A stretch of DNA of 64,000 nucleotides, from positions 96,001-160,000 of the IMG/VR virus record IMGVR_UViG_3300025466_000012. The stretch is one strand, 5' to 3'. The notes under the pieces are model-generated. The model did not search any database. It saw only the letters and a program-made list of their open reading frames with translations, and was not told where the DNA came from. A program made the position numbers and the translations under genes. Origin of the DNA: a virus. Shown in pieces: positions 1 to 64,000 of this stretch (the stretch's first letter is position 1; each line of letters starts with the position of its first letter).

Positions 1-2
1 AC

Positions 3-494
3 AAAATCCAAGTTGTTTGGGACGACGAATTCAAGACTCTTGATTATGTGCAAGAACGATTCAATGATCCTGATAAAATAGCGGAATGGAAACAGCTAGG
101 CTATCAAAATGTAGCCACCGGTTTCATGTGCGATATGCGCAGTCCACAACCCAGCTGGAACGATCAGATCGTGCAACAGTTTGTTGACCGTGGTTGGAAC
201 GATGTGGGAACCAGTTATTATCGCATGGGGTCAGGAGTCATCTTGCCCACACACCGCGATCTCTACAAAAAATATATCGAACTGTTTGATCTGCAAGGAC
301 AGGAATCACGCATCAGACGTGCGTTGATTTTTTTAGAGGACTGGCAACCCGGGCACTATGCCGAGTACGAGGATCATCCATTTGTGAGCTGGCATGCTGG
401 GGACGTGGTTGAATGGGTTTACGATGCTCCGCACATGGCAGCCAATCTGGGTCTGACTCCCAGGTATACTCTGCAGATCACAGGTTGGGTATGA
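3..494 (+). CDS. 2OG-Fe(II) oxygenase-like (double-stranded beta-helix) protein, 5'-truncated by window edge
   Basis: Frame open from base 3. HxD (PTHRD), distal His (PHMAAN) and C-terminal RYTLQITG pattern typical of phage 2OG-Fe(II) oxygenases. Confidence 0.65.
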   Translation, partial: KIQVVWDDEFKTLDYVQERFNDPDKIAEWKQLGYQNVATGFMCDMRSPQPSWNDQIVQQFVDRGWNDVGTSYYRMGSGVILPTHRDLYKKYIELFDLQGQESRIRRALIFLEDWQPGHYAEYEDHPFVSWHAGDVVEWVYDAPHMAANLGLTPRYTLQITGWV

Positions 495-1405
495 TCAATT
501 CTGTCAACGAATGGAGCACACTGAAGCAGGTTGTGGTAGGATCGGCCACTCATGCCAATTGGCCCACAAACGATCCGGTATTTGCCCAGGAGTCTCGCAA
601 GACCACTTGGCATACTTCACCGGTACCGTCCGGTCCGGTAGCACAACGAATCATAGACGAAGCCAATGAAGATCTTGACTGTTTGGCAACTACCTTGACC
701 ACATTGGGTGTGGAAGTCTTGAGACCACAGACGTTTGACTTCCAACAAGCAGGGGGCATGTACAACTATTGCCCTAGAGATCGACTTTTGATCTATGGTG
801 ACATCGTGATTGACTGTGCCATGATGTACCCGGGTAGAGATATGGAAATACAACAACTGGATTGTGTGATCGAACAGGCTGGTCGAGTGATACACATGCC
901 GAGAGACCAAGGCTTGGTCTTGGATGCAGCCAATGTGTTGCGTCTAGGCGACAGCATGCTGTTTTTGGAATCAGCATCGGGCAATCGCAAGGCCTATGAA
1001 TGGTTGTGTTTGCAGTTTCCTGAGGTATCAATTGAACTGTGCAACTTTTATTCGGGTGTGCATATTGACAGCACCATAGTGCCGTTGCGTGAAGGCCTGG
1101 TACTGTTGAATGGTAGTCGAGTGACCTGGGATAACTGTCCCAGAGTGTTCCAAAACTGGCACAAGATTTATGTACACGATGTGATAGCGCAAGATTTTTA
1201 TCAGTATCCGTATGCATCCAAATGGATAGCCATGAACATGTTGGTGGTTGACCCACACACAGTCATAGTGGATCGTCATCAGACTGATCTGATCAAGAGT
1301 TTGGAAAATTGGCATTTTACAGTGATACCACTGGAACTGAGACACAGTCGCACTTTGGGAGGTGGATTCCATTGTGTGACCCTGGACACTAGGAGACAAA
1401 CATGA
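491..1405 (+). CDS. amidinotransferase (glycine/inosamine-phosphate amidinotransferase family)
   Basis: NEWSTLKQVVVG N-terminus, CPRD, HID and terminal LGGGFHCVTLD with catalytic Cys. Start at 491 overlaps the upstream stop (ATGA). Confidence 0.9.
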   Translation: MINSVNEWSTLKQVVVGSATHANWPTNDPVFAQESRKTTWHTSPVPSGPVAQRIIDEANEDLDCLATTLTTLGVEVLRPQTFDFQQAGGMYNYCPRDRLLIYGDIVIDCAMMYPGRDMEIQQLDCVIEQAGRVIHMPRDQGLVLDAANVLRLGDSMLFLESASGNRKAYEWLCLQFPEVSIELCNFYSGVHIDSTIVPLREGLVLLNGSRVTWDNCPRVFQNWHKIYVHDVIAQDFYQYPYASKWIAMNMLVVDPHTVIVDRHQTDLIKSLENWHFTVIPLELRHSRTLGGGFHCVTLDTRRQT

Positions 1406-1959
1406 ATATCAGCTGGGTATTGGCCGACGCGGCCACTATAGATCCCACACAGGAATTGGAAATTCTCAAACACATTGGACCATTCTGGGGCAGCTGGCGC
1501 ACCTGGCGTGCCTATCTGACCGACAACGTGATCTGTCATGATCTGGCCCGTGCTGACGAATTGCTCCGGCGCGAATTCCAACGCAGTTGTAATCTTTACA
1601 TACCCGAATCGATCTATACCGGTCTAGCTCGACCTGATGGTGTACAAGTCTACCAAGGTGATTTTGTTCACGACGTGATCCGTAAAGAAGAAATAGTGGC
1701 CATGCACCTGTCGGCCTCGACCAGCGACATCGTGCTGTTGATCGGATTTGACTGGAGCACGCACGAAAAAAATTCCAATAGACTGACAGAACACCAAGCT
1801 CAACACTACCTGGGGTTAACTGCCCAGGTCATACGTGATAACCCTGGCACACAATGGGTCTTGATTGATCATGTTGCCGAACTGCACCCAAATTTCTCCA
1901 AATTGGAGAATCTGACCCAGGACACTATGGCCGGTGTGCTTGGGCTACTAGCTGGTTGA
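1402..1959 (+). CDS. hypothetical protein, possible degenerate MptE/DUF115-like Rossmann fold
   Basis: ATGA-coupled to amidinotransferase. DNVICHD and LLIGFD motifs resemble that family. Confidence 0.5.
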   Translation: MNISWVLADAATIDPTQELEILKHIGPFWGSWRTWRAYLTDNVICHDLARADELLRREFQRSCNLYIPESIYTGLARPDGVQVYQGDFVHDVIRKEEIVAMHLSASTSDIVLLIGFDWSTHEKNSNRLTEHQAQHYLGLTAQVIRDNPGTQWVLIDHVAELHPNFSKLENLTQDTMAGVLGLLAG

Positions 1960-1985
1960 CTCAATAAACAATCTCAGCATATAAT
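1956..1985 (+). promoter_or_regulatory. sigma70-type promoter for uvsE
   Basis: TTGACT-18 nt-TATAAT just upstream of ATG 1993. Confidence 0.65.
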
Positions 1986-1992
1986 ATATGCT

Positions 1993-3012
1993 ATGGATAC
2001 TCTAAAACGAATTGGTTTCTGTTGCAAATGGCTCAACGATCCCAGCGAATGCGGCGGCATGAAAGTGAACGCCGTGGATAGGGAATTGAATGGTCGTAGT
2101 ACAACCATGCGTTGGTTGCGTGAACATCCCGAGGAAGCCGAACAGCGCCAGTGGGACATCATGAATCACAACACCACGGCCGCTGTGAAAATGATTGAAC
2201 GTGTGGCCACCTTGCCTGCCGAACGCAGAATGGTTAGACTGGGGTCGGAGATGCTACAGGGCTATACCGAGAAAGACTGGAAAGCGTGGTGGCAACAGAT
2301 CGATGTGCAAAATCACCTTGAGAGAATATTTGCTTCCATCGGTGAAACGGCCAGACGACTGGACGTGCGACTCAGTTTCCATCCCGGACAGTTCTGTTGT
2401 ATAGTCAGCAATAATCCTGGTATTGTGGAAAGATCATTAGAAGAATTAGAATATCATGCTGACATGGCTCGCTGGATGGGCTACGGTAAATCCAAGTTGG
2501 ATTTCAAGATCAATGTGCATCTGAGCGGCAAATTAGGTGTTGCTGGATTTGATACAGCTTGGCAAAAAATGAGCCCGGAACTACGAAATTGTCTTACATT
2601 AGAAAATGACGAATATCAAGCCGGTCTTGATGTCCTGTTACCATTAGGCAAGCGTGTTGGCATAGTGCTAGACATACATCATCATTTTATCAATACCGGG
2701 GAATACATTAACTCGCAAGATCATCGTATTTCTCAAGTAATTGACAGTTGGCAAGGCGTTAGACCAGCAATACATTACAGTCAATCAAGAGAAGAACACA
2801 TTGCCGAATTTATTGATATCATGCCGTCGCTGGAACAACTGTTAACAATCACCAACAAAGCCAAATTGAGATCCCACAGTGATTTTTACAACAATAAACA
2901 ACTCAATGCATGGGCGTTGACACATCTAGAGTGGGCAGATATACAAACAGAAAGCAAGGGAAAAAATCTGGCTGCCGGGCAGCTGTTTAATCAGTGGCAG
3001 GAATCCATCTAA
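1993..3012 (+). CDS. uvsE: UV DNA damage endonuclease
   Basis: IGFCCK, RLSFHPGQF, LTLENDE, LDIHHH, IHYSQS, RSHSDF and TESKGKNLA motifs of the UvsE/UVDE TIM barrel. Confidence 0.93.
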   Translation: MDTLKRIGFCCKWLNDPSECGGMKVNAVDRELNGRSTTMRWLREHPEEAEQRQWDIMNHNTTAAVKMIERVATLPAERRMVRLGSEMLQGYTEKDWKAWWQQIDVQNHLERIFASIGETARRLDVRLSFHPGQFCCIVSNNPGIVERSLEELEYHADMARWMGYGKSKLDFKINVHLSGKLGVAGFDTAWQKMSPELRNCLTLENDEYQAGLDVLLPLGKRVGIVLDIHHHFINTGEYINSQDHRISQVIDSWQGVRPAIHYSQSREEHIAEFIDIMPSLEQLLTITNKAKLRSHSDFYNNKQLNAWALTHLEWADIQTESKGKNLAAGQLFNQWQESI

Positions 3013-3676
3013 ATCTTTTTTTTCCGGTCTCGTCGGTATAAGATTTTCTTTTGAGTCCTGCATATTTTATTTTCTTAGTTTCGCAACCGGCAAGTGTTCT
3101 GGCTGATCGTTGTGCCGGGGTCATTTTTGCATTTCGTTGAGTCGCTGATTTTTTATAAGACTCTATTGCTGCTAAACTGCGTTTTTCGCCTTTGCGAGAT
3201 TTGAGAGCATTTATTTGATTTTCTCTCAATTTGGGATCCTGCCATCGTGCTTGCATTGATTTTGAAATGGATTCCGCGCCAGCCCTTGTTTTATTATTCT
3301 TTCCTCTATTAGCATCACCACATTTTTTCTTGTTAGCGTCAGTATGAGTCTTGCCGTGGAATCCATTTTGTTCACCAAATAATATTGGAGGATTAGCGTT
3401 TTTGCAAATGTTGGTTAAATTTTCAATACCAATATCTTCTATCAACTGTTCTTCAAATTGTATAGATTGTTGTTTGGTTAAGTTGGTTTCGACCAATTCG
3501 ACTCCGACTTCAAGACCCATTGATTGTATTTTTCTAATAACTCGATCTTTGTGCGGATTATTACACCCACTGGTAAATTTCAAGTGCGACCAAGCCCGTT
3601 GTTCTTTGCCTTCGCCCACATAAAACGTCTTTCCGTTTCTTGGATCAATCAGTCGATATACATAATAATTGTTCAT
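2987..3676 (-). mobile_element. free-standing GIY-YIG (LEM-3-like) homing endonuclease with NUMOD3-type DNA-binding motif
   Basis: YYVYRLIDPRNGKTFYVGEG...R, a catalytic-type Glu (FEEQLI) and Asn (LTN), then GEQNGFHGKTHT. AT-rich. Upstream TAAATA motifs at 3682-3687 and 3709-3714 (minus strand). Confidence 0.85.
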
Positions 3677-3738
3677 AATAGTATTTAGTGTATTGGCGTC
3701 AGACTTGATATTTAGTATATTTTATGCTACAATAAACA

Positions 3739-3969
3739 ATGGATCAATTTCAAGCATGGCCACCACCTAACAATTGGACCCAGGTAGTGATACCATGGAG
3801 TACCATGTTGGCCCATGCGAACCACAGCCCGCATGAGATTATTGAATGGGTTGAATGTCAACCTGGTGGGCAGTATCATCTGCACGGTTATCGGTCTGTG
3901 GAAGGATTTGCTTTTAGATTTGAAAATCCCCAAGATGCTGTATTTTTTAAATTACGATGGGAAATATGA
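3739..3969 (+). CDS. hypothetical protein
   Basis: 76-aa ORF ending FRFENPQDAVFFKLRW, a common small phage protein pattern. Confidence 0.7.
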   Translation: MDQFQAWPPPNNWTQVVIPWSTMLAHANHSPHEIIEWVECQPGGQYHLHGYRSVEGFAFRFENPQDAVFFKLRWEI

Positions 3970-4256
3970 AACAGACTATGTTGGGTATGATTGCGTATGT
4001 ACGCAACGATTATCAAGCCAATCGAACTAGATTTTTTGCCGAGCTGTTTGCCTGGTTATGTAGCGTGACCTCGGCAGTGACCTTTGCGGCCACTGTGCCT
4101 GATATTCCTTTGATACCACTGTACATGGTGTTTATCAGCGGCTGTGTTGCAGCCGCTTGGGCCTGCTGGACTCGTAGGAGTTTTGGACTGCTGTCTAACT
4201 ATGTGTTCATGATCGTGATTGACTGTGTAGGTCTCACACGCCTACTGCTTCACTGA
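3966..4256 (+). CDS. small membrane protein
   Basis: ATGA overlap with upstream gene, three hydrophobic segments. Confidence 0.7.
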   Translation: MKQTMLGMIAYVRNDYQANRTRFFAELFAWLCSVTSAVTFAATVPDIPLIPLYMVFISGCVAAAWACWTRRSFGLLSNYVFMIVIDCVGLTRLLLH

Positions 4257-4564
4257 GATTTTTTGGCTCTGGGCTTGCGCGGTTTGCGTTTGGCAGTGGT
4301 CGCAGTATCGGTCGCAGCTGGTTTGGCCACTGGTTTTTTGACCGGTTTGCGTTTGACAGGCGCTGTGTCGGCTGGCTCAGGTGTTGTTTCGGGCTTGGCA
4401 ATAATACCACCAAAGGTTAAATTGCCCTTTGCAGGCGTTGTGTCGGCTGGCTCAGGTGTTGGTTCAACATCGGCTGGCTGACTCTTGGGTGTAGGCCATG
4501 GCCAATGTCCAGCAGGATCCACTTTTGGTTTGATACCGAACAACTTCTTTAAAAATGATTGCAT
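4250..4564 (-). CDS. Lys/Pro/Ala/Thr-rich low-complexity protein
   Basis: AAGGAG RBS, TAAATA motif at 4585-4590, duplicated PEPADT(T/A)P, basic C-terminus. Confidence 0.75.
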   Translation of the reverse strand: MQSFLKKLFGIKPKVDPAGHWPWPTPKSQPADVEPTPEPADTTPAKGNLTFGGIIAKPETTPEPADTAPVKRKPVKKPVAKPAATDTATTAKRKPRKPRAKKSQ

Positions 4565-4705
4565 ACTGATCTCCTTGTGTCTGATATTTAGTTCAATTTT
4601 GCCGAACCTCGAAAACTTATATTATATTTGTTGTGTTGCGTGGTAAATATCAGTACAATTACTATTAGTGAAAACCACTATAGTCCAACTCAAGGAAAAC
4701 ACACA

Positions 4706-4870
4706 ATGTTAAAACTTATCAAATCACTTGCCCGCTTGTTGACCACAACCGGTTCTATCAGTACCGGACTGGATGACTACATCAACAGCAAACGACCAAC
4801 CAGTGTGGCCGAAATTGAAAATCTTACTAGACAATATCTAGCAAGAGGCGTTTGCGGTCGAATCATATGA
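4706..4870 (+). CDS. small protein (DUF3563-like, tentative)
   Basis: AAGGA RBS before ATG 4706. 54 aa with LDDYINSKRPTSVAEIENLTRQY. Confidence 0.6.
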   Translation: MLKLIKSLARLLTTTGSISTGLDDYINSKRPTSVAEIENLTRQYLARGVCGRII

Positions 4871-5394
4871 TAACTACCCGATTTCTGCCATCGGCAAATT
4901 TTGATCAATACGGTGAATGGATCAAACGGCAGGATCAGGAAACACGCAATTTGTATTTTGGTATGGCCACGTCTGACGCTGTGATCGACAGCCTCATGGA
5001 CCGTGTACACAACAATTTGCATGACCACCGGATTCTGGTAGCTCAGGACGGAAATCAATGGGTGGGAACATTGCACATGGCCATGTCCGGACGTACCGTA
5101 GAATTTGGTCTCATAGTACGATCTGATTGTAGGGGCCAAGGCATTGCATCCGTCATGCTGGAACAGGCCTTGACCTGGGTCAAGAATCGCGGCTATCAAG
5201 AGCTGTTCATGCATTGCCTGGGGCACAACCGTCCGATACAGCATCTGTGTGCCAAGCACGGATTACCGGCACGCAACATGCACGGTGACAGCCAAGTACA
5301 TCTAAGATTGAGTCCGCCCACTTGGTTGACCATGATCAGCGAAATAAACACCAACTATAAGAATATCTGGTACAGCTGGTTGCAAAAAAGCTGA
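4867..5394 (+). CDS. GNAT family N-acetyltransferase
   Basis: Acetyl-CoA motif A (VEFGLIVRSDCRGQGIAS), motif B (NRPIQHLCAKHG), ATGA coupling. Confidence 0.85.
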   Translation: MITTRFLPSANFDQYGEWIKRQDQETRNLYFGMATSDAVIDSLMDRVHNNLHDHRILVAQDGNQWVGTLHMAMSGRTVEFGLIVRSDCRGQGIASVMLEQALTWVKNRGYQELFMHCLGHNRPIQHLCAKHGLPARNMHGDSQVHLRLSPPTWLTMISEINTNYKNIWYSWLQKS

Positions 5395-5428
5395 ATAATA
5401 TTTCAAGAGATATCAGACTAAGTACTAG

Positions 5429-6133
5429 ATGAACACAATCATCGCTACCCTGGTCATGACACACATAACCATAATATGTGTGACACTATACTTACACCGC
5501 AGCCAAGCACATCGCGGAGTCGAATTCCATCCTGTGGTGGCACATGCCATGCGTGCATGGTTATGGTTGACCACGGGCATGATCACACGACAATGGGTGG
5601 CCATACACAGAAAACATCACAGATTCAGTGACCAACCAGGAGATCCGCACAGCCCGCATGTGCATGGTATCTGGAACATTGTGACACGTGGAGTCTGGTA
5701 CTATGTGACCGAAGGACGTAACACTCAAACCATGATGGCCTATGGTCGCGGTACTCCAACTGATTGGATCGAACGGCACCTGTACACCAGATACAACTGG
5801 TTGGGCGTGGCTGTGATGGCAACCATTGATATGGCCGTGTTTGGTTGGACAGGAATGCTGGTTTGGGCGGTGCAAATAGCCTGGATTCCATTCTGGGCCG
5901 CAGGTGTGGTCAACGGCATTGGACACTGGGTTGGCTATAGAAATGGCCAAACACGTGACCAAAGCAGAAATGTTGTGCCCATCGACCTTGTTGTTGGTGG
6001 TGAGCTATTGCACAACAACCACCATCTTGATCCTGCCAATCCACGCTTGAGTCGACGCTGGTGGGAATTTGATATTGGTTGGATGTATATACAGATACTG
6101 CGTGGACTGGGACTGGCCACACTGCGAACATGA
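5429..6133 (+). CDS. desA: membrane-bound fatty acid (acyl-CoA delta-9-type) desaturase
   Basis: Three His boxes (HRSQAH, HRKHH, HNNHH) plus GDPHSP and WEFDIGW. Confidence 0.9.
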   Translation: MNTIIATLVMTHITIICVTLYLHRSQAHRGVEFHPVVAHAMRAWLWLTTGMITRQWVAIHRKHHRFSDQPGDPHSPHVHGIWNIVTRGVWYYVTEGRNTQTMMAYGRGTPTDWIERHLYTRYNWLGVAVMATIDMAVFGWTGMLVWAVQIAWIPFWAAGVVNGIGHWVGYRNGQTRDQSRNVVPIDLVVGGELLHNNHHLDPANPRLSRRWWEFDIGWMYIQILRGLGLATLRT

Positions 6134-6155
6134 ATTTAACCGGATCCGTAGGAAA

Positions 6156-6201
6156 ATGTTGCAGTACAGCATATAATACATAAATATGTTGCAGCACAAC
6201 A
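6156..6201. promoter_or_regulatory. pair of inverted-repeat operators (PhaR-type) flanking a -10/late promoter
   Basis: ATGTTGCAGTACAGCAT (6156-6172) and ATGTTGCAGCACAACA (6186-6201) flank TATAAT (6172-6177) and TAAATA (6181-6186). Confidence 0.6.
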
Positions 6202-6226
6202 AAACATTTAACCCAAGGAGAAAACA

Positions 6227-6517
6227 ATGTTCGATGTAGAAAAGTTCATAGATGCAGTACAAGATGGAAAAAAACAAATCACCGAAACTGCTCTCAAGCA
6301 GACCGGTTTGGTAGACCCAATCAACCAGATCATCGATGCCCAAACCACATACACCAAAACCATGGTCAACGGCATGTCCAAAATGGTCAAAAATCTAGCT
6401 GAGAGTGCCAGCCAGACATCAAGTTCCATGCAGGCTGGCTTGACCGATATCAACGATCAATGGTCCAAATTTATCAATTCAATTGGTTGGACCACTGGCT
6501 CTGCCAAAAACAAGTAA
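6227..6517 (+). CDS. phasin-like amphipathic protein
   Basis: AAGGAG RBS, 96-aa all-helical-looking sequence (FIDAVQDGKKQ...IIDAQTTYTK), upstream PhaR-like operators. Confidence 0.55.
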   Translation: MFDVEKFIDAVQDGKKQITETALKQTGLVDPINQIIDAQTTYTKTMVNGMSKMVKNLAESASQTSSSMQAGLTDINDQWSKFINSIGWTTGSAKNK

Positions 6518-6527
6518 TCCAACTCGA

Positions 6528-6556
6528 TTGACCTTTTAATCCAGCTCGTGCATAAT
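6528..6556 (+). promoter_or_regulatory. sigma70-type promoter
   Basis: TTGACC-17-CATAAT upstream of the lipoprotein gene. Confidence 0.6.
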
Positions 6557-6599
6557 ATGTGCATAAGCTGGATTTTTCATATCTAAACAAAGGACAATC

Positions 6600-7280
6600 A
6601 TGAAAAAACATATCTTGGCCCTGACCGCACTTGCGCTGTTGTCGGCCTGTAGTTCAACCAAATCCTCCAACACCACAGCAGGCATCAATCCTGGCACCAC
6701 AGCTACCACGGCCATCAGTGAACAGCGTGCCACCAGCGATTTCAAGCGCCAGGGCATCCGTGTGCATTATACCTTGACCGGCAATTTGGAGGCCATCGAA
6801 GCCACTGGTTATGCGCCAGTTTGGGGCAACAGCGAAAATGCCTTGCGCGAATCTTACCGTGTGGCTGAGCTGGAAGCCAAGAAACGCATGAACGACTTTA
6901 TCCACAAGGAAACCATTACCAGTGCAGTATCGGTCAAAATGATCAGCCAGAATCTAGAACAGGCCAAGGATCAAAAAAGCAATCAATTCACGTCCAATCG
7001 AACAGGTTCGAACGAGCTGATTGCCACCGATGACATCGATGATGTGGCCAATAAATCAGCCACTGTGGCTGACAACAACACAGCCGCACGTACAGATGCC
7101 TTGAAAATTTCCAGCACAGTCAATACCACTATCACCAATAACAATCAAGGTATCCTGGGCGGACTGTATCTCAAAGAAGGCGAAGTGATCAACAATGGTC
7201 GAGCTGTACAAGTGGTCATGCGCTGGGATGCCCGTCATCAAGACATCCGTTTGCAAGTTCGTGGCATGATGATGCAATAA
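6600..7280 (+). CDS. lipoprotein, LPP20/FlgP-like
   Basis: Signal peptide with lipobox LSAC. ATGYA...YRVAELEAKK pattern. Confidence 0.7.
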   Translation: MKKHILALTALALLSACSSTKSSNTTAGINPGTTATTAISEQRATSDFKRQGIRVHYTLTGNLEAIEATGYAPVWGNSENALRESYRVAELEAKKRMNDFIHKETITSAVSVKMISQNLEQAKDQKSNQFTSNRTGSNELIATDDIDDVANKSATVADNNTAARTDALKISSTVNTTITNNNQGILGGLYLKEGEVINNGRAVQVVMRWDARHQDIRLQVRGMMMQ

Positions 7281-7281
7281 C

Positions 7282-8298
7282 ATGCGCAGATTGATACTGG
7301 CGTTGACTACCACAGCTATGATGTGCTCGGCGCAAGCACAATGGTCTGCCTTGGCTCCTACACCGTTTGGCATAGTCATGACTGTGGGGCAATGGATCTT
7401 GTTGGACAGCAAACGATTGTACTATATCGAAGTAGAAGGACAAGGTGTCGATGCCCAAGAAGCCAGGCTCAACGGATTTAGACTGGCCGTTGAGCAGGCG
7501 TTGGGCACAGTGATAGCCTCTGAGACCCAATCGGTCAACAGTCATATCCGGCGCGATGAAGTGATTTCGTATGCAGCCGGATTTGTGGATCATTACAAAA
7601 TAATGGACACTGTGCCAGGCACTCCGGGATATCGTGTACGCATGCAGGTATGGATACAACGAACCAATCTGGCTGAACGCTTGTTGGCACAGGATCGGAC
7701 AGCAGGACAGATCGACGGCAATCGGGCATCGGTGTCAATTGACACAGCCGAATATTCAAGATCGCAAGGCGACCGAGTCCTGGGCACAGTGTTGAACGAC
7801 TTTCCGCGTCGCAGTTTTGATATCGAGCTCAAGACCACCCGTACCGAGATCACTCAATCGCGTGTGCCCGAATTGGTCATACCTTTTGAACTGCGATGGA
7901 ACCGTCGCTATGTGGACAGCTATACCACGGCATTAAAAACAGTGAGCACTTGCGGTTGGAACGGATGTGAAACTGATCGGCTCACCCAGGATTTATTATA
8001 TGAGCATTTGGTGCAGAGCCAGCCGCGGGTGCTAGTGACCATACAGAGCCAGACCGGCCACGTGGTGTACCAGGACTGCCTGGATTACGTGGCCTTGACT
8101 CACAGCAACTCCAATCTTGCGCACTACTTTGTGGAACTGCCAACAACTGGTGTGTGGTTAAATCCTGGCATGCGATTGCGCAGTGAAATAACTCTGCCAG
8201 TACAAGGACTGACTGTGAGTGATCTGGGACGAGTAGAGCTACAGGTAGTTAGATTGACAGAATGTTCAAAACCCATGCTATATGGTCGTAATCAGTAG
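7282..8298 (+). CDS. exported protein with FlgT-N-terminal-like domain
   Basis: Signal peptide (AQA). VEGQG...EARLNGFRLAVEQALGTVIASETQ...YAAGFVDHY pattern. Confidence 0.55.
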   Translation: MRRLILALTTTAMMCSAQAQWSALAPTPFGIVMTVGQWILLDSKRLYYIEVEGQGVDAQEARLNGFRLAVEQALGTVIASETQSVNSHIRRDEVISYAAGFVDHYKIMDTVPGTPGYRVRMQVWIQRTNLAERLLAQDRTAGQIDGNRASVSIDTAEYSRSQGDRVLGTVLNDFPRRSFDIELKTTRTEITQSRVPELVIPFELRWNRRYVDSYTTALKTVSTCGWNGCETDRLTQDLLYEHLVQSQPRVLVTIQSQTGHVVYQDCLDYVALTHSNSNLAHYFVELPTTGVWLNPGMRLRSEITLPVQGLTVSDLGRVELQVVRLTECSKPMLYGRNQ

Positions 8299-8326
8299 CA
8301 AATAGTTTAAAAATCCATTATAATAT

Positions 8327-8929
8327 ATGGATACACTACCATCAGGAGATCACATGCCCGCTTCAAACGAACTAGACAGCATCAAAGATGCTAGCCAACA
8401 GTTGCAAGATGTTGGCATGTACATATTCATGGGCGATGTTTCAGCTGAAACTGTCAAGCCCATAGCCGAATGGATCTTGGTCGAAAATCATGCAGTCAAG
8501 AAAAAGAAAAAAGAACTGTTGCTCATGATATGCAGTCCAGGAGGCGAAATGGAACCAGCGTTTGCCCTGATCGATATCATGCAGTCCAGCAAGATTCCAG
8601 TCAAGACAGTGGGTCTGGGTCAGATAGCCAGTTGTGGACTCATGATATTTCTGGCAGGTACTCGGGGTCGACGGGTGCTTACACCCAACACATCAATCTT
8701 GAGTCATCAGTATAGTTGGGGAACTGAAGGCAAACATCATGAACTGTTTTCCATGACCAAGGAATTTGACTTATGCCAGACTCGCATGATTGAACTGTAC
8801 AAAGCAACCACGGGACTGGATGACAGTGTGATACGGGAACGACTGTTGCCGGCCACAGATGTATGGCTCAGTGCCAACGAAGCACTGGCACTGGGTATCT
8901 GCGATTATGTGTCGGATCTGGGCAAGTAG
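8327..8929 (+). CDS. clpP: ATP-dependent Clp protease proteolytic subunit
   Basis: ICSPGG, GLGQIASCG (catalytic Ser), ILSHQ (His), DVWLSANEALALGICD. Start could be 8354. Confidence 0.92.
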   Translation: MDTLPSGDHMPASNELDSIKDASQQLQDVGMYIFMGDVSAETVKPIAEWILVENHAVKKKKKELLLMICSPGGEMEPAFALIDIMQSSKIPVKTVGLGQIASCGLMIFLAGTRGRRVLTPNTSILSHQYSWGTEGKHHELFSMTKEFDLCQTRMIELYKATTGLDDSVIRERLLPATDVWLSANEALALGICDYVSDLGK

Positions 8930-8930
8930 A

Positions 8931-10484
8931 TCAACGTTGGCGCTTGCGTCCCAGAGACTTTTCAGTACCCAAACGTCCGTTATCGCCTGTGGCCTTAACT
9001 GAGCTTCTGGGCGGAATATAATCAACCAGCTCGCCGGCTTTATCAGCACTACCTGTAGTGGCAGAGTCTTCTTTGTTAGGTACAGCCTTGGGTTCCTTGT
9101 TGATATTGAATACCAGTTTGCCGCCCGAACTGGCAGTTGAGCTGTAACTCTTGGATGCCTCAAGGGTAACTTCGGTAAACAGCTTGCTGGGCCATACTGT
9201 GTTGAATCCCTGGATCACAAACTCGTCTCGACCTTTTTTGGCTTCGGTATACATCTGCACAAAGGCTGAATTGTTCAAGATATCAGCAGCAGCCTCACTG
9301 AAATTGGTCTTGGTATTGATCTCGTTGCAGACTTTGTAGGCAATACTGGACACCATGTGATTGATTGGTATGATCTTGCTGGCATCGTCAGCGGTGCGGT
9401 CGTGATAGATTTTTTTGAGATTGACACTTAGCCCCGGTACTTGATCAATATCAAAGTTTGGGTCCCCGCTGTATTTTGTCAAGTCCATGACTTGTTTGGC
9501 TTCTGCCTGGGTGATCATGCCTAAATCTATGGCCAGCTCTAATGGACCAGTGTTGTGATCCCCTCGATCTATAGTTTCCAAAATGTCTATGGTATCAGCA
9601 TACTGTTCTCTAAATTGTGTCATACCGGCTGCTTCAAGTTCGCGCACACTTTTTAATAGATTTACGCTGGATGCCATGGCACCCTTGGCCCCTTTTGAGC
9701 TCAACTTGATCTGCTTGCCAGCAGGATTGATCAAGAGACTGTCGTAGAGATTTCCTGAAACCGATTGATTGAAACTGACCACACAATCTGCAAATGACCC
9801 ATCCATGAATACCTCGGCAGCCTTGGCAGCGTTTCCTCGTACCGGAATACCACGTATCAGTACTATAGGTTGTAGCATTTCGCAAAAGTAATCTCTGAAG
9901 CCGGCAAAATCCATGTTACCGGCTGGCACTGTGACTGGAAAACTGTCGGCGCTAGAAACTATTTCAGCGGCACGATATTCTGCGCTGTCCAATCCAAACC
10001 TATCTCCAATCTGTACCAGGATGGATTCGGGAGTTTGGCTCTTGAATTCGGTCAAAACATCGCTGGGCTTGTAACCTGCTTTTTCTTTGCTGCCACGAGC
10101 ATCACCTTGGCTGAATCCGCCTGGTATGTCATCGGTTTGGAAGAATTTGTTTTGATCGTGGACAGGTTTGATGGTTTGTGCGAATTTGGCCAGATAGCGT
10201 GTGCCAACCGCGGTATCAAATGTTGCAATGGCAAATGCTCGATTGCTGTTGCTAGGTTGATTGACCTGCTCAATGGGATGACCGATCTCTGCTTGGACCT
10301 GATCAAAAACACTTTCTGTTTCTTCTCGAGTGGCATAATTGCCTACTTTGGGATAGAATGTGAGATTTTGGAAAACGATTTGGTCATCTGGATTATCTCC
10401 TCGCTTGTACACAGCACCAGGTTTACGGCCACTGAGTCCGCGGCTTTCGGCCAGATTATCGAGTAAGTTTAAAAGATCGCGCAT
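8931..10484 (-). CDS. large hypothetical protein, probably virion-associated, possible PD-(D/E)XK-like domain
   Basis: 517-aa ORF with N-terminus MRDLLNLLDNLAES, internal YDSLL...QIKLSSKG, upstream TAAGTA motif. Confidence 0.6.
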   Translation of the reverse strand: MRDLLNLLDNLAESRGLSGRKPGAVYKRGDNPDDQIVFQNLTFYPKVGNYATREETESVFDQVQAEIGHPIEQVNQPSNSNRAFAIATFDTAVGTRYLAKFAQTIKPVHDQNKFFQTDDIPGGFSQGDARGSKEKAGYKPSDVLTEFKSQTPESILVQIGDRFGLDSAEYRAAEIVSSADSFPVTVPAGNMDFAGFRDYFCEMLQPIVLIRGIPVRGNAAKAAEVFMDGSFADCVVSFNQSVSGNLYDSLLINPAGKQIKLSSKGAKGAMASSVNLLKSVRELEAAGMTQFREQYADTIDILETIDRGDHNTGPLELAIDLGMITQAEAKQVMDLTKYSGDPNFDIDQVPGLSVNLKKIYHDRTADDASKIIPINHMVSSIAYKVCNEINTKTNFSEAAADILNNSAFVQMYTEAKKGRDEFVIQGFNTVWPSKLFTEVTLEASKSYSSTASSGGKLVFNINKEPKAVPNKEDSATTGSADKAGELVDYIPPRSSVKATGDNGRLGTEKSLGRKRQR

Positions 10485-10563
10485 TTGATTTTTTCAATTA
10501 AGTATAATATACTTATGGAAGATCAACTATATACTAGTTCAAATTCACCACCAACTACTACAC

Positions 10564-11886
10564 ATGCCCAATCAATCTATATTTTGCAACTCTCCATGGT
10601 ACGAACTCCATGTCTATTGGGATGGTAGTCTAGGAATCTGTTGCCAAGAATCTCACAAACTGTATTCGCCAGATCAGACACAATACAATATCAAACACAT
10701 GACCATCATGGAATGGTTCAACAGCGAGCCAGTACGAAATTTTCGCAACAGCATTTTAGGATCAAGCAAGGTTTCTCAGTGCAGTCGTTGTTATAGTGAG
10801 GAGGATCATGGCGGTAACAGCCGGCGTTTCAAAAGCAATCAAAAGAGCGTAATCTTTACTCGTACTGCGTTTAATGACAGTTTTCCACAAAGTCCTGGTT
10901 ACAAACATTTTTCTTACAGTGCCGACCATGACGGTTATTCTACCAGGCATCCAATAGATTTGCATATTGATCTAGGAAATTTTTGCAATTTGGCTTGTAA
11001 AATGTGCGGACCCGAAGCCAGTAGCACCATTGCCAGTCAGCAGGTCAAGTGGGGCATAGAATCCAGTAGATCATATCTGGGCACTGACTGGACCAAGGAC
11101 CAGTCAGTCTGGAACGATTTCAAACAGCAGTTGTTGGAAATACCACAACTGACCAACCTGCATTTTATGGGTGGTGAGACCTTGTTGACTCCGAGAATGG
11201 AGGATCTGGTAGATACCATGATCGAGCATGAAAAATTTGATCTGTGTTTCAGTTTTGTTTCCAATGGCACTGTGTTCAAGCCTGATTTGTTAAACAAACT
11301 GAAACAATTCCGTCGCGTGGGCATTGAGGTCAGTATAGAAACTCTGGACGCTCGTAATTCGTACACTCGTCAAGGCACAGATACTGCACAAGTTTTGGAG
11401 AACATTCAACTTTATCTTGATTATTGCAACAACAGCTCGATCACACTGACGTTGAGACCGGCAATAAGTCTGCTGACTATTGGGTCCTATGTTGGACTGT
11501 TACAGTATGCTCTGGATCGCGAATTGATTGTAAAAGGCCTGATCTGTCAGACGCCTAGATTTTTGAGTGTGGAGATATTGCCTTCTGAGATAAAACAACT
11601 GTATCGACCGCAGTTTGAAACATTCCTGGAATCGATTGAAGATGTGGAAATTGGTGGTGATTACAATGCCAGTGATCCGCACAACTACAAAAAAATAATC
11701 AAGGAACAGGCCAAACTGTGTTTGAATCTACTGAAAACCGCGACACCGCCCGACAGTGATCAGCAGTTGGAATTGATGACTCGCCATTGCGAACGTTGGG
11801 ATCGTGTGTACGGGCACGACGCCATGCTCCTGTTTCCTGAATTACAAAACATACTGTCGCAACACACCTATGACATATCCAGTTAA
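10564..11886 (+). CDS. radical SAM protein with N-terminal SPASM/twitch-like domain
   Basis: CNLACKMC (CxxxCxxC), HFMGGETL, N-terminal CNSPW...DGSLGICC...CSRC. Confidence 0.9.
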   Translation: MPNQSIFCNSPWYELHVYWDGSLGICCQESHKLYSPDQTQYNIKHMTIMEWFNSEPVRNFRNSILGSSKVSQCSRCYSEEDHGGNSRRFKSNQKSVIFTRTAFNDSFPQSPGYKHFSYSADHDGYSTRHPIDLHIDLGNFCNLACKMCGPEASSTIASQQVKWGIESSRSYLGTDWTKDQSVWNDFKQQLLEIPQLTNLHFMGGETLLTPRMEDLVDTMIEHEKFDLCFSFVSNGTVFKPDLLNKLKQFRRVGIEVSIETLDARNSYTRQGTDTAQVLENIQLYLDYCNNSSITLTLRPAISLLTIGSYVGLLQYALDRELIVKGLICQTPRFLSVEILPSEIKQLYRPQFETFLESIEDVEIGGDYNASDPHNYKKIIKEQAKLCLNLLKTATPPDSDQQLELMTRHCERWDRVYGHDAMLLFPELQNILSQHTYDISS

Positions 11887-12334
11887 ACTGTCGGTGGTAT
11901 TACGACCCATCTGGCACGCCGAACCGCCGCAGATACGGGTAGGTATTGAACCCGATCTGACCAAAATTTGGTTGACAGAAACTACCAAATTTGATTTTGA
12001 GTTTGAAACTGATCAGCCAGTCTGTCTAAGCGTGGAATTTTTAAACAAGACTGATCAAGATTGTATTCCAGATCAAATTTTGGACAAAGCCGTGGTCATA
12101 GAATCTGTGAGTTTTTTTGATATCACAGATCCTAAATTTGCGTGGGCTGGCATCTATGAGCCTGTATATCCCGAACCATGGGCAACCCAACAACGCAATC
12201 AAGGTGTTGTACTAGAGCAACAGCTTAGTCTGAATACCTATTTGGGGTGGAATGGCAAGTGGACGCTGACATTTGGTGTACCTGTTTTCAGCTGGATACA
12301 CCATGTGCAAAATCTGGGTTGGATTTATGATTGA
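11870..12334 (+). CDS. hypothetical protein
   Basis: 155-aa ORF overlapping the rSAM stop, C-terminal YLGWNGKWTL. Confidence 0.7.
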   Translation: MTYPVKLSVVLRPIWHAEPPQIRVGIEPDLTKIWLTETTKFDFEFETDQPVCLSVEFLNKTDQDCIPDQILDKAVVIESVSFFDITDPKFAWAGIYEPVYPEPWATQQRNQGVVLEQQLSLNTYLGWNGKWTLTFGVPVFSWIHHVQNLGWIYD

Positions 12335-12359
12335 CTCAAAATGGCTATTATAATATACT
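12331..12359 (+). promoter_or_regulatory. sigma70-type promoter
   Basis: TTGACT-17-TATACT. Confidence 0.65.
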
Positions 12360-12365
12360 AATATT

Positions 12366-12512
12366 ATGATAAAAATCCAGCAAAAACCACGTCGAACCCG
12401 GGCACACATGGTGTTGTTTATTCGCAACACTCCATTCCGCCCCCAGCGTGTGGAGCCCAAAAACCTATATCGTCGCCAAGAAAAACACAAGAATCGTGTG
12501 GATTTTGGTTGA
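12366..12512 (+). CDS. 48-aa basic protein, ArfA-like (not in ORF track)
   Basis: MIKIQQKPRRTRAHMVLFIRNTPFRPQRVEPKNLYRRQEKHKNRVDFG. Has its own promoter and resembles the ArfA core P(L)FRQRVE...Y.RK.KH. Confidence 0.5.
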   Translation: MIKIQQKPRRTRAHMVLFIRNTPFRPQRVEPKNLYRRQEKHKNRVDFG

Positions 12513-12561
12513 CCCAAAACGGCATTTCGGTTATAATAGTAGTATATTAACAATAAGGAGT
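12507..12561 (+). promoter_or_regulatory. early promoter cassette (member of repeated family)
   Basis: TTGACC(12509)-17-TATAAT(12532) followed by AGTAGTATA and an AAGGAG RBS. Confidence 0.85.
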
Positions 12562-12565
12562 AGAT

Positions 12566-13000
12566 ATGACAACAGTTCAATTTGCAGGTTTTAGTCGTTT
12601 GAATGGTGAGTTAAAATTCCGTACTGCCAACGACGTCAAACGTATCGATCAGTTGCGTAAACTGGGCGACACTGATGTGGTTATCCTTGCATTGCCTACA
12701 GAAATGACCAAGAATGATGCTGCTCGGTTTGTGCTCACTAACTTGGCTGTCAGTTATCCAGATTTCAATAATGTTGAAGCAACGGCTTTATTGGAAGGGT
12801 TGATACAAGATAAGAACCCGTCAGCCAAGCCACAAGCTCAAAAAAAGCCACGCAATCCGGTCAAAGTAACAGTACCAAACATGGCCAAGGTCAAGTTGAC
12901 TGGTGCCACGGTCAAGTTTGAAAAACTCACAGCCAAACAGGCTGCTGAGATCCGTGCCGAATTCAACGAACAGGTGCGAGTCGCATTCGAAGCCAACTGA
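12566..13000 (+). CDS. hypothetical early protein
   Basis: 144-aa ORF behind a consensus promoter and RBS. Confidence 0.8.
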   Translation: MTTVQFAGFSRLNGELKFRTANDVKRIDQLRKLGDTDVVILALPTEMTKNDAARFVLTNLAVSYPDFNNVEATALLEGLIQDKNPSAKPQAQKKPRNPVKVTVPNMAKVKLTGATVKFEKLTAKQAAEIRAEFNEQVRVAFEAN

Positions 13001-13040
13001 CATGTACACAATCACAATCTTGCTGGATCTAGAATAGCTC

Positions 13041-14111
13041 ATGCGAATAAATCTAATTGGACAACGCAACAGTTCGGGCATTGGCAATCATTTTGCAGCC
13101 TTTGCAGATGCCATACAGGCACTGGACACTGTGGGTAGCTGTGTGCAGGAACTGGATTTCCAGAATACCGATGCCATAGTGTCGGCAGCACGTGCCAGTA
13201 CCGAACAGGATGTGACCATCAGCTTTGTGGGCATGAACATACACGATCTGTTCCGAGGCACCCGGATACAGTGGATAGTTTTTGAAAGCACTCGTATTCC
13301 AGTCGATGTGTTACGGTCGGCTGAACAGGCCGATCTGGTATGGGTACCTACCAAGTGGGGACGGGATGTCTTGATCGCCAACGGCATCGACAGTGACAAG
13401 ATAGACATAGTGCCCGAAGGTGTCAATCATACCTTGTTCCATCCCCACGCTAGATCCCAGCAACCGCGTCCTTTTAGATTCCTGATCGTGGGCAAGTATG
13501 AAGTACGCAAGAGCTATGCCGAGCTGTTTGAAGCGTTTGGTCGCACATTTGGCAATGATCCGGGCGTGGAACTGGTCATGAAAAGCGACTACTTCCGCAA
13601 CGGTGATGCCAAGGCCCAGCAGATGATTGCTGCGATCAAGAGTTACGGATTTGACAACTGGCGACTCAACTGGGGTTATGCGGATCTCACAAGCATAGCC
13701 GAAATGTATCGCACCGCAGATGTGTTCTTGAGCGCACCCAGAGGCGAAGCCTGGGGCTTGCCCATCATAGAAGCAGCTGCCAGTGGCTTGCCCATTATCA
13801 GCACCATGTACTCGGGTCATGCTGAATTTCTCAAACCCATACGCACCAGTGTGCTGGACGTGGCCTGGAATCTGCGTCCTGTGGACTGTGACGAATACAA
13901 AAGTTACTATCCATTTCCGGATGGCGACTGGGGACAATGGGCGGTGCCTAGGATAGCCAGCATCCAACAGGCCTTGCAAACGGCACGTGACAATCATGCA
14001 GACTTGAGCGCAAAGGCACGGGCCAACAGCACAATCATACGGTCTCGATTTACCTGGTCAGCCAGCGCCGATCAAGCAGTGGCCAGCCTAGAACTGCGAG
14101 GACTGATCTAG
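13041..14111 (+). CDS. glycosyltransferase, GT-B fold (GT4 family)
   Basis: VWVPTKW, VPEGV, VGKYEVRKS, RGEAWGLPIIEAAASGLPII. Confidence 0.88.
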   Translation: MRINLIGQRNSSGIGNHFAAFADAIQALDTVGSCVQELDFQNTDAIVSAARASTEQDVTISFVGMNIHDLFRGTRIQWIVFESTRIPVDVLRSAEQADLVWVPTKWGRDVLIANGIDSDKIDIVPEGVNHTLFHPHARSQQPRPFRFLIVGKYEVRKSYAELFEAFGRTFGNDPGVELVMKSDYFRNGDAKAQQMIAAIKSYGFDNWRLNWGYADLTSIAEMYRTADVFLSAPRGEAWGLPIIEAAASGLPIISTMYSGHAEFLKPIRTSVLDVAWNLRPVDCDEYKSYYPFPDGDWGQWAVPRIASIQQALQTARDNHADLSAKARANSTIIRSRFTWSASADQAVASLELRGLI

Positions 14112-14395
14112 TGTACACTTATCATGCCCAAAACACCTGTGTGCCCAGATCAGATCTCAGAGCCCGGTTGTTCATGATCGGTCATGTTGACTTGTACGAT
14201 TTGGTCAATCACAATCCTGATCTCAGAATGGTACCCATACAATATCTGGAACCCATGAGATCTGCTCTCAAGCAGTTGGGTTATCGAGCCCGGATCCGCT
14301 ACCGAGGACCGCACAAACAGCAACAAGACACGCACAAACATCTTGCCAGAGCTTTTACCGTTTACTTTAAGGAACCGTTGACATGTATGCTTTGA
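14111..14395 (+). CDS. hypothetical protein
   Basis: GTG start, RIRYRGP...ARAFTVY motif. Confidence 0.6.
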   Translation: MYTYHAQNTCVPRSDLRARLFMIGHVDLYDLVNHNPDLRMVPIQYLEPMRSALKQLGYRARIRYRGPHKQQQDTHKHLARAFTVYFKEPLTCML

Positions 14396-14601
14396 TTTTC
14401 CTAGCTGTCACAGCCGGCACTAGTCCGGCCATTTTGGGCACCTATCACACACAAAACGCCTGTCAGCGAGTTCTGCGTGCAGTTTGGCAAGCCAGAATGT
14501 TTCCGCCCGGTGTTGCAAACACGCCACAGACACAGCAAGCGGTTGACATAAAATTGCAATATCAGAGAGATTTCCTGTGCATTCCTGTTGATCCAGATTG
14601 A
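14383..14601 (+). CDS. hypothetical protein
   Basis: 72-aa ORF with hydrophobic N-terminus. Confidence 0.55.
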   Translation: MYALIFLAVTAGTSPAILGTYHTQNACQRVLRAVWQARMFPPGVANTPQTQQAVDIKLQYQRDFLCIPVDPD

Positions 14602-14607
14602 CCAAAC

Positions 14608-14663
14608 GGTTGACCCAAAATGACAGATCGGTTATAATAGTAGTATAGTAAACAACAAGGAGC
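14608..14663 (+). promoter_or_regulatory. early promoter cassette (member of repeated family)
   Basis: 51/56 identical to the 37125-37180 repeat. TTGACC-17-TATAAT plus AAGGAG. Confidence 0.88.
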
Positions 14664-14668
14664 ATTAA

Positions 14669-14899
14669 ATGACTGAATTCGAACGTAATTGTTATGGTAT
14701 CTCAGAAGCACAAATCCGCAGAGATTATTTACAAGGCATCAGTGCCAAACTCAGCGGTCTTGAAATGACAGCCATGGGTGTTTTGAGTGATGCTCAAGAA
14801 ATGTTGACAGGTGGCGCCAGCAAAGATGCTGTGCGTAAACAGATCAACATTGCCAAGTTTATCCTGTGTGAGATACTTGAATCCAAACAAACAGCCTAA
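14669..14899 (+). CDS. hypothetical early protein
   Basis: ORF directly behind a promoter/RBS cassette. Confidence 0.8.
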   Translation: MTEFERNCYGISEAQIRRDYLQGISAKLSGLEMTAMGVLSDAQEMLTGGASKDAVRKQINIAKFILCEILESKQTA

Positions 14900-14907
14900 G
14901 AACCACT

Positions 14908-15132
14908 ATGGGTTATGTAGTCTACGAAAAAGAATATGGTGGTGCCCAACACTACTACAAAAAAGAGTCTGTAGCGAAAGCCCAGGTCACTAGACTGAAC
15001 AAACAGCTCTATGCCGGGTATGGTAGAGAAGTAGCTTACTGTAGTTGGGCCGATTATGAACTCATGTTGCAAGGTATGGATCCAGCCCAGATTAGATTTT
15101 ATAGATTTGTCTCGCACCCCCTAAACACCTAA
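14908..15132 (+). CDS. hypothetical protein
   Basis: 74-aa ORF in tight operon. Confidence 0.65.
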   Translation: MGYVVYEKEYGGAQHYYKKESVAKAQVTRLNKQLYAGYGREVAYCSWADYELMLQGMDPAQIRFYRFVSHPLNT

Positions 15133-15141
15133 GGAGCAGAT

Positions 15142-15369
15142 ATGTACAAAAGTGACGTTACCGAATATGACACCCGACATGGTGGACCTTGGGACCGTGG
15201 AAGTGCAGATTCCTGGTACGATAGACCGTTTGATCCGCACTACTATCAGGCCGGTACTGGTGTCAGCGAACGAGTAGAATTGGCCGACATGACCGCAGAA
15301 GAGATTGTTGCATACTCGGCCGGTTACAACTGGAATGAAACCCACGGTAGCAAAAAGGATTGGGCGTAA
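15142..15369 (+). CDS. conserved small phage protein
   Basis: AAGGAG RBS, RHGGPWDRGSADSWYDRPFDPHYY motif. Confidence 0.8.
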   Translation: MYKSDVTEYDTRHGGPWDRGSADSWYDRPFDPHYYQAGTGVSERVELADMTAEEIVAYSAGYNWNETHGSKKDWA

Positions 15370-15749
15370 TGAAGATACTTGAAGAAATCACAGTATGGGA
15401 TCAAGAATATGATGTACCCAATCATGTGTACTTTGTGAACGACAGCAAGGACAAGATGTTTGCTTATGTGGCATCGGGCTCGGTCCGGGTGCAAGAGTTC
15501 AAGCAACCCATCCGATTCAGCACCAGCCGTCGCAAGTTCAAGGAAGTTGAAAATCGTTGGAACTTTATGCTTGAGGAAGAGAAACCAGTAGAGTCCACGG
15601 GCAAAGAGTATCGTGTGCCCGGATCACAAGGTGCTGTTTATACTGTGACTGACGATCGGGGTAGCTGGACCTGCACCTGCCCAGTTGCGAAATGGCAACG
15701 GAGAGAGTGCAAACATATCGTTCAATTAAAAGCCGTATCGACCCTTTAA
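15369..15749 (+). CDS. SWIM zinc-finger protein
   Basis: C-terminal YTV...WTCTCP...RRECKHI (CxC...CxH). TAATG coupling. Confidence 0.8.
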   Translation: MKILEEITVWDQEYDVPNHVYFVNDSKDKMFAYVASGSVRVQEFKQPIRFSTSRRKFKEVENRWNFMLEEEKPVESTGKEYRVPGSQGAVYTVTDDRGSWTCTCPVAKWQRRECKHIVQLKAVSTL

Positions 15750-16442
15750 GGAATTGTAGTCTTGTTGTATTTGGTCTGCTGTTAGGGCACGACCATACAC
15801 GGCTACAACGGGAATGTCACCATACCAGTAGTTGTCGCCATAGGCCACATTTTCGTTGCCATTGCTGACCCATTGACTAAATGCTATTGAGTTGGTTCCT
15901 ACAGGTTGACCGTTAAGGTAATAAGTTACCAAACCACCGGTAGTCTGTGTAACTGCGGCAACGAACCATTGATTGGTAGTGATAGACAAGTTGTTGCTGA
16001 ATCCACCACCGCCTCCAGCACTCCAATGTATTTGATAAACACCTGCGCTAGGACTGTAAATATAGGTATTAAAGTTTCTAGTTCCTGCGGCTGTGCCAAA
16101 CATACAGCGGAAAGTGCCGGCGGTAATAGCAGTTAGTCTGGCCACAATGAATACAGTTTTACCTGTGTAGGTTTGATTGTATTTGGCTGTGGGCGTTCCA
16201 GCATATTGAGTGCCAGCACCATTGAAAGAGAAGTAGCTGTTTGCACCACTGCTGACGAATGTAGGACTGCCTACCAAGGTAGCATTGTTGGTATTGGTAG
16301 ACAAGTCAGTCCAAGTAGTTCCCGAACCAGAATAACTAGCGGCCTGCCCAGCATCTAGATATAGCAAGGCACCGTTGCTATTAAACGATGAGTCATAAAC
16401 CGTAAATCCTTGTATGTTGGTGCCTTGAATAATTGTTGTCAT
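15726..16442 (-). CDS. concanavalin A/LamG-like lectin domain virion protein
   Basis: LYLDAG..SYSGSGTTWTDLS, YLNGQ, RALTADQIQQDYN. Confidence 0.85.
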   Translation of the reverse strand: MTTIIQGTNIQGFTVYDSSFNSNGALLYLDAGQAASYSGSGTTWTDLSTNTNNATLVGSPTFVSSGANSYFSFNGAGTQYAGTPTAKYNQTYTGKTVFIVARLTAITAGTFRCMFGTAAGTRNFNTYIYSPSAGVYQIHWSAGGGGGFSNNLSITTNQWFVAAVTQTTGGLVTYYLNGQPVGTNSIAFSQWVSNGNENVAYGDNYWYGDIPVVAVYGRALTADQIQQDYNSLKGRYGF

Positions 16443-17158
16443 ACCCCAAACCGTCCCTTCAACCCATAGTAGTTTTGTTGAATTTGTTCTAAGGTAAGTT
16501 TAGTATTATACAACTCTAAATTGGCCACATAGCCCCAGGGTTGATCTGCGGAACCTTGTATGTTGCCCCAGGCATAGTGATACTGCCCTGATACCGATTT
16601 AAATACCGGTTGACCAACCAGTTGACCATTGATGTAGAATACTTGTCCTGCGGCATCGCCTATTGTGGCAAACTGTGCCCAAACATCACCATAGGCTGAC
16701 ATGTTGTAGGTTGAGCTGTTGAACCCGGTGAGTGTGGCGTTGTCCCACATGCCCAAGATATTGGTCCCGGTGTTGACAATAATAGCATGTCCACCGTTGG
16801 GTCGGCTGCCGTTGGCTTGATAACCTCTTAAAAGAGTTCTGTAACCAGTTGTGGTGGATCTTACACGCACCCAACTGATGTAGGTAAATGCTGTGGGTAT
16901 CTGTATGTCGACTGAATTGGCGGTAATAACTTGTCCAGTAGCAGAGCAGTTGAAACATTTAACACCACTCAACACAGTGTAGAGGTTGCTGTTGCTGAGA
17001 GTATGAGTGTAGCCATTGCCCGACAGGTCATTGAGCGTGGTGCCTGTGCCTGAATAACTTGAACTATTGTTAGCATCAAGATACAGCACTAAACCAGTGG
17101 GCATGACCCCACCATCTACAACTCTTGTTCCTCGGAGTGTTACGCCTTGAACAATCAT
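16439..17158 (-). CDS. concanavalin A/LamG-like lectin domain virion protein (tandem paralogue)
   Basis: LYLDAN..SYSGTGTTLNDLSGN, YINGQ, LTLEQIQQNYYGLKGRFG. Confidence 0.85.
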   Translation of the reverse strand: MIVQGVTLRGTRVVDGGVMPTGLVLYLDANNSSSYSGTGTTLNDLSGNGYTHTLSNSNLYTVLSGVKCFNCSATGQVITANSVDIQIPTAFTYISWVRVRSTTTGYRTLLRGYQANGSRPNGGHAIIVNTGTNILGMWDNATLTGFNSSTYNMSAYGDVWAQFATIGDAAGQVFYINGQLVGQPVFKSVSGQYHYAWGNIQGSADQPWGYVANLELYNTKLTLEQIQQNYYGLKGRFGV

Positions 17159-17159
17159 A

Positions 17160-18404
17160 TTAACCTAGGAACGCCACTGACCAGTTGTCGTTGCCATCAA
17201 AAATAAGTGAACCAACAGTTACTTTAAGTGTAAGTGTGTCTCCTGCCGCCAGTTTTGATACCGTGCCAACACCAAAATGATTAATACTAGGGTTGGCACC
17301 TGATTCCCACATGACTTGATTTACATTACCTGACCCATAGTTTTTGATAACAATGGCCTGTGCGCTTGGTGAAGTATTATTTGCCACACGGCAAACAAGA
17401 TTTAATTGATATAGACCAGCCACGGGTGCGGTAAACACCCCTGTTGACGAATTCAAGTAACCGCCTTGATTGTAATCCACTGCCCAGTTGTTGCCGTTTA
17501 GAATGCCTGTGCCGTTGGTTGTAGTGCTCCAGATTGATGAACTATTGCCATACACACGGAATGCTGGCAAGTTTGGAATTTTGACGCCGCCCGAGCCAGA
17601 TACAGTAACATTGCCGGCAACACTTACTGTATTGCCAAACTGTGCCGGAGTGATGTTTGTAACTATCAACTGTCCGGTGCCGTTTGGATCAACGGTAATA
17701 TTACCATTTGTGACGCTGGTCATTGTGGTGTTGGCACTGAACACCAAATCCCCGTTTGTGGGCAGGGTTACGTTGCCGGTGTTGTCAAAAGTCCAAGTAT
17801 ATGATCCAGCAACTATGCCTACGTTGGCCTGTGCTCCAACCACGTTGCCAGCAATTGAAATGTTTCCAATTAGGTTACCGGCTGTAATATTACCACTAGT
17901 AGAAATAGTATTGCTACCGTATGCAGCCAAGAAAGTAGCCACGTTTGAGTTGCCGTATGTTGCTGGTAGGCCAGTTAACTGACTACCGTTACCAAAGATA
18001 TAAGCACCTGTGATATTGCCGGCAGAACTGATTACGGATTGTGAGTTGGCCAATAGAATATCGCCACCAGTTGGAACGGTCAAGTTACCAGTGTTGTCAA
18101 AGGTCCAGGTATAGCTACCGGCTACTAGTTGAACATTTGGACTTGTTCCTGTTACGTTACCTGTGATGCTAATATTACCAATCAAGTTACCGGCTGTAAT
18201 ATTACCACTAGTAGAAATAGTATTGCTACCGTATGCGGCCAAGAAAGTAGCCACGTTTGCGTTGCCATAGCTTGCGGCAATACCGGTCAGTTGCGATCCG
18301 TTACCCAGTATGTAATTGCCTGAAACGTTGCCAGTGGTAGAAACCACCGTGTTACTAATTACATTGTTAGCCTTGATGTTTATGTACGAACTTAGATCAG
18401 CCAT
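17160..18404 (-). CDS. fibre-like protein with C-terminal C1q/TNF-like domain
   Basis: GN-rich beta repeats, PAFRVYG...YLNSSTGVFTAPVAGLYQ...LAAGDTL...FLG. Confidence 0.8.
   Translation of the reverse strand: MADLSSYINIKANNVISNTVVSTTGNVSGNYILGNGSQLTGIAASYGNANVATFLAAYGSNTISTSGNITAGNLIGNISITGNVTGTSPNVQLVAGSYTWTFDNTGNLTVPTGGDILLANSQSVISSAGNITGAYIFGNGSQLTGLPATYGNSNVATFLAAYGSNTISTSGNITAGNLIGNISIAGNVVGAQANVGIVAGSYTWTFDNTGNVTLPTNGDLVFSANTTMTSVTNGNITVDPNGTGQLIVTNITPAQFGNTVSVAGNVTVSGSGGVKIPNLPAFRVYGNSSSIWSTTTNGTGILNGNNWAVDYNQGGYLNSSTGVFTAPVAGLYQLNLVCRVANNTSPSAQAIVIKNYGSGNVNQVMWESGANPSINHFGVGTVSKLAAGDTLTLKVTVGSLIFDGNDNWSVAFLG
17874..18259. repeat. intragenic direct repeat (74-bp core, 17874-17947 and 18186-18259)
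   Basis: 73/74 identical, encodes the duplicated ATFLAAYGSNTISTSGNITAGN unit. Confidence 0.9.
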
Positions 18405-18416
18405 TTGTTTTCCTCG

Positions 18417-20984
18417 TTACCCTGCGTTGTATGTGCGCCATGTTGAGCCATTATAGAACAGGCCAAAGCTCTGGTTGTTTGTGCTGACTGTCATGTTACC
18501 GGTTGCACCCATTATGGTGCGACCATTTGGATTGACAACCAAGTTGTTTGTGGCAAAGGCGCCGCCTGCATCGGCAAAGAATATGGCACCACCGGTTGCT
18601 GGGCTGGCCGGTAGTGTGGCTGTGACCGAGTTGCTCACAGTGTTGACTCCGTATCTATTGCCGGTTGTGGCTGCAAAATTGTTGCTTTGTATAGTAAATG
18701 CGGCTTCACCGGCACTGGCCTGTATGCCAGTCAACTGACTACCGTTACCCAAGATATAGTTACCGGTGATGTTTCCAACTGCACTGATACCAGTCTTGGA
18801 AAATTCTGCCACAATATTGGCTGTGTTGCTACCATCGGCTATGATCCGCACCACACCGTTGGCTTCGTTGGTACCAATCACCAAGTTACCGGTCTGACCA
18901 TTTCCGGTGCCTTGTACATACATATAGCCATCATTGGAGTTTAACGAACTGCCAAGACTGTTGTATGATCCAGGAACATAGCTGCCACCTGCAATACCCA
19001 TGTCAATAAAGTGAATGGTGTCTGACCCGTTGTCGGCTGTGGCAATATAGTCCGTGGTTGACGCGATCCCAGGATCGATATTTTGGAAATTGATCTGGCT
19101 GTAACTGTTGGCATTGCCAGAAAACTGTGCGACCACGTTGCTTGGCAAATGTGTGAACAATTGGATACCAGCATACAAAGCATTGTCGCCGCTCTGGGCA
19201 TTACCAGTCAATGAAGCCACACCAGTCAGGAATCCGCTGGCTGTTATATTGCCTGCGGCCGACACATTGCCAGGCAAAGTGGTATTACCATCAAATCCAA
19301 AGATCCAGTTGCTACCATCTACTTCGAGTCCGGTCCCCACAGTGCCAAATGCTGTGCTGAACCGATAGCTCTGTCCGGCCTGGAAGACTCCACCAGTAAT
19401 AACAATGGTGCTGGTTCCTTGATCTTGCGAAGCCACCGTAGCATTGACTACACCGGGTCCGTTGACCTTGTAACCAACCAGGTTGATGTTGTAGTTGAGA
19501 TACGGGAAAGTGCCAGTAGAACTGTTGACTCCGGATGTGTTTGTGTCGGTTTGTGTGATAGCGGCATCACCAAAGTTCGAACTGTTTGGCAGTGTCAAGT
19601 TACCGCTGGTGCCAAAAGTCCAGGTCGGTCCGTTAGTGTTGATCACGATGTTACCGCTTGGAGATGTCACATTGGCCCAGCTGAATCCGTTTATGATGTA
19701 GCTGGAATTGCCACCGCTACCGCCTCCTGGTCCAGCTACAGCCAAGAATCTGATCTGTACCACGTCACCATTGTAAGGCGCTGTGCTAAAGGTTATACTG
19801 TTGCCGGCAACATCATAGTCAACGTCGGGAGTTTGTGTAATACCGTTTATGGTCACCAACACAGTATTGGCCGTGGCCGATTGCAACAAAGTAAATGTGT
19901 TGGCAACATTGTTGCCTTCTACAGTTTGATTGATTATGCTGGTAGGTGGAATGATACCAGTCAAGTAATAGCCGTTACCATAGTAATATCCAGCAGAGAT
20001 GTTGCCGGTGGTGCTAATGGTGTTGGAGCCGAAATCAGACAAGAAAGCAGCCACATCTGAATTGCCATAGTTTCCGCCCAAGGACACCTGTGTACCGTTG
20101 GCATAATACACATCAAAAGTGTTGCCTGATAGATTCAAGTTGCCGGCCAATGACAAATTACCATCAGTGCCAAAACTCCATTCATTACCGGCGATACCAA
20201 TGACCAAATTGCCATCGGTTGTGGCTATGTTGGCATAGCTGTTGCCGTTGAAAATCTTGTTTGAACTGGCATTGATACCGGTCAACTGTGATCCATTACC
20301 AAAATAGTAATTGGCGGCAACATTGCCGGTCACATTGACCACCCCGGTGCCGTTGGCAGTGAGAGTGACATTGCCGTTGGCCAATGTGCTTGTGATGGTA
20401 TTGCCGTTGATTTTTAAATTGCCAATGACAGTATTGCCCGGCAGGTTGGTGACACCTTTGAGTCCAATGTATCTGTAGCCCGAGACATAAATCACATTAC
20501 CTGAGGTAAGACTAGCCGGTATGGTATTGCCAATAAAGTTTAACAGTCCGGCTTGGTTGTCAAAAAAGTATTCACCAGTGCCGCCGGATCCAGCAGCAAA
20601 CAATTGAGTACCAGTGGACTGTATATTGGCCGCACCAGGTGGCCCGGCATAGACCTTGACCAACCAGGTGCTTCCAAATTCAGACGGAATCCAATCGGTC
20701 AATCCGGTCAACCAGGTAGGATTCACTCCACCAATCAGGCCCACTGTAGGGTCGGCTGTACACTGTACACTGCTTCCGCCCAGATAACTTTGTGTGATAC
20801 CACTCACAGTCTGAGCTGTAGCTGGAATTTGATCACTCTGTGTCCATACTATGTCACCGGCCAACAAGGGTGGGCTGGCTATGCTTTCGTTGCTGGGTGC
20901 CTTGGGCGGATTGGTGTCGGTCTTGGCCACACCAAATAATTTTTTAACTAATAGATCAATGTATTGTGCTTGTGATATTGCCAT
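18417..20984 (-). CDS. tail fibre/baseplate-associated structural protein
   Basis: 855 aa with GNGSQLTGI and TGN/SGN repeats, C-terminal VNTVSNSVTATLPASPATG...FFADAGG module. Confidence 0.75.
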   Translation of the reverse strand: MAISQAQYIDLLVKKLFGVAKTDTNPPKAPSNESIASPPLLAGDIVWTQSDQIPATAQTVSGITQSYLGGSSVQCTADPTVGLIGGVNPTWLTGLTDWIPSEFGSTWLVKVYAGPPGAANIQSTGTQLFAAGSGGTGEYFFDNQAGLLNFIGNTIPASLTSGNVIYVSGYRYIGLKGVTNLPGNTVIGNLKINGNTITSTLANGNVTLTANGTGVVNVTGNVAANYYFGNGSQLTGINASSNKIFNGNSYANIATTDGNLVIGIAGNEWSFGTDGNLSLAGNLNLSGNTFDVYYANGTQVSLGGNYGNSDVAAFLSDFGSNTISTTGNISAGYYYGNGYYLTGIIPPTSIINQTVEGNNVANTFTLLQSATANTVLVTINGITQTPDVDYDVAGNSITFSTAPYNGDVVQIRFLAVAGPGGGSGGNSSYIINGFSWANVTSPSGNIVINTNGPTWTFGTSGNLTLPNSSNFGDAAITQTDTNTSGVNSSTGTFPYLNYNINLVGYKVNGPGVVNATVASQDQGTSTIVITGGVFQAGQSYRFSTAFGTVGTGLEVDGSNWIFGFDGNTTLPGNVSAAGNITASGFLTGVASLTGNAQSGDNALYAGIQLFTHLPSNVVAQFSGNANSYSQINFQNIDPGIASTTDYIATADNGSDTIHFIDMGIAGGSYVPGSYNSLGSSLNSNDGYMYVQGTGNGQTGNLVIGTNEANGVVRIIADGSNTANIVAEFSKTGISAVGNITGNYILGNGSQLTGIQASAGEAAFTIQSNNFAATTGNRYGVNTVSNSVTATLPASPATGGAIFFADAGGAFATNNLVVNPNGRTIMGATGNMTVSTNNQSFGLFYNGSTWRTYNAG

Positions 20985-20985
20985 A

Positions 20986-23900
20986 TTATGGAGCCGCCTG
21001 TATATTTAATGCAGTTACTGACTGCCCAGATGTGAGTAAGATCCTTACATAAATTTCGTTGTTGGTAGCACTGCTGCTACTGACTGTACCAAAGGTACAA
21101 GTATATATTTTGCTCACGTTGCTTTGAGCTGTATTGGGCACAACTGCTCCGCCCGACGCACAACCATTTGAACCATTGCCACCGGCTCCTATGTTGGCAC
21201 CCGGAACACCTGCTCCGGCATAGTTCTGTGTCATGTCCAACCATCCGTTTAGTGTGCTGGTGCTGTCAATTTGGCTACCTGGCAGGGCCACCCACATGCC
21301 GGCCACTGTGCCCAGATATCTGATGGCAAACTGGCTGACCGGTGTCCGGGTGAACTTGAATGTAAAGTATTGGTTGGCCCCTTGGCTGCTGAGATTTGGA
21401 CCTGCTGGCAAATATCCTGACGAATAGTTGGTGGTGTCATATTTGAGCACACCGGCCGAACCTGATCCAACTACCACAGCATCATAGGTCTGTAATGGGC
21501 CTGTTTGGCTGTTGAACTGTGCTTCGCTACCGGTATAGGTCGGAGTGTTCGTGCTTCCAGGGTTTACAATACGATAGCCCACTGCCGAACCTGAGCCGGT
21601 AGTATTGGCCGCGATCACGATGTTGCCTTCGTCAATGGCTGTGACATTGCCGGTCTTGTACAGTACTGTACCGCTTGGTGTAAATGTATTGGTCGTAGCG
21701 TTGTAACTGTTGGTCACTGTGACAGTAGGTCCTGAAGCACTGCTACCAAATCCGGAAATTATGGCCGCTGTGGTGTTGGCAGTGGCGTTACCAGAACTGA
21801 CCAGATAATTTTGTGACAGCGGTGTGGTTATGTTGGCAGCCGCATAAGTGACCGTGGCCGGAGCCGCAAACGCACCGCCGGCTGTGGTAGCACTGGTAAG
21901 ATTGTTGCTGTCCGGATACATGTTGGCACTGAGACGATTGACCTGAAATCCAATGTTGAAGTTGGTACCGTTGTTGTAGTGTGGTATAGTGCTAGAATAG
22001 GTCAGGCTAGGGCTAGCACAGGCCACAAACGTGGTCGAACTGAACTGTGGTGCTGCCGCAGTACTTGCGTCATAGTACCAGTAAGGCGTATTGGTATTGC
22101 CGGCCACATTGTCGCTCAAATAAACTTCGTTCCAGCCCGATGGAGCACCGTTGCCGCTGATGGCCGAACTAAACACATACCAGAAACCGGCCGTGATTGA
22201 TGAATTGGCAGAATGATAATCGTAATTGTTGGTGACTACCAGATTTCCTCCGTAAGTGCCATTGGCACTTGGCGAAGCACTGGTGTAAAATGAAGCATTG
22301 CCTACCGCGGCTCCGTTGCGATACGCAGTGAGCGTGCCCGAATCACCAGGGCCAGTATTGCCGATGGTGTTGGTTGTGTAAATGGAATTTCTTACAGCAG
22401 ACACAGTGGTTCCGGCCGATACAGCCTTGTTGCCGGTGGCGGTGTTGTCGGGTTGAGTAAATCCTGAACACATGCGAGCCGGTGTGGTTGACATGGTCAA
22501 GGTCAAGCTATTTCCACCTGGGAAGTTGGGTGGTGATGCTGGTACCAGTTTGCCCAACACATAGTTCAATTCGGCTATGCCATTGGTGACACTGGTGTCG
22601 GTTGTCAAAGTGACAGCGTTGCTGACCAAGTTGCCGGCTGTGGGTGTGCCCATCTGTATGCCGGTGGCTCCACCATTGGTGTTGGCCAATATAACCAAGC
22701 CTGTACCAGGCGGTTGCAAATAGATGTTGGCATTGGCCACGTTGCTGCTGATTGTAGTGTTGCTGAAAGTGATATTGCCAGTGTTGCCGCTGACAATACC
22801 GGTCAACTGACTGCCGTTACCTAAAATATAGTTGCCTGATATGTTGCCTACTGCACTCACAAACGAAACATTGCTGATTGAAAAGCCTTGACCATCAAGA
22901 TTGGCTGTCAAGTTGCCATCAAAATAACCGGTAGTACCCTGGATGCCTTGCACGCCGGTAGTGCCCTGTACTCCTTGGATACCTGTGGCGCCTTGTACGC
23001 CTTGTGTGCCTTGAGCTCCATCCACGCCTTGTATGCCTTGAGCACCTGTGGCACCTTGAGCACCTGTGGTTCCTTGAGCACCATCATTACCGGTAGTGCC
23101 TTGAGCACCTGTGGTTCCTTGAGTACCAGTAGCGCCTTGTAGTCCAGTGGTTCCTTGTGCACCTGTGGCGCCCTGTGTGCCTGTTGTGCCCTGAGGTCCT
23201 TGTATTTGTCCGACATTGGTCCAGAGACCTCCTTCGTAGACCCATAAATTTCCAGTGTCTCGTGCTATGACTCCATCGCCGGCTACTGCACCTGGGAATG
23301 CCGCATTCAATGTGGCCTGTGGATCAACTCCTACTGTAGGCACACTGCCGATAATAGCAACACTGGTACCATTGGTACCTTGGACACCTTGTGTACCGGT
23401 AGTGCCCTGTGCACCTGTGGTTCCTTGAGCTCCTGTAGTGCCTTGTATGCCCTGTGCTCCATCAACTCCTTGAATACCTGTCGTGCCTTGTGCTCCATCG
23501 TTCCCGGTAACACCCTGGATGCCTTGCGTGCCGGTAGCGCCTTGTACGCCTTGAATGCCGGTAGCGCCTTGCACGCCGTCAACTCCCTGTGCACCGGTAG
23601 CACCTTGTATGCCTTGTGTGCCTGTGGTGCCTTGAGCTCCGTTGTTGCCAGTGGCACCTTGAGACCCGTCTACACCCTGGATGCCGGTGGTGCCTTGTAT
23701 GCCTGTTGTGCCTTGTGTGCCAGTAGCACCTTGGATTCCGCTGTTGTATGGTGATCCGTTAGCATAGTTGATTGATACTTCTGAGTTTCCAGGCAGTACC
23801 AAATTGCCTGCCGAATTAAACACCCAACTGTGGCTGTTGATATTGATTTCTAAATTGCTATTTGGGTCAGCTATGTTGGCATAACTGGCGCCATTGAAAA

Positions 23901-24819
23901 TCTTGTTTGAACTGGCGTTGATTCCGGTCAACTGACTGCCGTTACCGAGCAGATACAAAGCAGAAATATTGCCAGTGGCACTGATATTGGCCGAGCTGTT
24001 TATATCTCCGGGTGCAGTCAAATTACCACTAGTATCAAAATTCCAAACAGCAGAATTTCCTGCGTTTACATACACATTGCCATTGGCTACCGGTATTGAT
24101 ACATTACTGGCACCATTGCTGATCGAGTTAGTGTTTACATTTAGTCCAGTCAATAGACTGCCATTACCTATGAAGTAATCACCGGTGACATTGCCCACAG
24201 CACTGATGTATCCGCCAGCTTGGATATTACCAGAAACGCTGATATTGTTGACACTGATGTTGCCGCCTTTGTAGTCGATATACTGAGCATAAACAGTGGC
24301 CCAGCGTCGAGTGGGACTGCCCAGATTACGAACATTGGAGATATCGGGCAAGATGTTCACGTTGCTGACCACATTGCCGATACCATTGGGTGCCAGCACC
24401 AGATTGCCATTGGTATTCAAGGTGCGAATGGTATTGTCGGCTATCTGAATGTTTGAACCAACCGGACCGGCTGCGTAGATCTGATCAAAGTTGTGATTGA
24501 CCTTGGTAAAGGCCACGTCCAAGGGATCGCCAGGCGGCACTGTGTTGATGATATACTGCCCGGCACTGTCAAACGTCACGGTCATCGTGCCCGAACCGTT
24601 GGCCAGGGGATAAATGGCTCCACCCGGCAAGCTGGTGATCTGTATCTGGTTGCTGCTGATGGTATTGCCGATATAGTAGGTAGCGTTGGCCGTGATGTTT
24701 CCAAATGTGTTACCAGTAAAAACTATGGGCAGGCCCACCACCATGTTGGCGATATTGGCCATGACCACGCTGTTGGTGTTGGCGTAGGTGTTTGAAGCGG
24801 TTGTAGAATACGAACTCAT
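20986..24819 (-). CDS. collagen-like triple-helix repeat fibre protein
   Basis: 1277 aa, GDPLDVAFTKVNHNF gp9/10-like motif, two long Gly-X-Y tracts (GTQ/GAT/GTT), upstream ATAAATA and AAGGA RBS. Confidence 0.85.
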   Translation of the reverse strand: MSSYSTTASNTYANTNSVVMANIANMVVGLPIVFTGNTFGNITANATYYIGNTISSNQIQITSLPGGAIYPLANGSGTMTVTFDSAGQYIINTVPPGDPLDVAFTKVNHNFDQIYAAGPVGSNIQIADNTIRTLNTNGNLVLAPNGIGNVVSNVNILPDISNVRNLGSPTRRWATVYAQYIDYKGGNISVNNISVSGNIQAGGYISAVGNVTGDYFIGNGSLLTGLNVNTNSISNGASNVSIPVANGNVYVNAGNSAVWNFDTSGNLTAPGDINSSANISATGNISALYLLGNGSQLTGINASSNKIFNGASYANIADPNSNLEININSHSWVFNSAGNLVLPGNSEVSINYANGSPYNSGIQGATGTQGTTGIQGTTGIQGVDGSQGATGNNGAQGTTGTQGIQGATGAQGVDGVQGATGIQGVQGATGTQGIQGVTGNDGAQGTTGIQGVDGAQGIQGTTGAQGTTGAQGTTGTQGVQGTNGTSVAIIGSVPTVGVDPQATLNAAFPGAVAGDGVIARDTGNLWVYEGGLWTNVGQIQGPQGTTGTQGATGAQGTTGLQGATGTQGTTGAQGTTGNDGAQGTTGAQGATGAQGIQGVDGAQGTQGVQGATGIQGVQGTTGVQGIQGTTGYFDGNLTANLDGQGFSISNVSFVSAVGNISGNYILGNGSQLTGIVSGNTGNITFSNTTISSNVANANIYLQPPGTGLVILANTNGGATGIQMGTPTAGNLVSNAVTLTTDTSVTNGIAELNYVLGKLVPASPPNFPGGNSLTLTMSTTPARMCSGFTQPDNTATGNKAVSAGTTVSAVRNSIYTTNTIGNTGPGDSGTLTAYRNGAAVGNASFYTSASPSANGTYGGNLVVTNNYDYHSANSSITAGFWYVFSSAISGNGAPSGWNEVYLSDNVAGNTNTPYWYYDASTAAAPQFSSTTFVACASPSLTYSSTIPHYNNGTNFNIGFQVNRLSANMYPDSNNLTSATTAGGAFAAPATVTYAAANITTPLSQNYLVSSGNATANTTAAIISGFGSSASGPTVTVTNSYNATTNTFTPSGTVLYKTGNVTAIDEGNIVIAANTTGSGSAVGYRIVNPGSTNTPTYTGSEAQFNSQTGPLQTYDAVVVGSGSAGVLKYDTTNYSSGYLPAGPNLSSQGANQYFTFKFTRTPVSQFAIRYLGTVAGMWVALPGSQIDSTSTLNGWLDMTQNYAGAGVPGANIGAGGNGSNGCASGGAVVPNTAQSNVSKIYTCTFGTVSSSSATNNEIYVRILLTSGQSVTALNIQAAP
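22930..23745 (-). repeat. Gly-X-Y collagen-like repeats in two tracts separated by a ~55-aa non-repeat insert
   Basis: Visible 9-bp periodic repeats (ccttgtgtgcc/ccttgagcacc on plus strand). Boundaries approximate. Confidence 0.85.
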
Positions 24820-24844
24820 TGGGTTCCTTGTTAGCCTTTTTAGT

Positions 24845-24851
24845 TATTTAT
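24845..24851 (-). promoter_or_regulatory. T4-type late promoter motif
   Basis: ATAAATA ~25 nt upstream of the fibre-island start at 24819. Confidence 0.6.
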
Positions 24852-24947
24852 GGCTAACTTGTAATCCAAAACAGTTGTTTTGTCACACACAATTTGCTAT
24901 ACTAGTATCATGCTGTGGACACACAGCTTTTTAGAGAAAGGCATCAA

Positions 24948-25220
24948 ATGAAACATTTCAATCCTGAAACAAAGACTTTCAAGGTCTTACAAGCACTACA
25001 AAGTGGCAAGGCGTTGACAGCTAGCCAGGCTGGTAAAATGGGTGTAAAAAACTTGTCAGCCGAAGTAAGCCGTATTAGAAGCAACGGTTTTGCCATTTAC
25101 ACAAACAGCCGCGTTGCTGGCAATGGTGTCAAGGTAACTGAATACGTACTTGGCAAACCCTCGAGAAAATTAGTGGCTTTAGGTTACAAAGCACAGGCTT
25201 TGGGAATCACCTTAGACTAA
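24948..25220 (+). CDS. winged helix-turn-helix protein
   Basis: VLQALQSGKALTASQA...NLSAEVSRIRSNGFAI, preceded by TTGTTT-17-TATACT. Confidence 0.7.
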   Translation: MKHFNPETKTFKVLQALQSGKALTASQAGKMGVKNLSAEVSRIRSNGFAIYTNSRVAGNGVKVTEYVLGKPSRKLVALGYKAQALGITLD

Positions 25221-25253
25221 GTCTTATCCTAATACCCCGTTCGGTGGTATTCC

Positions 25254-25283
25254 AAAAAGCCCGGTTTCGCCGGGCTTTTTTCT
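25254..25283. terminator. bidirectional rho-independent terminator
   Basis: AAAAAGCCCGG-TTTCG-CCGGGCTTTTTTCT. Confidence 0.9.
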
Positions 25284-25289
25284 TTGCGG

Positions 25290-25318
25290 TTGACCAAAAA
25301 ATGCCCTTTTGCTATAAT
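25290..25318 (+). promoter_or_regulatory. sigma70-type early promoter
   Basis: TTGACC-17-TATAAT. Confidence 0.85.
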
Positions 25319-25345
25319 ATATGTATAGTTAAATAAAGGATAAAC

Positions 25346-25939
25346 ATGCCAAATTATTGCTCAAATTCCGTTGTATTAAGACACGAAGATCCTGCCCAAA
25401 TTGCCCGGGCTGTAGGAGCATTCAAGCGTGGTGAACTTTTGGCCGAACTGGTGCCAAATCCTGCCGGTGCTTGGGACTACGATTGGTCGGTTGCAAATTG
25501 GGGTGTCAAATGGGACGTGGACGGTGATATTGATCCAGTGGTTGCCGACGACGGACTATCAGCCCAGTTCGCCTTTAGTTCGGCCTGGAGTCCGCCGATC
25601 ACGGCCTATGAACACATGACTGAACAGGGATTTAGAATAGACGCCATGTACTACGAATCTGGCATGGCATTTGCCGGAACATGGGACAGTGAATTTGGTG
25701 AGGATCACTACGATTTATCCGGAATGGATTCTGGTGATGTGGCCCAGCAGTTGCCCCAGGATTTAGACGAAACATTTGGCATCAGTGCAACCATGGCCGA
25801 ATACGAAGATGAAGAACCCTTGACCGAATGGTATAAAGATGGTGTTGAACAATGCAAGCTAGATCCGCATGATGAAATGCCACATGAGTTTGCCACGCCA
25901 GGACAGTTTGTCTTCGAAGAAGGATTAAAAAATGAATGA
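25346..25939 (+). CDS. YubB/DUF1281 ferredoxin-like domain protein
   Basis: MPNYCSN, NWGVKWDV, FSSAWSPP, YYESGMAFAG. Confidence 0.8.
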   Translation: MPNYCSNSVVLRHEDPAQIARAVGAFKRGELLAELVPNPAGAWDYDWSVANWGVKWDVDGDIDPVVADDGLSAQFAFSSAWSPPITAYEHMTEQGFRIDAMYYESGMAFAGTWDSEFGEDHYDLSGMDSGDVAQQLPQDLDETFGISATMAEYEDEEPLTEWYKDGVEQCKLDPHDEMPHEFATPGQFVFEEGLKNE

Positions 25940-26252
25940 TTTTGTAAGAGAATTTGGTGGGTTTCTGGTACAGGCCGTGATATCATACGCCCTGATACGG
26001 TTGTTGTTGATCTTGATAAGTGTCCGTATCGTACGGGTCTCGGTCGATGTGCCGGCCCGGGCAATACCAATCACGGTCGAAGCCATAGGTGATCAGTTCT
26101 ACTGCTACGACAAGAACAAAAACTCGTTCCTGGCACAAGGACGTGATCGCGACGAGATAGTGGAGTTGCTGACAAAACAGTATCCCAATCATACCATCTA
26201 TGTGGATGGTGGAGATCCGGCAGATATAAAAAGATTTTTGGAGAACAAATGA
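25932..26252 (+). CDS. hypothetical membrane-anchored protein
   Basis: N-terminal hydrophobic helix, operon context. Confidence 0.7.
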   Translation: MNDFVREFGGFLVQAVISYALIRLLLILISVRIVRVSVDVPARAIPITVEAIGDQFYCYDKNKNSFLAQGRDRDEIVELLTKQYPNHTIYVDGGDPADIKRFLENK

Positions 26253-27172
26253 AAATAGCACTGGCCAGTGATCTACATTTAGAATTTGGACCGATCACGC
26301 TTGACAACAACGAGCATGCCGATGTACTGATCCTGGCTGGAGATATCTGTGTGGCCCATCATTTTGTGGATGGCAAGCCCACTTATCAACAGCGCATGGC
26401 CAAAGAGTATCGGGCATTTTTCCAACATGTGTGTGAACAATTTCCGCATGTGGTCTACATCATGGGCAATCACGAGCACTATTCGGGTGATGTGGCCCAT
26501 ACTCTGCGCATCTTGCGCGAGAACCTGGTTTATGCTAATCTGCACATACTGGAAAAAGAAACCTGGTGCCATCAGGATTGGACCTTTGTTGGTGGCACGC
26601 TGTGGACTGACATGAACCGAGAAGATCCACTGACCCTGTTGCATACCAGAGACAGCATGAACGACTTCCGAGAAGTCAAAAACAGCAATAGATATGTGAG
26701 TCGTCGGGTCCCTGTCTATGAAAAGAATCCAGACTGGACCGAAGATGGCCGCATGGGTGAGAAATATCAGCTGGACGACGCAGGCGCCATGGTCCGTGTG
26801 GGCTACAAGCACAAGGAAGAGCCTGCTCGTTGGAGCCCAGAAGATTCGGTACAGGATCATCAACGCATGCTGGATTACATAAAACTGGTGACGCAGAATC
26901 CGGGTCGATACATCGTGGTCGGGCATCATGCGCCCAGCGGTGCCAGCGTGGCTGATCGCTACCGGCGAGATCGTCTGATGAATGGTGCATTCCGTAGCGA
27001 GCTGGGCGAGTTCATACAGGATCGGCCCCAGATACGACTATGGTTGCACGGACACATGCACAACAATTCCGATTACTGTATTGGCGAAACACAGATCGTA
27101 TGCAATCCCAGAGGTTATGTGGGGCACGAAGATTCGGCCAACTGGTTCAAACTACAATATATAGAGGTATAG
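26249..27172 (+). CDS. calcineurin-like metallophosphoesterase
   Basis: SDLHLE, LAGDI, MGNHEHY, GHHAPS, LHGHMH, CNPRGY. Confidence 0.9.
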   Translation: MKIALASDLHLEFGPITLDNNEHADVLILAGDICVAHHFVDGKPTYQQRMAKEYRAFFQHVCEQFPHVVYIMGNHEHYSGDVAHTLRILRENLVYANLHILEKETWCHQDWTFVGGTLWTDMNREDPLTLLHTRDSMNDFREVKNSNRYVSRRVPVYEKNPDWTEDGRMGEKYQLDDAGAMVRVGYKHKEEPARWSPEDSVQDHQRMLDYIKLVTQNPGRYIVVGHHAPSGASVADRYRRDRLMNGAFRSELGEFIQDRPQIRLWLHGHMHNNSDYCIGETQIVCNPRGYVGHEDSANWFKLQYIEV

Positions 27173-27173
27173 C

Positions 27174-27359
27174 ATGATCAATTGGTTGCGTCACAGTGGT
27201 ATCACTGTTATAATAATTGCAAATCCCATGCAGTGGAGTTGGCGTCCATATGCGCGAGATTTTGACGTCAACGAATGGCGTGGACCCAACGAGCGTGCAT
27301 GGGTTGCTGCATGGTTGTTTTTACGGATCAATCTGTTTGTGGATGACGGGAGCTGGTAA
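27174..27359 (+). CDS. hypothetical protein
   Basis: 61-aa ORF in tight operon. Confidence 0.65.
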   Translation: MINWLRHSGITVIIIANPMQWSWRPYARDFDVNEWRGPNERAWVAAWLFLRINLFVDDGSW

Positions 27360-27761
27360 ATGGGCATGTATGACAATTTACAGTATCTGGGGCACGAGTA
27401 TCAGACCAAGGATACTCCAGCACAGCGTCTGGACCTGTACAAGATTGAGATAAATCAGGACAACGGGCATTGGTATCTTTGGCACCAAGAATATGATGCA
27501 AAATGGGTGGATGATCCCATGGGGTTGTCCTGTGGATACCTGGACCAGAAAAACAAGAGATGGAGATTGTGTCAGGATTTTGATGGCCTGATCAGATTCT
27601 ATCGCGAAGACGATGAGCGAGGTGGGTACAAATCTGATGCCTGGATCGAGTACCAAGCCTTGTTCATGAATGGACAGATGCTCAAGCTGACACAGACACA
27701 AGGCGAGCCGCTGACACAGTGGTTGCTGGGTGGTATAAAACAAAAGGAAAAAACAAAATGA
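27360..27761 (+). CDS. hypothetical protein
   Basis: MGMYD...YQTKD pattern common in phages. Confidence 0.75.
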   Translation: MGMYDNLQYLGHEYQTKDTPAQRLDLYKIEINQDNGHWYLWHQEYDAKWVDDPMGLSCGYLDQKNKRWRLCQDFDGLIRFYREDDERGGYKSDAWIEYQALFMNGQMLKLTQTQGEPLTQWLLGGIKQKEKTK

Positions 27762-28411
27762 AGATTTACATGAACGGGTATCCTGACCACTGGTTGAGTC
27801 CGCATACAATTATTGATCATGCTTTTTTCTGGACAGCATGGTCCAAGTGTAGTCGTGATCCAGGCATCGTCGAAGATGCGGATTTCGTTGACAGACCTGC
27901 ATGGGCGGACAAATGGGCTGACCGTTTGGATCCTATCTGTCGGGTTATCAAACGTGTTCGCCAAGTGATCCATCCTGAAATTCGTTATGTAAAGATTGAC
28001 AGATACGATACATGGTCGATGGACCATACTTTAGCTCATATCATACACCCCATGTTGATCCAGCTCAAAAACACCAAACACGGTGCTCCATTCACCGATG
28101 ATGAAGATGTACCCGAAGAATTGAGCAGTTGGAAGGCAGAACCAAAAGAGAATGAATGGGATACCGATTCTAACCATTTCAAGCGTTGGGACTGGATCCT
28201 GGATCAAATGATCTGGTCTTTTGCTCAGGAACTTGAAGATGATGATGTAAGTCAGTTTTACGATCATTCAGAAAGTTTTGAGCAAGGTGGTGATTTTAAC
28301 GAACGTTTGAAAAATATAAAAGTAGACCGAGAAGGGCTCAAAGCACACCAGGATCGCAAGGCCAACGGATTTAGACTGTTTGGCAAGTATTATCAGAATC
28401 TGTGGGATTGA
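27758..28411 (+). CDS. conserved T4-like phage hypothetical protein
   Basis: ATGA coupling, VKIDRYDTWSMDHTLAHII.PML.QLK..KHGAP and GFRLFGKYYQNLWD. Confidence 0.8.
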   Translation: MKIYMNGYPDHWLSPHTIIDHAFFWTAWSKCSRDPGIVEDADFVDRPAWADKWADRLDPICRVIKRVRQVIHPEIRYVKIDRYDTWSMDHTLAHIIHPMLIQLKNTKHGAPFTDDEDVPEELSSWKAEPKENEWDTDSNHFKRWDWILDQMIWSFAQELEDDDVSQFYDHSESFEQGGDFNERLKNIKVDREGLKAHQDRKANGFRLFGKYYQNLWD

Positions 28412-28893
28412 TGAGCAATCAGGCCGACGGACGCAACAGCCGTGACATGATCAACGGCAATGTGTTGGTTGAATTTATCAACCGAAACGTGACTGCTTAC
28501 CCAACCGAGGTCAGCGGTCCGTCATTTGATCTGGTTCCTGTGGCTCAGCAGAAGGACATCATGATCAATGTGGCCAGAATGCACGCCCGACAGGAATACA
28601 ATCGCATCATGGAACTGGTGGCTGTGCTACAGCGACAGGCCACCGAAGTGTACAAAAGATTGGACATAACTGATCTGGTACATGCCGCACACTACGAGTT
28701 CCAGATCTATCATGGTCAGTGCTACTGGCTGGCACGAGATCTTGCGCACGGTGGTACCTTGCTGACTCAGACCGGTCCAGACGAATGGACCACGTCCAAA
28801 CCTGCCAATTGGGAATATGTGTGTAGAGTAAAATGGCTGGGTGACTACACCTGGATTGAAGTTGACACCAATGGCGAAAGTGTGTTAAAATAA
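28411..28893 (+). CDS. DUF2452-like protein
   Basis: YPTEVSGPSF...QEYNRIMELV...AHYEFQIYHGQCYWL. Confidence 0.6.
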   Translation: MSNQADGRNSRDMINGNVLVEFINRNVTAYPTEVSGPSFDLVPVAQQKDIMINVARMHARQEYNRIMELVAVLQRQATEVYKRLDITDLVHAAHYEFQIYHGQCYWLARDLAHGGTLLTQTGPDEWTTSKPANWEYVCRVKWLGDYTWIEVDTNGESVLK

Positions 28894-28896
28894 CTT

Positions 28897-29148
28897 ATGA
28901 CCGGACACAATACATTTGAACAGCTGGTGGCATTTGCAGACCCTGTTTCGGGCACGACACGCCCACCCATCACTCGGTCCCAATACGATGAATGGAAACG
29001 ACAGTTTTCGTTTGATGCCTTGGCTGGTTTGCGGTACGGACAGAGTTTTTGCAACAGATTTGGTATAACCGATAACATCCTGTATTATACCATGCATGTG
29101 CCGGCCGATTGCGATCGATATATAGAAACGCGGTACCTAGAAAAATGA
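28897..29148 (+). CDS. hypothetical protein
   Basis: 83 aa, GLRYGQSFCNRFGI motif. Confidence 0.65.
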   Translation: MTGHNTFEQLVAFADPVSGTTRPPITRSQYDEWKRQFSFDALAGLRYGQSFCNRFGITDNILYYTMHVPADCDRYIETRYLEK

Positions 29149-29555
29149 TAGATTCTGCCACGTTATATTTTGCTTACGGAGCCAACATGGATGTGGATGC
29201 CATGTCATGGCGTTGTCCAGATGCACGGCCCAGAGGTGTGTTCCTGCTGAACAATTGGCAACTGAACTTCTACTGCCATGCCACCATACAACCATGCAAG
29301 GGTTCGGCCGTGGCCGGAGTGCTGTGGGCTCTCACACCCGACTGTGAAGCCCGGCTGGATCGATTTGAAGGTTATCCTGACTATTATACCAAGCGCACCT
29401 GGCATCAGGACGGACAATGGATCATGTTCTACGAAATGACTGATCCCAAAACTGGTCGACCCAGTACCGGCTATGTCGACAACATAGCTCAAAGCTATCG
29501 CAACTGGCGCTTGCCCATGGATCGATTACAGGTGGCCTTGCATGACCTTGCTTGA
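29145..29555 (+). CDS. gamma-glutamylcyclotransferase (AIG2-like) family protein
   Basis: LYFAYGANM, GVLW, LDRFEGYP..Y. Confidence 0.85.
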   Translation: MIDSATLYFAYGANMDVDAMSWRCPDARPRGVFLLNNWQLNFYCHATIQPCKGSAVAGVLWALTPDCEARLDRFEGYPDYYTKRTWHQDGQWIMFYEMTDPKTGRPSTGYVDNIAQSYRNWRLPMDRLQVALHDLA

Positions 29556-29778
29556 CCCAGTCCACATGATCGGCGACGCCGATGGCTTTGCTCATGCACA
29601 GGAAATAGTCAAACCCCGTGGTCAACTTGAAATCATACTGGAATGGGCCAAACAGAATCTGGAAAAAGAATGGCGTTGGCAGTTGATCGAAACCAGCAGC
29701 AACCATCGCCCTGGCCGATATATTTTCTATTTTGATTCAGAACGCGACTATTTGGCATTTGTGCTCAAATGGAGTTGA
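29542..29778 (+). CDS. hypothetical protein
   Basis: Ends FYFDSERDYLAFVLKWS, the same small-protein pattern as 3739-3969. Confidence 0.7.
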   Translation: MTLLDPVHMIGDADGFAHAQEIVKPRGQLEIILEWAKQNLEKEWRWQLIETSSNHRPGRYIFYFDSERDYLAFVLKWS

Positions 29779-29803
29779 CCTCAAATGCCAGATAGCTTAT
29801 AAT
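29775..29803 (+). promoter_or_regulatory. sigma70-type early promoter
   Basis: TTGACC-17-TATAAT. Confidence 0.85.
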
Positions 29804-29825
29804 ATACATATATTAAGGAATCGTT

Positions 29826-30164
29826 ATGTCAGACAACGAAATTGAATTATTGGGTCAACGCATAGAAACAGCACATCGCCAGTTGCAACAGGGTGCCACT
29901 GAGTGGGCCAGAAACTACTGGAGCCAAGTGATCGATCAGCTGACACGTCAATGGCGTGCCAGTTCGGCCAACAATCAAGGCCAGGCCTTGGGCCCCGGCA
30001 ACAACAGATGGACCATAGATCGAGATTTTATAGATACATGTTCGGGACTGGAACCCGACCCGATCAGCAGATCACTGAAACGCATCATGTCCGCAATTTC
30101 ACAGTCAGGGTTGTCCGACAGCTGGGAACGTGCGCGAAATAGACAACTGACCGGAGGTGGGTGA
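29826..30164 (+). CDS. hypothetical protein
   Basis: ORF behind promoter and AAGGA RBS. Confidence 0.7.
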   Translation: MSDNEIELLGQRIETAHRQLQQGATEWARNYWSQVIDQLTRQWRASSANNQGQALGPGNNRWTIDRDFIDTCSGLEPDPISRSLKRIMSAISQSGLSDSWERARNRQLTGGG

Positions 30165-30343
30165 TGCAACAAAAAATCATCAGACCGGGCAGTTATTGGG
30201 CCAGCGCAGACGGTAAAGAATTTGAAGTAAAACATGTACAGGACAACGTGGTCTGGTATCAGAATCGCGAAAATGTTTACTCGTGTTTGATCGAAGCATT
30301 CCAACATAGATTCACTGAAAGGACCAATCATGACCGAGGATAG
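30161..30343 (+). CDS. hypothetical protein
   Basis: 60 aa, GGAGG RBS, GTGA coupling. Confidence 0.65.
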   Translation: MMQQKIIRPGSYWASADGKEFEVKHVQDNVVWYQNRENVYSCLIEAFQHRFTERTNHDRG

Positions 30344-30521
30344 ACAGATGGTAGCACAGGCAGTACTGGATGGAGTGATCAGTGCCGATTACTTGACCGA
30401 CAGCGAGTTGGAGGCTATCGAAATACGAGTACAGGAATTCTGCATGCAACGAGAAATGGATGCAGCAGAATCTCGAGGATTATCAGTGTTCGACGGGGTT
30501 GACGGCGACCCGGTCCACTAA
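30330..30521 (+). CDS. hypothetical protein
   Basis: 63-aa acidic ORF, AAGGA RBS. Confidence 0.6.
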   Translation: MTEDRQMVAQAVLDGVISADYLTDSELEAIEIRVQEFCMQREMDAAESRGLSVFDGVDGDPVH

Positions 30522-30529
30522 ACTCAATG

Positions 30530-30780
30530 GTGCCGGGTGATTCCGGCTAGTGTGATCCGCACGATAACTGGCCTAATCAGTCAGGGATGGTTCCCGACAA
30601 ACCCTATCGGGCGCTGGCAATGCGTAACGGACGCCTCGAGAGCGGATGAGGTTTGGTTTTTATGGTCGCTGACTCTTATCAGAGAACCGACTACTTGTGG
30701 TCTTGCCGCAAGACCACAGAGAATGCAAACAATAGTACCGCCGGGCGTCGCAGAGCATGCATGTTGCAAATACGCAACAC
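30530..30780. ncRNA. candidate structured non-coding RNA (family unassigned)
   Basis: ~250-nt intergenic stretch with consecutive hairpins, including a perfect 10-bp stem (30696-30718), GCCGG/CCGGC (30532-30547), CCCGA/TCGGG (30593-30611) and TGTTGC/GCAACA (30762-30779). Confidence 0.45.
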
Positions 30781-30782
30781 GA

Positions 30783-30811
30783 TTGACACAAATAGATTGT
30801 TGTTATATACT
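30783..30811 (+). promoter_or_regulatory. sigma70-type promoter for the HNH-HNH-ABC/GNAT operon
   Basis: TTGACA-17-TATACT. Confidence 0.8.
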
Positions 30812-30840
30812 GTAGTTCTTGTCAACTAAAAAGGTGCGTT

Positions 30841-31446
30841 ATGTTTGAATCTACCAAACCCAATTCTTATAACGAAAACAGAAAAGCCAATATAAAAAAT
30901 CACAATCTTCCTATTTTACAATTTATGTATATGGGAGATTCAACTAAAACACTAGAATGTCTTATAACTAAAACCCCTGGTTTTATAAATGTACCAGACC
31001 TGGTCACAGGCAACAACAAACTTAGATTCAGATTGGATTTCAATCATATCAGACAAAAAGAATCAGGCTCTAGTTCTGCTGGATTTTCTCTCGATAAAGG
31101 CCACCGAGCCCCGAGCGGTATTTTTAGAGAAACTAAATTTGATAACTTTTATTCAAATCACGCATACCTTTACGAGTTCATGTGTATAATGCCAATTTGT
31201 ACCGAGTATCATTCGTATATCAGTCAAGATAGCGCCAAAGGCAATATAACACTACAGAATTACAAAAAGGAGTGTTGGTCTTGGATATTGAAAACACCAG
31301 CCAATTATAAAAATTTTTGCAAGACTTTTAATTTGAATGGCATAAGTTACCAGGAAATAATTGATCATCTTAGCGATATCAATCATGCCCCGATTCACGA
31401 GAGACTAACGTACAATCTCAAAGATGGTAGTTATACATTAAAATGA
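30841..31446 (+). CDS. HNH-like (His-Me finger) nuclease-like protein
   Basis: LEC...LDFNHI...EFMCIMPICTEYH resembles C..LEFHH..E..C..LC..CH. About 30% GC in sampled lines. Confidence 0.5.
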   Translation: MFESTKPNSYNENRKANIKNHNLPILQFMYMGDSTKTLECLITKTPGFINVPDLVTGNNKLRFRLDFNHIRQKESGSSSAGFSLDKGHRAPSGIFRETKFDNFYSNHAYLYEFMCIMPICTEYHSYISQDSAKGNITLQNYKKECWSWILKTPANYKNFCKTFNLNGISYQEIIDHLSDINHAPIHERLTYNLKDGSYTLK

Positions 31447-31994
31447 ATCTACAAGAATCTCTCAATCGTTTCACCAATGCCAACTATCCTAGAGTCAAGC
31501 GTAGCTCGGCTACCCATACCGAAAGTTTGGCCATTGCAGTAATCGAACTTGATCGCTTGGTCGCACTGTACAAAAATGAACATACTCCACAGACTGCCAG
31601 ATTGTTGCGTGACAGCATGGATCACTGGATCCGACGTTATCATGGCTATGTGATTGGTGGAGGCATACGCTCGCATTACCGTGAATCTGGTGTAGATTTA
31701 AAAAATTGTATTTTTGAACATGTGATTCCAGCGGCCAAAGTGCGTGACATGCTGATACAAGGTGTATTGACCACTGCCCAGGCTTTAAACACTCCTACTT
31801 GTTTTATCAGTAAACCCAATGATCAACTGTTGCGTAAACACCGACGTGTAAGTTCAAGCCCCAATTACTGGAAGTTTTTTGAGCGATATGACATTTTTGA
31901 TGCCAGCACCGAGTTTGTCACGCACGATGGTCACCTGATCAATTGTGATCAATGGACATTACAAGATCATTTCAACTTATTTGGAATTGTATGA
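31443..31994 (+). CDS. HNH-like protein (EHVIP type)
   Basis: CIFEHVIP...TCFISKPNDQLL...FFERY, ATGA coupling on both ends. Confidence 0.5.
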   Translation: MNLQESLNRFTNANYPRVKRSSATHTESLAIAVIELDRLVALYKNEHTPQTARLLRDSMDHWIRRYHGYVIGGGIRSHYRESGVDLKNCIFEHVIPAAKVRDMLIQGVLTTAQALNTPTCFISKPNDQLLRKHRRVSSSPNYWKFFERYDIFDASTEFVTHDGHLINCDQWTLQDHFNLFGIV

Positions 31995-33043
31995 GCTACC
32001 TAGACCAAATACGAGCCAAGTACGATATCCGAGACTACAAAGAACAGGCTGTCACTGTTCCCAAGTTGCCCGATGATGGAATCATACTCATAGTGGGCAC
32101 ATCAGGATCGGGCAAAAGCACGATCCTACGCACCTTGGGCGACCGACAAGCACATTTTGATCCTGAAACAACTGTGATTGAAAATTTCTCTACTGCCCAG
32201 CGTGGTGAGGAACTGCTGTTGGCCACCGGCTTGCGAAGCATACCCACTTGGTTTCGCTCACCCACAACACTCAGCAATGGTGAACGTCACAGATTTGAAA
32301 TGGCTCTTTGTATTGATCAAGGCATCACAACTATAGATGAATTTACGTCAGTGGTCGACCGAGACACAGCCAAGAGCTTGGCCTACAGCATGCGACAGTA
32401 TTATGATAGATCGGGCCAGACCGAACCGCTTTACATCGCGTCGTGTCACAGAGACATCATTGAGTGGTTGGATCCTGAGTGGGTCTATGACACAGATCTC
32501 TGTGTGTTGGAAAATCGGAGGTTACCCCATCGATTGGGGAGACCCAGTCTTGCCCTCACCATCCGCAGCACAAGTATCAAGTATTGGCGATATTTCGGTC
32601 GACATCATTATCTAGACACCAAAATCTCAAAAAGTGCTCATTACTATGTGCTCATGCTGGGTGACAAACCCATTGGCTTCCATGCTGCCATACATTCGAC
32701 CAACCGAGACATCCACAGTTACTGGCGCGGGCACAGGACTGTGATCTTGCCCGAGTTTCAAGGCATGGGCATAGGCACTGCATTTTCGGATGCCATTGCT
32801 GAAATCTATGTCAGCCGCGGATTCAGATACTTTTCAAAGACTGCTCATCCGGCCTTTGGTGAACATAGAGAACGCAGTCCCTTGTGGCGTGCCACGTCCA
32901 CCAACAAAAAATCTCGATTGGGCAGTTATCTACTCAAGGACGGCAGTATCAGGGCCATGCCCGGCTATGGAGGCAATGCAGAAATCGCCCGTAGAGATGC
33001 TGGTCGTGTGTGTTACAGTCACGAGTATATCGGCAAAAAATAA
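31991..33043 (+). CDS. ABC-type ATPase fused to C-terminal GNAT acetyltransferase
   Basis: Walker A GTSGSGKS, signature LSNGERHR, Walker B TIDEF, H-loop SCH, then RTVILPEFQGMGIG. Confidence 0.85.
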   Translation: MSYLDQIRAKYDIRDYKEQAVTVPKLPDDGIILIVGTSGSGKSTILRTLGDRQAHFDPETTVIENFSTAQRGEELLLATGLRSIPTWFRSPTTLSNGERHRFEMALCIDQGITTIDEFTSVVDRDTAKSLAYSMRQYYDRSGQTEPLYIASCHRDIIEWLDPEWVYDTDLCVLENRRLPHRLGRPSLALTIRSTSIKYWRYFGRHHYLDTKISKSAHYYVLMLGDKPIGFHAAIHSTNRDIHSYWRGHRTVILPEFQGMGIGTAFSDAIAEIYVSRGFRYFSKTAHPAFGEHRERSPLWRATSTNKKSRLGSYLLKDGSIRAMPGYGGNAEIARRDAGRVCYSHEYIGKK

Positions 33044-33044
33044 C

Positions 33045-33073
33045 TTGCTATATCAGTGAAAACACTATATAAT
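33045..33073 (+). promoter_or_regulatory. sigma70-type promoter
   Basis: TTGCTA-17-TATAAT upstream of rubrerythrin. Confidence 0.7.
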
Positions 33074-33105
33074 CATTGTTGTAACTTTAACACAAGGAGG
33101 AGCAT

Positions 33106-33543
33106 ATGGCTCAATTAAAAGGTAGTAAGACACACGAAAATCTCAAAGAAGCATTTGCTGGAGAATCAATGGCCAATCGCAGATATTTGTATTTCGCGAA
33201 CCAGGCCGACATTGCAGGTGCCAATGATGTGGCATCTTTGTTCCGTAGCACAGCCGAAGGCGAGACTGGACATGCACACGGTCACATGGAGTTCTTGATC
33301 GAAGGTGGCGCAGGCGAACCTGGCACTGGCTTGCCGGGCCGCAATCCGCAAGAAGCACTGGAAGCAGCGGTACACGGCGAAACACACGAGTACACCGACA
33401 TGTATCCAGGCATGGCCAAAACAGCTCGCGACGAAGGATTTGACGAAATCGCCGACTGGTTTGAAACTTTGGCCAAGGCCGAGCGTAGCCATGCCAATCG
33501 CTATACCAAAGCCCTGGACGTTTACAAGTCCGAAAACAGTTAG
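33106..33543 (+). CDS. rbr: rubrerythrin (short form, no rubredoxin domain)
   Basis: [57 protein letters not shown]. Confidence 0.93.
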
Positions 33544-33598
33544 GCATAATGTGTACAGGCCAGTCAACAAAATCACGGTACAAGGCGTTATATACTGT

Positions 33599-33904
33599 AT
33601 GAAATACTTTTTTGTACTGTTTTTGTTGTTGGCCGCTCCGGCACATGCCCTGGATCATCTGCAGGTGGTCAAGACTGCCACACGATCACACATCAAGATA
33701 TCATTGCCAAGATCGTTACGGCCAGTCTTGATCTGCCAGGCCGATGACGACGACGGGGATGATGATCAACTGGACGTGCAAGTGGCCTATCGCAGGCCCG
33801 ACCTGATTGAAAACAGCGAACTGTCGTTGTCGGACTATGTCAAATTGAGATTGGACAATGCTCGCAGATTGGCTTTGTTAGAACACCACAAACACTGGGG
33901 CTAA
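33599..33904 (+). CDS. exported hypothetical protein
   Basis: Signal peptide (APAHA), acidic DDDDGDDD tract. Confidence 0.6.
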   Translation: MKYFFVLFLLLAAPAHALDHLQVVKTATRSHIKISLPRSLRPVLICQADDDDGDDDQLDVQVAYRRPDLIENSELSLSDYVKLRLDNARRLALLEHHKHWG

Positions 33905-33916
33905 GTACTAGCACCC

Positions 33917-34813
33917 ATGCAACGATATCATACCATACAGCTGGATCCTGCCACCAGCCAGCCTGTACTAGAAAAATGGCAACACTATCCAGCTCCCACA
34001 CTGGAGATCACCACCATTGTGCCCGAAAAGGGCTGTGTGGTTGACTGTGTGTTCTGTCCACAACGGTTGCTGGAAAAGACCTATACCGGCACCAGGATCC
34101 TGACTCTGGATGCTTTTAAAACCCTGATCGATCGTGTGCCCACGGATGTGAGAATCACGTTTGCTGGCTTTACCGAACCCTGGATGAACCGCTATGCCAC
34201 CGACATGGTGGAATATGCCTGGGAAGAAGGTCATCCGGTCAGCGTTTTTACCACTGGCATTGGTGTCAGCATACAAGACCTTGAACGCTTGGTCACTATA
34301 CCTTATCATGGCAATCCCAATGGTGGATTTGTGTTGCACCTGCCTGACAGCGAAATGCTGGCACGACATCCGATCACGCCTGGCTACATCACCACCCTGA
34401 CCTGGTTGCGAGACAACCATCATAAAATTAAAAATTTCAGTACCATGACCATGGGCGGCCAAGTACACGAATCTGTGCGCCATTTGTTTGACTGGGCTCC
34501 CAGCTTTGACATGTGGAGTCGATCCGGCAATCTCATGCGAGAAGCCTTGCTCAAACCCAGACTGGTCAATCTCAAGGATAGGTGGAACGCGGTATATCAC
34601 GAGGATCAAAACAGGACCTGTGGTTGCGTGGAACATTTGTATCACAATGTGCTGTTGCCCAATGGCGATGTGAGCCTGTGTTGCATGGACTACGGACTTG
34701 ACCATATATTGGGAAATCTGTACACCCAGACCTATGAACAAATCATACCCGTGGCGCAGAGTTGCCACGATCTTTGCAACTACTGTGAAAACGGTGTGAA
34801 TCCAGTCAAATAA
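33917..34813 (+). CDS. radical SAM protein with C-terminal SPASM domain
   Basis: CVVDCVFC, FAGFTEPW, C...VLLPNGDVSLCCMDY...GNL...CxxCxxC. Confidence 0.88.
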   Translation: MQRYHTIQLDPATSQPVLEKWQHYPAPTLEITTIVPEKGCVVDCVFCPQRLLEKTYTGTRILTLDAFKTLIDRVPTDVRITFAGFTEPWMNRYATDMVEYAWEEGHPVSVFTTGIGVSIQDLERLVTIPYHGNPNGGFVLHLPDSEMLARHPITPGYITTLTWLRDNHHKIKNFSTMTMGGQVHESVRHLFDWAPSFDMWSRSGNLMREALLKPRLVNLKDRWNAVYHEDQNRTCGCVEHLYHNVLLPNGDVSLCCMDYGLDHILGNLYTQTYEQIIPVAQSCHDLCNYCENGVNPVK

Positions 34814-34828
34814 CCCAAAGGGCATGAC

Positions 34829-34960
34829 ATGAAAGTACAGAAACTGATCAAAAAATTAAATCGGGCCGAAGTCGAACACAATCTTGAGCGAGTCAAGAAA
34901 CTGTGGTTCCGGTTGCTGAAAAAGAGCCTCAAGCACAAAAATACCGGATCTGCACAGTAG
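34829..34960 (+). CDS. 43-aa basic protein (not in ORF track)
   Basis: MKVQKLIKKLNRAEVEHNLERVKKLWFRLLKKSLKHKNTGSAQ fills the gap between rSAM and RimK. Confidence 0.55.
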   Translation: MKVQKLIKKLNRAEVEHNLERVKKLWFRLLKKSLKHKNTGSAQ

Positions 34961-34965
34961 GCCTT

Positions 34966-35850
34966 ATGACAGTATTGATCTTGACCAAACTGGATCGCAA
35001 CGAATACGAAAGCAATCGCCTGATTGAAAGCTTCAAAGCCAAAGGAATCGAGTGCATGGCTGCGCACCCAGACGACTTTGATATCGTGGTTGATCGAGAC
35101 ATACACAGAGGCATCAAATATCGTGGACAAGATCTGGCTTTGCCCAAGCTGGTCCTGGTGCGACTGGGAGCTGGCATCTTGCCGTTCCAGCTGGCCGTGA
35201 TACGACATTTTGAACAGGCCGGAGTACCTTGCGTAAACGGAAGTCTGCCAATCGAAATTGTCAAGGACAAATTGCGAAGCAGCCAGATCTTGAGCCGTGC
35301 CGGTATACCCATACCCAATACCATGATGGTGCGTATGCCCATCGATGATGGCCTGGTCAAGGAAAATATTGGATTTCCCTGCGTGGTCAAGGTGGTCACT
35401 GGTTCATACGGAGAAGGAGTTTATCTGTGTGAACGACAGCGCGACTATAGGAAGCTGATGGAGTTCATCGACAATCTGGGCAACAAAAAAACCATGATAG
35501 TACAACGGTACATGGGATATCGACCAGGCGAAGATCTACGTGTGTTGGTCATAGGCGGCAAAACTGTAGGAGCCATGCTCCGTACTGCGCCTGATGGTGA
35601 CTTCCGAGCCAATATCACCAATGGCGGCTCCGGCAGCCGTTATGACATGACCGAAGAAATCGATTATCTGGCACGAGAAACAGCCCGGGCCATGAATCTG
35701 GACATAGCTGGAATTGATCTTTTGTTCACCGAGACCGGATTTGTGGTGTGTGAAGCCAACAGCAATCCGGGATTTGCCGGATTTGAAAACTATTGTGACG
35801 TGGATGTGGCCGATCTCATAACTGACTATGTACGTTTCAAGATACAATAA
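34966..35850 (+). CDS. rimK: RimK-family ATP-grasp alpha-L-glutamate ligase
   Basis: DKLRSSQIL...IPIPNT, VVKVVTGSYGEGVYL, GEDLRVLVIGG, DFRANITNGG, CEANSNPGFAG. Confidence 0.9.
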   Translation: MTVLILTKLDRNEYESNRLIESFKAKGIECMAAHPDDFDIVVDRDIHRGIKYRGQDLALPKLVLVRLGAGILPFQLAVIRHFEQAGVPCVNGSLPIEIVKDKLRSSQILSRAGIPIPNTMMVRMPIDDGLVKENIGFPCVVKVVTGSYGEGVYLCERQRDYRKLMEFIDNLGNKKTMIVQRYMGYRPGEDLRVLVIGGKTVGAMLRTAPDGDFRANITNGGSGSRYDMTEEIDYLARETARAMNLDIAGIDLLFTETGFVVCEANSNPGFAGFENYCDVDVADLITDYVRFKIQ

Positions 35851-35873
35851 TATAGATACGACTGCCACAGGAT

Positions 35874-36818
35874 ATGTCTGAAATCAATTCTGTATGTGAT
35901 CGCCTGGTCTATCACATGAGACCTGCAGGTCTCGGAATCATCATCATTGAACTCAGTGTGTTGTTGGACACCGGACGAGCCATACAGGCTGTGGTCCCTA
36001 CCGCCAATCACCTGTTGTATGATTTGAAACGTATTTTCAAGATCACCGATGACAGACTGATTATTTCACATGATCCTGACAGTGTCAATGATCCGGCCAG
36101 CTGTGACCGGATGAAAGATTATTCACCTTATTTTACCGCAGACTCAGTGAACTTGTTTGGCCAGGACTACCGGGTGGGACAACGCAACAAACCCTGTGTG
36201 GGCTTGGCCATGCATCATGCCGGCGGGCATATTGGCAACAACAATGGTGATCCGTTGGGCGAGCTGAGAGACGTCAAAGATTTTCCTTACAACAAATTTG
36301 CCACCTATGACACTTACAGCCGTATCATCAAATTGGTGACCGATATGGGCTATGACATAATCACACTCAACAGTCACAATGTGAGTCTCGAACACAAGGC
36401 TCAGTTGCTGAACAATCTATGTGATGTGGTGATCGGTTACGAAGGCGGAGTCATGCAACTGGCCCACACCTTGAAGGTGCCGGCCATTGTTTTGCCCTGG
36501 GCAGCCTGGATCGATGGACACACTTCGTGGAAAGATGGTTCTCCCTGGGACCCTGATCGCATAGAAGCACACACCTATCATCTGGATCGGCGCACCTATT
36601 TCCCGAACAGCCAAGAAGAAATCTGCTCATGGGGTCCAGAACAGTTAAAATCGATCATAGATGCACTGTATCGGGAGCAAGGCAACAACATAATGTTCAC
36701 AGACCGTGTACGCACAGATCTGGAAAATCTCAGATTCTATCTGGACGGAACTCCGGAATTTTTGGGGGAATTGCCCGACATGACCAAGTCATTCATCCGT
36801 GCCCATATACTGAATTAA
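35874..36818 (+). CDS. glycosyltransferase-like protein (GT9/GT-B type)
   Basis: CDVVIGYEGGVMQLAHTLKVPAIVL matches the GT9 C-terminal motif. Confidence 0.6.
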   Translation: MSEINSVCDRLVYHMRPAGLGIIIIELSVLLDTGRAIQAVVPTANHLLYDLKRIFKITDDRLIISHDPDSVNDPASCDRMKDYSPYFTADSVNLFGQDYRVGQRNKPCVGLAMHHAGGHIGNNNGDPLGELRDVKDFPYNKFATYDTYSRIIKLVTDMGYDIITLNSHNVSLEHKAQLLNNLCDVVIGYEGGVMQLAHTLKVPAIVLPWAAWIDGHTSWKDGSPWDPDRIEAHTYHLDRRTYFPNSQEEICSWGPEQLKSIIDALYREQGNNIMFTDRVRTDLENLRFYLDGTPEFLGELPDMTKSFIRAHILN

Positions 36819-36840
36819 TCTGTTGTAAAAACACAACAGA

Positions 36841-36869
36841 TTGACCGAAATAGCATAATCGGTTATAAT
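36841..36869 (+). promoter_or_regulatory. early promoter (repeated family)
   Basis: TTGACC-17-TATAAT with CGGTTATAATAG core. Confidence 0.85.
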
Positions 36870-36875
36870 AGCAGT

Positions 36876-37106
36876 ATGAATACCAATAATGTAGCCACAA
36901 AAATCAAATGGACTGCCACCGCGATCACTCTAGCAGGTGCGGTACTGGCCAGTGTAAATATCTACCCTCTCAGTGCTGTGACACTAAATCTGGGCAGTTT
37001 TGTCTTCCTGATCTGGAGCGTCATGATACGCGACCGAGCCATGATCACGGTAAATGGCGGACTGTTGGCAATCTATACCGTTGGTCTGGCTATCAAACTG
37101 TTGTAA
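36876..37106 (+). CDS. small membrane protein
   Basis: Three hydrophobic helices, IKWTAT...NIYP motif. Confidence 0.75.
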   Translation: MNTNNVATKIKWTATAITLAGAVLASVNIYPLSAVTLNLGSFVFLIWSVMIRDRAMITVNGGLLAIYTVGLAIKLL

Positions 37107-37124
37107 ATATGCAACAGACTTTTT

Positions 37125-37180
37125 GGTTGACCCGAAATGACATTTCGGTTATAATAGTAGTATAGTTAATAACAAGGAGC
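37125..37180 (+). repeat. 56-bp promoter/operator/RBS direct repeat, copy 1
   Basis: Identical to 37746-37801. Contains TTGACC-17-TATAAT, the palindrome CCGAAAT-GAC-ATTTCGG and AAGGAG. Confidence 0.95.
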
Positions 37181-37186
37181 AATAAA

Positions 37187-37357
37187 ATGACGGTAAAAGA
37201 AATGATCGAAGCATTATCCAAGTTACCAATGGACGCTGAGTTGATCATCACAGAAGAAGGTTACTATTCCTATACAGCTTATACGGATGCTTTTTTTCCC
37301 GAGAAATACAAAGATGGAAAGTCTTATGTAATCGGCCATTCTACACAAGATTATTAA
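37187..37357 (+). CDS. 56-aa hypothetical protein (not in ORF track)
   Basis: MTVKEMIEALSKLPMDAEL..., directly behind the cassette RBS. Confidence 0.75.
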   Translation: MTVKEMIEALSKLPMDAELIITEEGYYSYTAYTDAFFPEKYKDGKSYVIGHSTQDY

Positions 37358-37372
37358 GATAGCGAGAGAGAA

Positions 37373-37741
37373 ATGAAGTTAAGCAAATTCAGCATACACA
37401 AATTACAAAAAACTTTTGATGTGTGGCAGGTTGATTATGAATATTCCCTTCCTGTGACGAATTATCTCGTACACGGTCTTGAACCAGGCAGTTTCTTTAC
37501 CAGTGTACTGGCCAACGATTTCGCAGGTGCCATGACATATAGTCATCAGTTAAACACAATTTCCGGACTTAAAAAATTGACCCTGTGGCTTAAACACCAA
37601 GCGCCTCCAGTAGCTTGGGGCAGTTATCGTAAAGTAGCTGCCTGGACCATGTTGCCGGAGGACGATCGTAGACTAATTCTTGAAAATCGCGGTTTGATTT
37701 TGACTGCCGAGCAGGAAACTTGGGAAACATTAAAGGATTAA
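37373..37741 (+). CDS. hypothetical protein
   Basis: YLVHGLEPGSFFTSVLANDF...AWGS motif. Confidence 0.75.
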   Translation: MKLSKFSIHKLQKTFDVWQVDYEYSLPVTNYLVHGLEPGSFFTSVLANDFAGAMTYSHQLNTISGLKKLTLWLKHQAPPVAWGSYRKVAAWTMLPEDDRRLILENRGLILTAEQETWETLKD

Positions 37742-37745
37742 AAAC

Positions 37746-37801
37746 GGTTGACCCGAAATGACATTTCGGTTATAATAGTAGTATAGTTAATAACAAGGAG
37801 C
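37746..37801 (+). repeat. 56-bp promoter/operator/RBS direct repeat, copy 2
   Basis: Identical to 37125-37180. Confidence 0.95.
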
Positions 37802-37808
37802 GAGTAGA

Positions 37809-38024
37809 ATGCAATTAGAATACGAAAATACTTACAATACATTCAATAACCCAATTCCACGCAGTGGCTTGTTCACAACACCAAGCCTGGAAGAAATACA
37901 GACTTCGATCTCAAATCTTTCAGCAAAAGAACAGGCCACAGCCAGCATGGTTTTTATGTTTACTCTTAATGCCTGTAATAAATTAGTACAGGAAGAAATT
38001 TTAAACCGTATGGGAGATCAATAA
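37809..38024 (+). CDS. hypothetical protein
   Basis: ORF behind the cassette RBS. Confidence 0.75.
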   Translation: MQLEYENTYNTFNNPIPRSGLFTTPSLEEIQTSISNLSAKEQATASMVFMFTLNACNKLVQEEILNRMGDQ

Positions 38025-38299
38025 TGGTAGATATTGCTGATATTCATAGTGCCCTGGTCAGTGGCCGTTTCACCAATCAAGAACTTGACACTGTGGCTCA
38101 GGCCTTGAAATATGCTCGTAGCCAATTGACTCAGCGTCAGGTGCGTTCATGTGTCCGAGGCGACGCAGTGAAATTTACCAGTCCCAAGAGTGGTGTCACG
38201 TTCCGGGGCACAGTGGAAAAAGTCAAGATCAAGTATGTGTTGGTGACCACACCGCAAGGTCGTTACAATGTGCCTGCCAACCTGTTGGAGTTTGTGTAA
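38024..38299 (+). CDS. hypothetical protein with C-terminal SH3-like segment
   Basis: GDAVKF...GTVEKVKIKYVLV...YNVPANLL. Confidence 0.7.
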   Translation: MVDIADIHSALVSGRFTNQELDTVAQALKYARSQLTQRQVRSCVRGDAVKFTSPKSGVTFRGTVEKVKIKYVLVTTPQGRYNVPANLLEFV

Positions 38300-38388
38300 T
38301 GAGTGAAATTTTAGTATATGTGTTTGGATTCTTACTAGCGGTCATGGTGCTGATCACTGTGATAGCCGCAGGAAGGATTGACGAATGA
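38299..38388 (+). CDS. 29-aa single-pass membrane peptide
   Basis: TAATG coupling, hydrophobic core. Confidence 0.5.
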   Translation: MSEILVYVFGFLLAVMVLITVIAAGRIDE

Positions 38389-38540
38389 TCACGGAAGACA
38401 CCCAAAGCGATGAATCGATTCCAGCATTGTATGACATGACAGCCGACGAACTGGCCGAATTCCATGCCGAATACAATGACTGGTCTGACAAGATTGTCAC
38501 AGCCGACGACGACCGACCACTTTATATTTGGTTAAGATGA
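38385..38540 (+). CDS. 51-aa acidic protein (not in ORF track)
   Basis: ATGA coupling at both ends. Confidence 0.55.
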   Translation: MITEDTQSDESIPALYDMTADELAEFHAEYNDWSDKIVTADDDRPLYIWLR

Positions 38541-39193
38541 AAAGAACGCCCAAGCCCACATATTCAATTCCGGCCGATCTGGCCTGGGCCGCTGCTTATG
38601 CGGCCTGGCGTATCAACGGCAATCTGTATCTCAAGATTGTTGATGATGCCAGCGGTCATGCACAAACCAACAAAGAGATCTTGATGCAGATTGTCAACCA
38701 AACACCGGATCTGATCACTGAACAGGATCGTATCGAAGCCCAGGCCTGCAGATCCAGACTAGGAAGTGAAATCAGTCTGCGTATCCTCAAGGGCGAGATC
38801 TTGGGCGAATGGCATACCATGCAGGCTAGACTCTGCGGGCTGGAAACATTTACCACCGCTTACGATCTAGCAGTATTGGCCAGCTTTCCCAAGAGCTATA
38901 TCAAGCTACAGGAAACCGACCAGATACATGATCGACTGAGACAATGTCAAGACCAAGCAGTTGGTATCGGTCGCGTGACCTTGGACATACAAGTTTTGAC
39001 ATCGTTTCACAGCGTCAACCACGGTTGCTGGTTTGTCAGAGGCATAGATGATCAAAATCGAGCTGTATCTTTTGCCTGGCGCAGTCAGTTGCAGGACGCC
39101 AGCCATGTGCGTGTGTCCGGAACTGTGAAACAGTTTCGCGACGGTATCAGTTATCTAAATCGTGTCAAATTGACAGAATCGGAGACAGCATGA
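38537..39193 (+). CDS. hypothetical protein, possible C-terminal OB-like fold
   Basis: LAWAAAYAAWRING N-terminus, beta-rich C-terminus ending SYLNRVK. Confidence 0.7.
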   Translation: MKRTPKPTYSIPADLAWAAAYAAWRINGNLYLKIVDDASGHAQTNKEILMQIVNQTPDLITEQDRIEAQACRSRLGSEISLRILKGEILGEWHTMQARLCGLETFTTAYDLAVLASFPKSYIKLQETDQIHDRLRQCQDQAVGIGRVTLDIQVLTSFHSVNHGCWFVRGIDDQNRAVSFAWRSQLQDASHVRVSGTVKQFRDGISYLNRVKLTESETA

Positions 39194-39315
39194 ATTTTAT
39201 TATGGGTGTGATAGTGGGCATTGTTTTGTGTACTGTGGGCGCACGTGGTCTGGCTGACATGATCGATCGCACAGTTCACCAAACCCAAACAGTGGTCCGC
39301 GAGTCCACACTTTGA
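39190..39315 (+). CDS. 41-aa membrane peptide (not in ORF track)
   Basis: ATGA coupling, MNFIMGVIVGIVLCTVG. Confidence 0.55.
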   Translation: MNFIMGVIVGIVLCTVGARGLADMIDRTVHQTQTVVRESTL

Positions 39316-39332
39316 AAGAATCCATATTATGG

Positions 39333-39361
39333 TTGACCAGAAATATCAGTTCAGCTATACT
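39333..39361 (+). promoter_or_regulatory. sigma70-type promoter
   Basis: TTGACC-17-TATACT. Confidence 0.75.
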
Positions 39362-39423
39362 ATAGATAGTAGTAAATTGGCAGTATTTTAATCCTAGATA
39401 GGCAACTTAGAAAGGCAACAAAG

Positions 39424-39750
39424 ATGGAAAAGTTATTCACAGTAGCAGGCACAGCAACACAACACGGTACAACCAAGGTACGTTTCGCTAACGATTTGGT
39501 AGCTCGTATCAAGATCTTGAACAAGAACGGCTGTACCGATATCAATCTCATGGAGCTTCCTGAGCCCATGACCAAGATCCAGGCTCTCAAGTATTTGCAA
39601 ACACAAGGCGTGACCGGTGATGCTGGTTATGCAGTGGCCAGCAAGTTGAGCGAAAAAACCAAGATCGCCAAGAAAGGCGAGGTCCGAGTGGCTGGCAAGG
39701 CCAAGACAGTGGCTTCGACTGCGGCACAAGAGGCATCCGCAGAAGCATGA
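39424..39750 (+). CDS. conserved hypothetical phage protein
   Basis: FTVAGTA...KVRFAND...RIKIL.KNG.TDI.L.ELP. Confidence 0.8.
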   Translation: MEKLFTVAGTATQHGTTKVRFANDLVARIKILNKNGCTDINLMELPEPMTKIQALKYLQTQGVTGDAGYAVASKLSEKTKIAKKGEVRVAGKAKTVASTAAQEASAEA

Positions 39751-39752
39751 TC

Positions 39753-39780
39753 CAGATGGGGGCCTGGCCCCCATCTGTTT
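39753..39780 (+). terminator. probable rho-independent terminator
   Basis: Perfect 11-bp stem CAGATGGGGGC-CTG-GCCCCCATCTG followed by TTT. Confidence 0.7.
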
Positions 39781-39827
39781 GACCTCAACTTGATTGACCA
39801 GTTTTGGTTGTTGTCATAATTACTTGT

Positions 39828-40058
39828 ATGAGTGACGACCTTGATCCCAAACTACAGATGTCCATATACCGCCTGATGGTTGTGCTGCACCACCAAGGAA
39901 TCCACCGGATCCACATGGGCGGATTCATGCGTATACTGGGCATGAGCAACGAGTCTGCCAGCGAGCACGATGATGAACAGCTGGTAGTGAATGATCAATT
40001 GGTTGAACTGGTGTATCAGATGACCCAGCCCAGATCGCCTGATCAGACCTTGCACTAG
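39828..40058 (+). CDS. hypothetical protein
   Basis: 76-aa ORF. Confidence 0.65.
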   Translation: MSDDLDPKLQMSIYRLMVVLHHQGIHRIHMGGFMRILGMSNESASEHDDEQLVVNDQLVELVYQMTQPRSPDQTLH

Positions 40059-40146
40059 ATTGGGTCATCTGAGCCAAATGACTGGGCAATCTCTAGGTTT
40101 CTCATGACAGATTGTTGTATAATACATACATCAACAGGAGAAATAC

Positions 40147-40725
40147 ATGGCCGATTTACTGAAACAAGTACAGGCAACCAATATCAGCGAACTGACTCAC
40201 GCAGGCAACTCTGAGCCCGGATATGACGCTCAACCGCAGGCGGATACCCTGTCTGTGTCAGTGTTGCATCCTGCAGACATCACGTCCTTGCAACTGGGAT
40301 TGCCGGATTCGAGTCAATCAATGCCCCTAAATTGGCCAAGCACAGGATCGTACACAGCCGGTCTTGGTCTGATTCAAAATTACCCCAATTCTTTGTCGGT
40401 TGGTAATTTGAGCGGTGGAATTGGCACTTTTACCTTGCCCAATAGTCAACCCTGGCTCACCACTGCCAATCATTCAGGTCTTTCCACCAAGATAGATCTG
40501 ACAGGACCCGAGGCCGATATCATGATCAACCAGGTCAGCCTGGTTGATACCTTGCGCGGCATACAGGAACGACTCAACATATTGGTACCCAATCCTGACT
40601 TGGAAAAGGAATGGGATCAGCTCAGGGCATTGGGCGAACAATACCGTGCCATGGAGATCAAGCTACAAGAGCAAGGCGACATGTGGGCCAAGCTCAAGGC
40701 CATGCCACCACCGGATATTGGTTGA
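40147..40725 (+). CDS. hypothetical protein
   Basis: AGGAG RBS, C-terminal IQERLNILVPNPDLEKEWDQL coiled segment. Confidence 0.7.
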   Translation: MADLLKQVQATNISELTHAGNSEPGYDAQPQADTLSVSVLHPADITSLQLGLPDSSQSMPLNWPSTGSYTAGLGLIQNYPNSLSVGNLSGGIGTFTLPNSQPWLTTANHSGLSTKIDLTGPEADIMINQVSLVDTLRGIQERLNILVPNPDLEKEWDQLRALGEQYRAMEIKLQEQGDMWAKLKAMPPPDIG

Positions 40726-40750
40726 CTGTGCGACCCAGCTGTGTTATAAT
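40722..40750 (+). promoter_or_regulatory. sigma70-type promoter
   Basis: TTGACT-17-TATAAT. Confidence 0.75.
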
Positions 40751-41012
40751 ATATGTATATTATGTCAAAACAGTATCAAAAAAGCAGTGTTTTTGTGCAT
40801 GATTGATGCCATAAACTAAGTATTTTGCAGAGTAATAAATCAAAGAGGACTTCGGAAATCCTCTTCGTTGACAAATGGTATGGGCATGCCACAAACAAAG
40901 GCATGCTCGGACAGTATGGCAAAGAAGGCCCGAGGTCTTGTGTCAATACATTGTCAATGCGTCCATTCTGGGCATCCGCTGGAGAACCCAGTCTGGTTCC
41001 AAGGAGAATAGC

Positions 41013-41570
41013 ATGACAACAAATCAAACAATCAAGCGTATCACGAATGCCACAGTCAAAACAGCCGGACTGGCCATGATCTTGTGGGCAGTTTTTATCA
41101 TGACCGATAATAGACTGAACCAGCTGAGATCTCAGACCGATACTGTGCCTGGCATCACAGCAGCCGAATACAGCAAACAACTGGATTGTCTCACCCGCAA
41201 CATCTACTGGGAAGCAGCCAATGAACCATTTGAAGGCAAAGTGGCCGTGGCCCAGGTCACCATGAACCGAGTTGAGTCTGGACGTTTTGCCAACACAGTA
41301 TGTGGAGTGGTCTATCAGAAAACTGTATTTTATGAAAAGATCGTGTGCCAGTTCAGCTGGTACTGCGAAGGCGGCAACAAGAACGTGAAGGTAGTACACA
41401 ACCGCCAGTGGCACGAAAGCGAAGAAGTGGCCAAGAAAGTGCTGTTGGAAGAATTCAGACTTCCGGTACTGGAGCAGGCCATGTACTATCATGCCGACCA
41501 TATCAATCCGCATTGGGGCAAACCCAAATTGACCAAGATCGGTCACCACATTTTTTACTCAGAAAGCTAA
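41013..41570 (+). CDS. cell wall hydrolase (SleB/Hydrolase_2 family) with N-terminal membrane anchor
   Basis: CLTRNIYWEAANEPFEGKVAVAQVTMNRV, CQFSWYC, YYHADHINPHW, IGHHIFY. Confidence 0.92.
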   Translation: MTTNQTIKRITNATVKTAGLAMILWAVFIMTDNRLNQLRSQTDTVPGITAAEYSKQLDCLTRNIYWEAANEPFEGKVAVAQVTMNRVESGRFANTVCGVVYQKTVFYEKIVCQFSWYCEGGNKNVKVVHNRQWHESEEVAKKVLLEEFRLPVLEQAMYYHADHINPHWGKPKLTKIGHHIFYSES

Positions 41571-41571
41571 C

Positions 41572-41886
41572 ATGATAATCAAACTTGACGCTGTATTAAA
41601 AGCCGTAAATGAATGGTTCAATGTACACTTGCCCAAGATCTCGGCCGAGACCTTGCAGTGGTTGGCAGCCATAGTGTTGCATTGTGCCACTATACCTACT
41701 CTGTTGGCTCTGCTGACTGGACTCAGTGATCATACACCACCCTTGGATCTGGTGCTGTTTGCCTGGGCCGGCTTGGTCCTGCTGTTTGCTCGAGCTGTGG
41801 TACTCAAAGACAGCTTGAATACTGTGACCATAGGTGTGGGATTTGTGGTTCAGGCAGTGTTCATGGCCTTGATCTTGTTCAAGTGA
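41572..41886 (+). CDS. membrane protein downstream of hydrolase
   Basis: Three hydrophobic helices. Confidence 0.75.
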   Translation: MIIKLDAVLKAVNEWFNVHLPKISAETLQWLAAIVLHCATIPTLLALLTGLSDHTPPLDLVLFAWAGLVLLFARAVVLKDSLNTVTIGVGFVVQAVFMALILFK

Positions 41887-41896
41887 TCGGTTGAAA

Positions 41897-42166
41897 ATGG
41901 CATGCAATCACAAACCGGATAGTGCCTGTCCGTTTTCGTTTACAGACCGGAGCGAACAGGTACAAAACTGGGGTTGCCTTCCCGAGCCTTATGAAATTGT
42001 AACCATGCGGGTAAAACACGGAAAAACCTGGGCTTGTCATGAAGATTGCGCACAGCCTTGCGTGGGTGCAATTCGGTTCCTTAAGCTAAACGGGCTACCA
42101 TATTCTGTTGTTGATCACGAGCTTGTTACAGAAGAATCAGATTGGGCTCGGTATCTATCTGAATAA
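41897..42166 (+). CDS. small Cys/His-rich protein
   Basis: ACPF, GCLP, WACHED, PCVG. Confidence 0.65.
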   Translation: MACNHKPDSACPFSFTDRSEQVQNWGCLPEPYEIVTMRVKHGKTWACHEDCAQPCVGAIRFLKLNGLPYSVVDHELVTEESDWARYLSE

Positions 42167-42178
42167 TTTGATCGATGG

Positions 42179-42207
42179 TTGACACAACGACGGAATTTTG
42201 TTATAAT
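42179..42207 (+). promoter_or_regulatory. early promoter (repeated family)
   Basis: TTGACA-17-TATAAT followed by AGTAGTATA. Confidence 0.85.
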
Positions 42208-42239
42208 AGTAGTATAAATTAACATTGTTGGAGTAACTG

Positions 42240-42635
42240 ATGACTATGCATCTTGAAGGACCGTGGTTGACCACAACAGGCAAAGTCAAGGGCAAACGCA
42301 AATGGCCCAGCGCCGAAGCCAAACGTCGGTCTGAACAACTGGAAACCGAGTGGCAACAACGCTTGGCCAAGATGAACAAAATGGCCCCTAGATTCAGCAC
42401 CACACCCACGCCCACACCTAAAAAAACTGTGTTAGATACCGGTCCCAGGATTCCGCCTGGACGCGAAACTCCACACATACGAAGTCTCGACACTGGTTGG
42501 GTGGCCTGCACCAAAGGTGCTGACAAAACCTACACCGGTACCAAGGTCAAGGGCATAGGAACTATGCACAAATCCAATGCTGTGCCTATTTTTAGCGACG
42601 AAGAGGCCATTGACATAAGTAAAATGCGACGCTAA
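42240..42635 (+). CDS. conserved T4-like phage hypothetical protein
   Basis: [21 protein letters not shown]...AIDISKMRR. Confidence 0.8.
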
Positions 42636-42651
42636 AAAAGATCGGATACAG

Positions 42652-42870
42652 TTGGCCAAAGAAGAAGCGATAAAAATGGAAGGTGTGATAGAAGAAATTC
42701 TACCCAACACTACCTACAGGGTCAAGATCGCCAATTTTGAAAAACCTGTGCTGGCCAGTCTCAACGGTCGCATGCGTCAACACAACATCAAGGTCCTGGC
42801 CGGAGATACGGTGGAACTGGAATTCAGCCCGTATGATCTCACCAGAGGCCGCATCACCAGGCGCAGATAA
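42652..42870 (+). CDS. infA: translation initiation factor IF-1
   Basis: [18 protein letters not shown]...[32 protein letters not shown] start. Confidence 0.93.
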
Positions 42871-42873
42871 ATA
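42867..42873 (+). promoter_or_regulatory. T4-type late promoter motif upstream of SOD
   Basis: ATAAATA overlapping the infA TAA stop. Confidence 0.55.
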
Positions 42874-42878
42874 TCAGC

Positions 42879-43421
42879 ATGCGTAACATAATCGATCTTG
42901 TAGAAGCCACTACCAAACCAGCCAAGCTGGAAACCACACCCTTGCCCTACACCCATAAGGCCCTGGAGCCGGTCATGAGTGCAGAAACAATTGAATATCA
43001 CTACGAGCACTTGGCCAAGGGCTATGCCAAACGATACAACGCCGGTGAAGGCGATCCTGACTTCAATCGAGCTGGCAGTTTCTTGCACAATAAATTTTTC
43101 CCACAACTGCGTGAGCCCCGAGGCGCCAACAGACCCCGAGGCGCAGTACTGGCCCTGATTGAAGAAAAATTCAAAACCTACGAAGACTTTAAAGCGGAAA
43201 TGAAAAAGTCTTTTATGTCTATCCAGGGAAGCGGATGGATTTATCTGAGTACTAGCGGAGAAATTAAAGTTATACACAATCATGCTGTAAGGACCGATAT
43301 TGCATTGTTGATCGATGCTTGGGAACATGCATGGTCGCTTCAATACCAATGGGACAAAGAGAAATACCTAGATAATATTTGGAAGATAATCAACTGGGAC
43401 GTATGTAACGAACGACTATGA
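42879..43421 (+). CDS. Fe/Mn superoxide dismutase with extra N-terminal leader
   Basis: LPY...[35 protein letters not shown] metal ligands. Confidence 0.9.
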
Positions 43422-43744
43422 TCACTATTACTGAAACGGCCGTGGCCAAAATACGAGATATCTTGGCCGAAGAAAATCAACCTGGACTCAAACTGCGAGT
43501 ATTTGTGCAGGGCGGAGGTTGCTCGGGCATGCAGTACGGTTTCACACTGGATGATGTCCAGGGCGATGATGACTGGGCCCTGGAAATTGAAGATATCGCA
43601 GTCTTGGTAGACAGCATGAGTGGTCAGTACCTGCAGGGAGCCAGTGTAGATTATCGCGATGATGTAATGGGTGCCAGTTTTGTGATAAACAATCCGCAGG
43701 CAAAAACCACCTGCGGATGCGGCAGCAGCTTCGACCCGGGCTAG
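43418..43744 (+). CDS. erpA: A-type Fe-S carrier (ErpA/IscA/HesB family)
   Basis: [31 protein letters not shown]. Confidence 0.9.
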
Positions 43745-43773
43745 AGCAAAAAAGTCAAGTCGATCCATTCTGG

Positions 43774-43779
43774 TAAATA
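43774..43779 (+). promoter_or_regulatory. T4-type late promoter motif
   Basis: TAAATA upstream of the structural operon start at 43801. Confidence 0.55.
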
Positions 43780-43800
43780 CAAGCCAGAGGATGGAGATCT

Positions 43801-46512
43801 ATGACTCAACAATACATCGAAGTAGGAACCAGCGCCAATGATGGCCTAGGCGATCCGTTACGCACCGCGTTCCAAAAAACCAACGAAAATTTTACCCAGC
43901 TGTTTGAAACCCAGACCGGCAATGTGTCGGTAACTGGCAATATCGTGGGCGGAAATGTGCTGTCGCAAGCTGAAATATCAGCGCAGGGTTCGATCTATGC
44001 GTCAGGAAACATACAGGCTACCGGATACTTTTTCGGAGATGCCTCGGGCTTGTACAACATAAATGCCGGCAACATCACAGGAAGCTATGGCAATGCCAAC
44101 GTGGCTGTTTTCTTGCCTACATATTCAGGCAGTATAGCCAATCTTACTGTGTCTGGCAATTTGACCGTGATCGGTAATATAACTTCGACCGATGTGGTTG
44201 AACAGCAGGTAACTGTAATAGGCAATGTGTTGGCCGGTGGACAGGTCAGTGCCGGCGGCAACGTGATTGGCGGCAACCTAACTACTGTTGGTATTGTAAG
44301 CTCAACTGGAAATGCCATACATGGTAACATACTAACAGCTGGCCAGATAAGCGCAGTCGGTAATGTTTCTAGCAATTATTTTATTGGCAACGGAAGGCAA
44401 TTGACTGGAATCACAGCCTACACCAATGCCAATGTGGCTGCCTACCTGCCCACATACACCGGCAACATCACAGCCGGCAATATCAGCGTGTCGGGCACAG
44501 TCACAACCGGCAATATCAGCGTGTTGGCCAACATCACAGCCGGCAACATATTAACGGGTGGTCAGATCTCGGCCGCTGGCATAGTTACCAGTGCTGCAAA
44601 TATCTCAGGTCTAAATTTACTAACCGCCGGAAACGTGAGTGCCACAGGTACTATCACAAGTGGTACCAGTTTGAATGGAGCCAACATCTACAGTAATTTT
44701 GGTGTATATGGCCAATCAATACTTGGCAATATAATACTTGGCCTATCGATACTTGGTAACACAATTCTTGGTAATAGCTTTGTTAGTGCTGGAAATATAA
44801 GTGCCACAGGCAATATCTTGGGTGGTAATTTATCAACAGCAGGTACTGTGTATGGAGTCGAATTTGCAGGGACCACAGTAAGTGTGTTGGGTAACATCTA
44901 TGGTGGCAATATCATCAATGCCGGCATAAGTTCGGTCACTGGCAACATGAGTGCTGGCAATATCAATACTGTTGGTCAGATAAGTGCCACTGGCAATATC
45001 AGCACCGCCGGTTACTTTGTTGGTGCATTTAGTGGTAGTATTTCGGGCAACGTAACAGCGCCAGGCTCAAATACACAAATTGTATACAATAATTCGGGCA
45101 ATTTGTCTGGTTCTGCTGGATTTACCTTTAATCAGTCGACTAATGCTGTAAGCATCACTGGCAATGCCACATCGGGTAACCTGTCGACAGCTGGGTTGAT
45201 CTCGGCCACAGGTACTATCACAAGTGGTACCAGTTTAAATGGAGCCAACATCTACAGTAATTTTGGTGTATATGGCCAATCGATACTTGGTAACACAATT
45301 CTTGGACTATCGATACTTGGCAATATAATACTTGGTAATAGCTTTGTTAGTGCTGGAAATATAAGTGCCACAGGCAATATCTTGGGCGGTAATTTATCAA
45401 CAGCAGGTACTGTGTATGCTACAAGTTATGTTGGAACCACAGTAAGTGTGTTGGGTAACATCTATGGTGGCAATATCATCAATGCCGGCATAAGTTCGGT
45501 CATTGGCAACATGAGTGCTGGCAATATCAATACTGTTGGTCAGATAAGTGCCACTGCCAACATAACTGGTGGCAATGTCGCAACCGGTCGTGTTACAGCA
45601 ACTGGTAATGTGGTAGCTGCTGGGTTCCAGTACGCCAACGGTACTCCTGTACAAGGGTCGGGCGCACAGGGTACCACAGGTAGTCAAGGTACGATAGGGA
45701 ATACTGGCAGTCAAGGAACCACAGGTAGTCAAGGCGCTACCGGAACTCAAGGCACCACAGGTACCACTGGAAGCCAGGGAACGACAGGTAGTCAGGGCAC
45801 AAGTGGAACAAATGGCAGTCAAGGTACTGCTGGAACCACAGGTAGTCAAGGAACAACAGGTACCACTGGAAGTCAAGGTACTGCTGGAACAAATGGAAGC
45901 CAAGGAACCACAGGTAGTCAGGGTACTGCCGGAACAAATGGCAGCCAAGGTACCACTGGAAGTCAAGGAGCCACAGGCCCCAGCACAACGATCAATGCCA
46001 CAGCAATAGCCACCAATGCCAACTTCTACCCGGTGTTTTTATCGGCTACTGGCTCCAATCAAACAGCCTATGCAAGTGCAAATTTTTATCTAAATCCGTC
46101 AACCAATGTGTTGAACACCACAGCAGTCCAGGCCGAATATGCCGACTTGGCTGAATCGTATCTGGCCGATCAAGATTATCCAGCTGGTACCGTGGTCAGC
46201 TTTGGCGGCAATCAAGAAATCACTATCAGCACAATAGACAACGACAGTCGTATAGCTGGCGTGATCAGTACTAGACCGTCTTATCAGATGAATTCTGGGC
46301 TGGTTGGCGATCATGTGGCTGCTGTTGCTCTACAAGGGCGTGTTCCGTGCCTGGTATCTGGACCGGTCACAGCCGGTGATCTCATGGTATCAGACGGCAC
46401 CGGTCGTGCCAGATCCGAACGTGAACCCAAACCCGGAGCCGTGATCGGCAAGGCATTGAAAGCATTTGATGGCGACTACGGTACTATCGAAGTAGTAGTC
46501 GGAAGAGTCTAA
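43801..46512 (+). CDS. tail fibre/baseplate protein with collagen-like tract and C-terminal autoprocessing chaperone-like domain
   Basis: N-terminal ANDGLGDPLRTAFQKTNENF (gp9/10-like), GN beta-repeats, GSQ/GTT tract (~45655-45985), YADLAESY...ALQGRVPC...GTIEVVVG. Confidence 0.85.
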   Translation: MTQQYIEVGTSANDGLGDPLRTAFQKTNENFTQLFETQTGNVSVTGNIVGGNVLSQAEISAQGSIYASGNIQATGYFFGDASGLYNINAGNITGSYGNANVAVFLPTYSGSIANLTVSGNLTVIGNITSTDVVEQQVTVIGNVLAGGQVSAGGNVIGGNLTTVGIVSSTGNAIHGNILTAGQISAVGNVSSNYFIGNGRQLTGITAYTNANVAAYLPTYTGNITAGNISVSGTVTTGNISVLANITAGNILTGGQISAAGIVTSAANISGLNLLTAGNVSATGTITSGTSLNGANIYSNFGVYGQSILGNIILGLSILGNTILGNSFVSAGNISATGNILGGNLSTAGTVYGVEFAGTTVSVLGNIYGGNIINAGISSVTGNMSAGNINTVGQISATGNISTAGYFVGAFSGSISGNVTAPGSNTQIVYNNSGNLSGSAGFTFNQSTNAVSITGNATSGNLSTAGLISATGTITSGTSLNGANIYSNFGVYGQSILGNTILGLSILGNIILGNSFVSAGNISATGNILGGNLSTAGTVYATSYVGTTVSVLGNIYGGNIINAGISSVIGNMSAGNINTVGQISATANITGGNVATGRVTATGNVVAAGFQYANGTPVQGSGAQGTTGSQGTIGNTGSQGTTGSQGATGTQGTTGTTGSQGTTGSQGTSGTNGSQGTAGTTGSQGTTGTTGSQGTAGTNGSQGTTGSQGTAGTNGSQGTTGSQGATGPSTTINATAIATNANFYPVFLSATGSNQTAYASANFYLNPSTNVLNTTAVQAEYADLAESYLADQDYPAGTVVSFGGNQEITISTIDNDSRIAGVISTRPSYQMNSGLVGDHVAAVALQGRVPCLVSGPVTAGDLMVSDGTGRARSEREPKPGAVIGKALKAFDGDYGTIEVVVGRV
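44641..45556 (+). repeat. 352-bp intragenic duplication (44641-44992 and 45205-45556)
   Basis: Near-identical in-frame copies at offset 564 bp. Confidence 0.92.
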
Positions 46513-46513
46513 C

Positions 46514-49321
46514 ATGCACCAACCACAATGGGTGACTCCGGCTGGTGATTTGGGAACCATACCAGAAGGTATTTTTTACAGTGTTCCTATAGTGGCCGTA
46601 GATCCTGAGATCACAGTCACAGCCACCGGAGCCAACCTCACCGGTGGTATCGCCTATATAGAATTCGCCGGGCAGACCGGTATAACCTATCCGTTGTCAA
46701 GCTCGGTGGTATTGACCGGATTTGTACCCCATGAATTGAACGGTACTTACACAGTGGTACGCAGTTCTTCCACAGCCATTGGCATAATCAACAATACCAC
46801 CGGATCAGTAACGACCTTGGGCACCATAACCAATGTTCCAGACACCATCACCTATGAAGTGGTAGCTGGGCAGTTGCCGGCTGGCGTGGCCATAGACACA
46901 TTTGGTGTGGTGCATGGAGTTCCCGGTGCTGGCGTGGGTGGGGTGCCTGGTCTGGTTCCAAAAGATACGGCCAGTCAGTTTGCTATACGAGCACGCAACG
47001 GTTACAGCTTGGCCGACCGTACATTCAATCTCACCGTGACTGTGAGCAATCAGCCCTATTTTGTTACCCCTGCTGGCCAAGTTGGTGTGTACATCACTGG
47101 TGATCAGATTGAGAATCTCACGATTGAAACATACAATCCTGACATTTATGGAGCCAAACTGGTACGCCTAGTTTCGGGCAGTTTGCCACCGGGCCTGTCT
47201 ATCGACTCAGCAGGTGTCATTTCGGGCGTGGTAGAACCAGCAGTGTTGCCCGGAGCTGCTCCGGCTGGATTTGATGCCAACATTACACAATTGGGCACCA
47301 TTCCCACTGTGGGGGTCGACCCACAGGTCGCACTGGATACAGCCTACCCGGTTTCCATTTATAACAGTGGCGTCATTGATGTTGCCACTGGCAATCTATG
47401 GGTGCAGATTGGTAATCAGCCACTGGGTCCACAGTATTCAAGCCAGTGGAACAATTATGGATTGGCATCTCAAGTGTCAATAAATCAAGGTTTTGATCAG
47501 GCCGGCTTTGATTTTGCCAGCAGTCTCAACGCACCAGTCACCAACTATGAATTCACTCTGCAGGTCACCAACGGTCAAAACAGCAACTTACGAACATTCA
47601 CTATAGAAGTGTATGCTCGCACCATCATGAGTGCCGACACTACCTACATCACGACCGACAACACCTACATCACAGCCGACGTGTACAATCTCACTACTCC
47701 GGTTGTTACTACCCCAACCGGCAGCATTGGATCAGTGCGTACCGGCAACTTCTTTGCCTTCCAATTTACAGGACAAAACATCGACGGAGATCCGTTTGTG
47801 TTTGCTATAGATTCTGTGCCAGCTGGTCTGACTCTGGATCCAAATTCCGGCTGGCTGTATGGGCTGGTACCTGCCACGGGCATACTCACAACCACATACA
47901 ATTTTGTTCTGAGAGCCATTGATGTGGCCGATCCTACCTTGATCAGCGCACCTTACAACTACAGTCTCACTGTGGTTGGATCCTTGAACAGCGACATAGT
48001 CTGGATCACACCCAGCGTGCTGGGAACCATTTCAAATGGTGCCACCAGTACCTTGTATGTACAGGCCCGCAGCGTGTCGGGACTGGTACTGCAATACAGT
48101 CTGGCTGGCACTGCGCCAGGACAACCATCAACCTACAATCTACTACCGCAAGGACTGGAGTTGTTGCCGTCTGGGCACATAGCCGGACGAGTCAGTTTTG
48201 ACACTTTTGCCCTGGATGGTGGAACCACGACCTTTGATCGAGGTCTACCGGTGGGTGAAACCACGTTTGATCTTGTGTTCACATTTACAGTGACAGTGAC
48301 CAGCACCAACGGTGCAGTCAATGCCAATCAGACGTTTAGTATCCGTGTTTTGCGCACATTCAACGAGCCGTTTGACAATCTTTACATACAGGCATTGCCA
48401 CCCGTGGCCGATCGCAGTTTGATCAATAGCCTGGTACAGAACATCAACATATTCCCACCAGGCCTGATCTATCGCAACGATGATCCCAACTTTGGCGTAG
48501 CACGGCAGGTGGTATACGAGCATGCGTATGGTCTCACAGCCGCCACGCTTGACAGTTATGTGTCAGCCATGAATCTCAATCACTATTGGAAGAATCTGGT
48601 TTTGGGATCGGTACAAACAGCACAGGCCCTGGACGACAACGGAAATATCATGTACGAAGTGGTCTACAGTCCCATCGTTGATGATTTGGTCAATTCGGTC
48701 GGACAAAGCGTGGGCAAGAGTGTGACATTGCCTTATAGTGTGGAAACAGGTACCGGCACGGTCAGCACAGTGTATCCCAACAGCTTGGTTGATATGCGGA
48801 CTCAGATTATCGATCAGATCGGTCAGGTCAGCAATGTGTTGCCTAGATGGATGTTGAGCAAACAGGCCAACGGGTCGGTGTTGGGCTTCACACCGGCCTG
48901 GGTCATTGCCTACACTCAACCTGGCGCCAGCGGACAAATTGCATACAATATCAACACACAGTTTGGTATCGAACGATTGAACTTGATAGATTTTGAAGTG
49001 GACCGATACGAATTGGACAACTTGTTGACGGTGAATTGGAATCGAGAGTTGCAACAATGGCAACCGACACCACCCACTGTGACTGTGTTTGATTTTGCGC
49101 ACAATCCAGCCAACACCACCTGGGTCAATGCACTCAATCCGGTCCTGGTGTTGCCTTGGGTCAACGACTACGGCGATACAGTGTCTTGGAGCTATTCTAC
49201 CCCACCCGGAACCACGTTTGACGGTGGCAGCCTGCAATTTATTGATCCGGTGGACATGTATAGCTCGACCACAGCGTATGATAAATATCTAGTATTCCCT
49301 AGCCGCACAATTTTAGGATAA
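46514..49321 (+). CDS. baseplate wedge-like protein with Ig-like (He_PIG-type) repeats
   Basis: PQWVTPAGDLGTI, repeated LP.GL..D..G.ISG, HYWKNL, LPRWMLSKQ, GFTPAWVIAY, DRYELD. Confidence 0.8.
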   Translation: MHQPQWVTPAGDLGTIPEGIFYSVPIVAVDPEITVTATGANLTGGIAYIEFAGQTGITYPLSSSVVLTGFVPHELNGTYTVVRSSSTAIGIINNTTGSVTTLGTITNVPDTITYEVVAGQLPAGVAIDTFGVVHGVPGAGVGGVPGLVPKDTASQFAIRARNGYSLADRTFNLTVTVSNQPYFVTPAGQVGVYITGDQIENLTIETYNPDIYGAKLVRLVSGSLPPGLSIDSAGVISGVVEPAVLPGAAPAGFDANITQLGTIPTVGVDPQVALDTAYPVSIYNSGVIDVATGNLWVQIGNQPLGPQYSSQWNNYGLASQVSINQGFDQAGFDFASSLNAPVTNYEFTLQVTNGQNSNLRTFTIEVYARTIMSADTTYITTDNTYITADVYNLTTPVVTTPTGSIGSVRTGNFFAFQFTGQNIDGDPFVFAIDSVPAGLTLDPNSGWLYGLVPATGILTTTYNFVLRAIDVADPTLISAPYNYSLTVVGSLNSDIVWITPSVLGTISNGATSTLYVQARSVSGLVLQYSLAGTAPGQPSTYNLLPQGLELLPSGHIAGRVSFDTFALDGGTTTFDRGLPVGETTFDLVFTFTVTVTSTNGAVNANQTFSIRVLRTFNEPFDNLYIQALPPVADRSLINSLVQNINIFPPGLIYRNDDPNFGVARQVVYEHAYGLTAATLDSYVSAMNLNHYWKNLVLGSVQTAQALDDNGNIMYEVVYSPIVDDLVNSVGQSVGKSVTLPYSVETGTGTVSTVYPNSLVDMRTQIIDQIGQVSNVLPRWMLSKQANGSVLGFTPAWVIAYTQPGASGQIAYNINTQFGIERLNLIDFEVDRYELDNLLTVNWNRELQQWQPTPPTVTVFDFAHNPANTTWVNALNPVLVLPWVNDYGDTVSWSYSTPPGTTFDGGSLQFIDPVDMYSSTTAYDKYLVFPSRTILG

Positions 49322-49323
49322 AA

Positions 49324-50646
49324 ATGACCTACAACCTGTACACTTTTGGCAATCAGACCGGGCCTATTCCACTCAGCGAATTGGACAGCAATTTTGCCCA
49401 GCTGACTGATGCCAACAACATAGTGGCCAACACTGTGATCAACAGTGCCCAAGGCAACATCACCAGCTTGGGGCGTTTGACCGGTCTCAGCGTGGCCGGC
49501 AATGTGGCAGTGACCGGACCAATATCTACCAGCTCTACCTTGACCGCTGCGGGCAACTTGACTGCCAACGGACTGGTGGCCACCAACATGTACATTGACA
49601 ACAACAGTGCTGGAAATGCCATAGTGACTGGTAATCTTGTTGTGCGTGGCACCTTGACGTCAGTCAATGCTGCCAACGTGACCACAAACAATCTTTTTAT
49701 ACAAGTGGCCAACAATGTGGGCAATACCAATCTTGCTCAATTGAACGGTGCCGGTCTGGTGGCTGGGCTGTCTGATTATGCCACCATCCTGTACAACACC
49801 TTGACCAATACCTGGCAGACCAATATTGGTCTCACACCAATCAGCAACATAGCCGGACTAAATCTAGGCAACACCAACAACTACTGGAACACAGTTTACG
49901 CACAGACCTTGATGTTGAGCGGCAATGCTCAGATGGGCAATTTGACTGTGAGAGGCGTTACAGCAAACACAGTTTCTGTCAGCAGTGTATCAGTCAGCGG
50001 TGCTGTGCAAGCCGGCAGTTTGACCACTGTGGGAAATATCGCCACAGCAACCAATATCACGGCTCTAAATCTTTATGCCAACACACTGTCGTTGGCCAAC
50101 GGTAATGGATCATTATCGCTTGGAACTCTCACTGCAAATGGTTTGATCTATTCTTCGGGCCTGACCACTGGCAACATAACTGCCACCGGCAATGTGGCCA
50201 CTGCAAATGTGATCAATTCGGGAAATATTTTTACCACAGGTGTCACAGCCACAGGTCCTATTTCAACATCTGATAACATAAACGCCAACTCGGCTCTTAT
50301 TGCCAACAATCTGCATGTGTTCGGCAACACAACAATAAACAACGATCTCAACACAGGTGGAGAGATTGGGACCACAGGCAATATTACTGCTACAGGAAAT
50401 GCATTTGTATCAGCCGACGCCGTTTATGCCAGAACTGGCAATGTTTATGCCGGCGCTTATTTTGTAGGTAACGGTAGTCAATTGAGCAACGTTGCTGCAG
50501 CCAATATCCGCAATGCAAGTGGTTGGAGTGTGACTCCAGTGGGTAGCAAACTGTTTTTCTATTACGGACCTTCAGCCGTGGGTAGTCTGGATTCCAGTGG
50601 CAACTTTACTGTTACTGGTAACGTCACTGCATTTGGAACGCCATAA
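49324..50646 (+). CDS. tail fibre-like structural protein
   Basis: YTFGNQTGPIPLSELDSNF, GN repeats, C-terminal SLDSSGNFTVTGNVTAFG. Confidence 0.75.
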   Translation: MTYNLYTFGNQTGPIPLSELDSNFAQLTDANNIVANTVINSAQGNITSLGRLTGLSVAGNVAVTGPISTSSTLTAAGNLTANGLVATNMYIDNNSAGNAIVTGNLVVRGTLTSVNAANVTTNNLFIQVANNVGNTNLAQLNGAGLVAGLSDYATILYNTLTNTWQTNIGLTPISNIAGLNLGNTNNYWNTVYAQTLMLSGNAQMGNLTVRGVTANTVSVSSVSVSGAVQAGSLTTVGNIATATNITALNLYANTLSLANGNGSLSLGTLTANGLIYSSGLTTGNITATGNVATANVINSGNIFTTGVTATGPISTSDNINANSALIANNLHVFGNTTINNDLNTGGEIGTTGNITATGNAFVSADAVYARTGNVYAGAYFVGNGSQLSNVAAANIRNASGWSVTPVGSKLFFYYGPSAVGSLDSSGNFTVTGNVTAFGTP

Positions 50647-51584
50647 TGTCTTTGCCTTCAACAGGTACAATCAGCCTAAAGGATATACAAAATGAGTTTG
50701 GAGGGTCCAATCCAATTTCACTCAGTGAGTATTACAAGAATGGACCTTATGTGACGGCCACAGATTATGCTCCCAATGTGCCGACCAGCGGTACAATAAG
50801 CCTCAGCAATTTTTATGGAGCCAAAAAAAACACGTTGCAAACTGTTATCTTGACCTCAGGATCCAGTTGGACAGCTCCCAGCACTGTGATCGGCTCACTC
50901 AGTGTCTTGGTTGTTGGTGGTGGAGGTGGGGGCGGAACCGGTACAGCACGCTATCACGGCAGTTCCAATGGTGGTGGTGGCGGTGGCGGTAACGGTGGGG
51001 TGGTATCAGACACTGTTTCGGTAACGCCTGGAACAACCTACACATATATCATCGGGTCCGCAGGTTCTGGAGCTGCAGCCGGCTCAGCCGGCGCCGGCGC
51101 CGCAGGCTCAAACACCACTATATTTGGATTGACTGCTTATGGTGGTGCAGGTGGTGCCGGGCAGGGCGGAAACAGCGCCACAGTCAGTCCAGGTGGCGGT
51201 GGCGGCGGTGCTGGGTGCAACGGTGACCAAGGCAACAGTGCCAATTCTGCCGGTGGTAGCCAAGGCTATGCTGGAGGCAGTTCAGGAGGTGGCAACATCA
51301 ACGATACTGATTTTGGAGCAGGCGGCGGCGGATTCAGTGGACCAGGCGGCAATTACGATGGAAATTCCGGACTGGGCGGAACCGGATACAACGACCCAAC
51401 TCTGGGCGGCATAGCCGGTGGAGGAAATGGTGGTGCTGGTTATGGGCGTGCATCAAATGGGTATGGTGGCGGTGCCAGCAATGAATCAGCCACCAACTAC
51501 GGTGGTGGTGGTGGCGGTGGTCCGTCAGGCGGGCCCGGTGGCAACGGATATCAAGGTGCCATAGTGATCCAGGGCTATTGGTAG
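50646..51584 (+). CDS. glycine-rich fibre-tip adhesin-like protein
   Basis: MSLPSTGTISLKDIQNEFGGSNPISLSEYY docking-type N-terminus and multiple poly-Gly motifs. Confidence 0.75.
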   Translation: MSLPSTGTISLKDIQNEFGGSNPISLSEYYKNGPYVTATDYAPNVPTSGTISLSNFYGAKKNTLQTVILTSGSSWTAPSTVIGSLSVLVVGGGGGGGTGTARYHGSSNGGGGGGGNGGVVSDTVSVTPGTTYTYIIGSAGSGAAAGSAGAGAAGSNTTIFGLTAYGGAGGAGQGGNSATVSPGGGGGGAGCNGDQGNSANSAGGSQGYAGGSSGGGNINDTDFGAGGGGFSGPGGNYDGNSGLGGTGYNDPTLGGIAGGGNGGAGYGRASNGYGGGASNESATNYGGGGGGGPSGGPGGNGYQGAIVIQGYW

Positions 51585-51589
51585 ACGAC

Positions 51590-51595
51590 TAAATA
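51590..51595 (+). promoter_or_regulatory. T4-type late promoter motif
   Basis: TAAATA upstream of 51619. Confidence 0.55.
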
Positions 51596-51618
51596 ACTTA
51601 CACTTTTGAGGATTATAC

Positions 51619-52494
51619 ATGACCAGCCAGATCAACCCATACAACATAGACGGAACCTATCCAATCGCTGGACAGGACAACAACAGCCAGGGTTTCCGTA
51701 CCAATTTTACAAATACTCAGACCAATTTTGAGTATGCTGCACAGGAAATAACCAATCTACAAAACAACGTGATTTTGAAAGCGGCCTTGACTGGAACGCA
51801 ACTCAACAACAACATGAATGGTAGCCTGCTGTCCAACGCACAACTACAGCAAATGACCCAAACTGTGGTTGCCTTGGGCACCGTGACTGCCACAGCCACC
51901 TTGAACTATGCAGCCGGGCCATACACCACATTTACCACGGGCAGTAGCGTGATCTTGGCCTTTACCAATTTACCGGCGACTGGAAAGCTGGCCCAATGGG
52001 CTGCGGCCATCACAGTGGCCAGTACCAGCCATGTTGTGACCTTGCCAGCCGCAGTTACACTAAATGCACAAGGCATAGTGGGATTTAACCCGGGCACCAA
52101 CGCAATCTCGTTTGCCAACACCGGCACTTACACATTTGCATTCAGCACCACGGATGGTGGCAACACTGTGACTGTGAACGAAATCAACAAAGAACTGGAA
52201 CCATTCAACGGTGGCCAGGAGACCTTGGCCAGTGCTGGAGCAGCCAGTCTGGCTGTGACCACCAGCTGGTTCAATACCGCGGGCACAGCCACCTTGGCTG
52301 ATGGTGTGACTGGTCAGATCAAGGTATTGGCTCAAACTGTGTCGGCCAGCATGGTGGTCACAGTGGCCAATGTCGGATGGAAGGCTTCAGGATCAGGTAC
52401 CATAACCCTGGGCAGTATCGGAACTGCGTGTACCTTGCAATTTATTGACGGTGATTGGCTGTGTATCGGCAATAATGGTTGCGTGTTTGCTTGA
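51619..52494 (+). CDS. structural protein (hypothetical)
   Basis: MTSQINPYNIDGTYPIAGQDNNSQGFRTNF N-terminus, Thr/Ala-rich beta composition. Confidence 0.7.
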   Translation: MTSQINPYNIDGTYPIAGQDNNSQGFRTNFTNTQTNFEYAAQEITNLQNNVILKAALTGTQLNNNMNGSLLSNAQLQQMTQTVVALGTVTATATLNYAAGPYTTFTTGSSVILAFTNLPATGKLAQWAAAITVASTSHVVTLPAAVTLNAQGIVGFNPGTNAISFANTGTYTFAFSTTDGGNTVTVNEINKELEPFNGGQETLASAGAASLAVTTSWFNTAGTATLADGVTGQIKVLAQTVSASMVVTVANVGWKASGSGTITLGSIGTACTLQFIDGDWLCIGNNGCVFA

Positions 52495-52524
52495 TCTTTT
52501 GCAGCTGATCGTGTACAATAAGGT

Positions 52525-52746
52525 ATGGAACATCCGTTAATCTCCAACCTTGACCACATGACCGAACAAGAGCTGTTGGATCGTGTCAATGAACTCAACA
52601 AAAAACTGGGCATAGCCTATCGTATCGGAAATGGGCACTTGTGCAATCAGCTCAGAATGGCCATCGAGACTTTCCAAGGCAAGTATCTGGAAAAGATACG
52701 CAAAAATCCCGACAACAATTTTGACGAAATCATAGACATTTCATGA
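52525..52746 (+). CDS. hypothetical protein
   Basis: Behind TTGATC-17-TACAAT promoter (52491-52519). Confidence 0.7.
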   Translation: MEHPLISNLDHMTEQELLDRVNELNKKLGIAYRIGNGHLCNQLRMAIETFQGKYLEKIRKNPDNNFDEIIDIS

Positions 52747-53345
52747 ACGTGCGATTGAAGAAAAATCTGCATTTTACCATGGGTGTCTGGCATGCAGATC
52801 AGCTGGTCATGAACAGCTACATGGTCGATCTATATTTGCACACCAACACAGCAGATTCGGCCGAACAGAACATAGCATTCGAAAGACTCAAGTATTTTGT
52901 GTACGGTGAACTGGACAGCAGCATCATGCTAGATCAGCAGGCCGTACCCAAATGCCAACAACTGATGTCAGCCGGATTGCGAATCACTACCATGCCGCAT
53001 GAACTGGTTGATCAATTGGTGGGAATCATGCTATACTACAAGCTGAATGCCATCATGGAACAACGTATCGTGATCACGGATGTAGAAATCAGCAGCAATT
53101 TGGGCGACCATATAGTGTACATGCACAATCAGGACGAACACAGTCAAGATCTAGACCGACCCGCCTGGTGGACCACCGCAGATCTAGCGCATTGTGATCA
53201 TGATCTGATCGAATCCAGCAACATAGTCAATATCAATCGAGTCAGGTCCTGGCGAGAACTGGAACTGGATTGGCCAGTGGTGCATGCTACAGAATCTGGC
53301 AACATAGTGTCCTTTAGCGATCTCAAACGAAATGATACAGAATAA
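52743..53345 (+). CDS. hypothetical protein, possible degenerate QueD/PTPS T-fold
   Basis: NSYMVDL...FERLKYFV..ELD...LYYKL..I.ITDVEISS spacing parallels PTPS. Confidence 0.5.
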   Translation: MNVRLKKNLHFTMGVWHADQLVMNSYMVDLYLHTNTADSAEQNIAFERLKYFVYGELDSSIMLDQQAVPKCQQLMSAGLRITTMPHELVDQLVGIMLYYKLNAIMEQRIVITDVEISSNLGDHIVYMHNQDEHSQDLDRPAWWTTADLAHCDHDLIESSNIVNINRVRSWRELELDWPVVHATESGNIVSFSDLKRNDTE

Positions 53346-53853
53346 ATTTGGTGAAATGATATTTTCCGAAAGCGATGTGTGTGACTTGATCATGCAAGGA
53401 CACACCGCGGAATCCCTACAAGGCATGTTGGTAGATGCGTCGGTTGATATCGAACAGATCGTACGCTATGTACAGCTGGCAGCCGATACTTTTACTCGTC
53501 CGGTCTTGGAAACCAGCAACATGTCAGTACTGGACTATGATCTAGAACAGCAGAGACATTGGCACATGCCGGCACAATATCAACAACTGGACATAGCCCA
53601 GCATGTGCTGAGCCTGTGTGAAACTGATGCCGAACTGCAACGCTGTGGCCAGGAACTGTTGCTGTATCAGGAACGAAATCTGTTTCCGTTGTTGCAGTAT
53701 CTTGCATATCTGGTGGATGTCATGCGTGACAATCATGTGATCTGGGGAGTTGGTCGCGGCAGCAGCGTGGCCAGTTATGTTTTATACAAGCTGGGAGTAC
53801 ATCGCATTGACAGCTTGTACTATGATTTATCAGTTGAAGAATTTTTGCGTTAA
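53332..53853 (+). CDS. dnaE: stand-alone fragment of DNA polymerase III alpha subunit
   Basis: ELLLY..RNLFPLL..L..LVDVMR.N.VIWGVGRGSSVASYVLYKLGVHRID...L..EEFLR. Only 173 aa. Confidence 0.8.
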   Translation: MIQNKFGEMIFSESDVCDLIMQGHTAESLQGMLVDASVDIEQIVRYVQLAADTFTRPVLETSNMSVLDYDLEQQRHWHMPAQYQQLDIAQHVLSLCETDAELQRCGQELLLYQERNLFPLLQYLAYLVDVMRDNHVIWGVGRGSSVASYVLYKLGVHRIDSLYYDLSVEEFLR

Positions 53854-53856
53854 ATA
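53851..53856 (+). promoter_or_regulatory. T4-type late promoter motif
   Basis: TAAATA whose TAA is the dnaE-fragment stop. Confidence 0.55.
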
Positions 53857-53878
53857 AACATCTCTTGGAGGGCAACAA

Positions 53879-54358
53879 ATGACCAAAAAAATATACACAA
53901 CAGCACAAGGCAAATCAGTGGACCTGGGTGCTATAGTTTTGAAAAATCAACATGTGCGTGCAGTGGGTAACATGAATGTGAATGCACGCGGTGATCTCTT
54001 GGACGGCAGCAGTCGAGTGATTGATACCAGAAACAACCAAGTCACACAACAGCTGGCCAAAACCACACAACCGTCTACAGTCAGCAACCGGCCTTTGCAT
54101 ACCAGTACTGTGGCTGCACGACGCAACAGCGACCCTGGTACACCTACGGTAACACCAGCAGTCGCACAACCTGTTCCGGTACCAGATACAACGGTGGCCG
54201 TTGATCCTGTGATCGCACCACCGTCTGACACAATACCCGCAGAATCAACACAGGGTGGACTGGCAGCGGCCATGGCACGATCAAGAACTGTGACACAAGA
54301 AAAATTGGTCAATCCCAAAGAAGCTCTCAAACTCAAACCAGGAATACAAAAACTATGA
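53879..54358 (+). CDS. hypothetical protein
   Basis: YTTAQGKSVDLGAI...RAVGNMNVNARGD N-terminus, P/T/V-rich linker. Confidence 0.75.
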   Translation: MTKKIYTTAQGKSVDLGAIVLKNQHVRAVGNMNVNARGDLLDGSSRVIDTRNNQVTQQLAKTTQPSTVSNRPLHTSTVAARRNSDPGTPTVTPAVAQPVPVPDTTVAVDPVIAPPSDTIPAESTQGGLAAAMARSRTVTQEKLVNPKEALKLKPGIQKL

Positions 54359-54741
54359 CAGCCAAAGCCGCTTATGCTCCACACATAATTGCACAACATC
54401 AATTGCGTGCATTGAAAAAAGATGTGATCGTGACCGACATGGTGTTTGATGTGCGTATCACACAAAGCGGCATCATTTTGCCCAACGACAACGGTACTGG
54501 TCTGGGTATCAGACCCAGATGGGGTCAAGTGTATGCAGTGGGTCCTGAACAGACCGATATTCAAGTAGGACAATGGGTATGTGTGGCGCATGGCAGATGG
54601 ACTCGAGGAATTGACATCGAAGATGAATCGGGCAAAAGAGCCATACGCAAGATTGATCCTGCAGACGTTCTACTGGTTTCAGACCGTTGCCCGCAAGATG
54701 AAAGCATGGGCGATGCAGTACATGTGCCCAAAATGTCCTGA
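54355..54741 (+). CDS. groES: co-chaperonin GroES
   Basis: LRALKKDVIV...ITQSGIILP...GQVYAVGP...IQVGQWV...DVLLV. Confidence 0.8.
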   Translation: MTAKAAYAPHIIAQHQLRALKKDVIVTDMVFDVRITQSGIILPNDNGTGLGIRPRWGQVYAVGPEQTDIQVGQWVCVAHGRWTRGIDIEDESGKRAIRKIDPADVLLVSDRCPQDESMGDAVHVPKMS

Positions 54742-54744
54742 TTG

Positions 54745-54969
54745 ATGGGTTTCCAAAAACCCAATATTGAACCGGCCTATCAGGCTGTGCGTGGTGTACT
54801 GACAGAAATACACAGTCCATACAACGACGGTTTTACCGGAAGCAGTTGCAAACAAGAACTGTATGTGTTAAAATGTTGGTTAGAGGACGAATACAATCGT
54901 TTGCCAACATTTGCCGGAGAAGAAAAATGGGAACAGGAACGCCTGATAATCAAACTGAAACAGCCATAG
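54745..54969 (+). CDS. hypothetical protein
   Basis: SPYNDGFT...CKQELY motif. Confidence 0.7.
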   Translation: MGFQKPNIEPAYQAVRGVLTEIHSPYNDGFTGSSCKQELYVLKCWLEDEYNRLPTFAGEEKWEQERLIIKLKQP

Positions 54970-55124
54970 TGCCGTGTCACATCTGTGGACAGGTTCCAAG
55001 CGCAGCCTGTGACTGGCGACAAGGTCGTTGTCCCTATCACAAAAGTCTTTTGGAGCAGATCCTGGACGACAACCACAAGGCAAGATTTTTCAATCTACTG
55101 AACTGGTTCAACAAGAAAAAATGA
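54969..55124 (+). CDS. small Cys/His zinc-finger-like protein
   Basis: GTG start, CHICG...CDWRQGRCPYH. Confidence 0.6.
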   Translation: MPCHICGQVPSAACDWRQGRCPYHKSLLEQILDDNHKARFFNLLNWFNKKK

Positions 55125-55558
55125 TCCTGGCCTTGCGCGATGACCTCATGGTGCAACAGCAGTTGCCTGGTGGGTTGGATTCTGGGCTAGGTGCCTGGCA
55201 ACACATGACCGCTGTAATCATGTTGAACCAGACTGGTCGCAAGCCGGTCAAAACAGTAGCGCCTATATTTTGGAATCGTTGGAAAAGTCCCTACTCATTC
55301 CTGCACGCCACCGAACAAGAAGTCAAGGATGTGATCTGGCCCTTGGGTATGGTCAACGTTCGCTACAAGCGATTGCATCAAATGAGCAGAGACTTTTTGA
55401 CTTGGGACGGCCGAGATGCTACAATATTGTATGGCATCGGCAAGTATGGATCAGACAGCTATGAGATATTCTTCAAGCAGAACTACTCAGTCAATCCCAC
55501 TGACAAAGAACTTAAACGCTATCTACTAGAGGAAATTTATGAAAGAACTATGGACTGA
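55121..55558 (+). CDS. HhH-GPD superfamily DNA glycosylase (MBD4-like)
   Basis: WQHMTAVIMLNQT, PLGM...R..RL..MS, LYGIGKYGSDSYEIF, PTDKEL..Y. Confidence 0.8.
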   Translation: MILALRDDLMVQQQLPGGLDSGLGAWQHMTAVIMLNQTGRKPVKTVAPIFWNRWKSPYSFLHATEQEVKDVIWPLGMVNVRYKRLHQMSRDFLTWDGRDATILYGIGKYGSDSYEIFFKQNYSVNPTDKELKRYLLEEIYERTMD

Positions 55559-56459
55559 GAAGTACCGTCCTGCCGCAGCAGCTGAATATGTGTTCACAGA
55601 TGACGCACAACGACAGCAGATCGAATCATGGATACGAGATCAGTCAATCCCGCACCTGTTGCTGAGCGGACGAGCCGGCACAGGCAAGACCACCTTGGCC
55701 AAGATGCTGATCAACGAACTCAATGTGGATGAATACGATGTCATGTACAGCAATGGTAGCAAAGAAGGTCGCAAGATTGAGTGGATCGACAAGCTGATCA
55801 ACTTTTGTCAAACCATGCCGTTTGGTCGTGTCAAGATTGTGTTGATTGATGAGGCCGATTATCTAAATCCCAACAGTGTACAACCGGCCTTGCGTAATCT
55901 CATGGAAGACTATAGCGAAACTGTGAGATTTATCATGACCTGCAATTATCCCAACAAGATTTTGCCAGCCCTGCACAGTCGTTGTCAAAATCTACAGATC
56001 AACCGAACTGATCTAACTGAGTTCACGGCACGAGCAGCCACTGTGTTGGTCACGGAAGCTGTGGAATTTGACCTAGATACTTTGGACAGCTATGTGCGTG
56101 CCACATATCCGGATCTGCGCAAGTGTTTGCAACTGCTACAGGCCAATAGTATCACAGGTGCCTTGATGCGACCCAGTGAAACAGACAGTGCAATCAAGGA
56201 CTGGCGATTGGATGCTGTTGAACTTTTCAAAGCTGGTCGCACACGTGAAGCCAGGACCTTGATCTGTAATCAAGCGTCCGGTGAAGACATGGACAGCCTG
56301 TTCCGCTGGATGTACGACAATTTGGAATTATGGAGCACGGATACGGAACAACAGGATCAGGCCATCGTGATCATCCGCAACGGCTTGGCCAATGTGCCCT
56401 TGGTTGCCGACCAAGAGATCAACATTAGTGCTACCTTAGTTGAGTTGTGTCAGCTATGA
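55539..56459 (+). CDS. clamp loader ATPase subunit (gp44/RFC-small-like)
   Basis: WTEKYRP, GRAGTGKTT, IDEADYL, ALHSRC, PDLRK. Confidence 0.92.
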   Translation: MKELWTEKYRPAAAAEYVFTDDAQRQQIESWIRDQSIPHLLLSGRAGTGKTTLAKMLINELNVDEYDVMYSNGSKEGRKIEWIDKLINFCQTMPFGRVKIVLIDEADYLNPNSVQPALRNLMEDYSETVRFIMTCNYPNKILPALHSRCQNLQINRTDLTEFTARAATVLVTEAVEFDLDTLDSYVRATYPDLRKCLQLLQANSITGALMRPSETDSAIKDWRLDAVELFKAGRTREARTLICNQASGEDMDSLFRWMYDNLELWSTDTEQQDQAIVIIRNGLANVPLVADQEINISATLVELCQL

Positions 56460-56746
56460 GATACCTACTGTTAACCTATTATCGCGATGCTCGCGGACAG
56501 GCCAACGAAGTCATGACTGTGAGCCGCAAATTAAAAACCCGCGATTTACAAACGGCCAATACCATACTTGACTTTAGAGATCAATGTGTCGTAAAATGTA
56601 CTATAGAAGGAAACAGTGTGCCTAAAGATTGGAATCACATTGTGAGTTATTATTACCAACACTACTCGGCCACTATAGAAAGACTGTTTAATGAAAATGG
56701 ACACGAAATCAAAATCGAAAAACTCCAATCGACTGATCCTAACTGA
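56456..56746 (+). CDS. hypothetical protein
   Basis: ATGA coupling to clamp loader. Confidence 0.7.
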   Translation: MRYLLLTYYRDARGQANEVMTVSRKLKTRDLQTANTILDFRDQCVVKCTIEGNSVPKDWNHIVSYYYQHYSATIERLFNENGHEIKIEKLQSTDPN

Positions 56747-57302
56747 CTGTGACGGAGTGTTGTTGGACTGGGAATGGGCATTCAGCGTATGGATGCAGGA
56801 ACGTGGCTACACTCTCAGAGATGACAACAAGAAAAGCTATTACTTGCACAATCACTACAATGAGCTGACCGAAACCGATGCTCCGGCTGTGGTGCGAACA
56901 TTCAACGAAAGTGCCGCAATTGGATTCTTGCCAGCACTACGTGATAGTGCGCACTATGTGAGACTGTTGCACGAGCGTCATGGATACCGGTTTAGAGTGA
57001 TCACCAGCCTCAGTCTGGATCGCAACGCACAACGATTGCGTGGTAAAAATCTCAGAAAGATATTTGGCAATGCCATAGAAGATGTGATCTGTCTAGACAC
57101 CGGTGCTGACAAAGATTCGGCCCTGGAACCCTATCGCGATAGCGGATTATGGTGGCTGGAAGACAAACCAGCCAATGCCGATCTAGGGCATCAGCTGGGT
57201 TTGAAAAGCATCTTGATCGAACACGGACACAACATGTCGCATGAATGTGCGTATCCGATCGCCCGTGATTGGCAACGTGTTTATGAAATGATTACGGCCT
57301 AA
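56697..57302 (+). CDS. HAD-superfamily 5'(3')-deoxyribonucleotidase-like
   Basis: LTDCDGVLLDW (DxD), ITS, KD, WLEDKP.N. Confidence 0.85.
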   Translation: MDTKSKSKNSNRLILTDCDGVLLDWEWAFSVWMQERGYTLRDDNKKSYYLHNHYNELTETDAPAVVRTFNESAAIGFLPALRDSAHYVRLLHERHGYRFRVITSLSLDRNAQRLRGKNLRKIFGNAIEDVICLDTGADKDSALEPYRDSGLWWLEDKPANADLGHQLGLKSILIEHGHNMSHECAYPIARDWQRVYEMITA

Positions 57303-58033
57303 TCAGCATACATTTTTAGAACCGATCCTATAATAGCATGGCGTTGCACATCGCGCCCGGTCAGTTTACAAACCACGATTCCCGACACAGTGTCCTGATC
57401 CAATCGACTGATCAAGTCTAGTAGACCGTTATCAGCAATTCGTTTGTCTGCTTGATCTGTGTCGCCCGTGATTACTATTTTTGAGCCCGACCCAATGCGG
57501 GTCATCAGCATTTTACACTGGGCTGGGGTAGCATTTTGCATTTCGTCAGCGATGATAAAACAGTCCTTAAAAGTACGACCTCTCATAAATCCCAAGGGTG
57601 CAATTTCGATGGTCTGTTCTTCTAACATATTAGTAATGTCCTGCTGTCTGTAATATTCACGCAAAATATCAGTTAATGGGCGAACCCATGGATCCATTTT
57701 TTGATTTAAATTACCTGGCAAAAATCCATGTTGCTCGTCCTCTACTGACACTGCCGGGCGGGTCAAGACTATCCGCTCACATTCACCTTGTCTAAGTGCT
57801 CGTACAGCGGCCAGCATGGCCAGGTAAGTTTTGCCGGTTCCGGCCGGTCCCACAGTGACCACTATGTGTTGGTCCGTGTCCTGTAGGGCCATGACCAAGT
57901 GTTCTTGATTCCGGGTACGTGGAATCAGCTCGACTGGCTTTGGCTGTCGCTGTCGGCGTACTTGATCGAAGTTTATGGTATTTTCTACTGGTGTCATACG
58001 GCGTTGTGCTTTTTGCGCTCGATTTCTGCTCAA
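57299..58033 (-). CDS. phoH: PhoH-like ATPase
   Basis: GPAGTGKTYLA, LTRPAV, GFLPG, APLGFMRGRTF, IADEMQNAT, TGDTDQAD, RHAII. TTG start with GGGAG RBS. Confidence 0.93.
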   Translation of the reverse strand: MSRNRAQKAQRRMTPVENTINFDQVRRQRQPKPVELIPRTRNQEHLVMALQDTDQHIVVTVGPAGTGKTYLAMLAAVRALRQGECERIVLTRPAVSVEDEQHGFLPGNLNQKMDPWVRPLTDILREYYRQQDITNMLEEQTIEIAPLGFMRGRTFKDCFIIADEMQNATPAQCKMLMTRIGSGSKIVITGDTDQADKRIADNGLLDLISRLDQDTVSGIVVCKLTGRDVQRHAIIGSVLKMYAD

Positions 58034-58197
58034 AACAATCTCCCGGTGGGTTGGTTGAATGACAGCAGGATTGCTGTCACTGATATTTAGGTACTTGCAC
58101 ACGGATCTTTTATAGGCACTGATAATTGAGTTTTTTGATCATAAGTATTTGACTAGGCTAGACAATCCGGCTTTTTCATTGCAGTGCGCCACTCGGC

Positions 58198-58203
58198 TAA
58201 ATA
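58198..58203 (+). promoter_or_regulatory. T4-type late promoter motif
   Basis: TAAATA upstream of ATG 58209. Confidence 0.55.
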
Positions 58204-58208
58204 CTTGT

Positions 58209-58814
58209 ATGGCAAAAGACAATTTCCTCAACAACAAAGACCAGCCCTTGTTCAAGGACGGTGCCGACTACTGGCAGGTGGCAGAAAACATTCGTGATAT
58301 CTACATGAGCGAAGGCAGTCTCAGTACCTTGCTGGATTTTGAGCGAGTGTTGGACGAATTAGACCTATACGCTTTCAAAAACTGGGCCATAGGCGAACTG
58401 GTTTCAGGACCCGATATCGGCAAATATCGAGTAGGAGCCATATTCATGTGGCCCGAAAATCTCATGCCGGACCCTAGAGGCGGCACTAGACTACTGCCGT
58501 TTGACTGCGAGGTCAAGTACAAAAAGACCACCATGAAGATCCCGATCCGGATCGAGGATCCGTCCGACTACAGACCCGGTACCAAAAAAGCCCGTATCAC
58601 AGAAAAAAAGATTTGGCTGGTAGAAATCACCATGCCCAAGAGCCTCATGAGCGATATTCGTACCGGTTCGATTGAGCTGGAAGATCAGGACATTGATCTG
58701 GAAGAATTGGACAGTGCCTACGAGCAGGATCTAGACCAAGACAGTTATCAAAGCGACCAAAAGGCCGAAAATGCACAACAAAATCTACAAGCCCAAGCTA
58801 CCAGTCCTTTCTGA
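58209..58814 (+). CDS. conserved hypothetical protein (late, acidic)
   Basis: LLDFERVLDELDLYAFKNW..GELV.GP motif. Confidence 0.75.
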   Translation: MAKDNFLNNKDQPLFKDGADYWQVAENIRDIYMSEGSLSTLLDFERVLDELDLYAFKNWAIGELVSGPDIGKYRVGAIFMWPENLMPDPRGGTRLLPFDCEVKYKKTTMKIPIRIEDPSDYRPGTKKARITEKKIWLVEITMPKSLMSDIRTGSIELEDQDIDLEELDSAYEQDLDQDSYQSDQKAENAQQNLQAQATSPF

Positions 58815-59337
58815 AGCCCTGGCATTCAAGGACATGGAAGGGCTCATGAAGCCCACCATACACGTGGATGAATTCAGCAGCAAGATGGGCGACGACGACG
58901 ACATCATAGTGATCAGTTTCTTTGTACGAGATCAGCAGGCCAGCAAGGATCTCATGCACTGGTTTGAAAAAGGCTACGATTTCGTGATCGACGCCGACTG
59001 TAGTCCCGGTGAGCTCAAACCCAATCGCTATCTGGTCTACGTGGAAATTCGTAGACGCAGCACAGCTGGTGGACATGTGGAACAACTGTTGCAAGATCTA
59101 GACACCTTGACCGAGTATTCAGTCAAAGACTGGATCATGCACTATCGCGATCATGAAACTCCGTTTACCAGAGAGACTTTTGATCGACTGGTTCCGCTCA
59201 GCCCAAGAGCCTATCGAGAGCGGGTGGAAGACAAACTCAACGAAGTAAGATCAGCTGCTGGTCTACCGGTACGTGCCGTGTACGATACACAAGACAAAAG
59301 CCTACAGACCTTGCAAAGCGCAGCCGGAATAATTTAG
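58771..59337 (+). CDS. conserved hypothetical protein
   Basis: LSEAL.FKDMEGLMKPTIHVDEFSSKMG. Start uncertain (44-nt overlap). Confidence 0.7.
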   Translation: MHNKIYKPKLPVLSEALAFKDMEGLMKPTIHVDEFSSKMGDDDDIIVISFFVRDQQASKDLMHWFEKGYDFVIDADCSPGELKPNRYLVYVEIRRRSTAGGHVEQLLQDLDTLTEYSVKDWIMHYRDHETPFTRETFDRLVPLSPRAYRERVEDKLNEVRSAAGLPVRAVYDTQDKSLQTLQSAAGII

Positions 59338-59369
59338 ATCTGGTCACACGCATAGGTATATAACTACCT

Positions 59370-60038
59370 ATGCGATTAAAAAGTTTTGGATGCAGTTTTA
59401 TATTTGGATCAGAGCTGGCCGATGATGGTCGAGAATTGTTATTCGCCACCAGCAGTCAGTTGACCTGGCCAGCGCACCTGGCTCGGCATCTAGGACGAAC
59501 CTACGAATGCCATGCCCGACCCGGGTCAGGCAATCTACAGATCTCGGAATATGTGCTGAACCATGCGGCCGATGCTGATGCCAATGATTTGTTTGTGATT
59601 GGTTGGACCTGGATCGACCGTTTTGATTATTACCCGGCCAATCCTCCACAACACAAACGCTTGCAACCCTGGCGCACCATCATGCCCATTGATTGCGACC
59701 CCACAGCCCAGGTCTACTGGCGTGATCTACATTCAGAATATCGAGACAAATTTGCTGCTCTCAGCACCATCAAGTTGGTGATTGACACCTTGCAACAAAA
59801 ACATATTCCATTTGTCATGACCTATATGGATCGATTGCTGTTTGATCAAAGGTGGCATACGTCACCGGCGGTGCTTGACCTACAGTCTTGTATCAAATCT
59901 CACATGCGCCTGTTTGAAGATCAAACGTTTTTAGAGTGGAGTCGTGCCCATGGATATCCTGAAGGTGCGGCCAGTCATCCGTTAGAACAGGCTCACAGAG
60001 CAGCTGCTGACATCATGATCCGGGCTTTCGATAACTGA
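59370..60038 (+). CDS. SGNH/GDSL-like hypothetical protein
   Basis: FGCSFIFG, TWPAHLA...G..N, C-terminal HPLEQAH. Confidence 0.6.
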   Translation: MRLKSFGCSFIFGSELADDGRELLFATSSQLTWPAHLARHLGRTYECHARPGSGNLQISEYVLNHAADADANDLFVIGWTWIDRFDYYPANPPQHKRLQPWRTIMPIDCDPTAQVYWRDLHSEYRDKFAALSTIKLVIDTLQQKHIPFVMTYMDRLLFDQRWHTSPAVLDLQSCIKSHMRLFEDQTFLEWSRAHGYPEGAASHPLEQAHRAAADIMIRAFDN

Positions 60039-60744
60039 AATACAAGCGTTCGTTGCCGTCTTTTTTGAACTCCAGCAACTGTAGATCGAACTGTTCGGCA
60101 AATTGGTTCACAATTTCAAATGACCACGGAAATATGTCCACATAAGGTCCGCTCTTGTGAGCTATGCCCGGATTGGCTCTGAGATAAAAATAACCACCGG
60201 GGGCTAATAGATCCACACAGTGGGCGAATCTGGCTTCAATTTCGTCTCGACTGTTGAAGTTTATGCTTCCTAGTGCCATGATATGATCGTAACGTTGGCT
60301 GACCCGATATTCCAGGATGTCCACTTCATAATCGGCACAACTGTTGTAAGGATCGATTCCGATCAGATTGGGTATGCGTCCCCGGAACGGATGGTAACCA
60401 CAGCCCACATCCAGCACAGCTCGAGGATCGGCAGCAGTGATACGTTCGGCCAGGCCCCAGCCGGTATAGTCGTAGTCGCCGGTTCTGGGTTTCCACATCT
60501 CACGGAAGAATCTGTCGGTATAGCGTTGGCTGAGATCATCAACTATTTGTTCCAAGGTTCCACGATATTCGCACGGCAGTCCCAGCTCGTGTTCAATCGC
60601 ATCCTTGAATTTTCTATAACGAGCCGGAGTCCAAGGCAACGCATCCACTACAGTACCGGCATTGATCACGATGTTTTTGTATTTGGGTAAAGAGAAAGTT
60701 GATTGCAAATTTTTTGTAATTAGATTAAAAATTTTAGTATTCAT
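60013..60744 (-). CDS. class I SAM-dependent methyltransferase with extra N-terminal domain
   Basis: VLDVGCGY, IGIDPY, YDHIMALGSINF, LAPGG.FY.R.NPG. Confidence 0.8.
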   Translation of the reverse strand: MNTKIFNLITKNLQSTFSLPKYKNIVINAGTVVDALPWTPARYRKFKDAIEHELGLPCEYRGTLEQIVDDLSQRYTDRFFREMWKPRTGDYDYTGWGLAERITAADPRAVLDVGCGYHPFRGRIPNLIGIDPYNSCADYEVDILEYRVSQRYDHIMALGSINFNSRDEIEARFAHCVDLLAPGGYFYLRANPGIAHKSGPYVDIFPWSFEIVNQFAEQFDLQLLEFKKDGNERLYFSYRKPGS

Positions 60745-60835
60745 ATTGATTTTTCCATTATCGATAAATAAATGTACAGAGAGATAAAAATTTTTACCTG
60801 GTCTGTAATTCATGATAACTATTTAAGGAGATTTT

Positions 60836-61531
60836 ATGAACGCAAAACAATTTGTAACCAAGATCGTGGCCGACAACCAGGCTCTGTTTCAAGCCAGCCA
60901 GCACAATGTAAAGGCCTACTTTGATTCAAAACCAGCTCAAGAAGAACTGGTCGCACACTTCGTTGGTCGTATGGTCAATGAAAGAATGAACATGGTCGAA
61001 ATCAGCCAGGCCATTGCCAACATGCCCGCCGATACAGATCCAGTAGAACTGCAACTGTTGACCAAACAAGCCCAGGACGAAGCCAATCACTTTCGTATGG
61101 TCAAGGAAGTCATTGAGCATATCCAGGGCAGTCCGGTTGATGTCGAAGCTGCCATTGCCGCTGAAACAGCCAAACCCACTGCCAAAGGTGCCGGTTTGCT
61201 GGCCAAGTACGATGCCGAATCAGACCCATTGGCCTTGGCTGCATATCAATTGGTTGCTGAGGGTCGTGCCGAAGCAGTATGGAACACCATGGCCGAATGT
61301 TCACCTGATGCTTTTATCAGAAAAACCTATGCCAAGATTGCCAGAGACGAAGGTTTCCACAGCAAGATCGGTGCTAGAAAATTGCAACAGTTGTTGAAGA
61401 CCGAAGCTGATTTTGCTCGTACCCAGACCTTGGTAGAAAATCTACGTCGAGACCTGTATGAAATTTCATGCCGCAACACCGTGGCTGCTGACGCCGGCAA
61501 AGCACTGGTAGCGGACGCCTACGGTTGGTAA
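60836..61531 (+). CDS. ferritin-like diiron-carboxylate protein
   Basis: E(NERMNMVE)...DEANH...E(LVAEG)...DEGFH four-helix ligand pattern, strong AAGGAG RBS. Confidence 0.8.
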   Translation: MNAKQFVTKIVADNQALFQASQHNVKAYFDSKPAQEELVAHFVGRMVNERMNMVEISQAIANMPADTDPVELQLLTKQAQDEANHFRMVKEVIEHIQGSPVDVEAAIAAETAKPTAKGAGLLAKYDAESDPLALAAYQLVAEGRAEAVWNTMAECSPDAFIRKTYAKIARDEGFHSKIGARKLQQLLKTEADFARTQTLVENLRRDLYEISCRNTVAADAGKALVADAYGW

Positions 61532-61532
61532 T

Positions 61533-62552
61533 TTGAAAAAATCCACAAACCTAATATATTATTTTGGTGGGTGTTACGGGACCTTTGTTGAATGGTCCTG
61601 TAACTTTTTTTCAAAGGGTGCTGACTTAACTGATTTGCCTTTTACCGAAACCGGAAGCAGTCATGACTTTCATGGTGGGTTGTTAACGCCGAATATCTTA
61701 CCTAATTATGTAGAATCTACCAGAACAGATCGGTATGCAAGATGTCATCCTGGAACGTTTAAAGGGTTGTTTGAAAAAACCAACTCAAACCAGGTGATAC
61801 ATAATAATTTATACCGTGACACAATGAAATTAGAATTATCATATCTGTCAGATAATTTTAAAAAAATATTAATTTTATACCCTACTCAAGATACTCGGTT
61901 ATGGTACGAGAACAATCAGTTGCAAAAAGTTCTAATATCTGAATCAGACTATCAACTATACTTTGAACCAGCTGGGCTTTCTCGAGATTATATGAGAGCT
62001 GCAATGACCAAAGATCCCTTATCAAGATTTAAAATTATGCTTGAACAAGAATTAGATTCCAAAAATATTTCTCAATGGGGCAAACAGAATATATCGGATT
62101 TTGACGAATGGGAATTGAGAGAATTGTTGTCAATGTATTGGTTTAATCGCGATAAAGACCTATACACATGTTGTCCAGAACTAAAAACTAGTTTTCCTGA
62201 AATTAAATTTATTTCTATAGATAATTTCAAGAATAATTTTCAAAAGACTGTAATAGATTATTTGAACTATTTTGAAGTCGACATTGATCAAGATAAATTA
62301 TATCAATTGGATTTTGTAAAACAAGAATGGAATGCCGTACAGCATCATATCAATACGGATAGTTTGGTTAAAAAGATTATCAACAGCATAATATCACAAC
62401 AAGAGTTTGAATGGGAACCGCTGACTATACTGGACGAAGCATACCTACAAAAATGTTTAGCAGATGCGGGGATTCAGATAAAATGCTACGAATTGAATAA
62501 GTTTCCAACAAACACCAAAGATTTTTTGCCATTGCTGGAATATACAGCATGA
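61533..62552 (+). CDS. AT-rich hypothetical protein
   Basis: 339-aa ORF with TTG start, YYFGGCYGTF N-terminus, WELRELLS motif. Confidence 0.65.
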   Translation: MKKSTNLIYYFGGCYGTFVEWSCNFFSKGADLTDLPFTETGSSHDFHGGLLTPNILPNYVESTRTDRYARCHPGTFKGLFEKTNSNQVIHNNLYRDTMKLELSYLSDNFKKILILYPTQDTRLWYENNQLQKVLISESDYQLYFEPAGLSRDYMRAAMTKDPLSRFKIMLEQELDSKNISQWGKQNISDFDEWELRELLSMYWFNRDKDLYTCCPELKTSFPEIKFISIDNFKNNFQKTVIDYLNYFEVDIDQDKLYQLDFVKQEWNAVQHHINTDSLVKKIINSIISQQEFEWEPLTILDEAYLQKCLADAGIQIKCYELNKFPTNTKDFLPLLEYTA

Positions 62553-63109
62553 AGATAGGACTTACTCAACGAGTCCTGATGTTCAAGGAACGGGCGTATG
62601 ACAGCCTGGGTCAAGAATGGTATTCTTACTTGAAAAGTCATACGCTTGTTGCTGTCCCTAATAGGTTGGATCAAGATTTTGACAAACTGGCAGACGAGCT
62701 AGATCTGCTGGTTATCACTGGTGGTGATGATCGCTTGATCAGACGCACCACAGAACTACGGTTGTCCACCGCACTAATGAAACAGCAGAAGCCCATCCTG
62801 GGCGTGTGTCACGGCGCATTTCTGTTGACCGATGTGCTAGGCGGCACGATAGGTCGCAAAGACGGACACCGTGGCGGGGTCAATCACCAGATCCGGTATC
62901 GTGATAAAATGCAACAGGTCAACAGCTATCACGGGCTCGCAATCAAAACAGCTCCAGCATCAGCTGATGTATTGGCTGTGGACGCCGACGGTGACTGCGA
63001 AGCCTGGATCAGTGGCACTGTAGCAGCAGTGGTATGGCATCCCGAACGCATGACAGATCCCTGGTTGCCGGATGAAATACAAAGTTTATTATTCAAGGAA
63101 GATCTATGA
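62549..63109 (+). CDS. class I glutamine amidotransferase (peptidase C26/PuuD-like)
   Basis: LVITGGDD, LGVCHG (nucleophile), VNSYH, VWHPER. Confidence 0.85.
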   Translation: MKIGLTQRVLMFKERAYDSLGQEWYSYLKSHTLVAVPNRLDQDFDKLADELDLLVITGGDDRLIRRTTELRLSTALMKQQKPILGVCHGAFLLTDVLGGTIGRKDGHRGGVNHQIRYRDKMQQVNSYHGLAIKTAPASADVLAVDADGDCEAWISGTVAAVVWHPERMTDPWLPDEIQSLLFKEDL

Positions 63110-63339
63110 AATTTCATGAAACAAAAATGCGTAGCCTGGTCAAAGGCATCTGTTGGAAAATCATTGGCGGTATTATCACCGCCTTTATCGTGTACTATTT
63201 GGCCACTCTAGGTTACAGCGCGACCAAGACTGCCACCGTGGTATTGGTATGTCAATTCACCATCAACACTGTTGCTTTTTTTGTGCATGACCGTATCTGG
63301 AATAGAATCCAATGGGGTCGGGAGATAAGCCAAGCATGA
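63106..63339 (+). CDS. DUF2061-like membrane protein
   Basis: ETKMRSLVKGICWK...FVHDRIWNRIQWG. Confidence 0.75.
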   Translation: MKFHETKMRSLVKGICWKIIGGIITAFIVYYLATLGYSATKTATVVLVCQFTINTVAFFVHDRIWNRIQWGREISQA

Positions 63340-64000
63340 AAAAATTATTGTTGATATTGTTTTTTCCTGTGTTGGCCTTGGCCTGGGAACCCATAAAACC
63401 AGTCACTGTGATCGTGGGCAACACGCCTGGAGCCGGTAACGAAATCGCATTCCGCAAACTGGCCGACATAGTACAACGACACAATCCCAAGTTTGTGTAT
63501 GTGCTACAGAACATGCCTGGCGCCGATTCGGTCATTGCTCAAAATCGATTCTTTGAAGCATCCGCAGATGGTTACACCATCAACCTACCCAGCCATATGA
63601 GCACCTATGTGACCAATGACATCTGGGAAGCAAAAATAAAGAAATGGGACTATGACGATTTTCTGGATGTCATGACCATGGGCAAGAGTCCTTTGGTGCT
63701 GGTGGCCTGGCCAGACAGTGCAGTACGAACTCCGCAAGATTTTGTACATCTAATTGCCACCACTCGACAACCCATCAATGTGGCCGTAGGCGGAGGAGCA
63801 CACAGAACTGCATTTGAATATCTCATGGAACAGGGACATGGCAATCGAGATCTGGTCAAACCAATCAAGTTTAATGGTCCCTTGCCGGCTGTTTCCAGTG
63901 TGGCACAATATGATGGCAAAACCGGTACCGAATTTGGCATCATGCCTATCGCTGTAGCTCGTTCCTTGGTGGATGCTGGACGTGTGCGGGCCATTGGATT
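63336..64000 (+). CDS. tctC: tripartite tricarboxylate transporter substrate-binding protein (Bug/TctC), 3'-truncated by window edge
   Basis: Not in ORF track. Signal peptide, WEPIKPVTVIVGNTPGAGNEI..R, NMPGA...ADGYTI, SPLVLVA, GRVRAIG. Confidence 0.85.
   Translation, partial: MKKLLLILFFPVLALAWEPIKPVTVIVGNTPGAGNEIAFRKLADIVQRHNPKFVYVLQNMPGADSVIAQNRFFEASADGYTINLPSHMSTYVTNDIWEAKIKKWDYDDFLDVMTMGKSPLVLVAWPDSAVRTPQDFVHLIATTRQPINVAVGGGAHRTAFEYLMEQGHGNRDLVKPIKFNGPLPAVSSVAQYDGKTGTEFGIMPIAVARSLVDAGRVRAIG

Follow-up and report, generated by a model that had tools for sequence, protein, structure and literature searches.

A small gene of an uncultured phage raises a question: does the virus make one of its proteins according to the carbon that its host holds in store? 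For proteobacteria of plankton and soil, PHB and other PHA constitute a major store of carbon and energy, and viral dealings with these stores are essentially unexplored; our search of the literature turned up no publication about phasins or PhaR boxes in phages. In PHB-storing proteobacteria, the regulator PhaR (PhbF, AniA) binds TGC-N3-GCA on phasin promoters and leaves the DNA on binding nascent PHB. An earlier note on the phage sequence had proposed that the promoter of a phasin-like gene is sandwiched by two operators of this type. We examined this proposal at the locus itself, in bacterial phasin promoters and in phage relatives.

The source is a large, T4-like, freshwater phage of the lytic type. 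Its virus record consists of a single sequence of 199,683 bp with an estimated completeness of ~58% (CheckV). The stretch analyzed here, termed “the window”, has a length of 64 kb and comprises bases 96,001–160,000 of that record. Labels such as L007 and L104 designate the compared loci of phage relatives; L199–L258 designate Burkholderiales genomes. The gene of interest, encoding 96 amino acids, has phage-like surroundings that include UvdE, a GIY-YIG endonuclease, GNAT, a fatty-acid desaturase and a ClpP-like protease.

A composite promoter between two boxes

A check of the sequence confirmed the arrangement described in the earlier note: two boxes bracket TATAAT and TAAATA ahead of the 96-residue open reading frame (Table 1). 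The inverted repeats that had been drawn there held up in part, as the arms of box 2 (5 nt) are perfect, while box 1 is imperfect as originally split. From the sequence, the meaningful register is best read as TGTTGC-N3-ACAGCA for box 1 and TGTTGC-N3-ACAACA for box 2, i.e., as palindromes of the form TGTTGC-N3-(G/A)CARCA. The left half of box 1 is perfect, and in its right half an A replaces the G of GCA. The two boxes also constitute a 16-nt direct repeat (14/16 identical, 30 bp apart). When this 16-mer was sought at up to two mismatches in the 64-kb window and in the whole 199,683-bp record, only the two box sites were found. Because box 2 starts 1 nt after TAAATA, it should cover the expected transcription start.

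Table 1. Features of the 96-residue gene and its control region (window coordinates).
Feature	Position	Strand	Remarks
Inverted repeat holding box 1, ATGTTGCAGTACAGCAT	6156-6172		From the sequence check
Box 1, predicted PhaR-type operator, TGTTGCAGTACAGCA	6157-6171	.	TGTTGC-AGT-ACAGCA; directly abuts TATAAT
-10 hexamer TATAAT, sigma-70-type	6172-6177	+	ACA then separates TATAAT from TAAATA
Late-promoter core TAAATA	6181-6186	+	Within CATAAATA at 6179-6186
Box 2, predicted PhaR-type operator, TGTTGCAGCACAACA	6187-6201	.	TGTTGC-AGC-ACAACA
Ribosome-binding site AAGGAG	6215-6220	+	6 nt before ATG
96-residue open reading frame, phage-only family as far as searched	6227-6517	+	ATG at 6227; three predicted amphipathic helices
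Intrinsic terminator	6538-6579	+	16-bp interrupted stem, then T run; -22.4 kcal/mol, z -5.15

What kind of promoter do the boxes enclose? A scan with the sigma-70 consensus over positions 6150–6226 found no canonical promoter. TATAAT has no good -35 element at 17 nt upstream, and TAAATA has the TTGCAG of box 1 at 16 nt upstream. The late promoters of phage T4 have the consensus TATAAATA, which CATAAATA matches at 7/8 positions. In the record, 47 of the 87 occurrences of TAAATA fall outside called genes (6 expected), and 57/87 lie within 100 nt upstream of the start of a gene on the same strand. Among family relatives, 56 of 63 distinct sequences have the hexamer 20–120 nt upstream of the ATG, compared to 57 of 1,062 control windows. 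This enrichment, together with the match to the T4 late consensus, indicates that TAAATA is the phage’s own late-promoter core: it is part of a TATAAATA-like element that lacks a -35 and is enriched upstream of phage genes. The TAAATA pointed out in the earlier note is not a second host -10. The promoter of the 96-residue gene is thus composite: 3 nt separate its host-type -10 from the phage late element. A TATAAT-N2/3-(T)ATAAATA tandem is kept in L007 and L009, and the layout box-TATAAT-N3-TAAATA appears also in four unrelated relatives (L106, L136, L142 and L146).

Downstream of the boxes, the leader AAACATTTAACCCAAGGAG at the ribosome-binding site is kept in relatives. The hairpin and T run after the gene, a terminator also present in L008 and L009, imply that the gene forms its own (monocistronic) transcription unit. 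A promoter-like TTGACC-17-CATAAT (6528–6556), which precedes the downstream lipoprotein gene, is embedded in this terminator hairpin. The lipoprotein, a 338-residue secreted protein and a ClpP-like gene (window 6600–8929) form a module that is kept in L008.

RNA structure was also considered. Box 2 was rejected as a hairpin of the 5' untranslated region (z 0.21), and the leader in the window has no significant structure. Relatives of one subfamily (L027, L044, L046, L058, L059, L073 and L104–L154) have a conserved leader hairpin, aaga-TGCTGCATAGGGCGGG-tctt, with compensating variants, between TAAATA and the ribosome-binding site.

Comparison with operators of bacterial phasin genes and of phage relatives

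The binding sites of the bacterial regulators have been characterized in several species. The footprint of Herbaspirillum seropedicae PhbF covers TG[N]TGC[N]3GCAA (PMC3206438). As cited in that paper, the site of Rhodobacter sphaeroides PhaR is CTGC[N]3GCAG, with its TGC and GCA triplets essential for binding (PMC3206438). The footprints of Bradyrhizobium diazoefficiens PhaR contain TGCRNYGCASMA, and two sites flank the -35 of phaP1 (PMC6201568). Sinorhizobium meliloti AniA recognizes the palindrome YGCRNYGCR, whose arms are AT-rich; phaP1 and phaP2 each have two copies on either side of the -35, and mutation of the site abolished the shift in EMSA (PMC12542648).

Neither window box contains the exact core TGC-N3-GCA: they read TGC-AGT-ACA and TGC-AGC-ACA, and thus each has five of the six core bases. 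Both show the extended context, namely T at -3, G/T at -2, an R-N-Y spacer and a C/A-A flank, and they occupy the core promoter in two copies, flanking TATAAT and TAAATA. Box 2 is one mismatch away from the H. seropedicae PhbF consensus. Two other published forms were set aside, since the window boxes match them only with two mismatches: the R. eutropha 12-mer GCAMMAAWTMMD and CTGC-N3-GCAG of R. sphaeroides. Overall, the resemblance to the footprinted PhbF, PhaR and AniA sites (PMC3206438, PMC6201568, PMC12542648) agrees with the operator identity claimed in the earlier note.

The motif scan of bacterial phasin promoters that the note had suggested was carried out in Burkholderiales. Phasin_2 genes were located in 63 of 101 sampled genomes (the tally includes G029, from which no sequence was used), and 60 regions upstream of such genes were taken (L199–L258). 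The palindrome TGC-N3-GCA was present in 57 of the 60 regions, with 105 boxes in total as opposed to ~5 in shuffled sequences. Most of these promoters carry two boxes, 52–62 bp apart, and 93% of the boxes have T at -3 and A at +11. The exact TGTTGC-N3-GCAACA occurs in three of the 60. With this two-box pattern and its T(-3)/A(+11) flanks, the consensus known from H. seropedicae PhbF now reaches across the Burkholderiales. The phaP2 gene of Cupriavidus necator pHG1 has no exact TGC-N3-GCA in the 300 nt upstream of it.

A weight matrix was then trained solely on the TGC-N3-GCA boxes of these Phasin_2 promoters. Applied to 199,665 positions of the phage record, this matrix ranked box 2 first and box 1 second, and the two ranks were stable at core weights from 0.85 to 0.99. 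Mainly on the strength of this ranking by a matrix of purely bacterial origin, we accept the window boxes as PhaR-type operators, an assignment at the promoter of the 96-residue gene that is well supported by sequence comparison.

A possible third operator in this genome was rejected. The candidate, TGTTGC at 4634–4639 before the micro-protein/GNAT/desaturase operon, is a left half-site only, with a background-level score (4.5–5.1 bits, rank 125), and no c6 promoter of the relatives exceeds 4.5 bits. Third in the record by the bacterial matrix comes an exact TGCAGTGCA (13.5 bits) at position 93,007 (L094:5008), 2,993 nt before the window. It lies inside an open reading frame (L094:4622–5104), ~165 nt before the next gene, and is probably due to chance.

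Does the motif recur in front of homologous phage genes? We compared the upstream regions of 63 distinct relatives; as related sequences are not independent, the results were also counted by protein clusters at 70% identity. A box of at least 14 bits by the bacterial matrix was present in 30 of the 63 regions, compared to 3 of 1,035 control windows, and such a high-scoring box occurred in 9 of 25 clusters. The motif thus recurs on the promoters of homologues in at least nine lineages at 70% protein identity. The exact core TGC-N3-GCA was found upstream in 11 of the first 34 distinct relatives, and it is 13-fold enriched in the 100 nt upstream in comparison with 177 kb of flanking phage DNA. 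Likewise, the full B. diazoefficiens consensus occurs eight times in 3.4 kb of upstream sequence and once in 177.6 kb of flanking sequence. The regular element in the relatives’ promoters reads aTGTTGC-R-N-Y-GCA-R-CA. In many cases it is the perfect 15-bp palindrome TGTTGC-N3-GCAACA (L104, L112, L117, L140, L143 and L150), and TGTTGCACTGCAACA is common to phage L143 and the upstream region of the bacterial phasin gene in L245.

The placement of the box varies among relatives: it abuts TAAATA, abuts TATAAT-N3-TAAATA, or serves as a -35 located 17–18 nt before TATAAT. L007 and the group of L015, L023 and L031 likewise have two boxes around the late element. In near relatives, the right halves are deviant as well (GCC in L007 and L014; N4 spacing in L009). 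The MFNT... subfamilies, which make up about half of the family, have no PhaR-type box. The motif was also considered as a general phage box or a middle-promoter (MotA-like) box. This notion was discarded, as the record holds no other pair, the motif is at background level in the 177 kb of flanking DNA, and it has no fixed position with respect to the -10.

Another perfect palindrome, TTAGTGA-N4-TCACTAA, lies ~25 nt upstream of the box in many relatives of the MFT(L/A/V)D subfamily (L104–L160, e.g., L104:1395–1415); the window lacks it. This palindrome may represent a further operator or the terminator of a divergent gene.

The 96-residue protein, its family and its neighbors

With regard to the gene product, a plain search retrieved one cluster at 98% identity and one protein at 55% identity. 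An exhaustive HMMER search yielded 13 representatives, pattern scans of IMG/VR gave 327 and 124 confirmed relatives, and a profile search gathered 1,909 clusters, all of them unnamed and devoid of Pfam domains. The records that bear family members reach 364 kb. No DNA or protein match to the phage or the family was present in 50,697 records of isolated phages, and a GTDB-wide pattern scan found no family relative. As far as searched, the family therefore appears to be confined to phages.

The conserved N-terminal half follows the pattern MF..FIDxVQxGKKQxV...LNxFIDAQTxYTK. AlphaFold predicted three helices with moderate confidence (pLDDT 69.5; 65.7 for a second model made with an alignment). 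The hydrophobic moments of these predicted helices are 0.42–0.46, values reached by 0–1.2% of shuffled sequences, so that the description of the product in the earlier note as amphipathic-looking proved apt. The mean 18-residue hydrophobic moment is 0.37, compared to 0.25–0.34 in real phasins.

That the product is phasin-like or coats granules, as was also suggested there, fared less evenly: the amphipathic helices and a set of sub-threshold signals for Phasin_2 favor it, and no phasin family of Pfam was passed. The window protein gives no match at the curated cut-off of Phasin_2 (PF09361/TIGR01841). Phasin_2 was the most recurrent weak Pfam match, seen in 6 of 29 family members and always below threshold; the best relative reached 23.0 bits (E value 9.2e-5), short of the cut-off of 24.9. 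Four of the six matches share one register, in which the LNxFIDAQTxYTK helix falls on profile positions 48–94. In hhalign, the comparison with Cupriavidus phasins alone gave a probability of 0.2%. With 40 diverse Burkholderiales phasins, the result was a P value of 0.0015 and a probability of 17% in the same register, YTK standing opposite Y(S/T)R.

The ESM Atlas was consulted for two members that are only 25% identical to each other. The named clusters nearest to the window protein were PHB_acc, Phasin_2 and PHA_synth_III_E, and those nearest to L059 were Phasin_2 and PHB_acc, along with a Phasin_2 cluster by structure (TM 0.46); all scores were below 0.9 and serve as leads only. Foldseek of the AF2 model against the PDB returned nothing below an E value of 2.8, and a sequence-profile search of the PDB with the 96-residue protein returned nothing. 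Matches of the window protein in PHROGs, NCBIfam and Pfam (tape measure, ApoLp-III, ZorA) were dismissed as sub-threshold noise. Taken together, the weak signals agree with one another and make phasin-like behavior plausible at the level of sequence, while phasin membership is not demonstrable. Because the protein belongs to no Pfam phasin family and has no relative in 401 sampled Burkholderiales genomes, its role as a granule-coating protein is one that we infer.

Downstream of the family gene, the nearest relatives encode a conserved lipoprotein, a secreted protein and a ClpP-like product. Across the family, the gene is accompanied, in changing order, by a micro-protein of 53–65 residues and GNAT, and it is often near UvdE, Hsp20 or a small alpha/beta hydrolase; there were no PHA genes among its neighbors. 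The micro-protein and GNAT companions (window 4706–4870 and 4852–5394; also L007, L009, L014, L016, L026, L036, L079 and L080) occur across divergent phages, which points to a functional module; in Pfam, the micro-protein has no match even at an E value of 10.

Lys/Ala/Pro-rich tails are known from PhaM and PhaF, which tether granules to the nucleoid. Small proteins with Lys/Ala/Pro-rich (PAKKA-like) C-terminal tails adjoin the family gene in several lineages (window 4250–4564, minus strand; L058:2502–2834, minus; L027:2501–2944, minus; L030:3370–3834, plus), and some of them carry an N-terminal hydrophobic helix.

As for the host, the phage’s ClpX has its matches in scattered phyla at 40–59% identity, and the window contains no tRNAs. 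The 200-kb record encodes neither PHB_acc_N nor PHB_acc (PF07879/PF05233); with no PhaR domain in the phage record, the protein that binds the boxes would be the host’s.

Readings of the locus and known systems

We propose that the composite promoter, bracketed by two PhaR-type operators, is gated by host PhaR and serves a phasin-like product that acts at the granule surface; we assign this reading as a whole a probability of roughly 55%. Host PhaR would occupy both boxes, at about -13 to -28 (box 1) and at about -6 to +10 (box 2). As long as no PHB surface is accessible, it would block both host-type and phage late transcription of the 96-residue gene, and in cells making or holding PHB the gene would be released. 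The phage thus probably makes the protein according to the carbon reserve of its host. Expression restricted to cells with PHA granules, as the earlier note had envisaged, would follow from the known mechanism of PhaR. Both regulation by host PhaR and a host that has PhaR and PHB are inferred. With its three predicted amphipathic helices, the product most likely would act like a phasin at the surface of the PHB granule, coating it or helping to mobilize it; granule binding itself is plausible but unproven.

Several observations count against this proposal. Both window boxes have ACA in place of GCA, a triplet reported as essential in R. sphaeroides according to its citation in PMC3206438. Given their deviant right half-sites, these operators could be weak or decaying in this lineage, or adapted to the PhaR of a particular host. 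The boxes are also closer together (30 bp) than is usual in bacteria (52–62 bp), and the protein passes no phasin model and had no homologue in the 401 Burkholderiales genomes or in the GTDB-wide pattern scan. Furthermore, about half of the family lacks the box, which indicates that the function of the protein does not require control by PhaR.

Other explanations accommodate some of the same observations. The boxes could be genuine PhaR sites that serve something other than a granule coat: a late phage protein (chaperone-like, assembly-related or regulatory) that one clade has brought under carbon-store control, or an antagonist or decoy of PhaR. A decoy might resemble the PHB-binding part of PhaR, and operator copies on replicating phage DNA might titrate the regulator. 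The half of the family without the box keeps the gene and its TAAATA promoter, the 96-residue protein passes no phasin model, its neighbors are auxiliary genes (UvdE, GNAT, Hsp20, the small hydrolase, ClpP) and not PHA genes, and the top named Atlas neighbor of the window protein is a PHB_acc-only cluster. The PhaR regulon of bacteria, moreover, reaches well beyond phasins (PMC6201568, PMC12542648). However, the weak annotation signals all point to PHA-granule proteins and none points elsewhere; two promoter boxes and the strongest repression are the signature of bacterial phasin genes; and PF05233 matched 0 of the 29 members scanned. We thus regard a non-coat product as rather unlikely.

One could also suppose that a phage-encoded or other non-PhaR regulator binds the palindrome, whose likeness to the PhaR box would then be coincidental or convergent. 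With a record only ~58% complete, a phage regulator could be missing from it; the window boxes deviate in the GCA triplet; and the TTAGTGA-N4-TCACTAA found nearby in one subfamily shows that these control regions hold further sites. We consider such a regulator improbable, since the core, the R-N-Y spacer and the T/A flanks all match a matrix learned from bacterial phasin promoters alone, and phages share the perfect TGTTGC-N3-GCAACA with upstream regions of bacterial phasin genes. The lack of PHB_acc_N and PHB_acc domains in the 200-kb record also speaks against it, as does the varying position of the box relative to the -10, which is expected of a repressor and not of a positioned activator. 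It is very improbable that the boxes are promoter parts only, with TTGC as a -35-like hexamer that was locally duplicated and no regulator involved. Although the box’s TTGCNN lies 17–18 nt before TATAAT in L007, L009, L108 and L140, and the TTGCAG of the window 16 nt before TAAATA, a -35 leaves the second half-site, the palindromy and the copy downstream of the -10 unexplained. In many promoters, the box abuts TAAATA, with only 7 nt from TTGCNN to the -10 element. Bacterial PhaR boxes overlap the -35 too, and overlap with promoter elements is thus expected of an operator.

If gating by host PhaR is correct, this virus senses a carbon-rich host and adjusts a late gene accordingly, which would amount to a viral regulatory hijack of bacterial carbon storage in natural waters. 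Since the family numbers at least 1,900 clusters and about half of the sampled promoters have the box, the behavior would be ecologically widespread. The window offers a clear two-box sandwich, with degenerate right half-sites, and is backed by an independent host-side matrix test. A broader proposal, which we advance tentatively, is that a widespread clade of large T4-like aquatic phages uses PhaR as a read-out of carbon reserve that gates a late gene, and that the product represents a new, phage-only class of granule-associated proteins tapping or protecting stored carbon.

How does this locus compare with known systems? The closest is the circuit of PhaR (PhbF, AniA) and phaP. The two have in common the palindrome T-G/T-N-TGC-R-N-Y-GCA-N-C/A-A, usually in two copies; an operator that overlaps the core promoter of a gene for a small, amphipathic, helical protein; and a monocistronic gene with a strong ribosome-binding site. 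They differ in that the present gene belongs to a lytic-type T4-like phage and its promoter includes the phage’s own late element, TAAATA. Its boxes are 30 bp apart, whereas those in bacteria are usually separated by 52–62 bp, and its right half-sites are ACA, not GCA. In addition, the product of the phage gene cannot be shown to be a phasin and, as far as searched, lacks homologues in bacteria, and the regulator would have to be supplied by the host.

Relative to the Phasin_2 proteins themselves (C. necator PhaP1 and PhaP2), the phage protein is likewise small, acidic to neutral and, by prediction, all-helical, with strongly amphipathic helices. It shows a weak, register-consistent similarity around the Y-(T/S)-(K/R) helix, and the same kind of promoter control would apply. 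In contrast, its length is half that of a phasin (96 vs. about 180–190 residues), it stays below the Pfam and NCBIfam cut-offs with a profile-profile probability of at most 17%, and its N-terminal motif FIDxVQxGKKQ has no phasin counterpart.

A precedent for the regulatory principle exists in cyanophages, whose auxiliary genes pstS and phoA are under host Pho-box control. There, as presumably here, an operator belonging to a host sensor of nutrients or physiology controls a phage gene, and the virus reads the state of its host. While these comport in logic, the sensor in the present case would be that of carbon storage (the PHB granule), and the gene under its control is specific to phages rather than captured from a host.
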